Of a stretch of 64,000 nt of DNA, positions 1 through 64,000 are shown one piece after another (positions within the stretch are counted from its first letter, which is position 1; every line of letters begins with the position of its first letter). The notes below the pieces were generated by a model. The model ran no database searches, had not been told where the DNA came from, and saw only the letters and a list, made by a program, of their open reading frames with translations. A program made the translations under genes and the position numbers. Source of the DNA: Elusimicrobiota bacterium (GTDB taxonomy: Bacteria; Elusimicrobiota; Elusimicrobia; UBA1565); the NCBI GenBank assembly GCA_041660925.1, contig JBAZVI010000003.1:221832-285831 (forward strand), written 5' to 3'.

Positions 1-83
1 CGGCGTTCTCCTTCCTCGGGGCGGAGGGCTTCAAGGAGCACTCGCGTCGGGAAGCCGGTCAGATCCACGTCGAGAAATACTGG
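1..83 (+). CDS. C-terminal fragment of an unidentified protein (..AFSFLGAEGFKEHSRREAGQIHVEKYW*), gene starts upstream of the window
   Basis: Frame 3 reads a protein-like C-terminus ending at TAG 81..83; the other two frames look like GC noise. Confidence 0.25.
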
Positions 84-305
84 TAGACCTCCGCGGGGTC
101 AGACGTTAACTTTTGCAACTTATTATCCGACGCCCTGTCGCGGCATCCGGCGATCGGAGAGGGCTTCGGCGCTTCTGCGTCCGGGAATAAGTTTCATAAG
201 TTATGGTGCCTGACGCCGTGGGATGCGCAGCAAATGCAGGGCTCACACTATGGGATACGATCCACATTCGGAGAAGTTCCATCTCGCGAAGGGCGGTCTG
301 ATGAC

Positions 306-1211
306 ATGAGGACTGAAAGGAGCGCGACGGCGGCGGGGCTCGGGGCGCTGCTCCTGTGGTCCACCTCCATCGCGCTCATGCGCGGCATGAGCGAGCGCAG
401 CGGTCTCCTGACCGGGCCCATGTGCGCGTCCCTGCTCGGCGGCGTCGTCGGTCTTCTCTGGGCGCTCGCGCGGGGGACCTCCCCTGCGCGCATGCTGGGG
501 CTCGGCCGCCGCTACCTGCTCGGCTGCGGCGTCCTCTTCGTGCTCTGCAACGTGACTCTCTACCTCGCCATCGGGGCCTGCCGCGACCGCGCGCAGACCC
601 TGGTCGTCGGCCTCGTCAATTATCTGTGGCCCTCGCTGACCGTGGCGCTCTCGGTCCCGCTGCTCGGGCGCCGGGCGCGCGCCGGGCTCCCGTTCGGGCT
701 CGCGGCCGCCGTGGCCGGCACCGCGCTCGCGGTCCTTGGGGGCGGGGCGCTCGCGGGCGCCGACAACGCCTTCTGGGCCACGCCGCGCGGGCTTTTCGCG
801 CTCGCCATGGCCGCCGCCGCCGCGCTCACCTGGGGACTCTACTCCAACCTCGCGCGCCGCTGGGGCGACCCGGAGCGCGGCGCGGTGCCGCTCTTCGCGC
901 TGGCCACCGCGGGAGCGCTCGGCTTCCTGCTGCTCCTGCGGCCGGAGACCGTGGTCTGGAGCGCGCGGGGGGCCGCCGAGGTCGCCGTCATGGGCGTCGC
1001 CTCTCTGGCCGGCGCATACGCGCTCTGGGACCTCGGCATGCGGCGCGGCGACCATGCTCTTCTGGGGGTGGCCAGCTACTTCGTCCCGGTGGCCTCCACC
1101 GCCGTCTCGGCCCTCTACCTGGGGGTGCGGCCGGGCTGGAACGTTCTCGCCGGCTGCGCGCTCGTGGTGCTTGGTGCCTGGCTTTCGAAGAGCGCATTGC
1201 TCGAGTCCTGA
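306..1211 (+). CDS. DMT/EamA-family membrane transporter (about 10 TM helices)
   Basis: ORF 234..1211 is hydrophobic throughout with EamA-like paired 5-TM halves; the antisense 332-aa ORF is R/G/E junk. Start placed at MRTERSAT (M25); an alternative start is at 234. Confidence 0.6.
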   Translation: MRTERSATAAGLGALLLWSTSIALMRGMSERSGLLTGPMCASLLGGVVGLLWALARGTSPARMLGLGRRYLLGCGVLFVLCNVTLYLAIGACRDRAQTLVVGLVNYLWPSLTVALSVPLLGRRARAGLPFGLAAAVAGTALAVLGGGALAGADNAFWATPRGLFALAMAAAAALTWGLYSNLARRWGDPERGAVPLFALATAGALGFLLLLRPETVVWSARGAAEVAVMGVASLAGAYALWDLGMRRGDHALLGVASYFVPVASTAVSALYLGVRPGWNVLAGCALVVLGAWLSKSALLES

Positions 1212-1338
1212 GACACAGCTAAAAGAACGGGTGCCAGACACCGGAGGGGTCGCTTTTCATGGCTCCTTTCGGTCGGATAACTGCTATTCTGGATGAGGAC
1301 GGGGAAGGATTGCCGCGCGCCGTTCTTTCCCCCAGCGG

Positions 1339-2766
1339 ATGACTCCTTCTAACGCAGCCCTTCCCGACATCATCGTAGGCGGAATGGGCATCGACGTGTC
1401 CAGCGTCGAGCTCGTTTCGACCGTCGCCAATCACCCCTCCGGCCGCTGTTCCGGCAGCCTCTCCGCCACGGCCCTCCCCGAGGTGTACGCGCGCATCCTT
1501 CAGCTCGGCGACCCTGAAGGAAAGGTGCGCGAAGCCTTCGAGGCCTGCGGTCGCGCCGCGCCCGCGCTCGCCGCCGAGATCGACGCGCTCTACCGGCGCT
1601 TCCACATCGCCGGCGGCAAGGCCGCCGACGCCTTCTTCCGCGGGCCCTCCATGGCGGGGATGACCCCTCCGCGCGACGTCCAGATCCTGACGGTGGCCGC
1701 GACCTTCGCGCACGTCTGGCGCGCGAAGAAGGCCGCGCCCGGCCGGCCCATCGGCATCAACTTCCTTCGAAAGATCGACCGCATCCTCCTTTTCGGCATC
1801 TACGGCGCCATGCTCGGCCGCGCCGACTGGATCGTCATGGGCGCCGGCGACCCCGGCGACATCCCGGCCATCATGAACGCCTTCGCCCGCCACGAGCCCG
1901 CCGAGCTCGCCGTGCCCGTCGCCGCCGTCCCGCGCGGCACGCATCGCATCCGCTTCGACCCCAAAGACCTCGTCGGGAACATGGCGCCGCCGCCGCGTCC
2001 CGCCTTCTACGCCATCGTGAGCTCGCACCTGCAGGCGCGCGCGCTGGCGCTCTCGGCCGAGAAGCGGCCCGAGGGCTTCGTCATCGAGGGCCCCACCGCG
2101 GGCGGGCACAACGCCCCCCCCGTGAAGGGCGGACGCGACGCGCGCGGCTATTGCGTCTACGGGCCCGAGGACGACGCCGACCTCTCGGCCGTCGCGGCCC
2201 TCGGCCTTCCCTTCTGGATCGGCGGCTCCTGCGGCTACCCCGAGTGCCTCAAGGGCATGGGGCCGTGGCATCGGCGCATCCAGGTCGGCACGCTCTTCGC
2301 GCTCTCGAAGGAATCGGGGATGGCGCCGGAAGTGCGCCATCAGGTCCTCGAACTCATCTGGAAGCGCAGACTCGAGGTGGCGACGATGGCCAACGCCTCC
2401 CCCAGCATGTACCCCTTCAAGGTCGCGCTCGCGCCGGGCACCCTCGGCGACGACACCGTCTACGCCGCGCGCAAGCGCGTCTGCGACGTGGGCCACCTGC
2501 GCAGCTGGCGCTTCCACGGCGACGAGCTCGTCGGCCTCTGCCCGGCCAACGATCCCGAGCGCTACACCGGTTCCGGCGGGCCCGCCTGGCGCACGAAGGG
2601 CTCCATGTGCCTCTGCAACGGCCTGCTCGCCGCCCGCGGCCTGAGTCTCGAGGGCGAGACGCCCGTCGTCACGCTCGGAGACATCGGCTCGGTGCGCATC
2701 CTGCAGAACCGTCTGCGGCGCATCGAGTACACCGCCTCCGAAGCCGTCGACTACCTCCTGTCCTAG
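1339..2766 (+). CDS. Nitronate monooxygenase (NMO/2-nitropropane dioxygenase) family FMN oxidoreductase, long form
   Basis: N-terminal IIVGGMGIDVSS and the central GFVIEGPTAGGHN motif (NMO E-G-x-E-A-GGH signature); antisense ORFs are low-complexity. Confidence 0.55.
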   Translation: MTPSNAALPDIIVGGMGIDVSSVELVSTVANHPSGRCSGSLSATALPEVYARILQLGDPEGKVREAFEACGRAAPALAAEIDALYRRFHIAGGKAADAFFRGPSMAGMTPPRDVQILTVAATFAHVWRAKKAAPGRPIGINFLRKIDRILLFGIYGAMLGRADWIVMGAGDPGDIPAIMNAFARHEPAELAVPVAAVPRGTHRIRFDPKDLVGNMAPPPRPAFYAIVSSHLQARALALSAEKRPEGFVIEGPTAGGHNAPPVKGGRDARGYCVYGPEDDADLSAVAALGLPFWIGGSCGYPECLKGMGPWHRRIQVGTLFALSKESGMAPEVRHQVLELIWKRRLEVATMANASPSMYPFKVALAPGTLGDDTVYAARKRVCDVGHLRSWRFHGDELVGLCPANDPERYTGSGGPAWRTKGSMCLCNGLLAARGLSLEGETPVVTLGDIGSVRILQNRLRRIEYTASEAVDYLLS

Positions 2767-2928
2767 TCGGGGATTCCTTCAGTCGAGATCGTTGCCGTGC
2801 ACCGTTCCAGCGGGCGGGTGGGCGGTGGCGCCTGGCAGCAGGTTCGGCTCGGAGAACGTCGAAAGACCGAACCGGCTGCCGCCGGATCCTCGTCCTAAGC
2901 TGTCATGGGCCGATCCAGGAGGAGTTCG

Positions 2929-3357
2929 ATGAGCTTATCGAAGGACTATTTCCGGCGTTCGATCCTGCTCGCGGCGTTCCTCGCCGTCGCCGCGCCCGCC
3001 GGCACGCCGCTCGCCGAGCCGGGCAAGCGCGCCGCGCCGGCGCCCGTCGTGCTGAGCGCGTACGACCGCATCCAGTACGCGGCGGACACCGGCGAGCTGA
3101 CGCGCAAGGAGGCCGTCCTGCTGACGGCCGAGCTCCTCTTCATCCCCTCCCTCATCCCCAAGGATTCCAAGTTCGCCCTCAAGGCGGGCGACGTCCTGAC
3201 GCGTGAAGAGGGGGCGACCGGATTCTACAAGGACGTTCACCGGGTCTTCGCCCAGCTCGACGCGCAGGAGCGCCGCTTCCTGAGGGGCCTCAGTCCTTCC
3301 CTGGAAGCCATCATCTCGACGAAGGAACAGGAAGAGAAGGCCGCGCGGAAGAAGTAG
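2929..3357 (+). CDS. Small secreted hypothetical protein (signal peptide LLAAFLAVAAPAG)
   Basis: ORF 2905..3357; the internal ATG at 2929 is preceded by AGGAGG (ccaggaggagttcgATG); cleavable signal peptide; composition rich in K/E/F/Y. Confidence 0.5.
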   Translation: MSLSKDYFRRSILLAAFLAVAAPAGTPLAEPGKRAAPAPVVLSAYDRIQYAADTGELTRKEAVLLTAELLFIPSLIPKDSKFALKAGDVLTREEGATGFYKDVHRVFAQLDAQERRFLRGLSPSLEAIISTKEQEEKAARKK

Positions 3358-3399
3358 CTCCACCCTCCCCGCCCACCGCGGCGGTGCGCGGCGGCTTTC

Positions 3400-6300
3400 C
3401 TAGTCGACGACGCTGAAGAGGTCTTCGGGCTGCGCCTGGAGGAGGCCGTCGGCGGCGAGGCGGTCGTACTGCGCGAGGAGGCCGGCGAAGAAGTCCCGGC
3501 CGACGAGGCGGATGTCCATCTTCGGCGCCTTGCCCCGGTACTTGTTGAGCGCGATGAGCCGGGTCGCTTCCTTGAGCGCGTCGGGGCCGGGCGTCACGAC
3601 GTAGGCGTCCCCTTCCCGGCGGACGGAGCTTCCCCCCGCCGCTTTGCGCTTCGCGGGCGCGATCTTGAGCGGCGTCCCGACCAGGGCGAGGATCTCGTCG
3701 GCCGAGTCGACGACCGAGAAGAGCTCCTCGGGGCGGTGCGCGAGCAGGCCCTGCGCGTGGGCCCGTGCATACTGCTCGCTCAAGCCGCGGTAGTACTCCT
3801 TGCCGACGAGGATGATGCGCTTGGGCGCGGCGCCGAGGTCGTTGCCGTCGATGAGCGCCGAGACCTCCTCGAGCGACGAGGCGCCGCCGGGGAACAGGAG
3901 GAAGTGGTCCGAGGCCTTCGCGAACTGCCCGACGCGGGCGCTCTCGGACTCGGCGGTGCCGATGGCGCGGGAGCGGACGATGTCCTCGTCGCCCCAGGTC
4001 GGGATGCGGACGATGGCGAGGTTCTCCCCCGGCACGACGCCCTCGCGCGGCTTCTCCTGGGAGCCGACGGCCGCGGCCTCGAAGGCCGCGCCCATGACGC
4101 CGGCGTTCCCGCAGCCGGAGAGGATGTTGTAGCCGCGGGCGATGAGCTCGGCGGCCACCTTCGCCGCGACGGCCATGGCGGCGAGGATCTTCTCGTCGGT
4201 GCGCGAGCTGCCCAGCACGGTCACGGTCATCGCGCGCGAGGCGTGCGCTGCGTAGCGCTCGTCGAAGGCCGGGATGTCGGCGAAGGTCTTGGGGCGGGGC
4301 GCGTCCACGGAGGGCCTCCAGGCGCCGGTCTTCCAGGCGGCCTTCACGCGGTCGGCGGCGGCCCACCACGCGTCGAGCGATTCCCAGCGGCCGGTCTTCG
4401 CGTCTTTCTCGACGGGGACCGAGAGGGTCTCCACGGCGAAGCGCGGGTCTGCGAGCGAGCCGCCCAGCTCGGCCAGGTCCCAGACGAGCTCCTTCTCTCG
4501 GATGCGGTCCCAAGCCCGCCAGCCGGTCCAGATGTAGGCGCGGTTCTCCATCACGCGCAGGTATTCGTCCGTGTCCGCCGGGCGGCCGAGGATGTCCTTC
4601 GGGCGCTTCGCGATGAGCGCTTTGTTCAGCGGCAGGCGCATCTTCACGAGGGTCAGCGTGCGCGGGGTGGCCCAGGAGATCTGGCGGGTGAGGTAGCTGA
4701 GGGCCGTCTTGGGGTCGAGCGTCGTGAAGATATGGGAGCCGAAGCGGCCCGCTTCGTCGGGCTCGGCGTAGTCGTCGTAGTGCATGTCGCCCATCGTGCC
4801 CGAGGCCTTGGCCGAGTTCAGGCCGCCGCGCAGGCCGCGATAGACCGTCACGTAGGGTTCGCCGTCGACGTATTCGATGCGGGTCGGGGAGAAGGGGAGG
4901 AGGAAGCGGAGGGAGGGGCCGGCGGGCGTCTTGAGAGCGGCCTGTTCGGGCGGCGCGGGTCCGGATCTCGACGCGCCCTTGCGCATCAGAAGGCCGATCG
5001 TGAGCGCGGCGAGCGCGCTGACCGCGACGTTGACGCCGAAGAGGATGGCCGGCATCGTGAGCACGGCGCCCACGGCAGGGAAGAGGCGCGAGGCGCTCAC
5101 GGCCATGAAGATGGGCAGCATCGCGGCGATGCTCGCCGTCATCATCCACTTCGAGAGGTTGCGGTACTTGTCCTGGGGGAGCTTCTCGGAGTAGTAGGTC
5201 ATCCACTTGTTCGAGTTGATGGTGATGAGCCCGCCCAGGAGCCCCGCCAGCGCGAAGGTGAGCATCGGCAGTTGGAGGAAGGTGGACCAGACGAAGGCGG
5301 TCGCCGCGAGCGCGCCGAGCACGGTCCAGCCCTTGCGGCCCAGCGCCTTCTCGGGCAGGAAGGCGAGGGTGGCGAGCAGGCCCGCGAGCCAGCTCCCCCC
5401 GTCGTAGAGTCCGATCATCGTCCCGGCGGCCGAGGGCGCCGAGAACACGCTCAGCGCCAGCACCGTCGCGAGCACGCCGTAGACCATGAAGTGCATGAAG
5501 CGGAAGAAGGCGTAGGGCAGGTACTCCCCCCAGGAGAGCCGGGAGCCTTCCTGCGCCGAAGGCTTCGACTCGGCCCCCTCCTTGGGCGCGGGAGCGGGCT
5601 TCGTCCAGGGCTCCTTGAACTTGAGGGAGGCGTAAAGAGCCGTCGAGAGGCCGATGCCGATGCTCGAGACCACCATCATCGCCGGTCCGCCCAGGAGGTT
5701 GAGCAGCGGCACCGCGGCGAAGAGGGCCATGACGATGCAGGCGACCTCGACCCACTGGTAGGCGTAGTTGAGGCCGAGCTCGAGCTTCGCGGGGTTCTGG
5801 TTGCCGATGATCATGCGCGGAAGGAGGTTCTCGGCGACGCCGCGGTTGACGCCGTAGACGAGGCCGCCGACGATGGAGTTGGCGAGGAAGAGCCCGAACA
5901 TCACGGCGTTCGTCGCTCCGAGCGCCGCGGCGATGGGGATGGGGAGGCCGGAGACGGCGAGCGCGAGGATGGCGGCGACGTTGACCCACTTCGGGTTGAA
6001 GCGGGCCATGAAGGCCGAGCCCATCCAGGCGCCGGCGACGCGCATGACGTAGCCGATGCCCGCGATCATGAGCGCGGCGGGCAGGCCGAAGAGCGATGCG
6101 GTGAACAGCGGCAGGGCCACCGCCTGCACCTCCTGCGCCATCGCGTTGACGGTCCAGGCCGGGACGAACCCGAGGTGGAAGGAGCGCGGCAGCATGCGCA
6201 GGCGGCCGAGGGCGCCCGCGCGCTGGAAGTCGATGCGGTCGACCCAGTCCTCGGCGAGGGTGCGGCCCTCGCTCGAATCGTGGCCGTAGAGTCCGTCCTG

Positions 6301-8295
6301 GACGACGATCCGGCCGTTCTCCGTATCGATCTCGAAGCGCACGCCCTTGAGGAGCTCGTAGAGGCGGTCGCGCGCGGAGGCCTCGTCCTTGCCGCGGACG
6401 GTGATGTTGCCGAGGAGGTCGCCCTCGCCGACCTTGGCGCCCGGCTGGAGGAAGAGCTCGGAGAGGAAGACGGCTCCCCCCTCCTTCGGGAGGCCCTGCA
6501 CGCTCTTGAGCGTGCCGGCGGCCTTCGCGATGAAGAAGCGGTGCTGGAGGAGGACCGGCTCGCCGCGCGGCTCGGGGCGGCTCTCGAGCGAGAAGGCCGC
6601 GAGCAGGCCCTCGCGCATGACGTCCACCCCGTAGGATTCCTTGAGGCTCGCCCAGATGTCGGCGCCGCCCATGCGGGCGTTGATCTCGACGATGGGCGCG
6701 GCGAGCTTCCCGCCCACCAGCGTGAGGATGGCCTCGACGTGCGCGTTGCCGGTCTTGAGGCCGACGGCGTCGAGGGACTTGAGGGCCTGGGCGCGGGCGA
6801 GCTCTTCCATCTCCTTCGGCAGCCGCAGGCCGTAGGTCGTGCCGCGCTCCTGGTTCCCGAGGGCGGGCGGGTTGTAGCTCACGGAGGTGAAGACGGCCTT
6901 GCCTTCGCGCACGACGACCTCGACATCGGTCATGAGCCCGTCGGGGATCTGCGCCTCGAAGAGCACCGGGGGCTTCTCGTCGACCTGCTTGCTGCGGGCC
7001 TTGCGCGGGTCCGTGCGGGCGAGCTCGTCGATCTTCCCCTCGATGTCGCGGAAGGCGGCCTCGGCGGCCTCCGGGCTGTCGATGTCCAGCGTCACGCCCC
7101 AGCCGCCGCCGCCCGAGTCGGGCTTGGCCACGGCCTTCTCGAAGCCGGCGGCCTTGATCTTCTTGAAGGCCTCGCGGGCCTCGGCCGCGCTGTGCGCCTG
7201 GAAGGCGGGCAGGTGGAGGCTCGGGTCGCCGTAGGCGTTCATGAGTTCGCGGGCCCGGATCTTCGAATGCGCGGCGCTCACGGCCTCCGGCGAGAAGCCG
7301 GGGACCCCGAGCCCCTCGGCCAGTTCGGCCTCGAGCTGGGCGTAGGCGTTGAGGTAGGTCTTCACCGCGTCGATGCGGCGGGTCTTCGCGATGCCCTTCG
7401 CCTGCTCCACGATCGCGCGCAGGTTGTCGGCGGAGTGGCCGCCGACGTCGGCGGAGTAGTAGTTGCCGGGGAGGATCCCCTTCGAGACGGCGAAGTCCTT
7501 CTGGTCCGGGTAGCCGAGGACGAGGAGCTCGAAGCCGAGCTCTTTCGAGAGCGCCGCCATGTGCTCGTAGAGGTAGTCGCGGCCGCCGACCTTGGAGACG
7601 ACGTAGAGCAAGGATTTCCCCGCGAGCGGCTTGTCCGCGGGCAAGGCCGGGGACAGCGAGGAGCGCTTCCGCCCGTTCGTGCCCGAGACATCGAGGACAG
7701 GCTCTTCGGTGGAGCCTGTCCTTCCGCGGCCTTCGAAGAGAAGTCCGGTCGCCGCGCGGGTCTTCTCCGTCCCCGCGCCGGGCTCGGCGAGGGTCTCGGA
7801 GACCTCGGTCTGGCCGGTCTTCGTCGTTTCAAGGACGGAGACCGGAGCCTTCTTGTCGGAGGAGGCCTTGGCGGGAAGGATCGCGTCCTTCGCCGGGAGC
7901 GGGAGGGACTTCGATGCTTCGGCTGCCGGGATGATCGCGGCGTTCGCGGCCGGGGTCTTGAGGGTCGCAGCGGCCGCGGCGCTCTGGACCGTCGGCTGGA
8001 CGGAGGGCGGGGTCGGGAGGGCGAGCCCGTTGGTGAGCGGCGCGATGTTCGGAGCCGCGAGCGGTGCGAGCTGGACCGACGGCGCGACCGCGGTCGGTAC
8101 GACGGGGGTCCCCGCGGTCGTCGCCGATTGGGCGGAGCTGGCCGCGGCCTGACAGAACGCCTCCCCTGATAAGGAAAGGACCAGGCAGGCCGAGAGGAGC
8201 GCGGCGAAGCCCTTCTTCAGTTCACGCACGATATGAAGGATAGCCCCCCGCCCGGATTCCAGCAAGGGGTCGAAGGGGCAGGGAGCATGGGCCAT
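3400..8295 (-). CDS. Giant multidomain fusion protein: N-terminal hydrophobic segment + Ala/Pro/Thr-rich linker, ATP-grasp ligase domain, 12-TM MFS transporter domain, unknown domain (about 250 aa), LOG-family (TIGR00730-like) domain, partially duplicated LOG C-terminal segment
   Basis: A single uninterrupted 1631-codon frame. ATP-grasp motifs AVAKPDSGGGGWGVTL and EINARMGGA. Long hydrophobic block with MFS-like helices. LOG motifs VTVLGSSR, GCGNAGVMGA and PGGASSLEEV. The opposite-strand 1477-aa and 892-aa ORFs are compositional junk. Confidence 0.6.
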   Translation of the reverse strand: MAHAPCPFDPLLESGRGAILHIVRELKKGFAALLSACLVLSLSGEAFCQAAASSAQSATTAGTPVVPTAVAPSVQLAPLAAPNIAPLTNGLALPTPPSVQPTVQSAAAAATLKTPAANAAIIPAAEASKSLPLPAKDAILPAKASSDKKAPVSVLETTKTGQTEVSETLAEPGAGTEKTRAATGLLFEGRGRTGSTEEPVLDVSGTNGRKRSSLSPALPADKPLAGKSLLYVVSKVGGRDYLYEHMAALSKELGFELLVLGYPDQKDFAVSKGILPGNYYSADVGGHSADNLRAIVEQAKGIAKTRRIDAVKTYLNAYAQLEAELAEGLGVPGFSPEAVSAAHSKIRARELMNAYGDPSLHLPAFQAHSAAEAREAFKKIKAAGFEKAVAKPDSGGGGWGVTLDIDSPEAAEAAFRDIEGKIDELARTDPRKARSKQVDEKPPVLFEAQIPDGLMTDVEVVVREGKAVFTSVSYNPPALGNQERGTTYGLRLPKEMEELARAQALKSLDAVGLKTGNAHVEAILTLVGGKLAAPIVEINARMGGADIWASLKESYGVDVMREGLLAAFSLESRPEPRGEPVLLQHRFFIAKAAGTLKSVQGLPKEGGAVFLSELFLQPGAKVGEGDLLGNITVRGKDEASARDRLYELLKGVRFEIDTENGRIVVQDGLYGHDSSEGRTLAEDWVDRIDFQRAGALGRLRMLPRSFHLGFVPAWTVNAMAQEVQAVALPLFTASLFGLPAALMIAGIGYVMRVAGAWMGSAFMARFNPKWVNVAAILALAVSGLPIPIAAALGATNAVMFGLFLANSIVGGLVYGVNRGVAENLLPRMIIGNQNPAKLELGLNYAYQWVEVACIVMALFAAVPLLNLLGGPAMMVVSSIGIGLSTALYASLKFKEPWTKPAPAPKEGAESKPSAQEGSRLSWGEYLPYAFFRFMHFMVYGVLATVLALSVFSAPSAAGTMIGLYDGGSWLAGLLATLAFLPEKALGRKGWTVLGALAATAFVWSTFLQLPMLTFALAGLLGGLITINSNKWMTYYSEKLPQDKYRNLSKWMMTASIAAMLPIFMAVSASRLFPAVGAVLTMPAILFGVNVAVSALAALTIGLLMRKGASRSGPAPPEQAALKTPAGPSLRFLLPFSPTRIEYVDGEPYVTVYRGLRGGLNSAKASGTMGDMHYDDYAEPDEAGRFGSHIFTTLDPKTALSYLTRQISWATPRTLTLVKMRLPLNKALIAKRPKDILGRPADTDEYLRVMENRAYIWTGWRAWDRIREKELVWDLAELGGSLADPRFAVETLSVPVEKDAKTGRWESLDAWWAAADRVKAAWKTGAWRPSVDAPRPKTFADIPAFDERYAAHASRAMTVTVLGSSRTDEKILAAMAVAAKVAAELIARGYNILSGCGNAGVMGAAFEAAAVGSQEKPREGVVPGENLAIVRIPTWGDEDIVRSRAIGTAESESARVGQFAKASDHFLLFPGGASSLEEVSALIDGNDLGAAPKRIILVGKEYYRGLSEQYARAHAQGLLAHRPEELFSVVDSADEILALVGTPLKIAPAKRKAAGGSSVRREGDAYVVTPGPDALKEATRLIALNKYRGKAPKMDIRLVGRDFFAGLLAQYDRLAADGLLQAQPEDLFSVVD

Positions 8296-8370
8296 AGGGT
8301 CTATGCATAAACGTTCCCATTGTGCCTGTTCCCCGCAGCGAAACGTGAAAGGTGTGGGGCAGCCCCCTCT

Positions 8371-8780
8371 TCAGGGGGTCGCGGGCGGCGGCGGCAGGAC
8401 CTTCGCGATCTTGGCGAGCACGGCCTTCATCTCGAAGGGCTTCACGATGTAGTCGCGCGCGCCGAGCGAGAGGCACTGCTCGACGGTGTCGAAGCGGTCC
8501 TGGGCGGAGCACATGATGATGGGGACGTCCTTGAGGCGCGGATCCTTGCGGATGTTCGCGATGCACTCGGGCCCGGTGAGCTGCGGCATGTTGACGTCGA
8601 GGAGGATGAGGTCGGGGACCTCGGAGGCCGCGATGCGGACCGCCTGCGCGCCGTCGGCCGCCTCGACGACCCGCCAGCCCTGGGACTCGAGCAGGTTCCC
8701 GAGCAGGCCGCGGATGACCACGTCGTCGTCGGCGACGAGGACGGTCCGCTGCCCCTTCTTCTTCCCGAAGAACCAGCCCA

Positions 8781-8781
<1 letters not shown>
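8371..8781 (-). CDS. Single-domain response regulator (CheY-like receiver, 136 aa)
   Basis: C-terminal 136 aa of ORF 8371..10209 read MGWFFGKKKGQRTVLVADDD..LILLDVNMPQLTG..KPF (receiver D-D-K signature); the rest of that ORF is R-rich junk. ATG overlaps the OPT gene stop (ATGA). Confidence 0.8.
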
Positions 8782-10718
<1,937 letters not shown>

Positions 10719-10730
10719 GTCGGTCTCCCC

Positions 10731-10759
10731 GTCGGGAATCCTTGACGGGGATTCCCGAC
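10731..10759. repeat. Palindromic element GTCGGGAATCC-ttgacgg-GGATTCCCGAC (11-bp perfect arms); second copy at 47021..47048
   Basis: Read directly from the sequence; it sits 13 nt upstream of the OPT start codon and downstream of the receiver gene stop. Confidence 0.7.
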
Positions 10760-10839
10760 CTGTCTACAAAAGTTGTTTCCGGCGCCTGGAATGACTTGCT
10801 GAAACCGTCCTGCGAAACGCCGCTGCGTTTCGCAGGCTA

Positions 10840-11244
10840 TTATACACCGTCTCCCTTCCTCTCCGGCGGCGCCGTGAGCAGCTCGCGGATGCGGCCGAGG
10901 AGCTGCTCGGGCGTGAAGGGCTTGGAGATCCACGCGTCCCCGCCCGCGCTGACGCTCTCCTTGAAGGACTCCTCGGGGTTCATGGCGGTCATGAAGAGCA
11001 CCGGGGTCGTCCGCGTCTCCGCGCGCTCGCGCAGTTGCCGGCAGACCTCGAAGCCGCTGATGCCGGGCAGGAGGATGTCGAGGAGGATGAGGGCCGGGCG
11101 CAGCGCGACGGCGCGCTCGAGGGTGTCCTCCCCGTAGGCGAGGGGCTGGACGCGGTAGTCGTTCTTCAGGGTCCCCGCGAGGGCCTCGCGGATCCCCAGG
11201 TCGTCGTCGATGACGAGGATGAGGGGGCGGATGTCGTCGTTCAT
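10840..11244 (-). CDS. Single-domain response regulator (CheY-like receiver, 134 aa)
   Basis: C-terminal part of ORF 10840..13134 reads MNDDIRPLILVIDDD..LILLDILLPGISG..SKPF; ATG overlaps the stop of the radical SAM gene (ATGA). Confidence 0.8.
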   Translation of the reverse strand: MNDDIRPLILVIDDDLGIREALAGTLKNDYRVQPLAYGEDTLERAVALRPALILLDILLPGISGFEVCRQLRERAETRTTPVLFMTAMNPEESFKESVSAGGDAWISKPFTPEQLLGRIRELLTAPPERKGDGV

Positions 11245-13028
11245 GCGGCCTCCTTCCCCGCGCGGACGCGGGGTCTGAGCACGCGCCGGTAGCGCGTTTT
11301 GACGGCGTTGGACGGCGAGAGGAACTGGTCGGAGCCGAAGGGCTTGAAGCGGCGGGTCGCCAGGCGCACGAGGCGCGAGATGACGCCCTTGCGCGCGTGG
11401 CCGAAGACGGAGTAGAGGAACATCAGGAGCTCGATGTGGACGCTGTCCACCTCGAGGGTCGGCTGGATGCGCTCGAGCGTCTCGGTGACCGCGCGCGTCG
11501 AGTCCATGATCTGGCGGTCCTTCGCCTCCCAGGAGAGCCCCCCCACCTCGTCGAAGCGCTCGGAGTAGGCGCTGACGAACTCGTCGGCGGAGAACGGGTC
11601 GAGGGCGCCGGCCGGCGCCGGACGCAGGGACACGCCGAAGCGCCCCGGGGTGCGGTAGAGCGGCGAGCCGGGGTAGAGGTAGAAAGGGTTGAGAGAGTGC
11701 ACGTCGATGCAGTCGCGGTGCTCCTCGAGGAAGCGCACGGTGTCCGCGACGTCCGCGGGGGTCTCCGTGGGCAGGCCGCCGATGATCTCGATGTGGTTCC
11801 AGATCCCCAGCGCGTGGGAGCGGCGCAGGAAGCGCGAGGCGCGCTCGGGGGTCGTCCCCTTGCGGATGTAGCGCAGCAGGCGCGCGCTGCCCGTCTCGAG
11901 CCCGAAGGTCAGCTTCACCGCGCCCGATTCCCGCATCTTCTCGAGGAGGCGTTCGTCGAGCTGGCGGAAGTTCACGCAGTCGCACCACTGCAGGCCGAGC
12001 CGCGCGCGGACCATGCGCCCGCAGAGCTCGAGGGCGAAGTCGTAGTGGTTGTTGAAGTTCGCGTTGATGAAGTAGACGCCGGTGGCGCCCTGGTCCTTGA
12101 GCGCGCGCAGGTGCTCGACGACCTCGGCCGGGGTGCGGCGGTCGCTGCGGGTCTGGCTCGAGCAGAAGATGCACTGCCCCGCGCAGTGGGACTCGAAGCG
12201 GCTCATGAGCACGAGCTGCTCCCTGCCCCCGTGCTCGGCGAGGAGGCGGCGGAAGGCGGGGCCGGAGGCGTTGTAGCTCGCCAGGATGCGCCGCCCCGTG
12301 CGCCGGTAGAGCTCGAGCGGGTAGCCGCGGTAGTCGGGGAAGGTCAGCGGCGGATAGTGGCCCTGCATGACGCCCTTGAGGACGCGGCCCGAGGACGTAC
12401 GGCGGTAGACGTTGAAGGGCAGGCGGCGCTCGCGCTCGACGACGGCGTGCGCGAGCTGCTCGAGCTCGCGCTCTCCCTGGATGACGACGGCGTAGTCGAA
12501 GCAGGGATAGTCGCGCAGGATCTCGTAGTAGAGCTGCTTGGAGACGTCCTTGTGCCCGATGACGACCGGCTTGCCCGTGCGCCGGCGGATCTCGTCGGCG
12601 AGGAGCGCGGCCGCGTTGAGCAGGAACGGCGTCTTGAGGTCGGCCAGGGTGAGGCCGTAGAGGTCGGCCTCGGGAAGGGCGTCGCAGAGCGGCGCGAGGG
12701 CCGCGGCGGCCGCCTCGAGGGAACGGGCGCCCTTTCCCTTGAGCTTCCCGGAGAGCCACCGGGCGACCGCGTGCGGGTCGCGCAGCAGCGAGAAGTCGGT
12801 CCAGGGGTGCGCCGGCTTCACCTTGAGATGGAAGGGCACGTCGAAGTCGTGGAGCGTCGTGTCGATGCGCTTGCGGCGCAGGTGGGCCGCCAGCGTCGGG
12901 ATCGAGATGTTCGGGACGGGGAAGCACTCGTTGTTGCGCGTCTCGGCCGGCGGGACGATGAGCGCGACTCTCGCCCTGCGCGGGCGGTCCGCGGACGCTT
13001 TCTCCCGCGCCGGGCGACCGTGTGCCAT
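11241..13028 (-). CDS. B12-binding-domain radical SAM protein (595 aa)
   Basis: N-terminal B12-binding-like region (RVALIVPP..) followed by the CxxxCxxC radical SAM cluster motif (CAGQCIFCS) and a TIM-barrel-like remainder. Confidence 0.8.
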   Translation of the reverse strand: MAHGRPAREKASADRPRRARVALIVPPAETRNNECFPVPNISIPTLAAHLRRKRIDTTLHDFDVPFHLKVKPAHPWTDFSLLRDPHAVARWLSGKLKGKGARSLEAAAAALAPLCDALPEADLYGLTLADLKTPFLLNAAALLADEIRRRTGKPVVIGHKDVSKQLYYEILRDYPCFDYAVVIQGERELEQLAHAVVERERRLPFNVYRRTSSGRVLKGVMQGHYPPLTFPDYRGYPLELYRRTGRRILASYNASGPAFRRLLAEHGGREQLVLMSRFESHCAGQCIFCSSQTRSDRRTPAEVVEHLRALKDQGATGVYFINANFNNHYDFALELCGRMVRARLGLQWCDCVNFRQLDERLLEKMRESGAVKLTFGLETGSARLLRYIRKGTTPERASRFLRRSHALGIWNHIEIIGGLPTETPADVADTVRFLEEHRDCIDVHSLNPFYLYPGSPLYRTPGRFGVSLRPAPAGALDPFSADEFVSAYSERFDEVGGLSWEAKDRQIMDSTRAVTETLERIQPTLEVDSVHIELLMFLYSVFGHARKGVISRLVRLATRRFKPFGSDQFLSPSNAVKTRYRRVLRPRVRAGKEAA

Positions 13029-13261
13029 GGGCCAGATGATAGCAAACGCCCCGCCCCGCCCGAGGGCCCGCCCGATTCTCCCTCCCTCTTCGAGAGTTCG
13101 CGCTATCGGTTCCCTTACGGCGCGATCGCGGCACTATCAGCGTCTGGGTGTCGCCGAGGGTTAGGGGTGGGTAGAACGGATGGCTGTTTCGGCTGGGGTC
13201 AGCCGCCGCTGCGCGTTGCGGTGGGCGGGTGGGCGGTGGAGCCTCAAGGGTTCATGCAAGG

Positions 13262-14038
13262 CTAATGAGTATAGAAATGAGATTCGGATCCCTCTCCTAA
13301 CACACAGCCGACGCCCACATACCTCTTGCGTGCCAATTCAATTGGAGAAGTTTGCAGAGCAACATTATCTCGAGAGATGCCTCCCAGGAGCAGTGTCGCC
13401 TCATTAATCATGTTGGCGGGAATCGTGAATGTCAGGTCAAACCGAGTCCAGGGCTCGACGACAGTTGACGACACATTGAGGATGTATGTCCCATCGTTCG
13501 ATGGGGAGCAATCGGCGTTCACCCCGACAGAAGAGCCATCACCGAAGCAGGAAGCTTTGACGGATGCAGGCGCTAGAAGTCGTTCCCTGTTGATCCGTAG
13601 ACGTATCTCCTGTGGCCGCACTTTGAATTGGACGAGCGGTTTGTTTTTCCAGTAAGGCCAGTTGGTCTGCCGGAAGTCTAATGATACTTGCAGGTGTTCG
13701 TCAGAAATATCCCAATTCTTTCGATTCTTGATTGCCGAGTAGATTCCCAGGGGGTTTGGTATCAGGGCAAGCGGAAGCATGATGCATGGCCCGACGGATA
13801 GGATACTCTCGGTCACGCGTGGGTTCGCATAGACATAGAGCGGCGGATCTGTGAGCCTGACAAGAGGGCCCCATTCCTTCGGCTGGCCCTCCTTGTTTAT
13901 GTGGGAGGGGTCTGCAACCACCAAACCCTTTGAATAAGTCACATAGGCGCACGAGTTGAGGCACAAGCATGCGGCCGCGACGAGCACTGCTGACGATTTC
14001 TTGTGGATTAGCATGTAAGGTAGCAGCAATTTTGACAA
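13262..14038 (-). CDS. Hypothetical lipoprotein (lipobox LNSC) encoded in a low-GC island
   Basis: Signal peptide plus Cys lipobox; protein-like composition; local GC is far below the window average. An alternative start is at the M 8 codons downstream of the ORF start. Confidence 0.5.
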   Translation of the reverse strand: MSKLLLPYMLIHKKSSAVLVAAACLCLNSCAYVTYSKGLVVADPSHINKEGQPKEWGPLVRLTDPPLYVYANPRVTESILSVGPCIMLPLALIPNPLGIYSAIKNRKNWDISDEHLQVSLDFRQTNWPYWKNKPLVQFKVRPQEIRLRINRERLLAPASVKASCFGDGSSVGVNADCSPSNDGTYILNVSSTVVEPWTRFDLTFTIPANMINEATLLLGGISRDNVALQTSPIELARKRYVGVGCVLGEGSESHFYTH

Positions 14039-14089
14039 ATTTTGCCTGCGAAGCTATGTGCATGGTCGTATCATAAGTTCTAAAGGTTT

Positions 14090-14122
14090 GGGGGCAGGTT
14101 CGCATGCTGCGAACCTGCCCCC
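14090..14122. repeat. Perfect 15-bp stem / 3-nt loop hairpin GGGGGCAGGTTCGCA-tgc-TGCGAACCTGCCCCC
   Basis: Read directly from the sequence; no adjacent T-tract, so it is not a classic intrinsic terminator. Confidence 0.7.
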
Positions 14123-14184
14123 AGCGTCCCCGCCCCCCACCCGCCGCACCGCTTCCCGGCAGTTATAGCGGTCCCAGAAATGTC

Positions 14185-14220
14185 CGAGGGCGGGCTCGCA
14201 TCATCGCGAGCCCGCCCTCG
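14185..14220. repeat. Perfect 15-bp stem / 6-nt loop hairpin CGAGGGCGGGCTCGC-atcatc-GCGAGCCCGCCCTCG
   Basis: Read directly from the sequence; it is the second strong hairpin in the 240-bp spacer between the lipoprotein gene and glnN. Confidence 0.7.
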
Positions 14221-14260
14221 TATTAAGAACTCCTCTGCCGGGAACAGCTTATCTTCCCGA

Positions 14261-14283
14261 GCAGAATCCCGAAGGGATTCTGC
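14261..14283 (-). terminator. Hairpin GCAGAATCCC-gaa-GGGATTCTGC abutting the glnN stop codon (possible terminator or 3' stabiliser)
   Basis: 10-bp perfect inverted repeat whose last bases overlap the glnN TAG; there is no T-tract, so its function is uncertain. Confidence 0.4.
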
Positions 14284-16439
14284 TACAGGAGGTTGAGCAT
14301 GTCCCGGTACTTGGGCAGCGGCCAGTAGCGGTGCTCGACGGCCTGCTCGGTGCGGTCGCAGGCCGAGCGCATCTCCGAGAGGGTCTCGACGCCCGCGCCG
14401 GCGAAGACCTTCGCGCGCTGGACCATGTCGGTCTCGGCGCCGGCCTTCTCGAGGACCTTCTCCGCGCCGTCGGCGCCCGCGTAGAGCTCGGCGAGCAGCC
14501 CGCCGAACTCCGCGAGCTTCGCCTTGAGCTCCTTGCCGCCCTTCGCGGACTCCAGGCGCCCGGCCGCCGAGCCGTAGAGGTCGATCTGGCGCACGAGCGC
14601 GGGCGCGATGTCGGTGACGATGAGCTCGCGGAGCTGGCGCAGCTCGATCTCCTTGAGCTTCACGTAGGCCTCGAGCTTGATCTCGTGCTTAGCCTCGAGC
14701 TCGTGCTTCGAGAGGACCTTGTAGCGCTCGTAGAGCTCGACGACGGCCTTCTCGACGAAGGTCTCGAGCGCGTCCGGGGTGTTCTTGGCGTTGGGCAGGC
14801 CGCGGCGCGCCGCCTCCCTGTGCCACTCCTCGGAGTAGCCGTTGCCCTCGAAGCGGATGCGCTTGGTCTCCTTGACCAGCTCGCGCACGACGTCGAGCGC
14901 GCGCTTCGTGAAGTCCTCGTCGCCGGCGTGCTTCTCGAGCTTCTCCAGCACGCGGTCGAGACCGTCGGCGACCGCCAGGCAGAGGGCCGTGGCCGGCTCC
15001 GCGATGCTCTGCGAGGAGCCGACGGCGCGGAACTCGAACTTGTTGCCGGTGAAGGCCAGCGGCGAGGTGCGGTTGCGGTCGGAGTTGTCGAGCACGATGC
15101 TCGGCAGGCTCTTGAGGCCGTGCCCGATGGCCTCGCGCGAGGCGTCCTTGGACAGAGAGCCCTTCTCGATGTCGGTGAGGAGGCGGTCGAGGTACTCTCC
15201 GAGGTAGACGGACATGATGGCCGGCGGAGCCTCGTTGGCCCCGAGCCGGTGGTCGTTGCCCGCGTCGGCGACGGCCGCGCGCAGGAGCCCCCCGTACTTG
15301 TTCACGCCGGCGAGGAAGGCGGCCAGGTAGACGAGGAACTGGATGTTCTTCTTGGGGGCCGCGCCGGGCTCGAGGAGGTTCTGCCCCTCGCTATCCGCCA
15401 TCGACCAGTTCAGGTGCTTGCCGCTGCCGTTGATGCCCGAGAAGGGCTTCTCGTGTAGGAGCAGGGCGAAGCCGTGGTCGTCGGCCGTCTTGCGCATGAT
15501 CTCCATGAGCTGGAGGTTGTGGTCGATGGCCAGGTTCGCGGTCTCGAAGATCGGCGCGAGCTCGAACTGGTTGGGCGCGACCTCGTTGTGGCGCGTCTTG
15601 GCCGGGATGCCGCGCTCGAAGAGCGCGCGGTCGAGGTCCGTCATGAACTCGAGGACCTTGGGCTGGATGGAGCCGAAGTAGTGGTCCTCGAGCTGCTGCT
15701 GCTTGGCGGAGGCGGCGCCGAAGAGCGTGCGGCCCGCGTAGACGAGGTCCGGGCGCCGGCGGTAGAACTCCTTGCGCACGAGGAAGTACTCCTGCTCGGG
15801 TCCGATGGTCACGCGCACGTTGCGCGCGGTGCGGTTGCCGAAGAGCTTGAGGAGCTTGAAGGCGCGCTCCTCGACGACGCGCACGGCGCGCAGGAGCGGG
15901 GTCTTCATGTCGAGCGTCTCTCCGGTCCAGGAGAGATAGACCGAGGGGATGACGAGGGTCGCGCCCTTCCCGTCGCTGTTCTTAAGGAGGAAGGCCGGGG
16001 AGGTCGGGTCCCACGCGGTGTAGCCGCGGGCCTCGAAGGTCGAGCGCATGCCGCCCGAGGGGAAGGAGGAGGCGTCGGGCTCGCTCTGGATGAGCTGGCG
16101 GCCGGAGAAGCGGTCGATGGGCTGGCCGGTCTCGTCGAAGCTCAGGAAGGAGTCGTGCTTCTCGGCGGTGACGCCCCGCTGCGGCTGGAACCAGTGGCAG
16201 AAATGGGTCGCGCCCTGTGAGATGGCCCACTCCTTCATGGCGTGGGCGACCTCGTCGGCGATCTCGACCTCGAGCTTCTCGTCGTTCTCGATGACGTCGA
16301 GGATCTGCTGATAGGTGGCCTTGCTCAGGTTCCGGGCCATCGCCTTCTTGTCGAAGGTCAGGGCGCCGTAGTCCGCGAAGAGGCCTTTCGATTCTTTCAC
16401 CAGGTTGACTCCGTTTTGCGAGATTTGCGCGCTCGGCAT
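14283..16439 (-). CDS. glnN: Glutamine synthetase type III
   Basis: Its length and N-terminal sequence resemble Bacteroides GlnN (MPSAQISQ..HFCHWFQPQRGVTAEKHDSF..QSEPDASSFPSGGMRSTFEARGYTAWDP). The ORF begins at a TTG 11 codons upstream; the ATG at 16439 was chosen as the start. Confidence 0.9.
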   Translation of the reverse strand: MPSAQISQNGVNLVKESKGLFADYGALTFDKKAMARNLSKATYQQILDVIENDEKLEVEIADEVAHAMKEWAISQGATHFCHWFQPQRGVTAEKHDSFLSFDETGQPIDRFSGRQLIQSEPDASSFPSGGMRSTFEARGYTAWDPTSPAFLLKNSDGKGATLVIPSVYLSWTGETLDMKTPLLRAVRVVEERAFKLLKLFGNRTARNVRVTIGPEQEYFLVRKEFYRRRPDLVYAGRTLFGAASAKQQQLEDHYFGSIQPKVLEFMTDLDRALFERGIPAKTRHNEVAPNQFELAPIFETANLAIDHNLQLMEIMRKTADDHGFALLLHEKPFSGINGSGKHLNWSMADSEGQNLLEPGAAPKKNIQFLVYLAAFLAGVNKYGGLLRAAVADAGNDHRLGANEAPPAIMSVYLGEYLDRLLTDIEKGSLSKDASREAIGHGLKSLPSIVLDNSDRNRTSPLAFTGNKFEFRAVGSSQSIAEPATALCLAVADGLDRVLEKLEKHAGDEDFTKRALDVVRELVKETKRIRFEGNGYSEEWHREAARRGLPNAKNTPDALETFVEKAVVELYERYKVLSKHELEAKHEIKLEAYVKLKEIELRQLRELIVTDIAPALVRQIDLYGSAAGRLESAKGGKELKAKLAEFGGLLAELYAGADGAEKVLEKAGAETDMVQRAKVFAGAGVETLSEMRSACDRTEQAVEHRYWPLPKYRDMLNLL

Positions 16440-16534
16440 TGTAAAAATAGCAGAAAATGCCGAATTTCGCAATACCTAAGTCTTGTTTAGCGGAAAAATC
16501 ACATGAAGAAGCTACAAATATCGATTTAAAGCCA

Positions 16535-16572
16535 TAAAAAATCGGGCCCCCCTTGCGGGAGGCCCGGTTTTC
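16535..16572 (-). terminator. Rho-independent-like terminator (GC hairpin flanked by A/T runs) downstream of the 16637..17452 gene
   Basis: CGGGCCCCCC-ttgc-GGGAGGCCCG stem with a T-run on the minus strand (+strand aaaaaa before the stem) and tttt after it, so it may act bidirectionally. Confidence 0.5.
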
Positions 16573-16636
16573 CCTTCCCCCCTCTCCCGCCCCGCCGGGA
16601 GAGGGGTTGGGGGTGAGGGGACTGAGCGCGGAGCGC

Positions 16637-17452
16637 TCAGTCCCAGCGGATGTCGCTCTGCAGCGCCGCCATCGGCTTCTTGAGGTCCTCGCGGAAGCTG
16701 ATCTTCGACTGCTGGAGTTCCTTGAAGAGCCCGTCGCCCTGGACGAAGTAGCGGCTCGTGCCCTCGGTGTACTTCACCGCGGTCTCGATCTTCCAGGAGA
16801 GCTTCACGGTCATGCCGGCGATGGGGTCCTCGGGCTGCGCGACGTTGATGATGCTCGTCGGCGGCACCTCGGCCTTCATGGAGAACTTGTACGCCCACAG
16901 GACGTTCACCTGGAGCGGCTCGATGGTGACGTTGGTGAGGTACTTGCCCTTCCCCTTGTAGTTCCCGCCGTAGCAGCGCGTCACCTCGAAGCGCACGTCG
17001 ATGGTGTTGGCGCCGTACATGTTCTTGGCGGTGAGCTGGTAGACCCGCCCTTCCGGCGGGCGCCAGCCGCCGAGCTGCGCCCAGTGGGTGATCCCGTCGG
17101 GGACGGCCGCCGCGTAGGTCGTCTGCACGTCGACGACCGGCTTGTTGTTCTCGATGATCTGCCAGATCTGCTGTCCGATGTTGATGATCTGGCCGATGTC
17201 GATGTCGCCGCCGATGGGCGGGACGCCGCCGCCCACGGGGGGCAGGTCGCCGGGCCCGTCGGGCATCCCGCCGTGGGGATGGATGCTCGGGCCCTCATCC
17301 TTGAGGACGATGGAATTGGGGTCGATGGTATACGCCAAGGGGTCCAGTTTCGCGGCCTGGACTTCCAGGGGAGAGAACGACGGCTTCTGTGGGGTCTGCT
17401 GCGCCTGGGCGTTGACGCCGACGGCGAGCACGAATGCGAGCAGTGCCTGCAT
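16637..17452 (-). CDS. Secreted hypothetical protein (signal peptide MQALLAFVLAVGVNAQA)
   Basis: Protein-like composition (W, Y, K, N, Q-rich) and a Gly/Pro-rich linker; the competing ORFs overlapping it are low-complexity. Confidence 0.55.
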   Translation of the reverse strand: MQALLAFVLAVGVNAQAQQTPQKPSFSPLEVQAAKLDPLAYTIDPNSIVLKDEGPSIHPHGGMPDGPGDLPPVGGGVPPIGGDIDIGQIINIGQQIWQIIENNKPVVDVQTTYAAAVPDGITHWAQLGGWRPPEGRVYQLTAKNMYGANTIDVRFEVTRCYGGNYKGKGKYLTNVTIEPLQVNVLWAYKFSMKAEVPPTSIINVAQPEDPIAGMTVKLSWKIETAVKYTEGTSRYFVQGDGLFKELQQSKISFREDLKKPMAALQSDIRWD

Positions 17453-17649
17453 ACCACCTCCGTTCGGACCTCCGTCCCTTCTCGGGGTGCGAAGCGATCG
17501 GGCATCGGGCCGAAGGTCCTTATCATGTTAGCACAAGGACCTATGTTCAGGAAGGGTAAGGCGGCCCATCCATTTCTGAGCCCTAGGGCCTAGGTTGTTG
17601 AGTCCTCCCACTGCGGGGTGCTTGACCCGGGGCGACAGGAACCCTATCC

Positions 17650-19044
17650 TTGGGTGCGCGCATGATCCGGGAAGCGGACCTCCTTCAGCTCGTCCTCGCG
17701 GCCTCCGCCCTCCGGGCAGGGCTGCTGGCGTTCGCCCGGCCGCGCTTCGCCCCCAGCGCCTCTCCCCACGGCGCGCTGGCGGCCTGCGAGGAGGAACTCT
17801 TCACGCTCCGCCGGGCCTCCTCGGCGCTGTGGGCCTTCGTCCTCCTCGACTCCCTGCTGCGCACCTACGTCGCATACTGGGCGCTGCGCCCTCCGGTCTC
17901 CTGGGGGCTGCTGGCGTGGACGGCGGGCAGCGACGTCGTCCTCGCCTTCGCGGCCGCCGGGCTCCGTCGACCCGGGCGCTGCCTCGCGGCGCCGCTCCTG
18001 CATCCTCTGAGGCTCCTGGCTGCCGCGCTCTCCGGCGGGTCGGCCTTCCACGACGACGGCCGGAGCCTGCTCCTCCCTCGCGGAGGGCCTCTGCCGAGCG
18101 TCCTCCCCGCGCCGCTCGCCGACAACGGGACCTGCGCGGCGTGGCTCTCCGAGCTGACGGGCGCGGCTCCGAGCGACGTCCTCCGCGGCCTGCGCGACGA
18201 GGAGCTCTGGCCGGGCTCGCGCGTGCGCGAAGCCCTCGCGCGGCTCGGCGTCCGGCCGCACGAGCGGAGCGCGGAGCTCGAGCGCTATTGCGCGGAGACC
18301 GGAGACTTCCTTTATGAGCTCGTGCTTTGGAACCGCTGCCGCTTCAAGCTCGGGATGCGGGCGCGGATCATGGCGGCCCTCGGGACCGCGGGCCCGAAGC
18401 CGCTGCGGGTCCTCTGCTTCGGCGACGGTCTGGGAGCCGACGCCGCATGCCTGAGCGCGCTCGGGCACGCGGTGGAGCACTGGGAGCCTGCGCCGGCGTG
18501 CCGCGCCTTCGCCCGGAGGCTCTTCGCGGCCGAGGGCCGCGCGGTCCGCGTGCTGGAGCGCGAGCCCGCAGAGACGGGCGCCTACGACGCCGTCGTCTGT
18601 CTCGACGTCCTCGAGCACGTCCCCGACCCTCCGGCGCTCGCCGCGCGCTTGAGCGCGCTGTTGAGGCCCGGCGGCCGGCTCTTCGTCCACGCGCCCTTCG
18701 GCATCCTCACTCCGGAGGCGGGCACGCACCTGCGCTCCAACCGCGTCTACTTCGGGCGTCCCGAGCGCGTGTTCCCCCCGGAGCTGCGCCTCGCGGGCGG
18801 GGAGCCGCTCTTCTGGGCGCCGGTCGTCTTCGAGAAGAGTCCCGGGGCGGCCGCCCTCCCTCCCGCCTTCCGCGCGAGCGCGCTTCTCATGCGCTGCGGC
18901 GTCTACGCTTTCGCGTGGAGGATGCTCGTCGAGGTCCCCGTCCGCTGGGCCAACCTCATCTCCCTGAGCGCGTTGCGCCGTACCTTCTTCGAGGCCTCGC
19001 GGCTGGCGCCGTTTTGCTCCTCGGACGGGGAGGTCCGTCCGTGA
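17650..19044 (+). CDS. Membrane-anchored class I SAM-dependent methyltransferase; the N-terminal TM region is paralogous to a segment of the downstream GT21-Lnt protein
   Basis: C-terminal Rossmann MTase motifs (LRVLCFGDGLGADA .. DAVVCLDVLEHVPDP .. LLRPGGRLFVHAP). An upstream TTGACC-N17-TATCCT promoter-like sequence is present. Stop overlaps the next gene start (GTGA). Confidence 0.6.
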   Translation: MGARMIREADLLQLVLAASALRAGLLAFARPRFAPSASPHGALAACEEELFTLRRASSALWAFVLLDSLLRTYVAYWALRPPVSWGLLAWTAGSDVVLAFAAAGLRRPGRCLAAPLLHPLRLLAAALSGGSAFHDDGRSLLLPRGGPLPSVLPAPLADNGTCAAWLSELTGAAPSDVLRGLRDEELWPGSRVREALARLGVRPHERSAELERYCAETGDFLYELVLWNRCRFKLGMRARIMAALGTAGPKPLRVLCFGDGLGADAACLSALGHAVEHWEPAPACRAFARRLFAAEGRAVRVLEREPAETGAYDAVVCLDVLEHVPDPPALAARLSALLRPGGRLFVHAPFGILTPEAGTHLRSNRVYFGRPERVFPPELRLAGGEPLFWAPVVFEKSPGAAALPPAFRASALLMRCGVYAFAWRMLVEVPVRWANLISLSALRRTFFEASRLAPFCSSDGEVRP

Positions 19045-21749
19045 GCGCGTTCGGCTCCCCGCAGACGCTCGCGGCCGCGCTCGCGCTCGCCGCGGCTCAG
19101 CTCACGGCGCTCGGGCTCTTCCTGCGGCGGCTGCGCACACGCGCCGCGCCGGGTGCGGGGGCGCCGCCGTCGGCGGCCGTCATCGTCCCCTGCGCCGGAC
19201 CGGTCGCGGACCTCGAGGGAGCCGTGCGCTCCTACCTCGCGCAGGACTATCCCGGTCGCGTGGAGTTCCTCTTCGTGACCCCGTCGGCCTCCGACCCGTC
19301 CCACGCGGCGCTCGAGCGCCTCCTCGCGGGGGAGCCGCGGGCGCGGCTCCTCGCCTCCGAGGTCTTCCCGACGCGCTGCAGCGGCAAGTGCGCCGACCTC
19401 GCGTTCGCGGTGCGCTCGGCGGGCTCCTGCGAGCTCCTCGTCTTCGCGGACGCCGACCAGCGGGTCCCGCGCGGCTGGTTGCGCGCGCTGACGGCCCCGC
19501 TCGCCGACGCGTCGGTCGCCGCGGCCACGAGCGCCGCGCTCCCCGTGCCGCGCGCCGCGGCCCCGGCCTCCTGGCTCCACGCGGCGTGGCAGGGCTTCGG
19601 GCTCCCGTACCTCGCGCTCTCGGGGAGCGTCTGCGGGCAGTCGCTCGCGCTGCGGCGCGCGGACTTCGAGTCCTGGGGCGTCGCGGAGCTCTGGGAGCGC
19701 AGCTTCTCCGACGACCTGTCTCTGAGCGTCCTTCTCGCGCGCAGGGGCGCGCGTGTCCGCTTCGTCGGCGAGGCCATGCCCGAGGGCGGCTCGCCGTCGT
19801 CGCTCGCGGGGGTCTTCGCGCTGACCTCGCGCTGGTTCTTCACCTTCCGCGTCTATCGTCCGGGCGTCTGGGGAATGGGGCTCGCGCTCGTCTTCGCGAA
19901 GCTCTGGCTGCTCGCCTGGGCGCTCGGCGCCCCGGTCTCCTGGGGCCTGCTGTCGCTGCTCTGCGCCTCCGACGCGGTCGCGGCGCTGTTCCTGGCCGCA
20001 CCGGTCGGGAAGGGCTCCGCCGCTCGGGCCGCGCTCGCGCTCCTGTCCGCGGCGGCGGCGGTCCCCCTCATCCTGCTCCAGGCGGCGGGGCTCGCGTCCT
20101 CCGCGCTGCGCGTCGAGGTCCGCTGGGGGACGCGCCGCTATCGCGTACTGGGTCCCGCCGACGTCTGCGTGCTCGAGGGGCCTCCCTTCGTCTCCCCGGA
20201 GCTCCGTGCCGTCCTCGGGGGCGCCGCCGCCGCGGCGTCCTATCTCTTCCCCGCCCTCGGCGTTCTGGGCTTCTTCTGCTACGTCCCGCTGCTCGCCTTC
20301 GCGCGCGAGGGTCCGCCGCGGCGGGCGTTCCTCCTCGGCTGGCTCTACGGGCTCTCCATGTGGGGGTTCGGGCTGCTCTGGTTCGTCGAGACGCTCCGGC
20401 GCTTCCTCTCGATGGGCGCGTTCGAAGCCGCGCTCCTTCTGCTCCCCTGCGCCCTCTATCACGGCCTCCTGCCCGCCCTCGTCTGCGCACTGCTCGCGTC
20501 CCAGCCGCTCCGGCTTCGCGCGCGCGCGGCCCTCTTCGTCCCCGCCGCTGCGGCGCTCTGGGCCTGCGCGGAGGCGCTCTTCCCGACCCTCTTCCCTTAT
20601 TCCGTGGGCGCGAGCGCGGCCTCGCACCTCCCGTTCGCGCAGGCGCTGGAGTTCGTCGGCCTCGGGGGCCTCTGCGCGGCCGTGCTCCTCGTCAACGGGC
20701 TCGTCCTGTCGGGGCTCGAGGCCTTCGGCCGGCGCGAACGGCGAGCCGCCGCCGCGGCCCTTTGCGTCGCGCTGACGCTCGCCGCCGCGCTCGAGGCGTC
20801 GGGCCGCGCCCGGATGGCGCGCATCGACGCGCGCGTCTTTGCCGCGCTCGCGCGCGGCGAGGGCTTGCGGGTCGTCGCCGTCCAGGGCGCGTTCCCGGGC
20901 GGGTGGCGGCTGCGCGACGGGCGCCGCTCCCCCGAGCGATTCGAGGCCTATCGGGACTCGACCGCGGGGCTGCGCGGACGCGGCGGCGCCGACCTCGTCG
21001 TCTGGCCGGAGTATTCCTACCCGGGCGTCGTCTCCTACGCGTCGCCGGCGGACCCTTCGGGCGCGAGGCTCGACGGCCCGGAGGCGGCCGCGCTGATGAG
21101 CCTCCTGCCGCGGGGCGCCGACCTTCTGCTCAGCAGCGAGGCGCGCCGCGCAGGGAGCCGCGGCGTCGCCGCGTTCCTCCTCGGACCTTCCGGGAGCGTG
21201 CTCGGCGTCTCCGAGAAGTCCCGGCTCGTCCCCTTCGGAGAGTATCTCCCGGTCCCGGGTCTCGACGCCCTGATGGCGCGCCTGAGCCCCCGCACCGAGC
21301 GCATGTCGGTCGGGCGGCCCGGGCTGCTGCGCACGCGCGCCGGAGTCCGCGTAGGCACGCTCATCTGCTACGAGGACCTCTCCCCGCCGGCGGCGCGGGA
21401 GCTCGCCGCGGCCGGGGCCGAGCTCTTCGCCAGCGTCGGCAGCGACGCGTGGTTCGTCCCCGCGGCGGCGCGCCTGCATCTGCGGCAGTCCGTCCTGCGC
21501 GCGGTGGAGAACCGGCGCTTCCTCGTGCGTGCGCTCGACGACGGCTGCAGCGCCGTCGTGGATCCCGTCGGGCGGGTCCTGGTCGGGTTCTCTCCGGAGG
21601 AGGCCGGCGCGCTCGGGCGGGAGGTCGCGCGTTCGAGCGGGGCGACGTGGTACGCCCGCGCCGCCGGCGCGTTCGGCCGGCGGCCGGCCGTCCTGGTCGT
21701 GCTCCTCTTCGTCCTGGCCGTTCTGGCTCCGCGCCGCCCGGAGCATTGA
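19041..21749 (+). CDS. Fusion protein: GT21-like (ceramide-glucosyltransferase/HpnI-like) GT2 glycosyltransferase domain + complete apolipoprotein N-acyltransferase (Lnt: polytopic membrane domain + CN-hydrolase domain + C-terminal TM)
   Basis: GTG start at 19041 overlapping the upstream stop. GT motifs VIVPCAG..QDYP..SDPS..SGKCADL..FADADQ. Lnt CN-hydrolase motifs VVWPEYSYPG..LICYEDLSPP..ELFASVGSDAWF. The ORF upstream of 19041 and the two giant overlapping ORFs (18903..22103 minus; 19388..21787 plus) are R-rich junk. Confidence 0.7.
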   Translation: MSAFGSPQTLAAALALAAAQLTALGLFLRRLRTRAAPGAGAPPSAAVIVPCAGPVADLEGAVRSYLAQDYPGRVEFLFVTPSASDPSHAALERLLAGEPRARLLASEVFPTRCSGKCADLAFAVRSAGSCELLVFADADQRVPRGWLRALTAPLADASVAAATSAALPVPRAAAPASWLHAAWQGFGLPYLALSGSVCGQSLALRRADFESWGVAELWERSFSDDLSLSVLLARRGARVRFVGEAMPEGGSPSSLAGVFALTSRWFFTFRVYRPGVWGMGLALVFAKLWLLAWALGAPVSWGLLSLLCASDAVAALFLAAPVGKGSAARAALALLSAAAAVPLILLQAAGLASSALRVEVRWGTRRYRVLGPADVCVLEGPPFVSPELRAVLGGAAAAASYLFPALGVLGFFCYVPLLAFAREGPPRRAFLLGWLYGLSMWGFGLLWFVETLRRFLSMGAFEAALLLLPCALYHGLLPALVCALLASQPLRLRARAALFVPAAAALWACAEALFPTLFPYSVGASAASHLPFAQALEFVGLGGLCAAVLLVNGLVLSGLEAFGRRERRAAAAALCVALTLAAALEASGRARMARIDARVFAALARGEGLRVVAVQGAFPGGWRLRDGRRSPERFEAYRDSTAGLRGRGGADLVVWPEYSYPGVVSYASPADPSGARLDGPEAAALMSLLPRGADLLLSSEARRAGSRGVAAFLLGPSGSVLGVSEKSRLVPFGEYLPVPGLDALMARLSPRTERMSVGRPGLLRTRAGVRVGTLICYEDLSPPAARELAAAGAELFASVGSDAWFVPAAARLHLRQSVLRAVENRRFLVRALDDGCSAVVDPVGRVLVGFSPEEAGALGREVARSSGATWYARAAGAFGRRPAVLVVLLFVLAVLAPRRPEH

Positions 21750-21783
21750 CACCGATGGACGGCGCTGGTAAACTTCAACTGCG

Positions 21784-22689
21784 ATGAACGAGGATCCGAC
21801 GCGCGAGCCGCCGCCGGAGGAGCGCCGGCAGAGCAGCTTCCTCATGTGGCTGATGCTGCTCCCGCTCGTCGGGACGCTCGGCGTCGGCGTGTGGCTCGTC
21901 AGCCGGCCCGGGCCCGAAGGACAGGGCGACAGCTTCAACGCCTTCAACCTCTCCGAAGTCCCGAAGGACTCCCAGCCGAAGGTCCCGACCGGCGGCCCTT
22001 TCTCCGCACCGATGCCTTCGCCGAAAGACGCCGCCCCCGCCGCTCCCGGCGGACCGGGACTCTCCGGCTTCGTGCCCGAGTCCGATCCGCTCTTCACGGC
22101 CAAGGGCGGGGCGAAGGGCCCGCAGACGACCTCGCAGCGCGAGCAGGATTTCCTGAAGAAGAACGACGCAGCCCTGCGCGACTACCAGAACCGCGTCCTC
22201 GGCCCCCTCGCCGCCAGATACTTCAAAAAGTCCGCCGTCGTGCGCGAGGTGGACGCGGCGTTCGGCAAGCTCGGCCGCTACATGGACGCCTGCGCCCAGT
22301 ATCAGAAGGACCGGGATCCCTACAAGTGGGCGCGCAGCGTCGCGGGGATGCCCGAGGTGCGTCAGACCGTGGTCAAATATGCCCTGCGTCCGGACGTGTG
22401 GAAGGTCGCGGTCGGCATGAGCATGGAGGCCATGAAGAGCCCTCCGCCGAAGGCCATCAACGACGAGTTCACGCGCTTCCTGAGCTCGGATAAGGCGGTC
22501 GGCAGCGCCCTCTCGGAGGTCACCCAGCAGATCATGCCGAACATGACGGCCCTCATGAAGCAGGGCATCCCGCCCGGCCTCGACATCAGCCCCCTGACGA
22601 AGCTCACGGGCGCCATCGTCCCCGGTGGAGCTCCTCCCCAAACGCAGACGAGCCCCGCCCCTCCTCGCGGAGGGACGGGGCGTCGTTGA
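21784..22689 (+). CDS. Hypothetical membrane-anchored protein (N-terminal TM, Pro-rich linker, globular C-terminus)
   Basis: Protein-like composition (K/Q/N/F/Y/M); one TM helix WLMLLPLVGTLGVGVWLV. Confidence 0.55.
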   Translation: MNEDPTREPPPEERRQSSFLMWLMLLPLVGTLGVGVWLVSRPGPEGQGDSFNAFNLSEVPKDSQPKVPTGGPFSAPMPSPKDAAPAAPGGPGLSGFVPESDPLFTAKGGAKGPQTTSQREQDFLKKNDAALRDYQNRVLGPLAARYFKKSAVVREVDAAFGKLGRYMDACAQYQKDRDPYKWARSVAGMPEVRQTVVKYALRPDVWKVAVGMSMEAMKSPPPKAINDEFTRFLSSDKAVGSALSEVTQQIMPNMTALMKQGIPPGLDISPLTKLTGAIVPGGAPPQTQTSPAPPRGGTGRR

Positions 22690-22711
22690 GCGGCGCTTCC
22701 GGCTCGAGCGC

Positions 22712-23005
22712 CTAGTTGCTGCTGCCGCTGCCGCCGCAGCACCCGCTCGACTTGCTGGCGTTGTCGGCTTCGTTCTGCAGCTGCTGCTTCTCGGACGAGA
22801 AGTTGTTCTGGGCCTGCTTGTAGCCGGCCTGATAGCCGCTGTCGTAGCTGTTCTGCGACGTCGCGCTGTTCGACGCGGTGGCGGCGGTCGCCTTGCTCGC
22901 CGTCGGCGTGTCCTGCGCGCCGGTGCGCGAGACGGCCAGCGCTCCGAGGGTCGCCAGGGTGAGGGCGGCCACGGCGATCTTGATCTTCAGGATTCTCGCG
23001 TTCAT
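22712..23005 (-). CDS. Small secreted low-complexity protein ending in ..SSGCCGGSGSSN
   Basis: Signal peptide MNARILKIKIAVAALTLATLGALA; RBS GAGAGGA before the ATG; TATAAT -10 on the minus strand about 45 nt upstream. Confidence 0.5.
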   Translation of the reverse strand: MNARILKIKIAVAALTLATLGALAVSRTGAQDTPTASKATAATASNSATSQNSYDSGYQAGYKQAQNNFSSEKQQLQNEADNASKSSGCCGGSGSSN

Positions 23006-23120
23006 ATCATCCTCTCTCGTGGGCGGCTACTTGCCGCGCCGATACCCGATTATAGCCGAAAACGTCTCGCTCATGCATAGGGTAAGGACTTAGGACCCCC
23101 TTCCACAAGGGACTAAAGTC

Positions 23121-23939
23121 CTATTTTTTCTGGGCCCCCCCTTCGGGGAGGGCTCCGGCGGGGACGCTCGGGAGTCCCGTCATGGACGGCAGGCGCACGC
23201 CCTTCAGGCAGAGGGTCACGACGGCGGCGTCGAAGAACATCCCGAAGAGGATCCCGGTGGCCAGGCCGTCGGGGGAGGAGCGCTGGGTGTAGTAGCTCCA
23301 GCAGCCGTTGGTCGTCCCCCAGAGGTCGGCGAAGAACACCAGGACGAGACCGGTCGCGAGCGTCCAGAAGTCCTCCGCGGAGCTCCGCGCCAGGAGCGCC
23401 CAGGCCAGCAGGGCGAGCAACAGCGCGTCGGCGGGGTCGGCCGAGACCGAGAAGACGAAGATCCCGAAGACGAGGAGGAAGAGTCCCGAGAGGATGCGGT
23501 AGCCGCGGTGCTGGGCCTCCTCGGAGAGGAACCTTCCCAGGCGCCCGCGCGCGGCCCGCGCGAGCCGGTCGATCACCAGCGTCCCCGCCGTCCAGGCGGG
23601 CACGATCCAGAGCGGCGGGGTCTCGCGCGTGTAGTAGACCCAGAGCCCGCCGCGCGTCCCCCAGGTCTCGGCCAGATAGCCGGCCAGCGTGGCGGCCAGC
23701 GCGGCCGGGAGGTCGCGCCGCGGCTCGAAGTCCGCGGCGAGCGCGCGCAGCACGAGGGCGAAGATCCCTGCGAGCAGGGCGATCTCGGCGAGGACTTTGG
23801 TCCGCGCGGCTCCGCCCTTTCCAAGCTGGACGAGCGTCACGCGGGCGGCCTCGGCGACGAGGTCGTGGCGCCAGAGGGCGATGAGGAGGATGAGCGCGGC
23901 GAAGGCGGCTGCGAGGGCCCGCTCGCGCGTGAGCTTCAC
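23121..23939 (-). CDS. Hypothetical polytopic membrane protein with a two-fold internal repeat (WVYYTRE / WSYYTQR modules), co-transcribed with lgt
   Basis: GTG start overlapping the lgt stop (GTGA); hydrophobic helices; the long N-terminal part of ORF 23121..25226 is junk. Confidence 0.5.
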   Translation of the reverse strand: MKLTRERALAAAFAALILLIALWRHDLVAEAARVTLVQLGKGGAARTKVLAEIALLAGIFALVLRALAADFEPRRDLPAALAATLAGYLAETWGTRGGLWVYYTRETPPLWIVPAWTAGTLVIDRLARAARGRLGRFLSEEAQHRGYRILSGLFLLVFGIFVFSVSADPADALLLALLAWALLARSSAEDFWTLATGLVLVFFADLWGTTNGCWSYYTQRSSPDGLATGILFGMFFDAAVVTLCLKGVRLPSMTGLPSVPAGALPEGGAQKK

Positions 23940-24718
23940 CGTGCGGACTTCCAGCGGCGCGCGAGGAGCGCGGCGGCCGCGAGCGTCGCCAGCGAGGACC
24001 ACTGCGAGGTGGTCAGGCCGGATGCGTCGAGGATCCCTCCCTCCCCCCCGCGCGTGAAGTCGAGCACGAAGCGCAGGACCGCGTAGAGCGCGGCGCTCGC
24101 GCAGAAGAGGGCGCCCGGGAAGAGGGTTCCGCGACGGAGCGCCGGCGTCAGGCGCAGGTGCAGGAAGAGGAATATCCCCAGCGCGCCCGCCGCCTCGTAG
24201 AGCTGGCTCGGGTGCAGCGGGACGCCGAGCAGGCGGTCGGGCACCGCGCAGCGCGGGTCGTGGAAGACGAGGGCCCAGGGCAGGTCCGTCGGTCGGCCGT
24301 GGCAGCAGCCGTTGAGGGTGCAGCCCAGGCGCATCAGCGCGAGCCCGAGCGGGGCGGCGGTCCCGAACATGTCGGCGACGCCGCGGAAGTCGACGCGTCG
24401 GCGCAGGCAGTAGAGCCCGGCGAGCGCGAAGGCGCCCCAGAAGCTGCCGTAGAAGGCCCCGCCCGGGAAGGCCCGGCGGCGGGTCATGAAGCGGAGGTTG
24501 TGCTCGAGGCCCCCGCCATAGAGGAAGAGGTAGGCGAGCGCCGCGCCGAGCATCGTGCCCAGCGCCAGGCGGAGGATGAGCCCCCAGAAATCCTCCTCGG
24601 AGAGGGCCGCGGGGCGGTTGCGCGCGCAGTAGAAGTAGGCGAGCAGGCCGCTCAAGCCCGCGAAGACGGGGGCGGAGAGGACCTGCCAGCCGCCGAAGGC
24701 GAGGAGGATCGGTCGCAT
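23936..24718 (-). CDS. lgt: Prolipoprotein diacylglyceryl transferase
   Basis: Lgt signature HPSQLYEA, polytopic membrane protein, 260 aa. Confidence 0.85.
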   Translation of the reverse strand: MRPILLAFGGWQVLSAPVFAGLSGLLAYFYCARNRPAALSEEDFWGLILRLALGTMLGAALAYLFLYGGGLEHNLRFMTRRRAFPGGAFYGSFWGAFALAGLYCLRRRVDFRGVADMFGTAAPLGLALMRLGCTLNGCCHGRPTDLPWALVFHDPRCAVPDRLLGVPLHPSQLYEAAGALGIFLFLHLRLTPALRRGTLFPGALFCASAALYAVLRFVLDFTRGGEGGILDASGLTTSQWSSLATLAAAALLARRWKSAR

Positions 24719-24785
24719 GCGGGCCTATTCTACAACAAGGCGCCTCTCCCGACGCCTCAAAACATGCGACAATCCCCCCGTGGAT

Positions 24786-24812
24786 GGAACTTTTTCGCCC
24801 CCTCGCCCGTAA
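24786..24812 (+). promoter_or_regulatory. Putative ECF-type promoter GGAAC-N17-CGTAAC upstream of the ECF sigma operon (possible autoregulation)
   Basis: tggatGGAACtttttcgccccctcgccCGTaacc read in the sequence, about 20 nt before the GTG start at 24831; it fits the AAC-N16/17-CGT class of ECF promoters. Confidence 0.4.
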
Positions 24813-24830
24813 CCGGGGGGCGGAGGGCGA

Positions 24831-25382
24831 GTGGATCAGGCTGGGTGCGAGCGCTACGAGCAGTTCGTCCGGAGCCACGGCGAGAGGGCGTTCCGCTTCG
24901 CCTACCGGCTCGCGGGCGACGCGGAGGAGGCGAAGGAGGTCGTGCAGGACGCCTTCTTCCGTCTGTTCCGCACCTGGGAGTGCTACGACCCCTCCCAGCC
25001 GCTCGAGGCCTGGTTCACGGTCATCCTGCGCAACGTTTTTCTCGACGGCCGCCGGCGCTACGAGCGGCGGCACACCGTCCCGCTCGACGAGGGACCGCGG
25101 GACGGGGAGGAGGAGGGCCGGACGCGGGCCCTCGGGGACGGGGAGCCGCCGCTGCTCGAGGTCCTCGAGCGCGAGGAGGTCTCCGCCCGGGTGCGAGCGG
25201 CGCTCGAGCGGCTGGAGTACGACCACCGAACGGTGCTCACGCTCTGCGACATGGAAGGGTGCAGCTATGAGGAGATCTCGCGGGTCGTGGACGTCCCGGT
25301 GGGCACGGTGCGCTCGCGGCTCAGCCGCGCCCGCGAAGCCCTGCGCCGCGAGCTGCTCTCGGAGGAGGGAGTGACGGCATGA
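24831..25382 (+). CDS. ECF-subfamily RNA polymerase sigma-70 factor
   Basis: Regions 2 and 4 are recognisable (..FRLAYRLAGDAEEAKEVVQDAFFRLF.. and ..LCDMEGCSYEEISRVVDVPVGTVRSRLSRAR); GTG start. Confidence 0.85.
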   Translation: MDQAGCERYEQFVRSHGERAFRFAYRLAGDAEEAKEVVQDAFFRLFRTWECYDPSQPLEAWFTVILRNVFLDGRRRYERRHTVPLDEGPRDGEEEGRTRALGDGEPPLLEVLEREEVSARVRAALERLEYDHRTVLTLCDMEGCSYEEISRVVDVPVGTVRSRLSRAREALRRELLSEEGVTA

Positions 25383-25846
25383 ACTGCATCGAGCGTGAAG
25401 TCCTCTCGGCGTACGCGGACGGGGAGTGCGTCTCCTCCGAGCGCGAGACCGTCGAGAAGCACCTCCCCGCCTGCGCGGACTGCCGCGCCCGGCTCGCCGA
25501 GCTGCGCGCGCTGAAGGGCGCCGTGGCCTCCGCGTTCCCCTCGCCCTCCCTCTCTCCCGCGCTCGCCCGCGCGCTCCTCGAGCCGGGAGCGCGCCGCCGC
25601 GGCTGGGGCGAGGCCCTCCGCGCGCTGCGCGAGAGCCTCCTGCGGCCCGCGGCCGGCTTCGCCTTCGCGGCGGCGGCGCTCGCGCTCGGCGTATGGTTCA
25701 CCCGCGTCGACGAGCCTCTCGGGGCGCCCGAGCTCCCCGTGGAGCTGCTGCTCTGCGCGCATGAGGATTACGCCCGCACCCTCCCCCTCGCCGCGCGCGA
25801 GGCCGCTCCGCTCTCCGCGGACGACGACGAGGCGGCCGATGATTAG
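25379..25846 (+). CDS. Anti-sigma factor with zinc-finger motif (HLPACADC = HxxxCxxC) and one TM helix
   Basis: Position immediately after the ECF sigma with an ATGA overlap, plus the H-x3-C-x2-C motif. Confidence 0.7.
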   Translation: MNCIEREVLSAYADGECVSSERETVEKHLPACADCRARLAELRALKGAVASAFPSPSLSPALARALLEPGARRRGWGEALRALRESLLRPAAGFAFAAAALALGVWFTRVDEPLGAPELPVELLLCAHEDYARTLPLAAREAAPLSADDDEAADD

Positions 25847-26900
25847 GACCCGCGTCCTTCTTTCCGCGCTCCTCGCCGCCGCTCCGACGGCGGCGCTCGC
25901 CGGGCCGCGCGCCGCGGCCGCGGCGAAGCCCGAGGCCGCCGCCGAGACGCTTCTGCGCGCGACCCTCGCACCGCCGCGGCGGGCCTGGGACGGCGAGCTC
26001 GTCGTCGAGAACCGCGCCGGAGGCGTCGTGGAGCGTCGGACGGTGAAGGCCCTCTTCTCCCCTCCGGACCTGCGGCGGCGCGAGGCGCTCTACCCGGACG
26101 GCCGCGTGCGCCTGCTCATCGTCTCCGACGGCCGGGTGGAGTGGGTCTACGACGCCGCGCGCGGGCTCGCGCTCAAGGGCGAGCCCGCCGACCCTGACGT
26201 CAAGCTCCTCGACCCCGACGAGGAGCTCGAGCTCCTGCTGCGCAGCCACGAGCTCCGGGAAGGGGACGGAGAGCGCGTCGCCGGACGCGAAGCGCGCGTC
26301 CTCGAGCTCTTCCGCCGCGCCGACGGGAAGCTCTCCCTGCGCCTGTGGGTGGACGCGCGCGAGGGTCTCGTGCTCAAGCGCGAGGCCTACGGCGCGGACG
26401 GCGAGCCGCCGCTCGTCTCCGAGTTCCGCGCGGTCGTCTTCTCCAGCGCCATCGCCCCGGCGGCCTTCTCCTTCGTCCCCCCCCGGGGGGTGCGCGCGCG
26501 CGAACGCCGCTGGCGCGGCGATTTCCTCGACCTCGAGGAGGCTGAGGCTCAGGCCGGGATGCCGCTCATGCTTCCGCGGCGTCTGCCGGAAGGTTTCGTC
26601 CTGGAGAGCGTGAACGTCCTCCCCTACAAGGGAGCTTCGATCCTCCATGCCCGCTTCACCGACGGGGTCGGCCTGCTCTCTCTCTTCCAATACCCGCGCA
26701 CGGCGCGCCTGCGCCTCGGCTGGGGGAAGCTCGGCCGTCCGAAGAGCGTGCGCGTAGGGGTCTCCCCCGGGCGCATGGCGGCGACCGGGGACGGGAAGAT
26801 CCTCGACTGGAAGGGGGCGCGCTTCCGCTTCGTGCTCATCGGCCCGGGCTCGGCCGAGGCCCTGCGCCGGGTCGCCGAGTCGATCGAGGAGGTCCCATGA
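25839..26900 (+). CDS. Periplasmic MucB/RseB-like or LolA-fold protein (sigma-regulon accessory)
   Basis: Signal peptide MIRTRVLLSALLAAAPTAALA; start overlaps the anti-sigma stop. Family assignment rests on operon position and size only. Confidence 0.5.
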   Translation: MIRTRVLLSALLAAAPTAALAGPRAAAAAKPEAAAETLLRATLAPPRRAWDGELVVENRAGGVVERRTVKALFSPPDLRRREALYPDGRVRLLIVSDGRVEWVYDAARGLALKGEPADPDVKLLDPDEELELLLRSHELREGDGERVAGREARVLELFRRADGKLSLRLWVDAREGLVLKREAYGADGEPPLVSEFRAVVFSSAIAPAAFSFVPPRGVRARERRWRGDFLDLEEAEAQAGMPLMLPRRLPEGFVLESVNVLPYKGASILHARFTDGVGLLSLFQYPRTARLRLGWGKLGRPKSVRVGVSPGRMAATGDGKILDWKGARFRFVLIGPGSAEALRRVAESIEEVP

Positions 26901-27268
26901 AGGCCGCGCTCGCGCTCATCCTCCTTCTTGTCCCGGTCATGAGCCGCGCCGAGAGCTTCGTCGGGGTCTCCGCGTCGACCGTCCCCGCCGCCGCTCGGCC
27001 ATCCGCTCTCGACTCCGCATCGGATCCGCGGATCGCGAAGGTGAAGGCCGAGATCCGGGAGACCTTGCTCGAGGTGCGCCGCGCGCGCTATGCTCTGCGC
27101 AAGGCGGAGGGCGCGCGCGACCCCGCGGCGGTCGAGGCGGCACGCGCGCGGCTCGACGAGGCGAAAGCGGGGCTCAAAGCGCTCCGCACGAAGCTGCGCG
27201 AGCTGCTCGCGCCCGGCGGCGCGGGGAAGGCGAAGAAGAGTCGGAAGGCGGGAGGCGCCTCGCGATGA
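26897..27268 (+). CDS. Small periplasmic alpha-helical protein (signal peptide + coiled-coil, CpxP/Spy-like architecture)
   Basis: ATGA overlap with the upstream gene; signal peptide; K/E/R-rich helices. Confidence 0.45.
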   Translation: MKAALALILLLVPVMSRAESFVGVSASTVPAAARPSALDSASDPRIAKVKAEIRETLLEVRRARYALRKAEGARDPAAVEAARARLDEAKAGLKALRTKLRELLAPGGAGKAKKSRKAGGASR

Positions 27269-27951
27269 CCCGCATCGCGGACCTGCATCCCTGCGAGCGG
27301 CCCCGCGAGCGCCTGGCGGCGCGGGGCGCGGCGGCCCTCGGCGACGACGAGCTTCTGGCCCTGGCCCTGCGCACGGGCAACGCCGGCCGCGGCGTCCTGG
27401 ACCTCGCTCGGGACCTGCTGGCCGCGCATCCGGACGGCGCGCTCGGACGACTGGGCTACGAGCGGCTCGCGGAGCTCGAGGGCCTCGGCACAGGGAGGGC
27501 GGCCGCGCTCGCCGCCTCCTTCGAGCTGGCCCGGCGCTGGCGGACCCCGGAGGAGCGCGCGCTCCCCCGCGTGGATTCCCCGGCGCGGGTGTGGGAGCGC
27601 CTGGAGCCGCTGCGCGCGCAGCGCAAGGAGCATTTCGTGGGACTCTATCTCGACGCCTGCAACGGCCTCCTCTACCAGGAGACCGTCTCCATCGGCACGC
27701 TCACGGCGAGTCTCGTGCATCCGCGCGAGGTCTTCGTGCCGGCCGTGGAGCGCTCGGCGGCCGGGGTCATCGTCGCGCACAACCACCCTTCCGGCGACCT
27801 GCGGCCCTCCCATGAGGACCGGGAGACGACGCGGCGCCTCTCTTCCGCCGGGCGCATCCTCGGCATCCCTCTCCTCGATCACGTCCTGGTCACCGCGGGC
27901 GGCTGGCTGAGCTTCCGGGAGCAGGGTCTCCTCGGGGGGAGCCCGGCATGA
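27265..27951 (+). CDS. radC: RadC-family JAB-domain protein
   Basis: HNHPSG motif and an N-terminal HhH-like region; ATGA overlaps with the genes on both sides. Confidence 0.85.
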   Translation: MTRIADLHPCERPRERLAARGAAALGDDELLALALRTGNAGRGVLDLARDLLAAHPDGALGRLGYERLAELEGLGTGRAAALAASFELARRWRTPEERALPRVDSPARVWERLEPLRAQRKEHFVGLYLDACNGLLYQETVSIGTLTASLVHPREVFVPAVERSAAGVIVAHNHPSGDLRPSHEDRETTRRLSSAGRILGIPLLDHVLVTAGGWLSFREQGLLGGSPA

Positions 27952-28853
27952 AGGTCTTCCGGGCTCCCCCCCCTCACCTCTCTCCCCCGTCCCCTCTCCC
28001 CTCTCCCGCGTGGCGGGCGAGAGGAGAGGGGTGTTCTGCGTTCTGGATCCTGCTGATCTCTCTGTTCGGTCTTTGCGGTTGTGGGAAGTTGGACCTTCGG
28101 CAGGCGCGCCACCTCGAGAAGGCCGGAGACTATTCGCGCGCGCTGAAGGTCTACGAGCGCTGCGCGGAGCGCCTCTCCGGAGAGCGGCAGGCCGAGGCCC
28201 TCGAGCGCGCAGGCGCGATCTACGCCGGCGTCTTCGGCCGCTGCGACCGCGCGGTCCCCCTCTTCGAGCGCGCCGCGCGTCTGGGTCCCTTCCCGGACGC
28301 GAAGAACGACTGGCCCGCCGAGGCGCGCGCCGCTCTGCTCGAGTGTCCCGACCTCTTCCCGCTGCGCCCCGGCTCGCGTTGGACCTACGTCGACAGCGCC
28401 AGCGGCGGCGCGAACATGCGCCTCGAAGTCTCGGTTTCCACCGAGGGGTCGCGCGTGAGCGGCGCCTACTTCGCCGGCAAGCAGCGCTTCCGCGGCTACG
28501 ACCGCTCCTACGACAAGGCCGACTGGGCGCTCTGGGAGACCGAGGGCCGCGAGCGGCGGCCCATCCTGCGCTATCCCTTCCGCGCCGGGCGGAGCTGGAG
28601 CGGCGCCTCCTCCGGCCGCAAGCTCGAGTACACGATCGAAGCCGACGGCGTTCTCGTGCGCGTGAAGGCCGGCGCCTTCAAGGACTGCATCAAGGTCCGT
28701 GCGCGTCCCGTCGGGGAGCCGGCCTGGGTCTACGAGTACTTCTGTCCCGGCGTCGGCCGTGCGAAGACCACGATCGGCACCTCCGAGGGCGAGAACCCCA
28801 ACACGGAGCTCTCCTTCTGGGAGCCCGCCGCCCGGCCCTCCGCGCCGCGCTGA
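27948..28853 (+). CDS. Hypothetical lipoprotein (lipobox LCGCG)
   Basis: Signal peptide + Cys; protein-like composition; last gene of the 6-gene coupled operon. Confidence 0.55.
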   Translation: MKVFRAPPPHLSPPSPLPSPAWRARGEGCSAFWILLISLFGLCGCGKLDLRQARHLEKAGDYSRALKVYERCAERLSGERQAEALERAGAIYAGVFGRCDRAVPLFERAARLGPFPDAKNDWPAEARAALLECPDLFPLRPGSRWTYVDSASGGANMRLEVSVSTEGSRVSGAYFAGKQRFRGYDRSYDKADWALWETEGRERRPILRYPFRAGRSWSGASSGRKLEYTIEADGVLVRVKAGAFKDCIKVRARPVGEPAWVYEYFCPGVGRAKTTIGTSEGENPNTELSFWEPAARPSAPR

Positions 28854-28911
28854 GCGGCCGCTTCCGTCGCCGCGTCCCCGTACGCGCGCGCAAAACTGTA
28901 TAATCCCGGCG

Positions 28912-30186
28912 ATGCGACCCCTCTCGCACTCCGCGGTGACGACCTATCTGGACTGTCCGCAGAGATGGAAGCTCAAGTACGTCGACAAGCTTCCCGAGAA
29001 GCCGCGCCACTTCTTCTCCTTCGGCAAGACCCTCCACTCGGCCCTCGAGTTCCTCTACGGCGTGCCCACCCCGCCGCCCCCCTCCCTCGCGGACCTGCTC
29101 GAGTACTACCGCAAGAACTGGCTCACCGAGGGCTACACGAGCCCCGACCAGGAGGCCAAGTACCGCGCCGAGGGGCGGAGCATCCTCGAGGCGTACTACG
29201 CGAAGAACGTGCCGGGCTTCCGCGTCCCCTTCTTCGTCGAGTACAAGTTCGAGACCCAGGTCGAGATCCCGGGGCAGAAGACCTTCGTCCTCCCGATCGG
29301 CGGGCGGCCGCAGGAAATCTCCCTGGAGCCCGAGTTCCTGACCCCGGTCCCCCTGCTCGGCTACGTGGACCGCATCGACAAGACCGAGGATGGACGCCTC
29401 GAGATCGTCGACTACAAGACCGGCAAGGCCTTCGACCTCGACCGCGTGCGCGAGGATCCGCAGCTCTCCCTCTATCAGATGGTCTGCGAGGAGAAGCTGG
29501 GGATGAAGGTCGCGGGCCTCACGCTCTACCACCTCCCCTCCCAGACCCCCTTCACCGTCGACCGCCGCGGCGAGGCGCTGGTCCGCGCCGTGCGCGAGCG
29601 CGTCGTCGGCGTCGGCGGTCTCGTGCGCCGCGGCCTCCAGAAGCTCGACGAGGCGTCGGACGTCCTTCCCGCCGAGTTCGAGCCCAAGCCCGAGGAGCGC
29701 AAGTGCTCCTGGTGCGACTTCAAGCCCTTCTGCCCCGCGTGGCGGCAGGCCTACGCGAAGCCCGTCCCGGCCGCCGACGAGGCGCCCGTGCTCAAGAGCG
29801 ACCGGCAGATCGAGAAGCTCGTCGACCGCTACGGCCAGCTCCACGATCGGATGGCGGCCCTCGAAGAGGAGTCCGAGGCCCTCAAGAAGGACATCGTCGC
29901 CCAGCTCAAGAGCCACGGCTACGTCCGCGCCTTCGGGGTCGGCTACGAGGTCGCGATGCACAGCGAGGAGAAGTGGGAGATCCAGGACAAGGACAAGCAG
30001 AAGATCCGCGACGCGATCCAGCGCGCCGGCTTCTGGGACCGCATCATCGCCCCCTCCGCCCCGCTCGTCCAGAAGCTCATGAACGACCCTGCGCTCCCGC
30101 TCGACCTGCAGGAGCGGCTGCGCAAGCTCGCGAAGAAGGTCGAGCACCATACCCTGCGTCTCAAGAAGATCGCAGAAACGGAGTGA
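28912..30186 (+). CDS. PD-(D/E)XK nuclease superfamily protein (Cas4/RecB-like) with a C-terminal Cys cluster and coiled-coil tail
   Basis: D..EIVDYKTGK motif and CSWCDFKPFC cysteine cluster. The start is placed at MRPLSHSAV (28912) because the upstream part of the ORF overlaps the previous gene and is Pro/Arg-rich. Confidence 0.65.
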   Translation: MRPLSHSAVTTYLDCPQRWKLKYVDKLPEKPRHFFSFGKTLHSALEFLYGVPTPPPPSLADLLEYYRKNWLTEGYTSPDQEAKYRAEGRSILEAYYAKNVPGFRVPFFVEYKFETQVEIPGQKTFVLPIGGRPQEISLEPEFLTPVPLLGYVDRIDKTEDGRLEIVDYKTGKAFDLDRVREDPQLSLYQMVCEEKLGMKVAGLTLYHLPSQTPFTVDRRGEALVRAVRERVVGVGGLVRRGLQKLDEASDVLPAEFEPKPEERKCSWCDFKPFCPAWRQAYAKPVPAADEAPVLKSDRQIEKLVDRYGQLHDRMAALEEESEALKKDIVAQLKSHGYVRAFGVGYEVAMHSEEKWEIQDKDKQKIRDAIQRAGFWDRIIAPSAPLVQKLMNDPALPLDLQERLRKLAKKVEHHTLRLKKIAETE

Positions 30187-30189
30187 CCC

Positions 30190-30768
30190 ATGGATGAATT
30201 GAAGCTCGTGCGTCTCGACCGCCGTCACCTCGGGGAGTTCGAACGCCTGCTCTCCGGCCGCGAGTTCGGCGGCTGCTTCTGCTCGCACTGGCTCGTCCCC
30301 TTCACCGAATGGGACGCCCGCTATCGCGAGCGCAAGGCGGAGAGTTTCGAGGACGTCCGCCGGCGCGTCCAGGAGGGCGGCCACGTGGGCTACCTCGTGC
30401 TGCGCGAGAACGACGGGGCCGTCGTGGGCTGGACGGGCGCGGGCCCCAAGACCGCGTTCCCCGCGATGAAGGAGCGCCCCGGCAGCCGCCTGGGCCCCTG
30501 CGAGGACTCCATCTGGGCCGTGGGCTGCATGGCGATCGCCTTCGCCTACCGGGGACTGGGCTACGCGCCCGAGATCGTCCGCCTCGTCGTCGTAGAGGCG
30601 CGCAAGGCCGGCGCGAAGGCCGTCGAGGCCACCCCGCTCGAGGCCAACGAGGACGGCGGCGCGTTCCGCCTCGGCAAGGCGCTCTACGAGCGCCATGGCT
30701 TCGCGCAGACCGGGCGCGAGGAAGTCGACGGGCGCGCGGTGCTGCGCATGGAGAAGGTCCTTTCCTGA
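30190..30768 (+). CDS. GNAT-family N-acetyltransferase
   Basis: Size, acetyl-CoA-binding-like region (..[20 protein letters not shown]..) and conserved YERHGF tail. Confidence 0.6.
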
Positions 30769-30778
30769 GAGGGACGCG

Positions 30779-31189
30779 ATGAAGTCCCAGACCGAGTACC
30801 TCTGGTTCGAGACGAAGACGCGGCGCGAGCTCGTGAACATCACGGACACCATCGCCGGCATCGTCGCGAAGAGCGGCGTACGCGAGGGCTTCTGCCTCGT
30901 GAGCGCCATGCACATCACGGCCGGCGTGTGGGTCAACGACGAGGAGCCGGGCCTGAAGATGGACCTCATGGAGTGGCTCGACAAGCTCGCCCCTCACGCC
31001 GACTACGAGCACCACCGCACGGGCGAGGACAACGGCGACGCCCACCTCAAGCGCACGCTCCTCAACCACCAGACTCTCATCCCCGTCACCGCCGGCAAGC
31101 TCGACCTCGGCCCCTGGGAGCAGGTCTTCTACGCGGAGTTCGACGGCCGGCGCCGCAAGCGCGTGGTCGTCAAGGTCCTTGGCGAGTAA
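30779..31189 (+). CDS. YjbQ/UPF0047-family protein (secondary thiamine-phosphate synthase-like)
   Basis: [44 protein letters not shown] is typical of the family. Confidence 0.75.
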
Positions 31190-32318
31190 GCGGGAACCCC
31201 TCGCGGGATTCCCGGCTGTCGGCGGAACCCTTCGAACAGACCTCCGCGCTTGCGGCGACGGAAGCGCCCCGGCCTTCCACGCGCCGCTGCGCTTCGCGGC
31301 GCGCTGGCTCTTCACCGCCTACCACGACATCCGGGTCAAGGGCGCCGAGAACGTCCCCGCCGAGGGGCCGGTCATCATCGCCTCCAACCATCCCACCTAC
31401 CTCGACGCGGCGTTCCTCATGGTCGGGCTCCGCCGTTCCGTGCGCTTCATGGCGTGGGAGAAGCACTACCGCGTGCCGCTGCTCGGGGCGCTCATGCGCG
31501 CCTACGGCGTCATCCCCGTCGACATCCGCAAGCCCGGCCGCGCCTCCTTCGAGGCGGCGGTCCGCGTCCTGCGCGGCGGCGAGGCCTTCGGCATCTTCCC
31601 CGAGGGCGGGCGCACGAAGAGTCTGGCGCCCATGAACCCCTTCAAGTCCGGCGTCGCGCGCCTGGCCCTCATCACCGGCGCGCCCATCGTCCCCGCCACG
31701 ATCACCGGCGGCCTGCGCGTCTGGCGCCGCGGCGACTGGCTGCCCAAGCCCGGCCGCATCGAGGTCGTCTTCCATCCTCCTCTGCGCGTCCCCCCCGAGA
31801 GCCGCACGCTCTGGCGGCGCGATAAGACCCTCGAGCACGCGCTCATCGAGCGCATCATCGACACGATCCATCGAAGCCTCCTGCCCTACCTGCGCAAGGA
31901 GCGGCGCCTGCGCCGGCTCCTCGAGGGGCCGCCCCAGCCCCCCCACCTCTTCGTCGAGGGGCTCCCCTTCTTCTTCCTGGCCCTCGGCTTCTTCGAGCTG
32001 CCGCCCGCGCTGCGCGCCGAGCGCGCCGCCTCCGTGGCGTCCTGGCTCTCGGCCTACGGACTCGCGCTCGTCGCCGAGCTCGCGCTCGAGGCGCGCGGCG
32101 CCTGGGCGAAGGTCCTGCGTCAGACCCTCCCCTGGGTCCTGCTCGGCGGCCTGCTCTGGCAGGAGGGCCTTCGCGCCCACGCCTGGGCCGCGGCCGGGGC
32201 CGCGGCGGCGCTGCTCATCCTCTGGCTCCAGATCCTGCGCTTCTCCCTTTACCGGCGCCTGCGCACGCCGATGCTCGCCATCGGCTACAGTCTCTGGCTT
32301 TACATGCTCCTGAGGTGA
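31179..32318 (+). CDS. 1-acyl-sn-glycerol-3-phosphate acyltransferase (PlsC-like) with a C-terminal 4-TM extension
   Basis: NHPTYLD (HX4D) and FPEGGRT motifs; the TTG start overlaps the yjbQ-like stop, so the start is uncertain. Confidence 0.6.
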
Positions 32319-32320
32319 AC

Positions 32321-33805
32321 ATGGACCACGTCCTCGCTCTCGATCAAGGTTCCTCCTCGACCCGCGTCGTCGCCTTCGACGAGAGCGGCTCGTCGACGGC
32401 CCTCTCCCAGCGTCCGCTGCGCACCCTCCGCCCGGCTCCCGGCTTCGTCGAGCACGACCCCGAGGAGCTCGCCCGCGGCGCCGAGGAGGCGCTCGACACG
32501 GTGCTCACGACCTTTCCGGCCGCCGCGGGCGTCGCCGCGCTCGGCCTCAGCGCCCAGCGCTCGACCGTCGTGTTCTGGGACGCGCGCACCGGGAAGGCGG
32601 CGGGCCGTGCCCCCTCTTGGCAGGACGGGCGGGCCGCCGACATGCTGGTTCCCCTGCAGGACCGCCAGCGCGAGACCCACGAGCGCACCGGCCTCTACCT
32701 GACCCCCTACTACTCGGCCTCGAAGATCCGCTGGATGCTCGACAACGACCCGGACGTCCGGCGCCTGGCCGAGGCGGGGACCCTCCGGATCGGCCCGGTC
32801 ACGAGCTGGCTGCTCTGGCGCCTCTCGGGCGGGACGGTCTTCGCCGCCGACCCGACGACGGCGCAGCGCACCCTCCTCCTCGACCTGCGCACGATGGACT
32901 GGGACCCCGAGCTCCTGAAGCTCTTCGGCGTGCCCCGCGAGTTCCTCCCCGCCGTGCGTCCGACCACGGGCGAGCTCTGCGTCCTCGAGCGCGGCGGCCG
33001 CCGCATCCCCGTGCTCGCCGCCCTCGGCGACCAGCAGGCCGCCGCGGTCGGGCAGGGAGCCTCCGCGGAGGGCGCCGGCGTCCTCAACTACGGCACGGGC
33101 GCCTTCTTCCTGCTTCACACGGGCGCGAAGGCCCATCGCGTGCCGGGCATCCTGACCTCGGTCGCGCTCCAGAAGAAGAGCGGGGCCCCGCAGTTCTTCC
33201 TCGAAGGGACCGTCCATGCGGCCGGCACGGCCTATGAGTGGCTCAAGCGCAACTTCGGGCTCCTCTCCGACGTGCGCGAGGCCGACCGCCTCTGCCGCGA
33301 ATCCACCGAGCGGATCTGGTCGCTGCAGGCCATCGGCGGGCTCGGCGCTCCGCGCTGGGACTACAAGACCCCGACGGTCCTGCTGGGCCTGAGCGCGCGC
33401 ACGAAGCCCGCCGACGTCGTCCGCGGCGCCACCGAGGCCATCGCCTTCCTCATCGCCGACTGCGTCGCGGCGGTGCGGGCGGCCGGTCTGGAGCCGCGCA
33501 CGCTCAACGCCTCCGGCGGCGTCGCGCGCAACGACTACCTCCTGCAGTTCCAGGCCGACATCCTTCAGAAGCCCGTCTCCCGCCTCAAGGAGGGCGAGGC
33601 GACCGCGCTCGGCGCCGCCTATCTCGCCGCCGAGGAGGCCGGCCTGCCGTGGGCGGGGAAGCTGCTCGAGTCGGGCGTGGACCGCGAGTTCAAGCCCCGC
33701 ATGAGCGCCGACGACGCGAAGCGTCTTTCTCAGGCCTGGACGCTTTTCGTCGAGACCCAGCAGAAGCTCGGCGAGGACCTCCGCCGACTCGGCGTTCTCT
33801 CCTAG
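32321..33805 (+). CDS. glpK: Glycerol kinase (FGGY family)
   Basis: LALDQGSSSTRVVAF N-terminal motif, FGGY architecture, 494 aa. Confidence 0.85.
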   Translation: MDHVLALDQGSSSTRVVAFDESGSSTALSQRPLRTLRPAPGFVEHDPEELARGAEEALDTVLTTFPAAAGVAALGLSAQRSTVVFWDARTGKAAGRAPSWQDGRAADMLVPLQDRQRETHERTGLYLTPYYSASKIRWMLDNDPDVRRLAEAGTLRIGPVTSWLLWRLSGGTVFAADPTTAQRTLLLDLRTMDWDPELLKLFGVPREFLPAVRPTTGELCVLERGGRRIPVLAALGDQQAAAVGQGASAEGAGVLNYGTGAFFLLHTGAKAHRVPGILTSVALQKKSGAPQFFLEGTVHAAGTAYEWLKRNFGLLSDVREADRLCRESTERIWSLQAIGGLGAPRWDYKTPTVLLGLSARTKPADVVRGATEAIAFLIADCVAAVRAAGLEPRTLNASGGVARNDYLLQFQADILQKPVSRLKEGEATALGAAYLAAEEAGLPWAGKLLESGVDREFKPRMSADDAKRLSQAWTLFVETQQKLGEDLRRLGVLS

Positions 33806-33926
33806 CACCCTACCCCCGAACTTCAAGCGCCGGTGGGAGGACCGATACGCGGCGCGAGCGGACTGCACGGGGATGCGCGCCGCGGCTGTCCATATCCACG
33901 GTCGAATAGATATCATCGGTAGAGAT

Positions 33927-34706
33927 ATGAAGACCATTTCCCGCGCGTGTCTCGTGGCCATTACCGGAACATCCCTTCTGCTGGCGGGGGCGCTCTCGGC
34001 CGCGGCCGAGCCCAAGTACGGTCCCGCCGGGGACCCGGTCGCGGCCCCGCTCTCCCGCGAGCACGCTTATCTCAGCTCGTCGAGCGGCGTCTCCTCGGAC
34101 TACTGGCGGCTCAGCCCCTTCTATGTCCCGCAATACAACGAATACTCCTGCTCGGCGGCGGCGGCCGTCGCGGCCTTCAACGCGCTCCTGTCGCAGGGGC
34201 GAGAGCGCGGCGACTCCGACCGCAATCTGACGCAGGCGGCGCTCCTGGCCGACCCCGTCAACGCCGACTGGCGCGACCTGCTCTCTCCCGCGGGCCTCAA
34301 GGGCCGTCACGGGGTGACGCTCGAGCAGCTCGAGGCCTTCCTGAAGAGGAACCTCAAGCCGCGCGGCTGCCGCGGCTGCACGGTCGAGCGACGAGAGGTC
34401 TCCGAGACCGGCGAGGAGACCCGCGAGGCCTTCCGCAAGGCGCTCGCCGCCGGCGAGAACGACCCCCATGACGTGCTCCTCGTCCACTTCGTTCAGGACG
34501 AGCTGACGAAGGCCCCGGGCGGGCCCTTCGCGCACGTCTCTCCGGTCGGCGGCTACGACGCCGCCACGCGGCGAGTGCTCATCCTGGACGTCGACAGGGA
34601 TTGGTATGAACCGTACTGGGTGCCGGAGAGGCGTCTGGTCGAGGCGATGGCCCGCCGCACGAGGGAATTCGGCTGCGGCGGCTGGATCCGGCTCCGCGCT
34701 CCCTGA
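33927..34706 (+). CDS. Secreted phytochelatin-synthase-like papain-fold protein
   Basis: Signal peptide, then QYNEYSCSAAAAVAAFNAL (the PCS catalytic Cys context Q..yCG.A..LNAL) and AHVSPVGGYD (PCS His motif GHFSPIGGY), and ..YWVPERRLVEAM. Confidence 0.6.
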   Translation: MKTISRACLVAITGTSLLLAGALSAAAEPKYGPAGDPVAAPLSREHAYLSSSSGVSSDYWRLSPFYVPQYNEYSCSAAAAVAAFNALLSQGRERGDSDRNLTQAALLADPVNADWRDLLSPAGLKGRHGVTLEQLEAFLKRNLKPRGCRGCTVERREVSETGEETREAFRKALAAGENDPHDVLLVHFVQDELTKAPGGPFAHVSPVGGYDAATRRVLILDVDRDWYEPYWVPERRLVEAMARRTREFGCGGWIRLRAP

Positions 34707-34732
34707 CGCCCGGTTTTCACCCGTAAAATGAA

Positions 34733-34762
34733 AACCGCCGGGGGAGACCCCGGCGGTTTTCG
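34733..34762. terminator. Bidirectional rho-independent terminator AAAACCGCCGGGGG-aga-CCCCGGCGGTTTT
   Basis: Perfect 13-bp GC stem with an A-run and T-run on either side, located between convergent genes. Confidence 0.8.
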
Positions 34763-34791
34763 TCGGACCCTTCGGATCCGGGACTCGCCGC

Positions 34792-35613
34792 TCACTTCAG
34801 GACGTTCTCTCCGTAGCGCAGCTCGGTGCGGTAGGCGGCCGCTTTCGTGTCCTTGAGGCATCGGACCCAGATGTCCCAGGTGTCGCGGCTGCGATCCTCG
34901 GCCGCGAGCTTCGCGGCTTCCATCTGGTTCGCGGGCGGGGCCTGGAACTTCTTGCTGTTCTGGGCCAGCGCCATCATCCCCGCGATGTCGCCCTGCGCCT
35001 TCAATTCCTTCATCTTCCGCTTGAGCTCCTTCGCCTCGGCCTTGTCGTCGGCGGAGACCTTGTTGTGCCGCCCGGCCGCCTTCAGCTTGTCCTGGTCGGG
35101 GTGGGCTTCCTTTCCCGCGCGCTCGGCGATCTCTTTGTATTCGTTCCCGCGGTAATACGCGCTGTCGATGTCCCCGTACTCCTTGAGCATCTTCTGTAAT
35201 TCGGCGTCCTTATGCCGGCCGGACTGGACCTGCGCGGACAATTCGCCGAACGCCGTGTGCAGGGGGCGCTTCTCGGTCCGGGCGGCCGCGCTCACTTCGA
35301 AGGCGGTCAGCTCCTTGCGGCCGATCTTCCGGGCGTAGACGACCTTGAAGCCGGTTTCGCCGCCCTTGCTGAAAGTCTCGATCCGGTCGCCGGGCTTCAG
35401 ACGCGACTCGAAGTATCTCTTCACCGCGCCCAGGTCGTCCTTGCTCAGGCGGCGCTGTTCGTCGGAGTCTTTGGCGGCCACGCTGCCCGGGTAGAGCGGC
35501 ATCGGGTGCGCGACGATGAATTCCACGTCGCCGTCCGCGAAAAGCTGCCCCGGCGGGAAGGCTTGGACCGTGAGGCACAGGAGCGCCGACAGGAACCAGG
35601 TGTTCTTCGTCAT
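34792..35613 (-). CDS. Secreted hypothetical protein (signal peptide MTKNTWFLSALLCLTVQAF, K/E-rich helical C-terminus)
   Basis: Real-looking C-terminal 273 aa of ORF 34792..36228; GAGGA RBS before the ATG. Confidence 0.5.
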   Translation of the reverse strand: MTKNTWFLSALLCLTVQAFPPGQLFADGDVEFIVAHPMPLYPGSVAAKDSDEQRRLSKDDLGAVKRYFESRLKPGDRIETFSKGGETGFKVVYARKIGRKELTAFEVSAAARTEKRPLHTAFGELSAQVQSGRHKDAELQKMLKEYGDIDSAYYRGNEYKEIAERAGKEAHPDQDKLKAAGRHNKVSADDKAEAKELKRKMKELKAQGDIAGMMALAQNSKKFQAPPANQMEAAKLAAEDRSRDTWDIWVRCLKDTKAAAYRTELRYGENVLK

Positions 35614-35648
35614 CGTGTCATCCTCGGGAGTGCGGCGAATTTCGCGGG

Positions 35649-36584
35649 TCAGTCCTCTTGTCCTGCGAGGAAGCGCTCGGCTTCGAGCGCGGCCATGCAG
35701 CCCGTCCCGGCGGCTACGACGGCCTGCCGGTAGCGGGGGTCCATGCAGTCTCCGGCGGCGAAGACGCCTTTCACGCTCGTGCGCGCGCGCGCGTCGGTCT
35801 TGATGTAGCCGCTCTCCTCGAGCTCGAGCTGGCCCTTGAAGATCCCGGTGTTGGGCTGATGCCCGATGGCCATGAAGACTCCCTGGCACGCGAGGTCCGT
35901 CGACTTCCCCGTCTTCACGTTCTTGAGGCGGATCCCCGTGACCTTCTCGGTCCCGAGGATGTCGTCGACGACGCTGTCCCAGGCGACCGCGCATTTGGGG
36001 TGCTCGAGCACGCGCTTCTGCATGATCTTCGAGGCGCGGAAGGCGTCGCGGCGGTGGACGAGGGTGACCTTCGAGGCGAAGTGGGTGAGGAAGTGGGCCT
36101 CCTCCATCGCGGTGTCTCCGCCGCCCACGACCGCGATCTCCTTGCCCTTGAAGAAGAAGCCGTCGCAGGTCGCGCAGGCGGAGACGCCCTTGCCGCGCAG
36201 GCGCGTCTCCGAGGGGATGCCCAGCCACTTGGCCTCGGCGCCCGTGCCGATGACGACGGTCTCGGCGAGGACGACGCGGCCCTCGGTGGATTCCAGCCGG
36301 AAGGGGCGCTTCGAGAAGTCGACCTTCGCGACGAGTTCCTGCACGATGGGGACGCCGAGGCGCTGGACCTGCTTCATCATCCGTTCCATGAGCTCGGGTC
36401 CGGCGACGGGTTCGGGGAAGCCCGGGAAGTTCTCGACGTCGGAGGTGATCATGAGCTGGCCGCCCATGCTCACGCCGCCGAAGATGAGGGGAGCGAGGTT
36501 GGCCCGGGCGGCGTAGATGGCGGCGGTGTAGCCGGCCGAGCCGGAGCCGATGACGACGACCTTGCGCGTTTCCGTGTTTTCCAT
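35649..36584 (-). CDS. trxB: Thioredoxin-disulfide reductase
   Basis: CATCDG redox-active site; FAD and NADPH GxGxxG motifs; start at MENTETRKVVVIGSGSAGY. Confidence 0.9.
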   Translation of the reverse strand: MENTETRKVVVIGSGSAGYTAAIYAARANLAPLIFGGVSMGGQLMITSDVENFPGFPEPVAGPELMERMMKQVQRLGVPIVQELVAKVDFSKRPFRLESTEGRVVLAETVVIGTGAEAKWLGIPSETRLRGKGVSACATCDGFFFKGKEIAVVGGGDTAMEEAHFLTHFASKVTLVHRRDAFRASKIMQKRVLEHPKCAVAWDSVVDDILGTEKVTGIRLKNVKTGKSTDLACQGVFMAIGHQPNTGIFKGQLELEESGYIKTDARARTSVKGVFAAGDCMDPRYRQAVVAAGTGCMAALEAERFLAGQED

Positions 36585-36660
36585 GTGCCGATTATATAAC
36601 TTCGCGCTGGAGGGACGGATATTGCGAATCAATCGAGGATTATGTTTGATATGTTTCAAG

Positions 36661-37923
36661 ATGGAACGCTTCCCGCACGGCTTCCTCTGGGGCGCCTCGA
36701 CCGCCGCCTATCAGGTCGAGGGCGACAACGAGCGCTCCGCCTTCACGGCCTGGGAGCGCTCAGAGGGCTGGGAGCCCTGCGGCCGCGCGGCGGACTCCTG
36801 GCGGCTCTGGCCCGAGGACCTGCGCTGCCTGCGCGCTCTCAACCTGGGCGCCTACCGCTTCTCCGTCGAATGGTCGCGCGTCATGCCCGCGCCCGGCGTC
36901 TTCGACGACGCGGTCCTCGCGCGCTACGCGAGGATGGCCGAGGACTGCGTCCGCGCCGGCGTGCGTCCCATCGTCTGCCTCCACCACTTCTCCGAGCCGG
37001 GCTGGCTCTTCAGAGAGGTCCCCGAAGGGTGGCGCTCTCCGCGGGTCCTCGAGCACTTCCTCCCCTTCGTCGAGCGCACGGTCCGGGCCCTCGGGCCTTC
37101 CGTCCGGGATTGGCTCACCTTCAACGAGCCGATGGTCGGTCTGCTGGCGGGCTACGCGATGGGCCGCTTCCCCCCAGGACGCCGCCGGTATCTCGGGCTC
37201 TCCTCGCTCTTCGAACGCGAGCTCCTCCCCAACGTCGCCCGAGCCCACCGCGAGGCGCGCGCGCTCATCGCCGGTCTCGCGCCGCTCGCGCGCGTCGGGC
37301 TGGCGCAGAACGTGGCCGACGTCGAGCCGGCGACGCCCTCGCCCGGCGACGTCGAGGCCGCGCGCGTCTTCGACCGCTTCATGCACACCGATCTGCTCGC
37401 GCGCGTGCGCGGCGAGCTCGACTTCATCGGCGTGAACTACTACACGCGCATCCTCGTCTCGAAGGCGCGCCTGCCGTTCTTCCCTTTGGGCGTCGTCCCG
37501 GGCTACGCGGAGCTCGAGTCGGCGCTGGGTCCCGGGCTCTTCCGCCTGCTCGGCGGACGGCGCGGCACCCGGCCTCGCACCGACATGGGCTGGGAGATCG
37601 CCCCGGAGGGTCTCGGGCGCGTCGTCTCCCGGCTCTGGCGGGAGTTCCGGCTCCCGCTCATCGTCACGGAGAACGGGGTCGCCGACGCCTCCGGCGTCGC
37701 GCGCAAGGACTACATCCACCGCCACCTCGAGTCCCTGCTCGGGGCCATCGGCGACGGCGCGAAGGTGGAGGGCTACCTCCACTGGTCCCTGATGGACAAC
37801 TACGAGTGGGGCTCCTACGCGCCGAAGTTCGGCCTCTACCGCGTGGACCGCACGAACTTCGCCCGCACGCTCGCCCCGGGCGCCGAGTACTACGCCCGCG
37901 TCGCGCGCAGTAATTCCCTCTGA
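36661..37923 (+). CDS. Glycoside hydrolase family 1 (beta-glucosidase-like)
   Basis: FLWGASTAAYQVEG, TFNEP (acid/base) and IVTENG (nucleophile) motifs. Confidence 0.85.
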   Translation: MERFPHGFLWGASTAAYQVEGDNERSAFTAWERSEGWEPCGRAADSWRLWPEDLRCLRALNLGAYRFSVEWSRVMPAPGVFDDAVLARYARMAEDCVRAGVRPIVCLHHFSEPGWLFREVPEGWRSPRVLEHFLPFVERTVRALGPSVRDWLTFNEPMVGLLAGYAMGRFPPGRRRYLGLSSLFERELLPNVARAHREARALIAGLAPLARVGLAQNVADVEPATPSPGDVEAARVFDRFMHTDLLARVRGELDFIGVNYYTRILVSKARLPFFPLGVVPGYAELESALGPGLFRLLGGRRGTRPRTDMGWEIAPEGLGRVVSRLWREFRLPLIVTENGVADASGVARKDYIHRHLESLLGAIGDGAKVEGYLHWSLMDNYEWGSYAPKFGLYRVDRTNFARTLAPGAEYYARVARSNSL

Positions 37924-37930
37924 AGCCCTG

Positions 37931-37975
37931 AAAAGACGGCGCCCTCCTTCGTCCGGGAAGGAGGGCGCCCTCTTC
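37931..37975. terminator. Bidirectional terminator hairpin GGCGCCCTCCTT..AAGGAGGGCGCC between convergent GH1 and queD
   Basis: 12-bp perfect stem with a flanking A-run. Confidence 0.6.
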
Positions 37976-37980
37976 CCCGA

Positions 37981-38382
37981 TTATGGACGGTAGGAGGCGC
38001 AGCAGCTCGGCGTCTCCCAGAACTTGACGGAAGCGACGGGGAGGCCGCGGCTGCGGGCGTACTCGTGGATATGCTTGGCCAGCGCCTCGGCGGTGGGGTT
38101 CCCGGGGAACGCCACGACGGCCTGGTCGTGCTGCTTGAGCACGGGAAGGAGCGGGTCCTGGGCGCTGAGGATCATGCGGTGGTCGAGCTCCGCGTCGATC
38201 CAGAGCTTCAGCACGGCCTTGATGTCCTCGAAGTCCACCGCCATCCCGCGCGAGTCCAGCGAGGGCTTCTCGAGCGTCACCTCGACGACCGCGTTGTGCC
38301 CGTGCAGGTTCCGGCACTTGCCCTGGTAGTCGAGCAGGCGGTGGCCGTAGCAGAAGTGGATGAGCTTGGTGACGGCGAACAT
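37981..38382 (-). CDS. queD: 6-carboxy-5,6,7,8-tetrahydropterin synthase
   Basis: CxxxHGH zinc motif (CRNLHGHN), 133 aa. Confidence 0.85.
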   Translation of the reverse strand: MFAVTKLIHFCYGHRLLDYQGKCRNLHGHNAVVEVTLEKPSLDSRGMAVDFEDIKAVLKLWIDAELDHRMILSAQDPLLPVLKQHDQAVVAFPGNPTAEALAKHIHEYARSRGLPVASVKFWETPSCCASYRP

Positions 38383-38399
38383 GGGTCTAGTCTATAAAA

Positions 38400-39971
38400 T
38401 CAGCGGAGCTGCGGGAGGAGGACCTTCATCGCCTCTCTGCGGGCCTCGACGGCCGACAGGAACGAGGACTGGCTCCAGGAGAGGTCGCGGCTCGATGCGG
38501 CCTCCCCCGAGGTCTGATCGATCTGTTCGGCGAGCGCACCCGAGGGCGGGGTCACCCGTCGGACCGCGCGCAGAAGGTCGTCGCCGCGCAGGAGCAGCCC
38601 GGTCAGAAGCGCGCGGCGCTCGGCGGAGTGCGCGAGCACGTCGCGGCCCGCCGTGAGCGGCCGGACCCGGCCCGCGCGCCGCAGGGCCCGTTCCAGGAAA
38701 GGACGGCTCCGCTCCGTCGCGGAGTAGCCGTAGCGGTCGGCGAGGAGGCGCGCGAGGCGGTAGTGGAGCTCGGCGTAGCCGAGGGTGATGAAGACGAAGG
38801 CGTTGCCTCCGAAGTACTCGTCGCCCTGGTAGCGGCCCAGGGCGACGCCCTCGTCGGGGGCGCGGCGGGCGTTCATCGTGTAGATGGAAGCGAAGAGGTC
38901 CTCCGCGGCCGTCGCCGTCGCGAGGACGCGGTCGTCGAGGATCGAGTGGCGCCCCTCGGGCCGGCGCCCGTGCAGGGCGGCGAGGAGGACGGCCGAGTCG
39001 AGGTTCTCCCCCGGCTTCTCCCTCGTACGGCCGTCCCAGTAGACGCGCGGGCCGAGCGCGAAGCCGTAGTGGCCCTTCTCGGGGAGCCAGTGCTCGTCCA
39101 GGGAGTCCGTGATCATGGCGGCGGCGTCGGCGTAGGTCTTCGCGCGCTCGGGGTCTTTCGCGGCGAGGGCCCGTCGGGCTCCCTCGGCGAGCGCCGCGCC
39201 CTGCACCGAGCGGGCGTAGTAGTCGCGCCCCTTGTACTCCTCCCAGAGGTCGAAGCCGGGGTCGCGCCAGTGCTCCGCGATGAAGTCGAGGTCGGTGCGG
39301 ATCGTCTCGCGCAGCGCCTCGGCGAGCTCCGGGGGCGGCGGCGCACGGCGCAGCCGCTCGTAGCGCATCAGCGCCAGCGCGCGCAGCGCCGGGCCGTCGT
39401 ATTGCGGACGCGACCACTTCAGGAAGTCCGGCGTCCCGTCGGCGTTGCAGCGGACCTCCCCGAGCCCTTCCGGCGACGGCGCGAGCTGCAGCTCGCGGCT
39501 GAAGCGTACGAACTCGTCGATTCTCGTCGAGACGCCCGCGTCCTCCGGCTGCGCGCCGGCGGCCTGGAGCTCGGCGAGGCCGTACATGACGACCGCGGAG
39601 TCGCGGACCCAGTGGAAGAAGTAGTCCGGCTCGGGAGGGTTCCCCGCGGGAGCCGCCGCGACGGCGCCGGGCTTGGGCAGGATGCTCTGGCGCAGTCGTC
39701 CCCCCTCGAGCCGGATGCGCCCTTCCGGCGCGCGTGCGGCCGCCTTCACCCCGTCCCAGCGGTCCGGCGCGACGTGGACGGTGTCGAAGACCTTGTCGAC
39801 GCGGCCCTTCGGCGAGACGTTGCGCAGCAGGCGCTCGAGCGAGAGCTCCCGCTGGGCCTCGATCCACGCCTCGAGCTTCTCGTCGGGGAAGGGCTTGAGC
39901 TTCGGCTGGAGCAGGGAGCAGCCCGAGAGCAGAAGGGGAGCGAGCAGGAGCGCGGGGAGCGCGGCCTTCAT
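38400..39971 (-). CDS. Glycoside hydrolase family 15 (glucoamylase/glucodextranase-like) lipoprotein
   Basis: Lipobox LLSGCS; YFFHWVRDSA and (alpha/alpha)6 barrel-like sequence; ATG overlaps the SDR stop. Confidence 0.65.
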   Translation of the reverse strand: MKAALPALLLAPLLLSGCSLLQPKLKPFPDEKLEAWIEAQRELSLERLLRNVSPKGRVDKVFDTVHVAPDRWDGVKAAARAPEGRIRLEGGRLRQSILPKPGAVAAAPAGNPPEPDYFFHWVRDSAVVMYGLAELQAAGAQPEDAGVSTRIDEFVRFSRELQLAPSPEGLGEVRCNADGTPDFLKWSRPQYDGPALRALALMRYERLRRAPPPPELAEALRETIRTDLDFIAEHWRDPGFDLWEEYKGRDYYARSVQGAALAEGARRALAAKDPERAKTYADAAAMITDSLDEHWLPEKGHYGFALGPRVYWDGRTREKPGENLDSAVLLAALHGRRPEGRHSILDDRVLATATAAEDLFASIYTMNARRAPDEGVALGRYQGDEYFGGNAFVFITLGYAELHYRLARLLADRYGYSATERSRPFLERALRRAGRVRPLTAGRDVLAHSAERRALLTGLLLRGDDLLRAVRRVTPPSGALAEQIDQTSGEAASSRDLSWSQSSFLSAVEARREAMKVLLPQLR

Positions 39972-40699
39972 GCGGCGAGTCGTCCGCCGTCGACGGGGAG
40001 GGCCGTCCCCGTGACGAAGTCCGCCTCGAGGAGATAGAGCACGGCGCGCGCCACGTCGTCGGGGTCTCCCATGCGCTTGAGGAGCGTCGCCGCGAGCACC
40101 TTCTCGCGTCGACGGGGGCGCGAACCCGCGGGCATGAGCACGGGGCCCGGGAGCACCGCGTTGACCTGGACTTCCGGGGCCAGGGCCTTCGCGAGCGCCG
40201 CGTTCAGCGCGAGCAGCCCCGCCTTCGAGACGCAGTAGGGCATGAACCCGGCGTTGGGCCGCAGCCCGGAACCGTCGGCGATGTTCACGATCTTTCCCCC
40301 GCCGAGACGCTTCATGCGCGGCCCCAGCGCCTGTGCGAGGAGGAAGGGCGCGCGCAGGTTCACCGCCTGGTAGGCGTCCCATTCGGCCGGGCGGGTCTTC
40401 CCGAAGCGGCTCGGCGCGTAGATCGAGGCGCTGTTGACCAGGACGTCCACGCGTCCGAAGCGGCGCACCGCGGTCCGAGCCAGGCGCTCGCAGTCGGCGG
40501 GGCGGGCGAGGTCGGCGCGCAGGGCCTCGGCGTCGACTCCGAGGGCGCGGAGCTCGCGGGCGAGGGCCTCGGCATCGCGGCGCGAGGAGCGGTAATGGAC
40601 GGCGACGTCGGCGCCGTGCTCGGCCAGGCGCAGGGCGATCCTGCGGCCGACGCGGCGGCCGGCGCCGGTCACGAGCGCGACGGCGCCCCTCAGCTCCAC
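39968..40699 (-). CDS. SDR-family oxidoreductase (possibly pteridine-reductase-like, given the queD neighbour)
   Basis: TGAGRRVG cofactor motif and YCVSK catalytic pair. Confidence 0.7.
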   Translation of the reverse strand: MELRGAVALVTGAGRRVGRRIALRLAEHGADVAVHYRSSRRDAEALARELRALGVDAEALRADLARPADCERLARTAVRRFGRVDVLVNSASIYAPSRFGKTRPAEWDAYQAVNLRAPFLLAQALGPRMKRLGGGKIVNIADGSGLRPNAGFMPYCVSKAGLLALNAALAKALAPEVQVNAVLPGPVLMPAGSRPRRREKVLAATLLKRMGDPDDVARAVLYLLEADFVTGTALPVDGGRLAA

Positions 40700-41340
40700 G
40701 GTCCGGCTCCGTAGACGTCGCAGAAGGCCGCGCGCACGGCCGCGCGGGCGGCCTCCATCGTCGCGTCCGGCCGCAGGGCGTGCAGGGAGGTCATCGTCTC
40801 CGGCTCGAGGCGGCAGGGGTGGACGGCCCGGAAGGGCGCCATCTCCGTGCGCACGTTGAGCGCGAAGCCGTGGTAGGCGACCCAGGCGCGCGCGCCGACG
40901 CCGATGGAGGCGATCTTCTTCTCGCCGACCCAGACGCCGGTGAAGCCGGGCAGGGCGCGGGCTTCGGCGCCCATGCGGGCGAGGGCCCGCACGAGGGTCT
41001 CCTCGAGCATGCGCAGGTGGCGGCCGATGGTGAGTCCGCGCTCCTTGAGGTGGACGACGGCGTAGCCGACGAGCTGTCCGGGGCCGTGGTAGGTGATGTC
41101 CCCGCCCCGCTGGACGTCGTGGAGCGGATGGGGCAGCTCGGGAGCGCTCTGTCCGCGGGCGGTCGTTCCCCGCGTGTAGACGGGAGGGTGCTCGAGCAGG
41201 AAGAGCGTGTCGGGCCGCTCCCCGGCGGCGCGTTCGCGCAGGGCGCTCTTCTGGAGCTCGAGCGCCGAGAGGTAGTCCACGGTCCCGAGCTCTCGGATCT
41301 CGAGGGCGCGGCGCAGCGCGGGGAGCGCGGAGGTCTTCAT
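40690..41340 (-). CDS. lipB: Octanoyltransferase (lipoyl(octanoyl) transferase)
   Basis: GGDITYHGPGQ motif; ATGA overlap with lpdA. Confidence 0.85.
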   Translation of the reverse strand: MKTSALPALRRALEIRELGTVDYLSALELQKSALRERAAGERPDTLFLLEHPPVYTRGTTARGQSAPELPHPLHDVQRGGDITYHGPGQLVGYAVVHLKERGLTIGRHLRMLEETLVRALARMGAEARALPGFTGVWVGEKKIASIGVGARAWVAYHGFALNVRTEMAPFRAVHPCRLEPETMTSLHALRPDATMEAARAAVRAAFCDVYGAGPWS

Positions 41341-42737
41341 CGCCGGACGGGGAGCATGTGCACGGCGTGCCCGAGGGCGGCCTCGGCGGCCTCCCCGAGC
41401 GCTTCCGAGAGGGACGGGTGCGGGTGCACCGTGTTGGCCAGGTCCGCGACGGCGGCTTTCAGGCGCAGCGCGAGCGCCGCCTCGCCGATGAGGTCGCTCG
41501 CGTCGGGTCCGACGATGCCGACGCCGAGCAGGCGTCCGTCGGCGCGGTCGCCGAGCACCTTCACGAAGCCCTCGGCCTCGCGCATCGTCTGCGCCCGGCC
41601 GTTGGCGGAGAACGGGAAGCGGCCGATCAGGAGCTCGACGCCGCGCGCCTTCGCCGCGGCCTCGGTCTCTCCGACGTAAGCGACCTCGGGGTCGGTGTAG
41701 ACCGCCCACGGGATGTGCCCCTTCGCCTCGACCTCCTTGCCCGCGAGGGCGTGCGCGGCGAGGATGCCCTCGCGCGACGCCTTGTGCGCGAGGTAGGGCG
41801 CGCCGATGACGTCCCCGGCCGCGTAGATGTGCTCCGCGCTCGTGCGCATGCGCTCGTCGACCTGGATGAAGCCCTTCGCGTCGGTCTTCACGCCGGCGTT
41901 CTCGAGGCCGATGCCGTCGCTGTTGGGGCGGCGGCCGACGCTGAGGAGGATCTTCTCGGCCGAGACGGTCTTCTCCCCCTCGGGGGTCTGCACCGTCAGC
42001 TCGAGGACGCCGTCCTTCTCGAGCCAGCTCAGGGCTTTGCTCTTCAGGTGGACCGCGCAGCCGAGCTTCTGGAGGGAGCGCGCGACGGGGGCGCTCAGGT
42101 CCGCCTCGATGCCCGGCAGGAGCCCGTCCATGAACTCGACGACCGTCACCTTCGTCCCGAGCTTCGCGAAGACCGTGCCGATCTCGAGCCCGATGACGCC
42201 GCCGCCGATGACCGCCAGGCTCGCCGGCGGAGCCTGCAGCGCCAGGGCTTCCGTGGAGCCGATCACGCAGGAGCCGTCGAAGTCGAAGCCGGGCAGGGAG
42301 AGCGGGCGCGAGCCGGTGAGGACGACGGCCTGCTCGAACTTCAGGTCCTCCTTCGCGGGGCCCCCGGTGACCTCGGCGGTGTGCGGACCGGTGAAGCGGG
42401 CGGTGCCCTCGACGAGCTCGACGCCGTTGGCCTTGAGCAGGGCCCCGATGCCGCGCGTGAGGCCTCCGACGACCGCGTTCTTCCAGGCCACGGTCTTTCC
42501 CCAGTCGACGGTGAGCTCCGAGGCGCCGATCCCGAGCGCGCCGCCGCGGCGCAGCTTGTGCACGAGGCCGGCGCCGTGGATGAGGGCCTTCGAGGGGATG
42601 CAGCCGACGTTGAGGCAGACGCCGCCGACCTTCTCTTTCTCGGCGAGGACCACCTTCTTCCCGAGCTGCGCGAGGCGGATGGCGCAGACGTAGCCGCCGG
42701 GGCCGGCTCCGATGACGAGGACCTGGGTCTCCTTCAT
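41337..42737 (-). CDS. lpdA: Dihydrolipoyl dehydrogenase (E3)
   Basis: GGVCLNVGCIPSK disulfide motif and a C-terminal HPHPS/L interface motif; ATGA overlap with lipA. Confidence 0.85.
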   Translation of the reverse strand: MKETQVLVIGAGPGGYVCAIRLAQLGKKVVLAEKEKVGGVCLNVGCIPSKALIHGAGLVHKLRRGGALGIGASELTVDWGKTVAWKNAVVGGLTRGIGALLKANGVELVEGTARFTGPHTAEVTGGPAKEDLKFEQAVVLTGSRPLSLPGFDFDGSCVIGSTEALALQAPPASLAVIGGGVIGLEIGTVFAKLGTKVTVVEFMDGLLPGIEADLSAPVARSLQKLGCAVHLKSKALSWLEKDGVLELTVQTPEGEKTVSAEKILLSVGRRPNSDGIGLENAGVKTDAKGFIQVDERMRTSAEHIYAAGDVIGAPYLAHKASREGILAAHALAGKEVEAKGHIPWAVYTDPEVAYVGETEAAAKARGVELLIGRFPFSANGRAQTMREAEGFVKVLGDRADGRLLGVGIVGPDASDLIGEAALALRLKAAVADLANTVHPHPSLSEALGEAAEAALGHAVHMLPVRR

Positions 42738-43657
42738 GAGGATGCCTCCGAAGAGCGGGTTCCTGCGGCCTTCTCCATGAAGAGCTCGGCGGCGCGGTAC
42801 GAGCTGCGCACGAACGGGGCCGAGGCGACGTGGAGGAAGCCCATCGCGCGGGCGCGCGCGCCGAGCTCCTCGAAGCGCGCGGGCGGGACGAACTCGACGA
42901 CGGGAAGGTGGCGCGGCTCGCGCGTCGGGCGCAGGTACTGCCCGAGGGTGAGGACCCGGACCCCGGCCGCAAGGAGGTCCGCGAAGGCCTGCAGAAGCTC
43001 CTCCTCGGTCTCGCCGAGACCGAGCATGAGGGAGGACTTCGTCCAGACCCCCGGCCGCAGTCGCCGGGCGGCGCGCAGGACGGCGAGGGAGAGCGCGTAG
43101 CCCGCGCGCCGGTCGCGCACCGACGGGGTCAGGCGCTCCACGGTCTCGAGGTTGTGGGAGAGCACGTCCGGCCCCTCGGCGAGGACGCGGGCGAGGAGCG
43201 CTTCGTCGCCGCGGAAGTCCTGGGCGAGGAACTCGAGGCGCGTGTCCGGGCAGCGCGTGCGCACGGCGCGCAGGCAGGCCGCGGCGTGCGCGGCGCCCTG
43301 GTCGGGGAGGTCGTCGCGGCAGACGGTGGTGACCACCGCGTAGCGCAGACCCAGGGCGGCGACGCTCTCCGCGAGACCGCGCGGTTCCTCGGGGTCGGGC
43401 GGCGCGGGGCGGGCGGCCGCGGCCACCGAGCAGAAGCGGCAGGTGCGGGTGCAGGAGTCGCCGAGGATCATGAAGGTCGCGGTCCCGGAGGACCAGCACT
43501 CGCCGGCGTTCGGGCAGCGGGCCTCGGAGCAGACGGTGTGCAGGCCCCGGGCGGACGAGAGTCCCTTCACCGTGCGGAACGCGTCTCCGGAGCCGAGTCG
43601 CACCCGCATCCAGGGCGGTAATTTCGCCAGCGGGACCTGCGCCGGTGCCGGGCTCAA
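42734..43657 (-). CDS. lipA: Lipoyl synthase
   Basis: CSEARCPNAGEC and CTRTCRFC cluster motifs; the ORF begins at a TTG overlapping the upstream stop (TTGA); an alternative ATG is 16 codons downstream. Confidence 0.85.
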   Translation of the reverse strand: MSPAPAQVPLAKLPPWMRVRLGSGDAFRTVKGLSSARGLHTVCSEARCPNAGECWSSGTATFMILGDSCTRTCRFCSVAAAARPAPPDPEEPRGLAESVAALGLRYAVVTTVCRDDLPDQGAAHAAACLRAVRTRCPDTRLEFLAQDFRGDEALLARVLAEGPDVLSHNLETVERLTPSVRDRRAGYALSLAVLRAARRLRPGVWTKSSLMLGLGETEEELLQAFADLLAAGVRVLTLGQYLRPTREPRHLPVVEFVPPARFEELGARARAMGFLHVASAPFVRSSYRAAELFMEKAAGTRSSEASS

Positions 43658-44838
43658 CGCGCCTCCGTCTCCGGAGGGGTCGCCGTGCCGGGCTCGGGGA
43701 CGCGGATCTTCTTGCGCCGCGGCCCCTGCTGCTGAGGCGCGCTCCCCTGGAGGTTGCCGAGCATCTGCATCGCCTGCTGCATCATGCGCTGGCGGTCGGC
43801 GGGGGTCAAGTTCGGGTCGCGCATGCCCGTGCGCATCTGGTCCATGAGCTGGGTGACCTGCTTGAGCTGCTCCGCCTGCTCGGGAGGCACGTTCTTCATC
43901 ATGGCGGGGTCATGGAGCTTCTGGCTGACGTTGTCGAGCATGTTGAGCCCCGTCTCGCGCATCTGCTGGACGTCCTGCGCCGTGAGCTGTCGGCCCGGCT
44001 GCACCAGCGGCAGGCCGGAGTTCTGTCCTTCGCTCATGCCCTGGACCATGTCGACGCTCGAGCTCCCGGTGAGCGGGGTCAGCGGCGAGTCGGGGGTCGC
44101 CGCGCCGACGAGGTCGGGGACCGGCTGCACCGGAGTGCCCGTCGCGCCGGGCTCCCCGCCCGCGGGGCCTGCGGCCTGCTGCAGGGCGCTCATCCCGGAG
44201 GCGAGACCGGAGGCCGTCGAGTAGAGGTTGGCCGCCAGCTCGGCCTGGCGCTGCGCCCGCTCGAAGGCGGGGCGCATGAGGATCTGTCCCGCGAGGAGCA
44301 CCACGGTCAGGGCCCCGACGACGATGGTCGACTGGACGCCGGGGGCCTCGTGGAGCTCGCTGAGTCCCCGGGCGAAGAGGAAGGCGCCGAGCAGGGTGGG
44401 CACCAGCGAGAGGTAGGGGACGGGGACCCAAAGGGCCGCGGAGGCGACCGCGAGCAGCGGGGAGAGGAGCGCGAGGAGCTGGTAGCTCCGCTCGTAACCG
44501 CCCTTCCCGCCCGAGAGGGCCGAGAGCGCGAGGATGACGCCGGCTCCGGCGAAGCCGAGGACGAGGGCGAGCAGGAGTCCTCCGAGCAGGGCCAGAGAGG
44601 CGGGGAGCGGACCGATCGCCGCCGTCGCGGGCAGGGTCATGAGGGCCATGAGCAGCTGCACGAGGAGGGCGGCCGCGGCCCAGACCAGGACGACGCCCGT
44701 CATCGCGCCGAAGCCGGGCGGGGGCGCGAAGCGGTGCGCCTCGAAGACGGCGCCCGGCGCGAAGAGCACGCGCAGGGAGTCCTCGAGCAGGGCGAGGAGT
44801 CCGGGGGCTTCGACGGGGGCGGCTTCTTCTTCGCTCAT
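43654..44838 (-). CDS. Hypothetical membrane protein (Yip1-like 5-TM core, Q/M-rich C-terminal tail)
   Basis: Hydrophobic core and a low-complexity tail rich in Q/M; begins 2 nt after the HK stop. Confidence 0.45.
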   Translation of the reverse strand: MSEEEAAPVEAPGLLALLEDSLRVLFAPGAVFEAHRFAPPPGFGAMTGVVLVWAAAALLVQLLMALMTLPATAAIGPLPASLALLGGLLLALVLGFAGAGVILALSALSGGKGGYERSYQLLALLSPLLAVASAALWVPVPYLSLVPTLLGAFLFARGLSELHEAPGVQSTIVVGALTVVLLAGQILMRPAFERAQRQAELAANLYSTASGLASGMSALQQAAGPAGGEPGATGTPVQPVPDLVGAATPDSPLTPLTGSSSVDMVQGMSEGQNSGLPLVQPGRQLTAQDVQQMRETGLNMLDNVSQKLHDPAMMKNVPPEQAEQLKQVTQLMDQMRTGMRDPNLTPADRQRMMQQAMQMLGNLQGSAPQQQGPRRKKIRVPEPGTATPPETEAR

Positions 44839-44839
44839 C

Positions 44840-46078
44840 TCATCCTCCGGCGCGGCGGGAGGCCCAGGTCGAGTCTCCGGTGCGGACGTTCGGCAGGGCG
44901 GGTCGGACGGGGAAAAGGACGCGCACGAGGGTCTTCCCCCCCGCGCTCTCGAGGGCGAGGGTCCCGCCGGTGCCCTCGACCATGCGCCGGGCCATCGAGA
45001 GGCCCAGACCGAGACCCCCGCGGTCGGACTTCGAGGTCGAGAGCGGCTCGAAGACCCGGGCGATGCGGTCGGGGGCGACCCCGCCGGCGTCGTCCTCGAT
45101 GACGACCTCGGCGCAGGGCTCTCCGGGCTTGAGCTCCACGCGGACCGTCCCCGCGCCGTCGGCCGGGAAGGCCTCGAAGGCGTTGTCGAGCACGCTGGCG
45201 AGAACGCAGAAGGCGAGACGGCGGTTGCCCTGCAGGGCCAGGGAGGAGGATGCGAGCTTCAGGCGCACCCGCGGCCGGGGGACCGAGGCGCGCGCCGACT
45301 CCGCGGCCTCGGCGAGGACGGTGCCGAGGTCGAAGTCGACGGCCATCGGCGCCGTGCGCCGCGTCGTCGTCTGCACGGCGTCCACGGTCCGGACGATCTT
45401 GGCGTTGAGCTCCGCGACCATGCGCCGCAGCTTCTGGGCGATGTCCTTGCCCGCTTGGTCGTGCGCGGAGAGGGCGATGTGCTCGGCGACGGTGGTGATG
45501 GAGGTGAGGTAGTCGCGCAGCTGGAAGAAGAGGTGCGTGACGTACTCCGTCACCTGGAGCTGGCGCTGCAGGGACACGGATTCGCGGACGGTCCGCGCGC
45601 GGCGGGCGAGGAGGAGCGCGGAGACGACCGCGCAGGCGGCGGGCGCGAGCGCGAGGGCGCTCAGGCGCACGATGAACAGCGGGTCGGTCCAGGCCAGGCC
45701 TGCGCGCAGGAGCAGGAAGGCCGTGCAGGCGGCGGCGGCGGCCCAGACCAGGACGGCCAGGAGCCCGGGCAGCAGGAGCGCCGCGAGGGTCAGGGGCACG
45801 AAGAAGCCGGGGAGGAGGTCGGCGGAGGCCGGCTGCGCGTACAGGCTCGCGATCCCGACGGCGAGCGCGTCGAGCGACAGGAGCGCCGCGATCGCCGCCG
45901 GCGGCGGCTCGCGCAGGAGGAAGGCCGCGACGGCCGAGACCCAGACCGCGGCGGAGAGGATCGCGAGCGGGAACTCCGTCGAGATGAGCAGGCCGCCCTT
46001 CTTCAGGAGGAAGATCCAGGCGATGACGGCGAGGAGGTTCGCGGCGCGCAGGATCGTCGCGGCGCGGAAGAGGCTCAT
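44840..46078 (-). CDS. Membrane sensor histidine kinase (polytopic N-terminus, HisKA + HATPase_c), orphan
   Basis: HATPase G-boxes (..DDAGGV..RIFEPL..GLGLGLS..), a conserved His region and about 6 TM helices; start at MSLFRAATIL overlapping the maf stop (ATGA). Confidence 0.7.
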   Translation of the reverse strand: MSLFRAATILRAANLLAVIAWIFLLKKGGLLISTEFPLAILSAAVWVSAVAAFLLREPPPAAIAALLSLDALAVGIASLYAQPASADLLPGFFVPLTLAALLLPGLLAVLVWAAAAACTAFLLLRAGLAWTDPLFIVRLSALALAPAACAVVSALLLARRARTVRESVSLQRQLQVTEYVTHLFFQLRDYLTSITTVAEHIALSAHDQAGKDIAQKLRRMVAELNAKIVRTVDAVQTTTRRTAPMAVDFDLGTVLAEAAESARASVPRPRVRLKLASSSLALQGNRRLAFCVLASVLDNAFEAFPADGAGTVRVELKPGEPCAEVVIEDDAGGVAPDRIARVFEPLSTSKSDRGGLGLGLSMARRMVEGTGGTLALESAGGKTLVRVLFPVRPALPNVRTGDSTWASRRAGG

Positions 46079-46668
46079 CGGGCCGTCTTCCTCCGGCGCG
46101 CGCAGAGGGCCCGGCGCAGCAGCGAGCGCACGCTCGCGAGCGGCAGGCCGACGACGTTGTCGAACGGGCCCACGATGCGCTCGATGAAGGGGTCCCCGTG
46201 GTCCTGCACGGCATAGGCGCCGGCCTTGTCCATGTGGCGGCCCACGAAGCGCTCGAGCTCCTCGGCCGTTAGGCGGCGGGCCTTGACCCGGGTCACGGCC
46301 GCCTCGCGCCACCAGCGGCCCGACTCGGAGTCGACGAGCGCGACCCCGGTGTAGACGCGGTGCCAGCGGCCGTTGAGCGAGCGGAGGATGCGGCGGCCGT
46401 CCTCGCGGTCGATCGGCTTGTTGAGGACCTCTCCGCGGCAGACGACGATGGTGTCCGCCCCGAGGACGAGCGCGCGCTTTCGCCGCCCGGCCACGGCCCG
46501 CGCCTTGCGCAGGGCGAGCTCGAGCACGAGCCGGCGCGGCGTGCAGGGAGCGACCTCCTCGCTGACGTGCGAGGGGGCGATGCGGAAAGGGAGCTTGAGG
46601 GCGCGCAGGAGCTCGCGCCGGCGCGGGGACGCCGAGGCCAGGACCAGCGTGCGCGCAAGGGCGCTCAT
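46075..46668 (-). CDS. maf: Maf-like nucleoside triphosphate pyrophosphatase
   Basis: LASASPRRRELL signature; start overlaps the cutA stop. Confidence 0.8.
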   Translation of the reverse strand: MSALARTLVLASASPRRRELLRALKLPFRIAPSHVSEEVAPCTPRRLVLELALRKARAVAGRRKRALVLGADTIVVCRGEVLNKPIDREDGRRILRSLNGRWHRVYTGVALVDSESGRWWREAAVTRVKARRLTAEELERFVGRHMDKAGAYAVQDHGDPFIERIVGPFDNVVGLPLASVRSLLRRALCARRRKTAR

Positions 46669-46994
46669 CGGGGCCTCGCGTCCGCGGCGGCGTCGAGCCA
46701 GGAGAGATAGGAGGGACTTCCCCCCGCCACGGGCAGCGCGAGGACCTCGGGCACGGAACAGGGGTGAAGCGCCTTCACGCGGCGCTGGAGGCGCGGGAGC
46801 AGGGCCGCGCGGGTCTTGGCGAGGAGCAGGACTTCGGAGGCCTCCTCGACCTTCCCCTTCCAGCGGTAGACGGAGCGCAGGCTTCCGACGAGGTTCACGC
46901 ACGCCGCCAGGCGCTCGGCGACCAGGGCGCGGGCCAGGCGCAGGCCGGTCCGGCGGTCGGGGGCGGTGACGAGGACCACGCAGCGTTTCGGCAT
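46665..46994 (-). CDS. cutA: Divalent-cation tolerance protein CutA
   Basis: 109 aa, MPKRCVVLVTAP..VKALHPCSVPEVLALPV typical of CutA1. Confidence 0.8.
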   Translation of the reverse strand: MPKRCVVLVTAPDRRTGLRLARALVAERLAACVNLVGSLRSVYRWKGKVEEASEVLLLAKTRAALLPRLQRRVKALHPCSVPEVLALPVAGGSPSYLSWLDAAADARPR

Positions 46995-47020
46995 CGGCGC
47001 ATGATACCAATTCCTGCGTG

Positions 47021-47048
47021 GTCGGGAATCCCCGTTGGGGATTCCCGA
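47021..47048. repeat. Second copy of the palindromic element GTCGGGAATCCCC-gtt-GGGGATTCCCGA
   Basis: Identical arms to the element at 10731..10759; located in the divergent spacer between cutA and the 47074 gene. Confidence 0.7.
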
Positions 47049-47073
47049 TGAACTTGGTAACATTACGCGCGTA

Positions 47074-47670
47074 ATGGGAGAGGAGCTCGAGTCCCTGCGG
47101 AAGGAAGACCTGGTGTCGGCGTTGAACTCCACCCAGCAGCGGGTGCGAGAGCTCGAAGACGCGCTCGGCCGCTTCAAGGACGAGGTGCGCTGGCTCGAGG
47201 ACTGCCTGAAGAAGCGCACGCGCGAGCTCAACGAGCGGGTCAAAGAGCTCGACTGCCTCTTCGGCGTAGCCCGGCTCGTCGAGAAGCCCGGTGCGACGCT
47301 CGACGAGATCCTCTCCGAGGTCGTCGCGATGCTCCCCCGCGCCTGGCAGTACCCCGACGCCGCCTGCGCGCGCGTACGCCTGCGGGGGCGCGAGCACCGC
47401 TCTCCCGGCTTCCAGAAGACTTCCTGGGTGCAGACCTCCGAGTTCCGCGTCCAGGGCCGAGCCGTCTGCGCGGTCGACGTGTTCTATACCCGCGTCCTGC
47501 CGAAGGCGGACGAAGGTCCGTTCCTGCTGGAGGAGCGCAAGCTCCTCGACGAGGTCGCGCGCCGCGTCGGAGAGATCGTCGCGATCAAGGACGCCGAGGA
47601 CGACATCTCCGGCTTCCTGCGCCAGGTCTCCCGCCTGCGCTCTCCGAAGCCCCCCCCTTCCGGCTCATGA
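47074..47670 (+). CDS. Hypothetical coiled-coil / GAF-like sensor-domain protein
   Basis: Protein-like composition; start placed at MGEELESLRK (internal ATG at 47074). Confidence 0.45.
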   Translation: MGEELESLRKEDLVSALNSTQQRVRELEDALGRFKDEVRWLEDCLKKRTRELNERVKELDCLFGVARLVEKPGATLDEILSEVVAMLPRAWQYPDAACARVRLRGREHRSPGFQKTSWVQTSEFRVQGRAVCAVDVFYTRVLPKADEGPFLLEERKLLDEVARRVGEIVAIKDAEDDISGFLRQVSRLRSPKPPPSGS

Positions 47671-47854
47671 CCCCCGAGGGGGCGCTCGCCGCCTGGGGTC
47701 CCTGGGCGGTGTTCCTCATCACCTTGTCTATCGCTTCATCTACGGCTCGCGGGCCTTCGCGCCGCTCGCCCTCGGCCTCGGAGGGATGGAGGGGCGCCGC
47801 GGCGAGCTGTCGGCGCTCGAAGTCGACGCCGACGACGAGCCCTGAAAGAACCGT

Positions 47855-48874
47855 CTATATCGAGAGGACCCGCTTCAGGTTCGCGCCGGAGGCGGGCTTC
47901 ACCACGCCCTTCTCCGTGACGATGGCCGTGATGAGGGCGTGCGGGGTCACGTCGAAGCCGGGATGCCGGGCGACCGCGCCCTTGGGCGCGATGGACTTCC
48001 CGTGGACCTCGACGACTTCCCGGACGCTGCGCTCCTCGATGGGGATGCGGCTCCCGTCGCTCAGGGAGAGGTCGACGGTGGTCGAGGGCGCGACGACGTA
48101 GAAGGGGATCCCGTGATGGCGGGCGAGGATGGCGAGCCCGTAGGTCCCGATCTTGTTGGCCGCGTCGGCGTTCGCCGCGATGCGGTCGGCGCCGACGAGG
48201 ACCGCATCCACCTTCTCGGTCGCCATGATGTGGGCGGCCATGTTGTCCGTGATGAGGGTCGAGGGGATCCCCTCGGTCATGAGCTCCCAGAGCGTCAAGC
48301 GGCTCCCCTGGAGGTAGGGGCGCGTCTCGCAGGCGAAGGCGCGGCGGACCTTCCCCAGGCGGTAGGCGCGGCGGATGACGCCGAGCGCCGTTCCGATGCC
48401 GGCGGTCGCGAGCGCTCCCGCGTTGCAATGGGTCATCACGGTCGAGCCGCGCTTGAGCAGGCGCGCGCCGAAGTCGGCCATGCGGCGGTTGGCGTCGAGG
48501 TCCTCTTCGAAGACGGCGTGGGCCTCGCGCAGCAGGGGGCCGCGCGGATCGCCGGTCCCGCGGAGCGCGCGGGTCCGTTCCTGCATGCGGCGCACGGCCC
48601 AGGCGAGGTTGACGGCGGTCGGCCGGGAGGCGAGCAGGGTCTTCGCCGCGCGGTCGAGGTCGAGCCCCTCGCGGGCGGCGAAGGCGTAGCCGTAGGCGGC
48701 CGCGACGCCGATGAGCGGGGCGCCGCGCAGCAGCATGCTGGAGATCGCGTCGACGACCTGCGCGCAGGTGGAGAGGCGGACGTAGACCTTGCGGCGCGGC
48801 AGCAGGCGCTGGTCGAGCGCGTACAGGGCGCCGGCGCGGAAGCGGACGGGGCGGACGGAGTCGAAGTCTTTCAT
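47855..48874 (-). CDS. mtnA: S-methyl-5-thioribose-1-phosphate isomerase (eIF-2B-like family)
   Basis: eIF2B-related fold motifs (..THCNAGALATAGIGTALG..); 339 aa. Confidence 0.8.
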   Translation of the reverse strand: MKDFDSVRPVRFRAGALYALDQRLLPRRKVYVRLSTCAQVVDAISSMLLRGAPLIGVAAAYGYAFAAREGLDLDRAAKTLLASRPTAVNLAWAVRRMQERTRALRGTGDPRGPLLREAHAVFEEDLDANRRMADFGARLLKRGSTVMTHCNAGALATAGIGTALGVIRRAYRLGKVRRAFACETRPYLQGSRLTLWELMTEGIPSTLITDNMAAHIMATEKVDAVLVGADRIAANADAANKIGTYGLAILARHHGIPFYVVAPSTTVDLSLSDGSRIPIEERSVREVVEVHGKSIAPKGAVARHPGFDVTPHALITAIVTEKGVVKPASGANLKRVLSI

Positions 48875-48884
48875 GTTTTCGAGC

Positions 48885-48925
48885 AGAAAAATCCCCGGGC
48901 GATGGGGCTGCCCGGGGGATCTTTC
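48885..48925 (-). terminator. Rho-independent terminator for the DUF167 gene (stem ATCCCCCGGGC/GCCCGGGGAT followed by TTTTT on the minus strand)
   Basis: Read from the sequence between DUF167 and mtnA. Confidence 0.65.
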
Positions 48926-48938
48926 TATGTGGATATCG

Positions 48939-49202
48939 TCAGGGGATGGATTCCATCACGCGGCGCAGCGACTCCTCGGGCTGCCCGGTGATCTCGACGG
49001 TCTTCTCGCGGCCTTTCGCCCCGCGGATGATGTTGACGGCGCGGGGCGCCACTTCGAAGAACTCTGCGAGGTAGCCGCGCAGCGCGTTGTTGGCTTCCTC
49101 GTTGACTTCTCCGGCGGTGACCTTGACCCTCAGGACGCTGCCGATGCGGCTGACGACCTCGTTCTCGGGGGCATTGGGGATGACGCGCACTTTGACGATC
49201 AT
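48939..49202 (-). CDS. DUF167 (YggU-like) small protein
   Basis: 87 aa, MIVKVRVIPNAPENEV..; conserved linkage with yggS. Confidence 0.65.
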   Translation of the reverse strand: MIVKVRVIPNAPENEVVSRIGSVLRVKVTAGEVNEEANNALRGYLAEFFEVAPRAVNIIRGAKGREKTVEITGQPEESLRRVMESIP

Positions 49203-49252
49203 TCTGTCTTCTCCCTTCCTCGATGCGGAGTTCCGTCTCTACCGCGGGACCG

Positions 49253-49936
49253 CTAGGCGTTGAACAGCGCGGTCCCGATGCGTACGAGCGTCGCTCCTTC
49301 TTCCACGGCGACTTCGAAATCCTGGCTCATCCCCATCGAGAGCTCCCGGTCCGGCACGGTCCCCGCGGGGAAGTGGCGGTCGAGCAGCTCCTTCATGCGC
49401 CGGAAGTGCGGGCGGGTCTCCTCGACCCGTTCCGTCAGCGGCGCGATGGCCATCAGGCCTTGCGCCTTCAGGCGCGGGAAGCCCCGGAGCTTCTCCAGGA
49501 ACTCCCCCAGGGCCTCGGGATCCACGCCCGACTGCGCGTCCCGGCCGGTCAGCTTGACCTGCACCAGCACGGGCAGCGTGTTCCCGGCCTCTGCGGCGAG
49601 GGCGTCGAGCGAGGCCGCCAGCTTCAGCGACTCCAGCGAATCCAGGCGCTCGAAGAGCCCCGCGGCGGCGACGGCCTTGTTCGTCTGGAGGTGGCCGACG
49701 AACCTCCAGCGCACCCGGGCGGCGTCCGGGCCCAGCTCCTCCCGGCGGCGCGCGGCATCCTGCACGCGGCTCTCCCCGAACCAGCGGACCCGGCCCGAAG
49801 CGGCGAGGGCGCGTAGGTCCATGGTCGGGGCCTTCTTGACGACGGCGATGACGTCCACGGCCGACGCGTCCCGGTCGCCGCGAGCCGCGGCCGCCTCGAT
49901 GCGTCGTCGAATCCCGTCGAGTCTTTCAAGGACCAT
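49253..49936 (-). CDS. yggS: YggS-family PLP homeostasis protein
   Basis: FVGHLQTNK motif; 227 aa; the upstream part of ORF 49253..50266 is P/R junk. Confidence 0.8.
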
Positions 49937-49969
49937 GATCCGGCGTGGACTCCGGTCCGGCTGACCTTC

Positions 49970-49992
49970 TGTAACCATTATACCAAATAGAC
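49970..49992 (-). promoter_or_regulatory. Extended -10 promoter (TGgTATAAT on the minus strand) for yggS
   Basis: +strand ..ccattataccaa.. equals TTGGTATAATGG on the minus strand, about 35 nt before the yggS ATG. Confidence 0.4.
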
Positions 49993-50060
49993 GCCCATAA
50001 GCATAGGACCTCCTAGGACCATTGGCCCCTTGCTGGTCGGTTCCTAAAATGGTCGGCGCG

Positions 50061-51077
50061 TCAGTGCTTCGTTTCGGGGGGGTCGTCTTTGGAGGAGATG
50101 TTCTCGAAGGCCTTCTTGAGGAGGGTGCGCCAGGGCCGCGGGACGGGACGGACCTCCCCTTCCGGGGGAAGGTGGGATTCCGGGACGGGGTCCGATTCGA
50201 GGACGGTCCGCGGATCCCCTTCCGGGGGCGCGGGGGTCTCCGGGGGCGCCTCGGCCGGCGGCGCATCCGGGGCGGCGGCTTCCTCGGGGGCGCCGAGCGC
50301 CTCCTCGGCGGGAAGGCTCAGGTCGGGGACCTCGCGGGAGATCCCCGCGGTCGCGGAGGGCACGATGTCGCAGAGGGTCTGCTCGAGGCGGCGGACGATC
50401 CCGTAGGCCTTCGCCAGCGAGAGCTCCTTCTCCGCGAGCTGGGCCGAGAGCTCCTCGGCCACCTTCTCGTGCCGGGAGGCCGCGCTCTCCGCGCCCTCAG
50501 CGCGCCGGAGCGCCTCCTCGAGCTGGAGGCGGGCCTTCGCGAGCTCCTCGCGCAGGGCGATGAGCTCCGCTCCGCGCTCGCGCAGCTCGGAGCGGGCGCG
50601 GGCGATCTCCGCCTGCAGCATCCGCTCGCGGTCCTCGAAGCCGGGGAGGAGCGCGGCGCGCTCGTCGAGGCGGGCGATGCGCTCGCGTGCGGCGAGCAGT
50701 TCCCCGCGCAGCTCGGCGACCTGGCGCTGGAGGGCCTGGGTGAGCGCGCGCTCCTCGCGCCGGTTCTCGAGCTCGCGCATGAGGTCGGCGACGTGCAGGA
50801 AGATCTTCGATGAGGCGTCGTTGAGCACGTCGTCGACGCTCAGCGGGCGGACGGCTTCCGGCGCCGGGTCGACGGCGGCCGGGCGCTCGGCGAGACGGCG
50901 GGACTGCATCGCGTCGAGGATGTCGCTGAACTCTCCCGCGCGGCGCCAGTTGCGCGCCTCGGTCGGCCCCTCGACGGGGCAGACCATCGAGGTCTGGGCG
51001 AAGCCGGGCAGGGCCGCGAGCTCCGCGGGGGCGTAGGAGCCGGGGACCTCTCCGTCCAGGTAGACCCAGTACTTCAT
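50061..51077 (-). CDS. Coiled-coil protein with N-terminal DUF4339/GYF-like module (MKYWVYLDGEVPGSYAPAELAALPGF)
   Basis: Protein-like composition, a long heptad region and a Pro/Glu-rich tail. Confidence 0.5.
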   Translation of the reverse strand: MKYWVYLDGEVPGSYAPAELAALPGFAQTSMVCPVEGPTEARNWRRAGEFSDILDAMQSRRLAERPAAVDPAPEAVRPLSVDDVLNDASSKIFLHVADLMRELENRREERALTQALQRQVAELRGELLAARERIARLDERAALLPGFEDRERMLQAEIARARSELRERGAELIALREELAKARLQLEEALRRAEGAESAASRHEKVAEELSAQLAEKELSLAKAYGIVRRLEQTLCDIVPSATAGISREVPDLSLPAEEALGAPEEAAAPDAPPAEAPPETPAPPEGDPRTVLESDPVPESHLPPEGEVRPVPRPWRTLLKKAFENISSKDDPPETKH

Positions 51078-52090
51078 CGCGCGTCCTCATCCGAGAGCAG
51101 GCGTCCGAGGGCGTCGAGCAGGCCGCGGACCTCTTCGTAGTGGGAGGAGGCGTCGCGCTCCACTTCGAGGAGCTTCGCCTCGAGGAAGCGCGCGGTCTCG
51201 CGCACCTGCTTGTCCCCCTCCACCCGCTGTTCGGCGAAGCCGCGGCGGAGCTGCTCGGCGACGCCGCTGCGGGCCTCCTCGGCGGCCGCGAGGGCCTGTT
51301 CGAGGGTGCGGCGGCGCTCGGCGAGATCGGCTTCGAGCGTCTCGCGTCCCCGCAGGATCCGTTCCTGGAGGGCGCCGGCCTGGACGCGGAGTTCGCGCAG
51401 CGAGCCTTCGAGGGAGGCCTTATCGACGCCGACCTGGGAGAGCTCGCGCTGGAGGCCGTCGACGCGGGTCTTGAGCTCGGTGTTCTCGTGCTCGAGGACC
51501 TGCGCCTTCGCGCGGGCCTCGTCGAGCGAGGCCTCGTGGTCGCGCACGCGGTCGGCGTTGCGCGCGAGCTGCCCCTCGAGGAACTGCTTGTCGCGGGAGA
51601 GTTCGGTGCCGCGGTCTCCGAGGAGCCGGATCTGCTGCTCGAGGCGGAGGATCGCCGCCTCGTAGCCTTCCTGCGCCCGGTAGGCCTTCGCCTGGGCGTC
51701 GGAGACCTGCGCGTGCAGGTCGGAGAGCTGGCGCTTGAGCTCGTCGTTCTCCGCGTGCAGGCGCTCCGTCTGCGTCCGCAGAGCGGCGCGCTCCGCCTCG
51801 CCCGCCGCGGCCTTCGCTCCGGCTCCGTGGGCGCTGAGGCCGGTCTTGACCGCCTCGAGCTCTCCTCGGGCGCGCTCGAGCTCCCGGCGCAGCGCGTCGA
51901 GGCGTCCGTCGTCGGCGGACGCCTCGGCCTCGGTCGAGGCCGGGACCTCGCGGCTCCACCAGTGTTCGAATTCCTCGAGGGCGCGGCGCATCGCCGGCAG
52001 GGGGTCGGCGCCGGGAGCCGGCTGGCTCCGGAGCGTTCGCTCGACCTCGCGGCCGTATTCGTCCGCGTACTCCCGATAGGGGTCGGCCAT
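51074..52090 (-). CDS. Long coiled-coil protein
   Basis: Diverse residue content (K/Q/N/T/D) compared with the junk plus-strand ORF 51140..52309; ATGA overlap with the downstream gene. Confidence 0.5.
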   Translation of the reverse strand: MADPYREYADEYGREVERTLRSQPAPGADPLPAMRRALEEFEHWWSREVPASTEAEASADDGRLDALRRELERARGELEAVKTGLSAHGAGAKAAAGEAERAALRTQTERLHAENDELKRQLSDLHAQVSDAQAKAYRAQEGYEAAILRLEQQIRLLGDRGTELSRDKQFLEGQLARNADRVRDHEASLDEARAKAQVLEHENTELKTRVDGLQRELSQVGVDKASLEGSLRELRVQAGALQERILRGRETLEADLAERRRTLEQALAAAEEARSGVAEQLRRGFAEQRVEGDKQVRETARFLEAKLLEVERDASSHYEEVRGLLDALGRLLSDEDAR

Positions 52091-52122
52091 CGTCCTAAGA
52101 GTACCTTCTCCTTATTGCGTAA

Positions 52123-52839
52123 TCATTTCAGCTGGCCCTTCTCGCGCAGGAAGGCGCGCAGCCGCTCGTCCGAGGGGTCGAGCGCCAGCGCCTTGCGCCA
52201 GGCGGAACCCGCCTCGTCGGCCTGTCCGAGCGCGTACTGCGCCGAGCCGAGGCGCTGCCAGGCCTTGGCGGAATCCGGGTCCAGCAGGAGCGCTCGTCGG
52301 GAGTGCTGAGCGCTGGCGCCGTAGCGCTGTTCGAAGAAGGCCGTCTCGGAGAGGCGCAGCTCGTGCTGGAGCAGCGCCGGCAGCGGCAGCAGGCCCTGGG
52401 GGTCGGGCTCGATCCCGCTGCGCTTGAGGAGCGCGGCGAGCAGGGACCGGCGCGTCTCGTTGCCCGGGTCGTCGCCCACGGCGGCCTGCGCGAAGAGCAC
52501 CGCGCGGAGGTCGTCGCGGCGCAGGTAGGCGTCGAGCGCGGCGCGGACCCAGGCTCCCCCCCGCGTCTCGTCCTTGAAGAGCTCCTCCTCCCGCGCGGGG
52601 TCGCGCTCTCCGAGTCCGAGCTCTGCGAGCAGGCGGCTCAGGCGCTGGAGCTCGAGGGAGGGTGTCGGCGGCTCCGGGGAGGGCGGCTCCGCGGGCGACG
52701 ATTCCGGGGAGGGCGGCAGGGAGGGGTCGGGGGCGAAGGCGTCCGCGAACGCCGCGTCCTCGGCCGCGGCCGGCTCCGGGGGCGGCAGGGTGCGGCAGGC
52801 GGCCGCGAGCAGGAGCGTCAACGGGAGGAGGCGCTTCAC
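52123..52839 (-). CDS. Secreted TPR-repeat protein
   Basis: GTG start overlapping the upstream stop (GTGA); signal peptide; Pro-rich linker; TPR-like repeats (..AKAWQRLGSAQYALGQADEAGSAWRKALALDP..). Confidence 0.5.
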   Translation of the reverse strand: MKRLLPLTLLLAAACRTLPPPEPAAAEDAAFADAFAPDPSLPPSPESSPAEPPSPEPPTPSLELQRLSRLLAELGLGERDPAREEELFKDETRGGAWVRAALDAYLRRDDLRAVLFAQAAVGDDPGNETRRSLLAALLKRSGIEPDPQGLLPLPALLQHELRLSETAFFEQRYGASAQHSRRALLLDPDSAKAWQRLGSAQYALGQADEAGSAWRKALALDPSDERLRAFLREKGQLK

Positions 52840-54266
52840 GGGGCGGCCGCCGGAGGGACGCGGCCTTCGAGGGAGAGGCGGCGCCAGCGCGCGAGGAGCT
52901 CCCCCCGCAGGGAGAGCGTCCTCTCTCCTCCGGGGTCGACGGCGACCTCCTCTTCGCCGACCGTCGCGGCGACGGCGTCCGGCAGGGACGCGAGCAGGCG
53001 CTCGCGCGTCGCCTCCTGCGCGCCGTGGAGGGCGCCCGCGAGCTCGGCGCTCGAGAAGCGGCAGAGCAGGACGCGCAGGGCCGCGGGCTCCGCCGCGGCG
53101 AGGTCGTCGAGGTCCGGCAGGCCGCGCAGGCTCCGCGCGCGCGCGGGGCTCACGGTCTCGACGGCGGCCGCGAGCTCGTCCTGTTCCCCGCGGTCGAGGC
53201 GCAGGAAGAGCTCGTCGAGGAACGCTTCGCGCTCCTCCTCTCCGAGGCGGCGCGCGAGCCGGCGTCCGACCGGCTCCGGCGGCGGCGGGGATTTCGTCCA
53301 GGGCCAGCGTCGGCCCGCGGGCGCCGGGGGCGCCGACGCGGGCTGCTCCCGCGCTCGCGCGAGTTCGGCCGCGGCGGCCCTGCGGGCCGGGGCGCTCATG
53401 CGCCGCAGGACGAGCGCGGCCGTGCGCGCTCCGAAGACCCTCAGCGCGGCCGCGGCCGCCGCCGACGGCTCGCCGGAGAGGAATTCCGCGGCGGCGCCGG
53501 CCTCTCCGGGCTTCAGTCGGGGCAGGTCCGCTCCGTCGGGATCGGGCAGGAGGCGCGCGAGCGCCGCCGAGCCGGCCAGCCGCCGCCGCAGCGCGGTGCG
53601 CCGCGCTGAGCGGGACCGGGAGCCGCCCGGGAGCGGGACGATCATGCGCAGGGCCGCCAGCGCCGCGACGAGCAGGACGGCGGTGGCGAGCAGGGACTGC
53701 AGGCCGGCGAGCGCGCGTTCGGACAGTCCGCCCCAGGCGCGTCCGGACGCCGTCGCCTGCGGGGCGATGTTCTCGCGGACGAGGCGCAGAGAATCCCCCC
53801 GCTCGGCGTCGAGGTTGAGCACCCGCTCCGTGAGGTCCATCGCTCGCTGGACGCCCTCTTGCGGGACGCCCCGGTCGAGCACGAGCGTCGCCTCCAGGAC
53901 CGTCGGGCCCGGCGCGGGAGCGGCGTACGCGCGCAGGATCTCGTCCTTGAGCGTGCGCGGGAGCGCGAAGCCGGGCAGCACCGGCGGGGCTTCGTCGAGG
54001 CTCCGTTGGACCCGGTCGAAGAGCGCGGCGTCCGGACCTTCCGCGGGCGCGGAGGCCTGCGCGCGCGCGCGCAGGAACACGCGTGCGCGTCCCGGGCCGA
54101 GCGCGTCGCTCAGGAGGAGTTCCGCGCGCTCCTCCTGGGAGCGCAGCGCCAGCCAGTCGGGCGGAGCGGCCGCGCGCGCCCTTCCCGCCGCCCACGACAG
54201 CAGGAGGGCGGCCGTGAGGACGGCCGCTCGGATCGGGCTCATACGCTCGTAAAGTAGCAGGCGCAT
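52836..54266 (-). CDS. Hypothetical membrane protein (N-terminal signal/TM, second TM near aa 200, Ala/Arg-rich helical C-terminus)
   Basis: Composition is borderline; weak resemblance to FliG/MgtE-N helical repeats only. Confidence 0.4.
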   Translation of the reverse strand: MRLLLYERMSPIRAAVLTAALLLSWAAGRARAAAPPDWLALRSQEERAELLLSDALGPGRARVFLRARAQASAPAEGPDAALFDRVQRSLDEAPPVLPGFALPRTLKDEILRAYAAPAPGPTVLEATLVLDRGVPQEGVQRAMDLTERVLNLDAERGDSLRLVRENIAPQATASGRAWGGLSERALAGLQSLLATAVLLVAALAALRMIVPLPGGSRSRSARRTALRRRLAGSAALARLLPDPDGADLPRLKPGEAGAAAEFLSGEPSAAAAAALRVFGARTAALVLRRMSAPARRAAAAELARAREQPASAPPAPAGRRWPWTKSPPPPEPVGRRLARRLGEEEREAFLDELFLRLDRGEQDELAAAVETVSPARARSLRGLPDLDDLAAAEPAALRVLLCRFSSAELAGALHGAQEATRERLLASLPDAVAATVGEEEVAVDPGGERTLSLRGELLARWRRLSLEGRVPPAAAP

Positions 54267-54304
54267 GTTACGCTTTCAAGTCGCGGCCCCCGGCAAGAGG
54301 GGTG

Positions 54305-54333
54305 TTGACAATGTCGGGGGCCTATGGTACAAA
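54305..54333 (+). promoter_or_regulatory. Sigma70-like promoter TTGACA-N17-TACAAA for the C11 peptidase gene, overlapped by a direct repeat GGGCCTAT x2
   Basis: ggtgTTGACAatgtcgggggcctatggTACAAAgggcctatt read in the sequence about 60 nt before the ATG at 54396. Confidence 0.45.
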
Positions 54334-54395
54334 GGGCCTATTCCGGGGGTGGGCCCTGTGGTCCTCTCTTGGATTTCGGACACACGGGGGTGTGT

Positions 54396-55685
54396 ATGTT
54401 CAGAAAGGTGTTGCTGTCCGCGCTCGCGGCGCTCGTCTGCTGCGGCGTGTGGTCCGCGGCCGCCGATGTCGACTTCGACCAGGGCCGCGCCGACGTCAAA
54501 GAGTTCCTCCAGCTGCCGGACAAGCCCGCGATCGACGCCCAGGCGCTCTCCTCCGACAAGGGTTGGTGGTGGTGGTCGACCAAGAAGGAGTGGACCGTCA
54601 TGGTCTACATCAACGGCAAGAACAACCTCGAGACCTACGGGCTCGGGGACGTCAACGAGATGGAGAAGGTCGGCTCCAACGACAAGATGAACGTCGTCGT
54701 CGAGCTCGGCCGCATCGACGGCTCGGGCGGACCGGACGCCGACTGGAAGGGTATCCGGCGCTACCTCGTCCAGAAGGACGATGACCCGAACAAGATCACC
54801 TCGCCGGTCGTCCAGCAGTTCACGGCCGACATGGGGAGCTCGCAGCACCTCTACGACTTCGCCAAGTGGGCCATGGAGAAGTACCCCGCCAAGCACTACA
54901 TGGTGATCGTCTGGAACCACGGCAGCGGCTGGGCCAAGGAGCAGGGCTTCAAGGCCTGGACGAAGGGCATCTCCTACGACGACGAGACCGGCAACCACAT
55001 CACGACCCAGCAGCTCGGCGCGACGCTCGCGCAGCTCGGCCACATCGACGTCTACGCGAGCGACGCCTGCCTCATGCAGATGGCGAGCGTGGGCTATGAG
55101 ATGAAGGACACGGTCGACGTCATCGTCGGCTCCGAGGAGACCGAGCCCGGCGACGGCTACGACTACACGGGCTTCCTGCAGCGCCTCGCGGCGCGGCCGG
55201 CGGCCGGCGCCGAGGACGTCGGGCGCTTCGTCGTCGAGAGCTACCGCGACTTCTACGCGAAGAAGAACCAGGCGACGACGCAGTCGGCGCTGCGCGCGCG
55301 GGCCTTCCCGGGCCTCGTGAGCATCCTGAACCAGTGGGTGACGCTGGCATTGGACCCGGCCGAGGCGGCGAACGTGAAGGCCGCGAAGTCCGACGCCGTG
55401 CACTTCGCCGACTGGGACTCCCGCGACCTTCATCACCTGGTCCGGCTCATCACGGAGAAGACGGCGAACCCGGCGCTCAAGCAGAAGGGCGGGGAGCTGC
55501 TCTCTTACATCGAGACGAGCCTCGTCGTCGCCAACGGCCTCAGCGGCGACAAGTTCAAGGACGCCCGCGGCCTGGCGATCTACACGCCGAGCTACGGCTA
55601 CAACAACGACTACGACAAGCTGAAGTGGGCGCGGGACACGAAGTGGCCCGCGTTCATCAAGTCGGCTCCTCAGTCTCTGAACTGA
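54396..55685 (+). CDS. Clostripain-family (C11) cysteine peptidase, secreted
   Basis: Signal peptide; VIVWNHGSGW (His) and YASDACLMQM (Cys) catalytic dyad contexts. Confidence 0.75.
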   Translation: MFRKVLLSALAALVCCGVWSAAADVDFDQGRADVKEFLQLPDKPAIDAQALSSDKGWWWWSTKKEWTVMVYINGKNNLETYGLGDVNEMEKVGSNDKMNVVVELGRIDGSGGPDADWKGIRRYLVQKDDDPNKITSPVVQQFTADMGSSQHLYDFAKWAMEKYPAKHYMVIVWNHGSGWAKEQGFKAWTKGISYDDETGNHITTQQLGATLAQLGHIDVYASDACLMQMASVGYEMKDTVDVIVGSEETEPGDGYDYTGFLQRLAARPAAGAEDVGRFVVESYRDFYAKKNQATTQSALRARAFPGLVSILNQWVTLALDPAEAANVKAAKSDAVHFADWDSRDLHHLVRLITEKTANPALKQKGGELLSYIETSLVVANGLSGDKFKDARGLAIYTPSYGYNNDYDKLKWARDTKWPAFIKSAPQSLN

Positions 55686-55708
55686 GTCCTGAGCCGCACG
55701 CAAGCGGA

Positions 55709-55745
55709 GGGCCCGTACCGCGAGGTACGGGCCCTTCCTGCTTCT
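55709..55745 (+). terminator. Rho-independent terminator GGGCCCGTACC-gcgag-GGTACGGGCCC + T-rich tail
   Basis: Perfect 11-bp stem directly after the C11 gene. Confidence 0.7.
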
Positions 55746-55951
55746 ACAGGAAAGCCGGCATGACGGAGAGAAGGTCCAGGGCGGCGTCCGTCGGGATCAC
55801 CATCTCGAGGTCGTCCTCGAGCGCGGCGAGCACGTCGCGCGAAAGGTCCGGCTCCTCCGAGCGCAGCGCAAGGACCGGCGGGACGGCCAGCGCGCGCGCA
55901 TGATGCCGGCGCGGCGCGCCTCGCCTGCGGCCGTGCGGTCTTCCCCCCCGC

Positions 55952-56122
55952 TCAGAGGCCCCCATCGCGGCCCCCATAAAGGTCCATCCTCACCGCGAGC
56001 AGGTTCCAGCGGTGTCCCGCGGGCAGGTTGTCGATGCAGAGCCCGTTCGAGCCGTCCACGGCGGGATGTCCGATCCGCCGATGGTTCCACACGTAGACCA
56101 CGTCCTTCAGCGCCTGGATCAT
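55952..56122 (-). CDS. Putative small toxin partner (56 aa) of the RHH antitoxin; family not recognised
   Basis: ATG overlaps the antitoxin stop (ATGA) in the classic toxin-antitoxin arrangement; the sequence itself gives no family assignment. Confidence 0.3.
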   Translation of the reverse strand: MIQALKDVVYVWNHRRIGHPAVDGSNGLCIDNLPAGHRWNLLAVRMDLYGGRDGGL

Positions 56123-56292
56123 CGCTTCACCCCCTGAACGCGCCGCTCCAGGTATTCCCTGATCGCTTTGCGCGTCAGCGACGACAGACTGCGGTCCTCG
56201 GCGCGGGCCCGCTCGATGAGCCGCGCCCAGAGAGCTTCCTCGAGGATGAGGTTGCGCCGCTTGGGCCGGACCAGGATGCGTACTCGCGCCAT
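56119..56292 (-). CDS. Ribbon-helix-helix (CopG/RHH) antitoxin-like DNA-binding protein (57 aa)
   Basis: MARVRILVRPKRRNLILEEALWARLIERARAED.. is a typical RHH beta-strand plus two helices; own promoter/operator immediately upstream. Confidence 0.6.
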   Translation of the reverse strand: MARVRILVRPKRRNLILEEALWARLIERARAEDRSLSSLTRKAIREYLERRVQGVKR

Positions 56293-56293
56293 A

Positions 56294-56331
56294 GGTGTGT
56301 AATTTATACACACCAAACCCAAAACTGTCAA
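56294..56331 (-). promoter_or_regulatory. Sigma70 promoter TTGACA-N17-TATAAAT with an overlapping palindromic operator GGTGTGTATAAATTACACACC and a leaderless start
   Basis: Minus strand reads TTGACAgttttgggtttggtgtgTATAAATtacacacctATG; the inverted repeat GGTGTGT/ACACACC spans the -10. Confidence 0.55.
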
Positions 56332-56392
56332 GACCCAATTCCGCGGCATTTTCGTTCAGCGTTCTTCAGGCCGCGGCGGGCGGCGGCGCGCG

Positions 56393-56929
56393 TCAGTGCG
56401 GCTTCGGAAGCTGGATGGAGACGAGGCTCACGCGTGCGCCGGCGGTCTCGCCCGAGACTTCCTCGTAGACGTAGCCCACGCCGGGCGCGTAGTAGCGGAT
56501 GGCGGAGCCCGCGTCTCCCCCCGCGAGGTAGGTGTTGACGCGCAGGCAGCCGCGGAACTTCCCGGCGGGTACGGCGATGGTCTCGTCGATGGAGGCGATG
56601 CGGTGCCGGTCCGGGGAGGTGTCCCACTCCTTTCCCGGCAGGGCGGGGAGCGGGTATTCGAGGCGGGCGCAGCCCAGCACCCCGGAAGCGCTGAAAACCT
56701 CTCGGGCGCTCTTGCGGACCTCGTACTCCTTCGTCACCGAGCCGCCCATGCGCGTGCGGGTCAGGACCGCCTTCGCCAGGCAGTCGTCGCGAAAGGCGCG
56801 GATGTCGGTGAAGAGGATCTCCGCCGTCTCGACCTCCTCGAACTCGGTCGAGGTGTGGTGATAGGTGAGCCGGAGCCCCTCCAGCAGAGGGAACCAGTCG
56901 GGGTCGCGGCGGATTCTGATGGTGTCCAC
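56393..56929 (-). CDS. Hypothetical protein (178 aa)
   Basis: Protein-like composition (W/Y/H/K/F present); no family recognised. Confidence 0.45.
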   Translation of the reverse strand: MDTIRIRRDPDWFPLLEGLRLTYHHTSTEFEEVETAEILFTDIRAFRDDCLAKAVLTRTRMGGSVTKEYEVRKSAREVFSASGVLGCARLEYPLPALPGKEWDTSPDRHRIASIDETIAVPAGKFRGCLRVNTYLAGGDAGSAIRYYAPGVGYVYEEVSGETAGARVSLVSIQLPKPH

Positions 56930-56950
56930 TGGAACGATTCTATAAAAAAA

Positions 56951-57091
56951 CGGGTTTCCCTATTGCCTCCCCCCACGGGGGAGGGTGGGGAGAGGGGCAT
57001 TTGGGTTTAGGAGGAGGATAGCGGGCCGCAAGGCGCCATGATTCGCCCCCCCCACCCTGCCCTCCCCCCGCAGGGGAGGAAATAGGGAAAC
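56951..57091. repeat. Composite inverted-repeat structure: two local hairpins (CCTCCCCCC..GGGGGAGG) bracketed by long-range complementary arms GTTTCCCTATT / AATAGGGAAAC
   Basis: About 38-nt imperfect arms (about 85% identity) separated by about 58 nt, in the divergent spacer before the S8 protease gene. Confidence 0.5.
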
Positions 57092-57258
57092 TGCGAACGC
57101 TAACAATCTAGGCCCTAGTACCCACACGCCATAGGGACCACCGGAACTTGCTCATGGGTCTTTCGGGACTATCCTAGGGATAGGACTCAGGACCCAGAGA
57201 CGGTGGGCCTGGACGACGCAAGACGGAGACGGGAGACCCGGTCGAGACGGACAGGGAG

Positions 57259-59709
57259 GTGGAGAAGATGAAGAAGGCTGCGGCGCTCTTCATACTGGCG
57301 ATCCAGCTGCACTCGGCGGCCTTCGCGGCGGGCGTCCCCGCCACGCTCGCGGCCGGCGAGTCCCTCCCCCCCCATGCCGAGAGCTTCGGACTCGGAGCCG
57401 CCAACGACGGGAGCATCCTCCGCCAGCGCCAGGACGATGCCTCGGGCGCGGTCGAGATCGAGAAGGTCGAACGCGAGGCGTTCCGCCGCATCGCCGCCTT
57501 CCTTCTTAGGCTCCCCCTCTCCGACCCCCAGGGCGGCATGGCCCTGGCCCTCAAGAGCTACCTCGCGCCCCGCATGGACCCCCGGGAGGTCGACAACAAC
57601 ATCTTCCTCAAGCGGACCGCGGGCGGCCAGCTTCGCTTGACGAAGCTCGGCTATCAGGCCCTTTTCGACATCATCACGGCTCGCGACGGCGCCCTCATCG
57701 AGCCGATCGTCGAGCTCAAGCCGTCGGTCCCGACGACCCAGGCCTCCGCCGGCGGCTCCGCCGCCTGGGCCGAGCCGGGAGCCCTCGCCGCCTTCGACGC
57801 CGCCGAATTCGCGGGGGCCTCCCCGGCCCGGGCTTTCGACGGCGCCCGCCACAGCGTGGGCTCCTTCGACTGGAACGGCCTCGAAACCGCGGTGACCGCC
57901 GCCGGCGGCCTGACCTCCGCGGGCTCCGCCGCCCCCGCCGCCCCCGCCATGCTCGAGGGCTACGCGGTGGACCGGGAGCGCAACACGGTCCGCGTCATCG
58001 TCGCCGCCAGCCGCACGGTGGCCTCCGACCGCTTCAAGATGCGCGCCGAGGACGGCGCCGAGGTGCTCCGCGAGGCCGGTCTCGACGCGCAGCTCTTCGA
58101 GCGCAGCGGCGCGAAGGTCGTCCGCGCCGTCGACAACCTCGTCACTGTGGACGTCCCCCTCCCGCAGGCGGCCGCCCTCGGCCTGTCCCTCGAGGCGCGC
58201 GGCGTCGAGAGCCGCCCCGCGCGCGTCTTCCGCGCCGCCGCCGAGGCCCTCGCGGGCCCGGCGGGCTCCCTGCTCGGCGCACAGTTCCTCCCGGTCCCCT
58301 CCGCGCCGCTCGTCGGCGCCGTCTCCGACGCCGCGCGCAAGGCGGCCGAGGCGAAGATGGTCGACGCTCTCTCGACCCTGCGCGCCGGCGAGCTCTGGGA
58401 CGCCGGGATGAAGGGCCGCGGGACGCTCGTGGGCGTCATCGACTCGGGAATCGACCCGACGCACCCGGACTTCAAGGACAAGAGCGGGAACAGCCGCATC
58501 GAGGAGTACCTGGACTTCACCGAGGAGGGCAAGGACGACGTCGTCGGGCACGGTACCCACGTCTCCGGCACCATCGGCGGCACCGGCGCGGCCTCTGAGG
58601 GCCGCTTCGCCGGCCTCGCGCCCGAGACCCGCTTCAAGGTCGCGAAGGTCTTCGGGGTCAAGGGCGAGACCGACGAGTCGGTCATCCTCGCGGCGATGAA
58701 GTGGATGGCCGACGCCGGCAAGGACGGCAAGGCCAAGGTCGACGTGCTCAACATGAGCCTCGGCGGCCCCGGCGAGCCCAACAAGGACCCGCTCGGCTCG
58801 ATGGCCAACCATCTCGTCGTGGACAAGAACATCCTGGTCGTCGCCGCGGCCGGCAACGAGGGCGCCGCGGGCATGCGCACCGTCGGCACCCCGGGCAACG
58901 CGCGCTACGCCCTCACCGTCTCCGGGGTCAACAAGGACGGGGAGTTCCCCTTCTTCGTCTCGAAGGGCCCTGCCGCCGGCGAGGACGGCGACCTCTACAA
59001 CAAGCCCGACGTCAGCGCCATCGCCGGCGACGTGGACCTGAGCAAGCTCGAGCAGTCCCTGCTCCAGACCCAGCTCCGCAAGGACGAGCAGGCCGAGCCC
59101 CCGACGACCACCGCCGCGGCGAAGCCCGAGGGGATGACCGCGGTCGCCGGCCCCGCTCTCAACGCCGTCGGCTGCGTCTACGCGCCGGGAGGCGTCATCG
59201 CTCCGCGCAGCTCCAAGGACCCCGACGGCGTCTGCGGCGTCGACGGCGCCCCGGCCTACCGCTACATGTCGGGCACCTCGATGGCGACCCCGATGGTGGC
59301 CGGGATGTCCGCCGACGTCATCGGCTACCTCAAGGACAAGGGCGTCCGCTACGACGCCTTCCAGGTCCGCGCCCTCGTCATGGAGACCGCCCGCGACCTC
59401 GGCAAGGGGCGCGAGCAGCAGGGGACCGGCCTCGTCGACGGCAAGCGCCTCGCCCAGACCGTTGCCGACCGCGTCTCCCGCGGCCTGCCGGTCGGCAACG
59501 TGGCCTTCGCCCTCTCGACGCGCATGACCGTCGAGGATCAGGGGCGCATCAAGGACCAGACCCGCTACGCCATGACCCCGCTGGGCCTGCTCGACACGCG
59601 GACCGGGCGCCTCATCAACAACGAAAAAGACTTCAAGCGCGCCGTCGAGGAGATCCACCGCACGCCCAAGCTGCTGATGGTCAACAGCAACGCCATCCGG
59701 CAAGCGTAA
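57259..59709 (+). CDS. Secreted subtilisin-like serine protease (S8 family, 816 aa)
   Basis: Asp/His/Ser triad contexts GVIDSGIDPTHPDF, HGTHVSGTIGG and GTSMATPMVAG; signal peptide; the antisense 838-aa ORF is junk. Confidence 0.85.
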   Translation: MEKMKKAAALFILAIQLHSAAFAAGVPATLAAGESLPPHAESFGLGAANDGSILRQRQDDASGAVEIEKVEREAFRRIAAFLLRLPLSDPQGGMALALKSYLAPRMDPREVDNNIFLKRTAGGQLRLTKLGYQALFDIITARDGALIEPIVELKPSVPTTQASAGGSAAWAEPGALAAFDAAEFAGASPARAFDGARHSVGSFDWNGLETAVTAAGGLTSAGSAAPAAPAMLEGYAVDRERNTVRVIVAASRTVASDRFKMRAEDGAEVLREAGLDAQLFERSGAKVVRAVDNLVTVDVPLPQAAALGLSLEARGVESRPARVFRAAAEALAGPAGSLLGAQFLPVPSAPLVGAVSDAARKAAEAKMVDALSTLRAGELWDAGMKGRGTLVGVIDSGIDPTHPDFKDKSGNSRIEEYLDFTEEGKDDVVGHGTHVSGTIGGTGAASEGRFAGLAPETRFKVAKVFGVKGETDESVILAAMKWMADAGKDGKAKVDVLNMSLGGPGEPNKDPLGSMANHLVVDKNILVVAAAGNEGAAGMRTVGTPGNARYALTVSGVNKDGEFPFFVSKGPAAGEDGDLYNKPDVSAIAGDVDLSKLEQSLLQTQLRKDEQAEPPTTTAAAKPEGMTAVAGPALNAVGCVYAPGGVIAPRSSKDPDGVCGVDGAPAYRYMSGTSMATPMVAGMSADVIGYLKDKGVRYDAFQVRALVMETARDLGKGREQQGTGLVDGKRLAQTVADRVSRGLPVGNVAFALSTRMTVEDQGRIKDQTRYAMTPLGLLDTRTGRLINNEKDFKRAVEEIHRTPKLLMVNSNAIRQA

Positions 59710-59726
59710 AGCCGTCCGTCGGGCGA

Positions 59727-59765
59727 AGACGAGGCCCCGCCGAGAGGCGGGGCCTCGTCTTTCGG
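59727..59765 (+). terminator. Rho-independent terminator AGACGAGGCCCCGCC-gaga-GGCGGGGCCTCGTCT + TT
   Basis: Perfect 15-bp stem 18 nt after the protease stop. Confidence 0.7.
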
Positions 59766-59793
59766 TGCGCGGCGGACGGCCGCCGCTTCAGGG

Positions 59794-60165
59794 TCAGCGC
59801 ACGGCGTCGCCGACGTCGAAGCGGCAGGCCTCGTCCCAGCCGAGCGTGAACGGCAGTCCCGCGTGCGCCACCAGGACGCGCCGGCCGGGCGCGATGGTCG
59901 CGCTCGCCGGGACGGATACGACCGGATGAGCGGCCGCGTCCGCGGCGTAGAAGGTGAAGCGCACGTTTCCGTCCACTTCGAGGGGTACCGGGTTCCGGTT
60001 CAGGACGTAGCCATCGACCGCGCTGCGGCCGCCGATGACGCAGTCCGCCTGGTAGCCCGGGTCTTCCGGAGGCGTCGGCGGGAAGACCTGCCCGCCCGAG
60101 GGGCACTCGACGAGGATCGCCCCGCCCAGCGCCAGCGCCTGCACGACTCTCTTCCGCTTCGTCAT
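59794..60165 (-). CDS. Small secreted hypothetical protein (123 aa)
   Basis: Signal peptide MTKRKRVVQALALGGAILVECPSG; convergent with the S8 protease gene. Confidence 0.45.
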   Translation of the reverse strand: MTKRKRVVQALALGGAILVECPSGGQVFPPTPPEDPGYQADCVIGGRSAVDGYVLNRNPVPLEVDGNVRFTFYAADAAAHPVVSVPASATIAPGRRVLVAHAGLPFTLGWDEACRFDVGDAVR

Positions 60166-60258
60166 GGGGCCTCCTCCCGTCAGGAAACGGGCCCACCCTA
60201 TAGTATGGGCCCGCGGAGGAGCGGTTTCAAGGGGAGAAAACGCTGTTTTGAGCGCCGA

Positions 60259-61398
60259 CTAGACGGGCTTGGAGCCCCGGGGGAAATGCATGGGGACGGG
60301 CAGGGAAACCTGGCGCATGCACTCGAGCGCGAAACCGTCGGTCATCCCGGCGATGTAGTCGGTCACGATGGTCCTGGCGGCCCAGCCCTCGCGCTCGTAG
60401 ACGGGGCGCAGCTGTTCGCAGTAGTGGCCGAAGTTGCGGTCGCTCTCGAGGTCGAGCGCGTGGTAGGCCTTGAAGTCGGTGCCGTTCCTCTCGAAGAGCT
60501 CGACGAAGTAGTCGAAGAGCGTGTGGATGACCGTCTTGATGTGGCGGCGGTACTTGAGCAGGCGCGGGTGGTAGTAGATGCGCTGGTAGTTGAATTCCCC
60601 GAGTTCCTTGACCAGGAGGAGGCGCTCCGGGGAGAAGCCGATGGCGTCGGCCTTCGCGGAGTGCGCGACCACGTCGTCGATGAGGGCGCTGATGATGTCG
60701 GTGTTGGAGTCTCCGAGCGCCTCCGCCACGCGCCGCGGCACATCGGCCTTCGTGATGAAGCCCGCGGTGACCGCGTCCTCGATGTCGCGGCCGAGGTAGG
60801 CGATGCGGTCGGCCAGGCGGACGACGCAGCCCTCGCAGGTGGTGGGCATGTAGGCGCGGTCGTGGATGTTCTCGAGGTCGTTGGCCGTCGTCGATGGGCG
60901 CAGGTCGTTCTGCAGGAAGTCCTCGCCGTTGTGGCAGATGATGCCGTCCTTCACGGCGTAGGTCAGGTTGAGGCCCTGGCCGTGGTTGGCGAGGTGTTCG
61001 ACGACGCGGTAGCTGTTGAGCTCGTGGAGGAAGGCTTTCGGGGCGCCGAGGCGCGCGGCGAGCTCCTTCTCCCCCTCGTGGCCGAAGGGTGCGTGCCCGA
61101 GGTCGTGTCCCAGGCCGATGGCGTAGGCCAGCTCGGTGTCGAGCTCCCAGTCCCCGCCGGAGAGGTTCAGGCCGCGGCAGACCGTCGCGGCGATGGTCGC
61201 GACGTGGAGGACGTGTTCGATGCGCGTGCAGATGTGGTCGTTGTCGGGGGCGTAGAAGACCTGGGCCTTGTGCTTGAGGCGCCGGAACGGGTAGGAGTGG
61301 ATGATCTTGGTCTGGTCGCGGAAGTAGTCGGCGCGCATGTCCGGCGCGGTCTGTTTGCTGCGGCGGAGGTAGACGTCGACGGGGAGCGGGTTCTTCAT
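60259..61398 (-). CDS. dgt: dGTP triphosphohydrolase-like HD-domain protein
   Basis: HD motif ..HVLHVATIA..GLGHDLGHAPFGH..; 379 aa; ATGA overlap with the upstream gene; the rest of ORF 60259..63114 is junk. Confidence 0.8.
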   Translation of the reverse strand: MKNPLPVDVYLRRSKQTAPDMRADYFRDQTKIIHSYPFRRLKHKAQVFYAPDNDHICTRIEHVLHVATIAATVCRGLNLSGGDWELDTELAYAIGLGHDLGHAPFGHEGEKELAARLGAPKAFLHELNSYRVVEHLANHGQGLNLTYAVKDGIICHNGEDFLQNDLRPSTTANDLENIHDRAYMPTTCEGCVVRLADRIAYLGRDIEDAVTAGFITKADVPRRVAEALGDSNTDIISALIDDVVAHSAKADAIGFSPERLLLVKELGEFNYQRIYYHPRLLKYRRHIKTVIHTLFDYFVELFERNGTDFKAYHALDLESDRNFGHYCEQLRPVYEREGWAARTIVTDYIAGMTDGFALECMRQVSLPVPMHFPRGSKPV

Positions 61399-62489
61399 CG
61401 GGGCCTCTGCTTCTGTCTCTGCGCGGAGCTGAAGGCGGCGCCGGAGCGCGCGACGCCGGCGGGGATGGCGCGCGCGAGCTCCCTGAGCGCGCGCAGGGCC
61501 TCCTCGCGGTCGCAGGCGGTGCTCAAACAGTGGCGCGCGTGCTCGTGCGCGAAGCGGACGTCCGGCGCGGCGAGCGCGCGCGTGTAGTCCTGGACGGCGT
61601 CGGCGCGGCGGCCGAGGACGTCGCGGGCGAGGCCGCGCCAGAACAGGAGCGCGGCGGTCCAGCGCGCGGCGGACTTCTCGACGAGCGCGCGGTCCAGCCA
61701 GCGCTCGGCCTCCTCGGCGTAGGGGCGCTCGAAGCAGTGCGCGCCGGCGAGACCGCAGAAGAGCGAGAGCTCCTTGCGCTCGAAGGAGGGGTCCGCGGGG
61801 GCTTCCGCGAGCAGGGCGAAGAGGGCGCGCGCGGAGCGGTCCCAGTCGCCGGCGCGGGAGAGCAGGATGACCTCGCGATAGCGGAGGTAGGCGCTGCGCG
61901 GGAACTCGACGCGCAGGCGCGCGAGCAGCTCGAGGGCGCCGGCGACGTCGCCCTCCCTTATGAGGATCGTGAGGAGGAAGCCGGCGGCCTGGTCCTTCGA
62001 GAAGCGGCCGCGCTCCATCGCCTGACGCATGCGCGCGAGGCCTCGCCGGGCGTCGCCGCGGTGGACGAAGAGCATCGGGAGCTTCATGAGCGTCGGCAGC
62101 CGGTCGGTCTGATAGTCGAAGATCCCGAGCCCGAGGTAGGCGTCGTGGTAGTCCGGGTCGAGCTTCACGCACTTCTTGAGGTGCCTGATGGCTTTCTTTC
62201 CGTCGGAGTAGGCCTTCAGGTGATGCCCGCGGGCGAGCTCCATCTGGCCATGGATCCCGAGCGCCATGCCCGCGGCGAAGTGCCCATCGGCCTTGCGCGC
62301 CGGGTCCTTGGAGTCGAGCAGCGGCTCGCTCGTCTCCAGGACCTTGCGCACGTCCTCCTCGAAGAGGGCGTCGAGCGGGGAGGTGTCCTTGAAGAGCGCG
62401 TACTCCGCGTCGGCCTCCCACCACAGGACGCCGGCCTCGCCGAGCCAGCCCAGCGGGTTGTTGGGCTGCTCGTCGATGAGGCGGCGCAT
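61395..62489 (-). CDS. TPR-like repeat protein; probably secreted if the in-frame upstream signal-peptide-like stretch (to about 62654) is translated from a non-canonical start
   Basis: Helical-repeat composition; the first canonical start is ATG 62489, but 55 in-frame codons upstream encode ..RLLSVVLLLVPGALWAAEGP.. Confidence 0.5.
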   Translation of the reverse strand: MRRLIDEQPNNPLGWLGEAGVLWWEADAEYALFKDTSPLDALFEEDVRKVLETSEPLLDSKDPARKADGHFAAGMALGIHGQMELARGHHLKAYSDGKKAIRHLKKCVKLDPDYHDAYLGLGIFDYQTDRLPTLMKLPMLFVHRGDARRGLARMRQAMERGRFSKDQAAGFLLTILIREGDVAGALELLARLRVEFPRSAYLRYREVILLSRAGDWDRSARALFALLAEAPADPSFERKELSLFCGLAGAHCFERPYAEEAERWLDRALVEKSAARWTAALLFWRGLARDVLGRRADAVQDYTRALAAPDVRFAHEHARHCLSTACDREEALRALRELARAIPAGVARSGAAFSSAQRQKQRPR

Positions 62490-62654
62490 GTGCGCGCGGG
62501 CCGCGGCGTAGTCGAGGTCGTAGATCGCACCGACGGCGCGATGGGCGGTCTCCTCGATGCCGGCCTCCGTGACGGTCCCCGCGGGAGGGCCTTCGGCGGC
62601 CCAGAGGGCCCCGGGGACGAGGAGGAGGACGACGCTCAGGAGCCGGATCGTCGT

Positions 62655-63587
62655 TCAGACCTCGGAGGGGTCGTGTTCGCGGTGCGACTGCACGGTGTGG
62701 CGGTGGTGAGCGATGGGCATGCCGTTGCGCCGCCAGTAGCTGCGGATGGCCCCCCAGGCCTCTTCGGCGGTGTCCACGGTCTGCACGAGGTCCAGGTCTC
62801 CGGGCGAGATGACGCCCTGCTCGGAGAGGTACTTCACGTCGATGACCCGCGACCAGAACTCCCGCCCGACGAGGATGACGGGGAGCTGGGACTTCTTGCT
62901 CGTCTGCACGAGGGTCAGAGTCTCGAAGAGCTCGTCGAAGGTCCCGAAGCCGCCGGGGAACGCGACCATCGCCTTCGCGCGCATGAGGAAGTGCATCTTG
63001 CGGATGGCGAAATAGTGGAACAGGAAGGAGAGCTCGGGCGTGACGAAGGGGTTGGGCTCCTGCTCGTGCGGGAGGGTGATGTTGAGCCCGATGCTCTTCC
63101 CCCCCGCCTCCCACGCTCCGCGGTTGGCCGCTTCCATGATGCCGGGGCCTCCCCCGGTGACCATGACGAAGTGGCGGCGTCCCTTCCCCTGGGAGGCCTT
63201 CGTGACGATGTAGCTGAAGCGTCGGGCCTCGTCATAATAGCGGGAGAGCTTCTGCAGGCGCTTGGCCGCGTCGAGCTCCGTGCGCAGGCGCGCATCGCGG
63301 GGCAGGCGCTTGAGCGCCGCGCCCAGCTTCGCGATCTGGGCCTCCGCTTCGTCGGGAGGCTGGATGCGCGCGCTGCCGAAGACGATGATGGTGGACTCGA
63401 TCTTGTTCTCGATGAGGACCATCTCGGGCTTGAGCAGCTCGAGCTGCAGGCGCATGGGGCGCAGCTCCTCGCGGGCGAGGAAGTCGATGTCCTGATAGGC
63501 CTTCCGGTAGGTGCGGGAGGCTCGGAGATCGTCGAGCATCTTGCGGCGCTGCTGGGGGGTGATCTTCACGGCTTTCATGTCGTCCAT
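62655..63587 (-). CDS. LOG-family protein (TIGR00730, cytokinin riboside 5'-monophosphate phosphoribohydrolase / PpnN-like nucleotide nucleosidase)
   Basis: GGGPGIMEA and PGGFGTFDEL motifs; 310 aa. Confidence 0.8.
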   Translation of the reverse strand: MDDMKAVKITPQQRRKMLDDLRASRTYRKAYQDIDFLAREELRPMRLQLELLKPEMVLIENKIESTIIVFGSARIQPPDEAEAQIAKLGAALKRLPRDARLRTELDAAKRLQKLSRYYDEARRFSYIVTKASQGKGRRHFVMVTGGGPGIMEAANRGAWEAGGKSIGLNITLPHEQEPNPFVTPELSFLFHYFAIRKMHFLMRAKAMVAFPGGFGTFDELFETLTLVQTSKKSQLPVILVGREFWSRVIDVKYLSEQGVISPGDLDLVQTVDTAEEAWGAIRSYWRRNGMPIAHHRHTVQSHREHDPSEV

Positions 63588-63618
63588 TGGGGGTCTCGCT
63601 CCGTCACGGCGATTTCGG

Positions 63619-63924
63619 GTGCACGGACCGGGTAATTATGCACGTTTTGGCCGGGCGATTTCGGCCGCCCGGCAAGGCGCAAGGAGCGAGGATACCTTGA
63701 GGTATCTGAGCGACGCGCAACGCCGCCGGCGGCTGAAAGCGCCCGAGCCTGCGCAAGGAAGCTTCTCCGTCGGAGACAGCGGAACGACTGCCGAGGCCCT
63801 CCCCTGGGCGGCTTCCGCGTCGCTCCTCCCTCAGATAGCTCTGGCCGCTATCCTCGGTCATCGCTCCTTGAATCCGCATCAGGCTCGGGCCTCCAAAACG
63901 CGCATAATTACCCGGTCAGTGCAC
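63619..63924. mobile_element. MITE-like element or large structured RNA: 306 bp bounded by 32-bp terminal inverted repeats (30/32 identical), with no transposase
   Basis: Left GTGCACGGACCGGGTAATTATGCACGTTTTGG. Right CCAAAACGCGCATAATTACCCGGTCAGTGCAC. Internal hairpin GGCCGGGCG..CGGCCGCCCGGC. Internal ORFs (91 and 138 aa) look spurious. Confidence 0.4.
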
Positions 63925-64000
63925 TAGGCACAGGCTCAGCCCGGGGGCGTAGGTCACGGCCAGAAGCACGAGCGCATGGATCAGCCAGAACGGCGTCACG
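63916..64000 (-). CDS. C-terminal end of a membrane protein whose gene continues beyond the window (..VTPFWLIHALVLLAVTYAPGLSLCLVH*)
   Basis: Open hydrophobic reading frame to the window edge; its TGA stop lies inside the right inverted repeat of the MITE-like element. Confidence 0.3.
   Translation of the reverse strand, partial: VTPFWLIHALVLLAVTYAPGLSLCLVH

Follow-up and report, generated by a model that had tools for sequence, protein, structure and literature searches.

A probable MITE-like element family with covarying hairpin modules at a dctM–LOG operon junction in high-GC Elusimicrobiota

Near one end of a 64,000-nt stretch of DNA from an Elusimicrobiota bacterium, which was analyzed as a whole and is called the window below, a 306-bp segment bounded by long inverted repeats separates the dctM gene from a LOG-family gene. 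A first-pass annotation, made from the letters alone, had read this segment either as a non-autonomous transposable element or as a large cis-regulatory RNA structure of the LOG gene, and the locus raises the question of which of these it is, or whether it is something else. Its arms occupy positions 63619–63650 (left, LOG-proximal, GTGCACGGACCGGGTAATTATGCACGTTTTGG) and 63893–63924 (right, dctM-proximal, CCAAAACGCGCATAATTACCCGGTCAGTGCAC); they are 32 nt each, lie 242 nt apart, and are complementary at 30 of 32 positions (94%), so both the coordinates and the arms described earlier are borne out. This is the sole long pair with >90% complementarity among the inverted repeats reported for the 64-kb window. 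The core 15-mer of the arms occurs twice in the window, in the two arms themselves (0.01 occurrences expected from shuffles), and a BLAST search of the element against the 64-kb window found no further copy. The element, hereafter e1, has a length that is a multiple of three and a GC content of 64.7% against 70.6% for the window; over its entire length, it shares 65% identity with its reverse complement.

The DNA of e1 is present base for base, in the same orientation, in ENA assembly ERZ27249449 (contig L002) and JGI assembly 3300014208 (contig L005), two independent metagenome assemblies from other samples. The LOG protein of the latter differs from that of the window by one residue. As the identical sequence was recovered in two independent assemblies, e1 is not an assembly artefact; it is real and fixed in its population.

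Both genes flanking e1 are on the minus strand, dctM upstream and LOG downstream. The 3′ end of dctM, which codes for a TRAP transporter large permease (63925–64000, minus strand), runs off the window, and its frame was extended with the identical contig L002; its homologues carry the Pfam domain PF06808 (DctM). The LOG gene, of the TIGR00730 family (62655–63587, minus strand; Pfam PF03641 and PF18306), has its closest homologues exclusively in Elusimicrobiota, the nearest one outside the population of e1 being 75% identical. The present dctM stop codon, a TGA at 63916–63918 on the minus strand, is derived from the element and lies inside the right arm, as had been noted: the translation of L002:1-201 ends in ...GLSLCLVH and a stop, and the terminal codons GTG CAC TGA (Val-His-stop) all come from this arm, which thus gives dctM its last two codons as well as its stop. 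On the other side of e1, the sequence CCG AAA TCG CCG TGA (63604–63618, minus strand), which reads P K S P stop, is a remnant of the tail that dctM had before the insertion. In-silico removal of the 306 bp joins this remnant in frame to the rest of the gene, giving ...GLSLCL(VH)PKSP and a stop 16 nt before the LOG ATG, a distance within the range of the relatives.

The gene order dctP-dctQ-dctM-LOG is kept in five Elusimicrobiota relatives, and the empty-site comparison proposed in the first-pass annotation could be made in all of them. The spacing from dctM to LOG is +16 nt in L003, −19 nt in L004, +36 nt in L011, −25 nt in L012, and +26 nt in L013 (a range of −25 to +36 nt), against 328 nt in the window. 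The DctM tails of the relatives (...LSLAIVQWRSP, ...LSLALLQWRSPG, and ...GLSLCLLSRKP, each followed by a stop) resemble the PKSP remnant, and more distant DctM fragments have 4–9 residues after the LSL motif. Since the orthologous site is empty in five syntenic relatives and an in-frame dctM tail remnant persists beyond the element, e1 is, on this comparison, a discrete segment inserted among the final codons of dctM, in an operon whose dctM and LOG genes otherwise adjoin or overlap. Read in the same way, the insertion cut four residues (PKSP) from the predicted DctM protein, gave it a new stop, and spared the ribosome-binding site of LOG. The likely site, a GGAG at 63599–63602 (minus strand), is intact and outside the element, 11 nt upstream of the ATG at 63587, which itself lies 31 nt from the end of e1.

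Some further features of this locus may be recorded here. The LOG start is ambiguous: the ATG at 63587, with the GGAG 11 nt upstream, gives a protein of 310 aa, and the alternative ATG at 63578 gives one of 307 aa, the version called by NCBI (P0121), whose start coincides with that of the L003 homologue in an alignment. A second LOG-type domain of the window is found at 3400–8370 (minus strand), where an ORF of ~1650 aa, an unusual fusion, carries a C-terminal LOG/SLOG-like domain (PF03641, PF18306) and a match to an L-amino-acid-ligase C-terminal domain that is below the Pfam gathering score. Finally, an exact 11-nt direct repeat, GGCGATTTCGG, occurs at 63608–63618, in the dctM tail remnant directly outside the left terminal repeat, and at 63654–63664, in the left half of the element 3 nt inside that repeat, within a hairpin module described below and conserved in a second copy of the element. 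It may be due to chance (roughly 0.01–0.05, an estimate) or to microhomology in the insertion.

We then looked at what e1 encodes. A search of its concatenated six-frame translation against a 5.8-billion-protein index gave no match. Its open frame, searched against 1.84 billion representative proteins, gave a single one, P0153 (77 aa, E 2.7e-17), which proved to be a spurious ORF inside another copy of the element. No frame of e1 matches a real protein, in agreement with the earlier view that it holds only spurious-looking ORFs and no transposase. A small-protein reading was rejected: frame +0 is open in e1 and in the copy carrying P0153 (e2), but it contains a stop in a third copy (e3), and the substitutions are not third-position-biased; no codon-position pattern was found among the differences between e1 and e2. 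Neither a sigma-70-like promoter nor an intrinsic terminator was predicted in e1. A CATAAT box in the repeat was considered as an outward promoter and discarded, as it has no acceptable −35 element and the promoter scan returned none. Rfam searches with e1 and with e2/e3 found nothing significant, the best hit having an E value of 0.24 and 18.3 bits against a gathering score of 36.5.

P0153 led to the other copies. It is encoded on contig Ga0376277_0001339 of JGI 3300037810 (locus L014), where the public gene call, a "hypothetical protein", spans 10001–10234. The element around it, e2 (L014:9923-10231, 309 bp), is 84% identical to e1 over the full length, has arms that are ~28/32 complementary (read from the alignment), and is flanked by two minus-strand genes, one for aspartate kinase and the other proC. 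BLAST of e1 and e2 against L014 found a third, diverged copy, e3 (L014:11481-11753, 273 bp), in the spacer that separates the aspartate kinase gene from a thrB-like GHMP-kinase gene, with arms of 40 nt that are 88% complementary. The left terminal repeat of e1 is homologous to the terminal repeats of e2 and e3. The search for further copies suggested by the first-pass annotation thus yielded two on L014 and none more in the window, and each of the three copies has its own, unrelated intercistronic site, the sites being spread over two contigs (dctM/LOG, aspartate kinase/proC, and thrB/aspartate kinase). Three is a lower bound, as the sequence covered was the window and L014.

The way the copies sit between their neighbors is the same at all three sites. 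Each starts at, or at most 2 nt from, the stop codon of the upstream gene or supplies that stop, and the distance from its other end to the start codon of the downstream gene is 12–31 nt, which leaves the ribosome-binding site undisturbed. The TAG stop of the aspartate kinase gene next to e2 is made of the flanking TA and the first G of the element. The outer parts of e3 are inverted relative to those of e1 and e2, and there is therefore no consistent orientation toward the flanking genes. Between e1 and e2, there are 47 substitutions, ~21 of which, with a 6-nt indel, fall in element positions 129–182; the right hairpin module differs at only 5 positions and by a 3-nt indel. On L014, e2 and e3 flank the aspartate kinase gene (10231–11463), 1.2 kb apart and with oppositely oriented outer parts, a composite-like arrangement within a seemingly native hom-thrC-thrB-ask-proC cluster.

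Searches in larger collections added no copy. The exact repeat-core pattern gave only a chance match in genome contigs (a Parafilimonas sigma-factor gene), only the e1 locus and three chance matches in metagenome contigs, and nothing in viral contigs, where the conserved-core pattern gave three short chance matches. These exact patterns are too strict to match even e2, itself in a JGI metagenome, and so their null results do not bound the copy number. A distant search of a plasmid collection returned chance matches only (E about 0.9). Another, unrelated palindromic element of ~140 bp was observed at 56954–57091 of the window, upstream of an S8 peptidase gene, and at 1236–1382 of L014. Its arms are 44–47 nt long and 80–81% complementary, and its ends read GTTTCCCTA...TAGGGAAAC; the L014 copy shares 48 nt at 87.5% identity over one arm and has the same architecture. 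It is probably a second MITE-like family common to both organisms.

The empty site and the dispersed copies bear on the two original readings. A large cis-regulatory RNA of LOG is not supported: the element is absent upstream of LOG in the relatives, the other copies precede proC and the aspartate kinase gene, and there is no Rfam match. According to the first-pass annotation, single-copy status with conserved synteny and supporting covariation would favor a regulatory RNA; what we found is dispersed copies and relatives without the element, though covariation is indeed strong (see below).

The same data weigh on an inverton, in which a site-specific recombinase would flip the 242-bp segment and cause phase-varying LOG expression. 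The geometry would fit, with 32-bp inverted repeats flanking a short segment directly upstream of a gene. However, a single orientation was seen in three assemblies from different samples (at the assembly level), the scan of window ORFs turned up no invertase or recombinase domain, and there is no promoter-like or terminator-like site inside the segment, which moreover sits in a former coding tail and recurs as a dispersed repeat at unrelated loci. We regard this explanation as highly improbable.

To look for the enzyme, the window ORFs with coding-like GC3 and the long ORFs in gaps were scanned. No transposase, recombinase, integrase, or invertase Pfam domain was found in these ORFs or in 20 kb of L014, no RAYT/Y1 transposase in these ORFs or in the L014 genes (about 84 kb of two host genomes), and no autonomous insertion sequence with matching ends in the same set of ORFs and genes.

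The insertion sites were compared next. The dinucleotides flanking the copies, read into the element, are GG and TA for e1, TA and TA for e2, and CG and AT for e3; a clean TA/TA duplication is thus seen in e2 only (1/3 copies), and e1 has TA on the dctM side only. Finding TA at 3 of the 6 ends is improbable by chance at 70.6% GC (roughly 2e-4, an estimate), and insertion probably targets TA dinucleotides. At 70% GC, TA is scarce and clusters at stop codons and in intercistronic spacers; such a preference would explain why the copies hug stop codons. The tip of the element, TA followed by GTGC..., may resemble Tc1-type ends, and a MITE derived from IS630/Tc1-mariner was considered. The tips vary between copies (GTGCAC, GTGCTC, and GCGCTG) but the two tips of any one copy can pair with each other. 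In classical cut-and-paste MITE families, the tips are usually constant, and the variation seen here points instead to recognition by structure or to arms that evolve in concert. The idea that GTGCAC is a palindromic target-site duplication was rejected, as the corresponding positions read GTGCTC/GAGCAC in e2 and GCGCTG/CAGCGC in e3, which are non-palindromic and mutually complementary. Direct repeats are known to decay in older MITEs (PMC10969869).

The three copies align end to end, and RNAalifold predicts a terminal stem of ~31 pairs around two long irregular hairpins and a variable centre. The first-pass annotation had described one strong local hairpin in the interior; the hairpin was confirmed, but it is one of two modules. 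The left module (63651–63746, plus strand) forms an irregular stem of ~97 nt that contains three tandem G·A mismatches and has GGATACC-TTGA-GGTATC at its apex. The right module (63793–63892, minus strand, or to 63893 if the first base of the right arm is included) is its counterpart on the other strand and aligns with the other five modules. The variable centre between them (63747–63792) is where the differences between e1 and e2 cluster and is mostly deleted in e3. Read on opposite strands (left on plus, right on minus), the two hairpins are therefore one module of ~97 nt, present six times in the three copies with a mean identity of 75%. A covariance model (R1) scored the left module of e1 at 95.6 bits and the right one at 95.0 bits (minus strand); run over 133 kb, it recovered no module beyond the six already known.

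Pairing in these modules is preserved through sequence change. Standard pairs fill 97.2% of the cells of the module alignment, and 18 of 30 pairs have changed on both sides; none of 500 shuffles was as good, and slid controls had at most 5 such pairs. In the terminal stem, 96.8% of the cells are paired, and 11 of 31 pairs have changed on both sides among the three copies and still pair (0/500 shuffles; at most 1 such pair in slid controls). The 7-bp apex stem shows two compensatory double changes between e1 and e2 (GGATACC...GGTATC against GCATAGC...GCTATG). The three tandem G·A/A·G mismatches of each module are invariant, and the surrounding Watson-Crick pairs vary. Compared with shuffled sequences, the folding of e1 has z scores of −6.3 and −6.7 for the RNA of the two strands, −9.4 for DNA, and −2.7 for the interior alone. 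Covariation of this kind, as read from the aligned copies, shows that folding matters to the element, and its conservation suggests that the element passes through a single-stranded DNA or RNA form that is important for its spread.

Strong covariation would also be compatible with a structured RNA with a host function, that is, an intercistronic processing, stabilizing, or insulating element that several operon junctions have taken up and that is under selection as RNA. The genes on either side of each copy point the same way, with a stop-adjacent start and an end 12–31 nt before the next start codon, and read-through transcription is expected, as no terminator was predicted. We nevertheless find such a function unlikely to account for the family. 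The element is absent from the dctM–LOG junction in five relatives and hence dispensable there, and the genes flanking the copies are functionally unrelated. Its near two-fold symmetry and the inverted outer parts of e3 indicate no strand preference, and the G·U/A·C asymmetry does not consistently favor the sense strand. The lack of an Rfam match also argues against it, and insertion into a coding tail is the behavior of mobile DNA.

A closer competitor is a REPIN-like or IS200/IS605-like element, mobilized as a folded single strand by a single-copy HUH/Y1-type (RAYT-like) enzyme or by another one that recognizes hairpins and not double-stranded terminal repeats; the family would then be a new REPIN-like class. 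It would account for Watson-Crick pairs that covary around invariant tandem G·A mismatches in six modules, for repeat tips that covary instead of staying conserved, and for the lack of a consistent target-site duplication; the copies also lie in extragenic spacers between co-directional genes, like REP/REPIN sequences (PMC3116915). Yet at 270–310 bp with terminal repeats of 32–40 nt, the element is not a doublet of short REP palindromes, and the arms are not themselves conserved palindromes. Scans of window ORFs and of the L014 genes (about 84 kb in all) gave no RAYT/Y1 match, and TA at 3 of the 6 ends better fits a TA-duplicating transposase. This reading seems rather unlikely to us. A bolder version, which we rate as doubtful but worth keeping in view, is that a folded single strand, of DNA or RNA, is the form in which the family spreads, through an enzyme recognizing the hairpin modules and the G·A "zipper" and not double-stranded terminal repeats; it would form a new REPIN-like class, perhaps co-opted as an intercistronic RNA processing or stabilizing module. 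REPIN-like single-strand recognition is kept open here because tips that covary, and hairpins whose G·A mismatches never change, are untypical of cut-and-paste MITEs.

To place the family, we compared it with known non-autonomous repeats. ERIC/IRU sequences of enterobacteria are likewise imperfect palindromes over the whole element and occur in transcribed intercistronic regions of operons; they have no sequence relation to e1, measure about 127 bp, and belong to a different phylum (see also PMC10969869). Correia elements duplicate TA, which flanks 3 of the 6 ends here. These elements of Neisseria (CREE/NEMIS) also consist of terminal inverted repeats around a short core, insert beside or between genes and are co-transcribed with them, and their paired repeats form a long double-stranded stem cleavable by RNase III (PMC2649163), as is predicted for e1; cleavage by RNase III at Correia repeats is documented (PMC2649163, PMC10969869). 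CREE, of which a genome has hundreds, are about 100–155 bp long with 26-bp repeats and contain IHF sites as well as promoter elements (PMC2649163). In comparison, e1 is twice as long, has two conserved hairpin modules and no promoter-like site, and shows no sequence similarity to them. REPINs are doublets of 20–40-nt REP palindromes, about 70–110 bp in total, and are tied to a RAYT gene (PMC3116915). They too are extragenic, hairpin-forming, and non-autonomous, and in both groups the structure is preserved by compensatory change, suggesting that a single strand is recognized (PMC3116915). The present family is set apart by its long terminal repeats and its pair of 97-nt modules, and neither the scanned window ORFs nor the genes of L014 included a RAYT.

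The nearest likeness is to bacterial MITEs such as QMITE2 of Coxiella and MITEAba12 (PMC10969869). The size (270–310 bp here), the 32–40-bp terminal inverted repeats, and the missing transposase agree, as do the GC content of e1 below that of the host, the location in intergenic spacers, the presence or absence between relatives, and the very stable stem-loop that would form if the element is transcribed. Differences are the three known copies, the clear target-site duplication in only one of them, the varying complementary tips, and the lack of a parent insertion sequence among the sequences searched.

Taken together, e1 is probably one copy of a non-autonomous, MITE-like mobile element family of high-GC Elusimicrobiota and not a locus-specific regulator. 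This MITE-like reading follows from the empty site in relatives, from the further copies elsewhere, and from the lack of a transposase, both in the element itself and among the window ORFs scanned. Of the two readings in the first-pass annotation, the transposable element is accordingly the one upheld, by an empty site in five relatives, copies at two unrelated sites, and no transposase in the window ORFs scanned. A MITE-like element of this kind would depend for its movement on an enzyme acting in trans, with its gene at another place in the genome, and that enzyme would recognize the terminal repeats, the folded hairpins, or both.

At the dctM–LOG junction, the insertion may have had consequences for the operon. 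The dctPQM-LOG transcript would now contain 300 nt folded into a rod or a Y, with a double-stranded stem of 32 bp, and the 300-nt spacer would be expected to break any translational coupling of dctM and LOG. The stem could act as an RNase III substrate or a 3′-end stabilizer, as described for Correia and ERIC elements; it is long enough to be a plausible substrate, for which the Correia repeats provide the precedent (PMC2649163, PMC10969869). Since the strong covariation shows that folding matters, a side effect on the operon at the RNA level is plausible.

These results document a MITE-like repeat family in Elusimicrobiota, a phylum for which a full-text search found no papers describing such elements. 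Bacterial MITEs and palindromic intergenic repeats are well known, and the e1 family leaves the current understanding of bacterial mobile DNA unchanged; what it adds is a new family with an unusually well-supported internal structure. Such elements cause spurious gene calls, as with P0153, and may fragment metagenome assemblies. The dctM–LOG junction offers a clean example of how an element can remodel an operon, with four codons lost, a new stop gained, and 300 nt of predicted stable structure placed between formerly coupled genes, and the covarying stems with their invariant G·A mismatches would provide a handle for finding the enzyme or factor that recognizes them.
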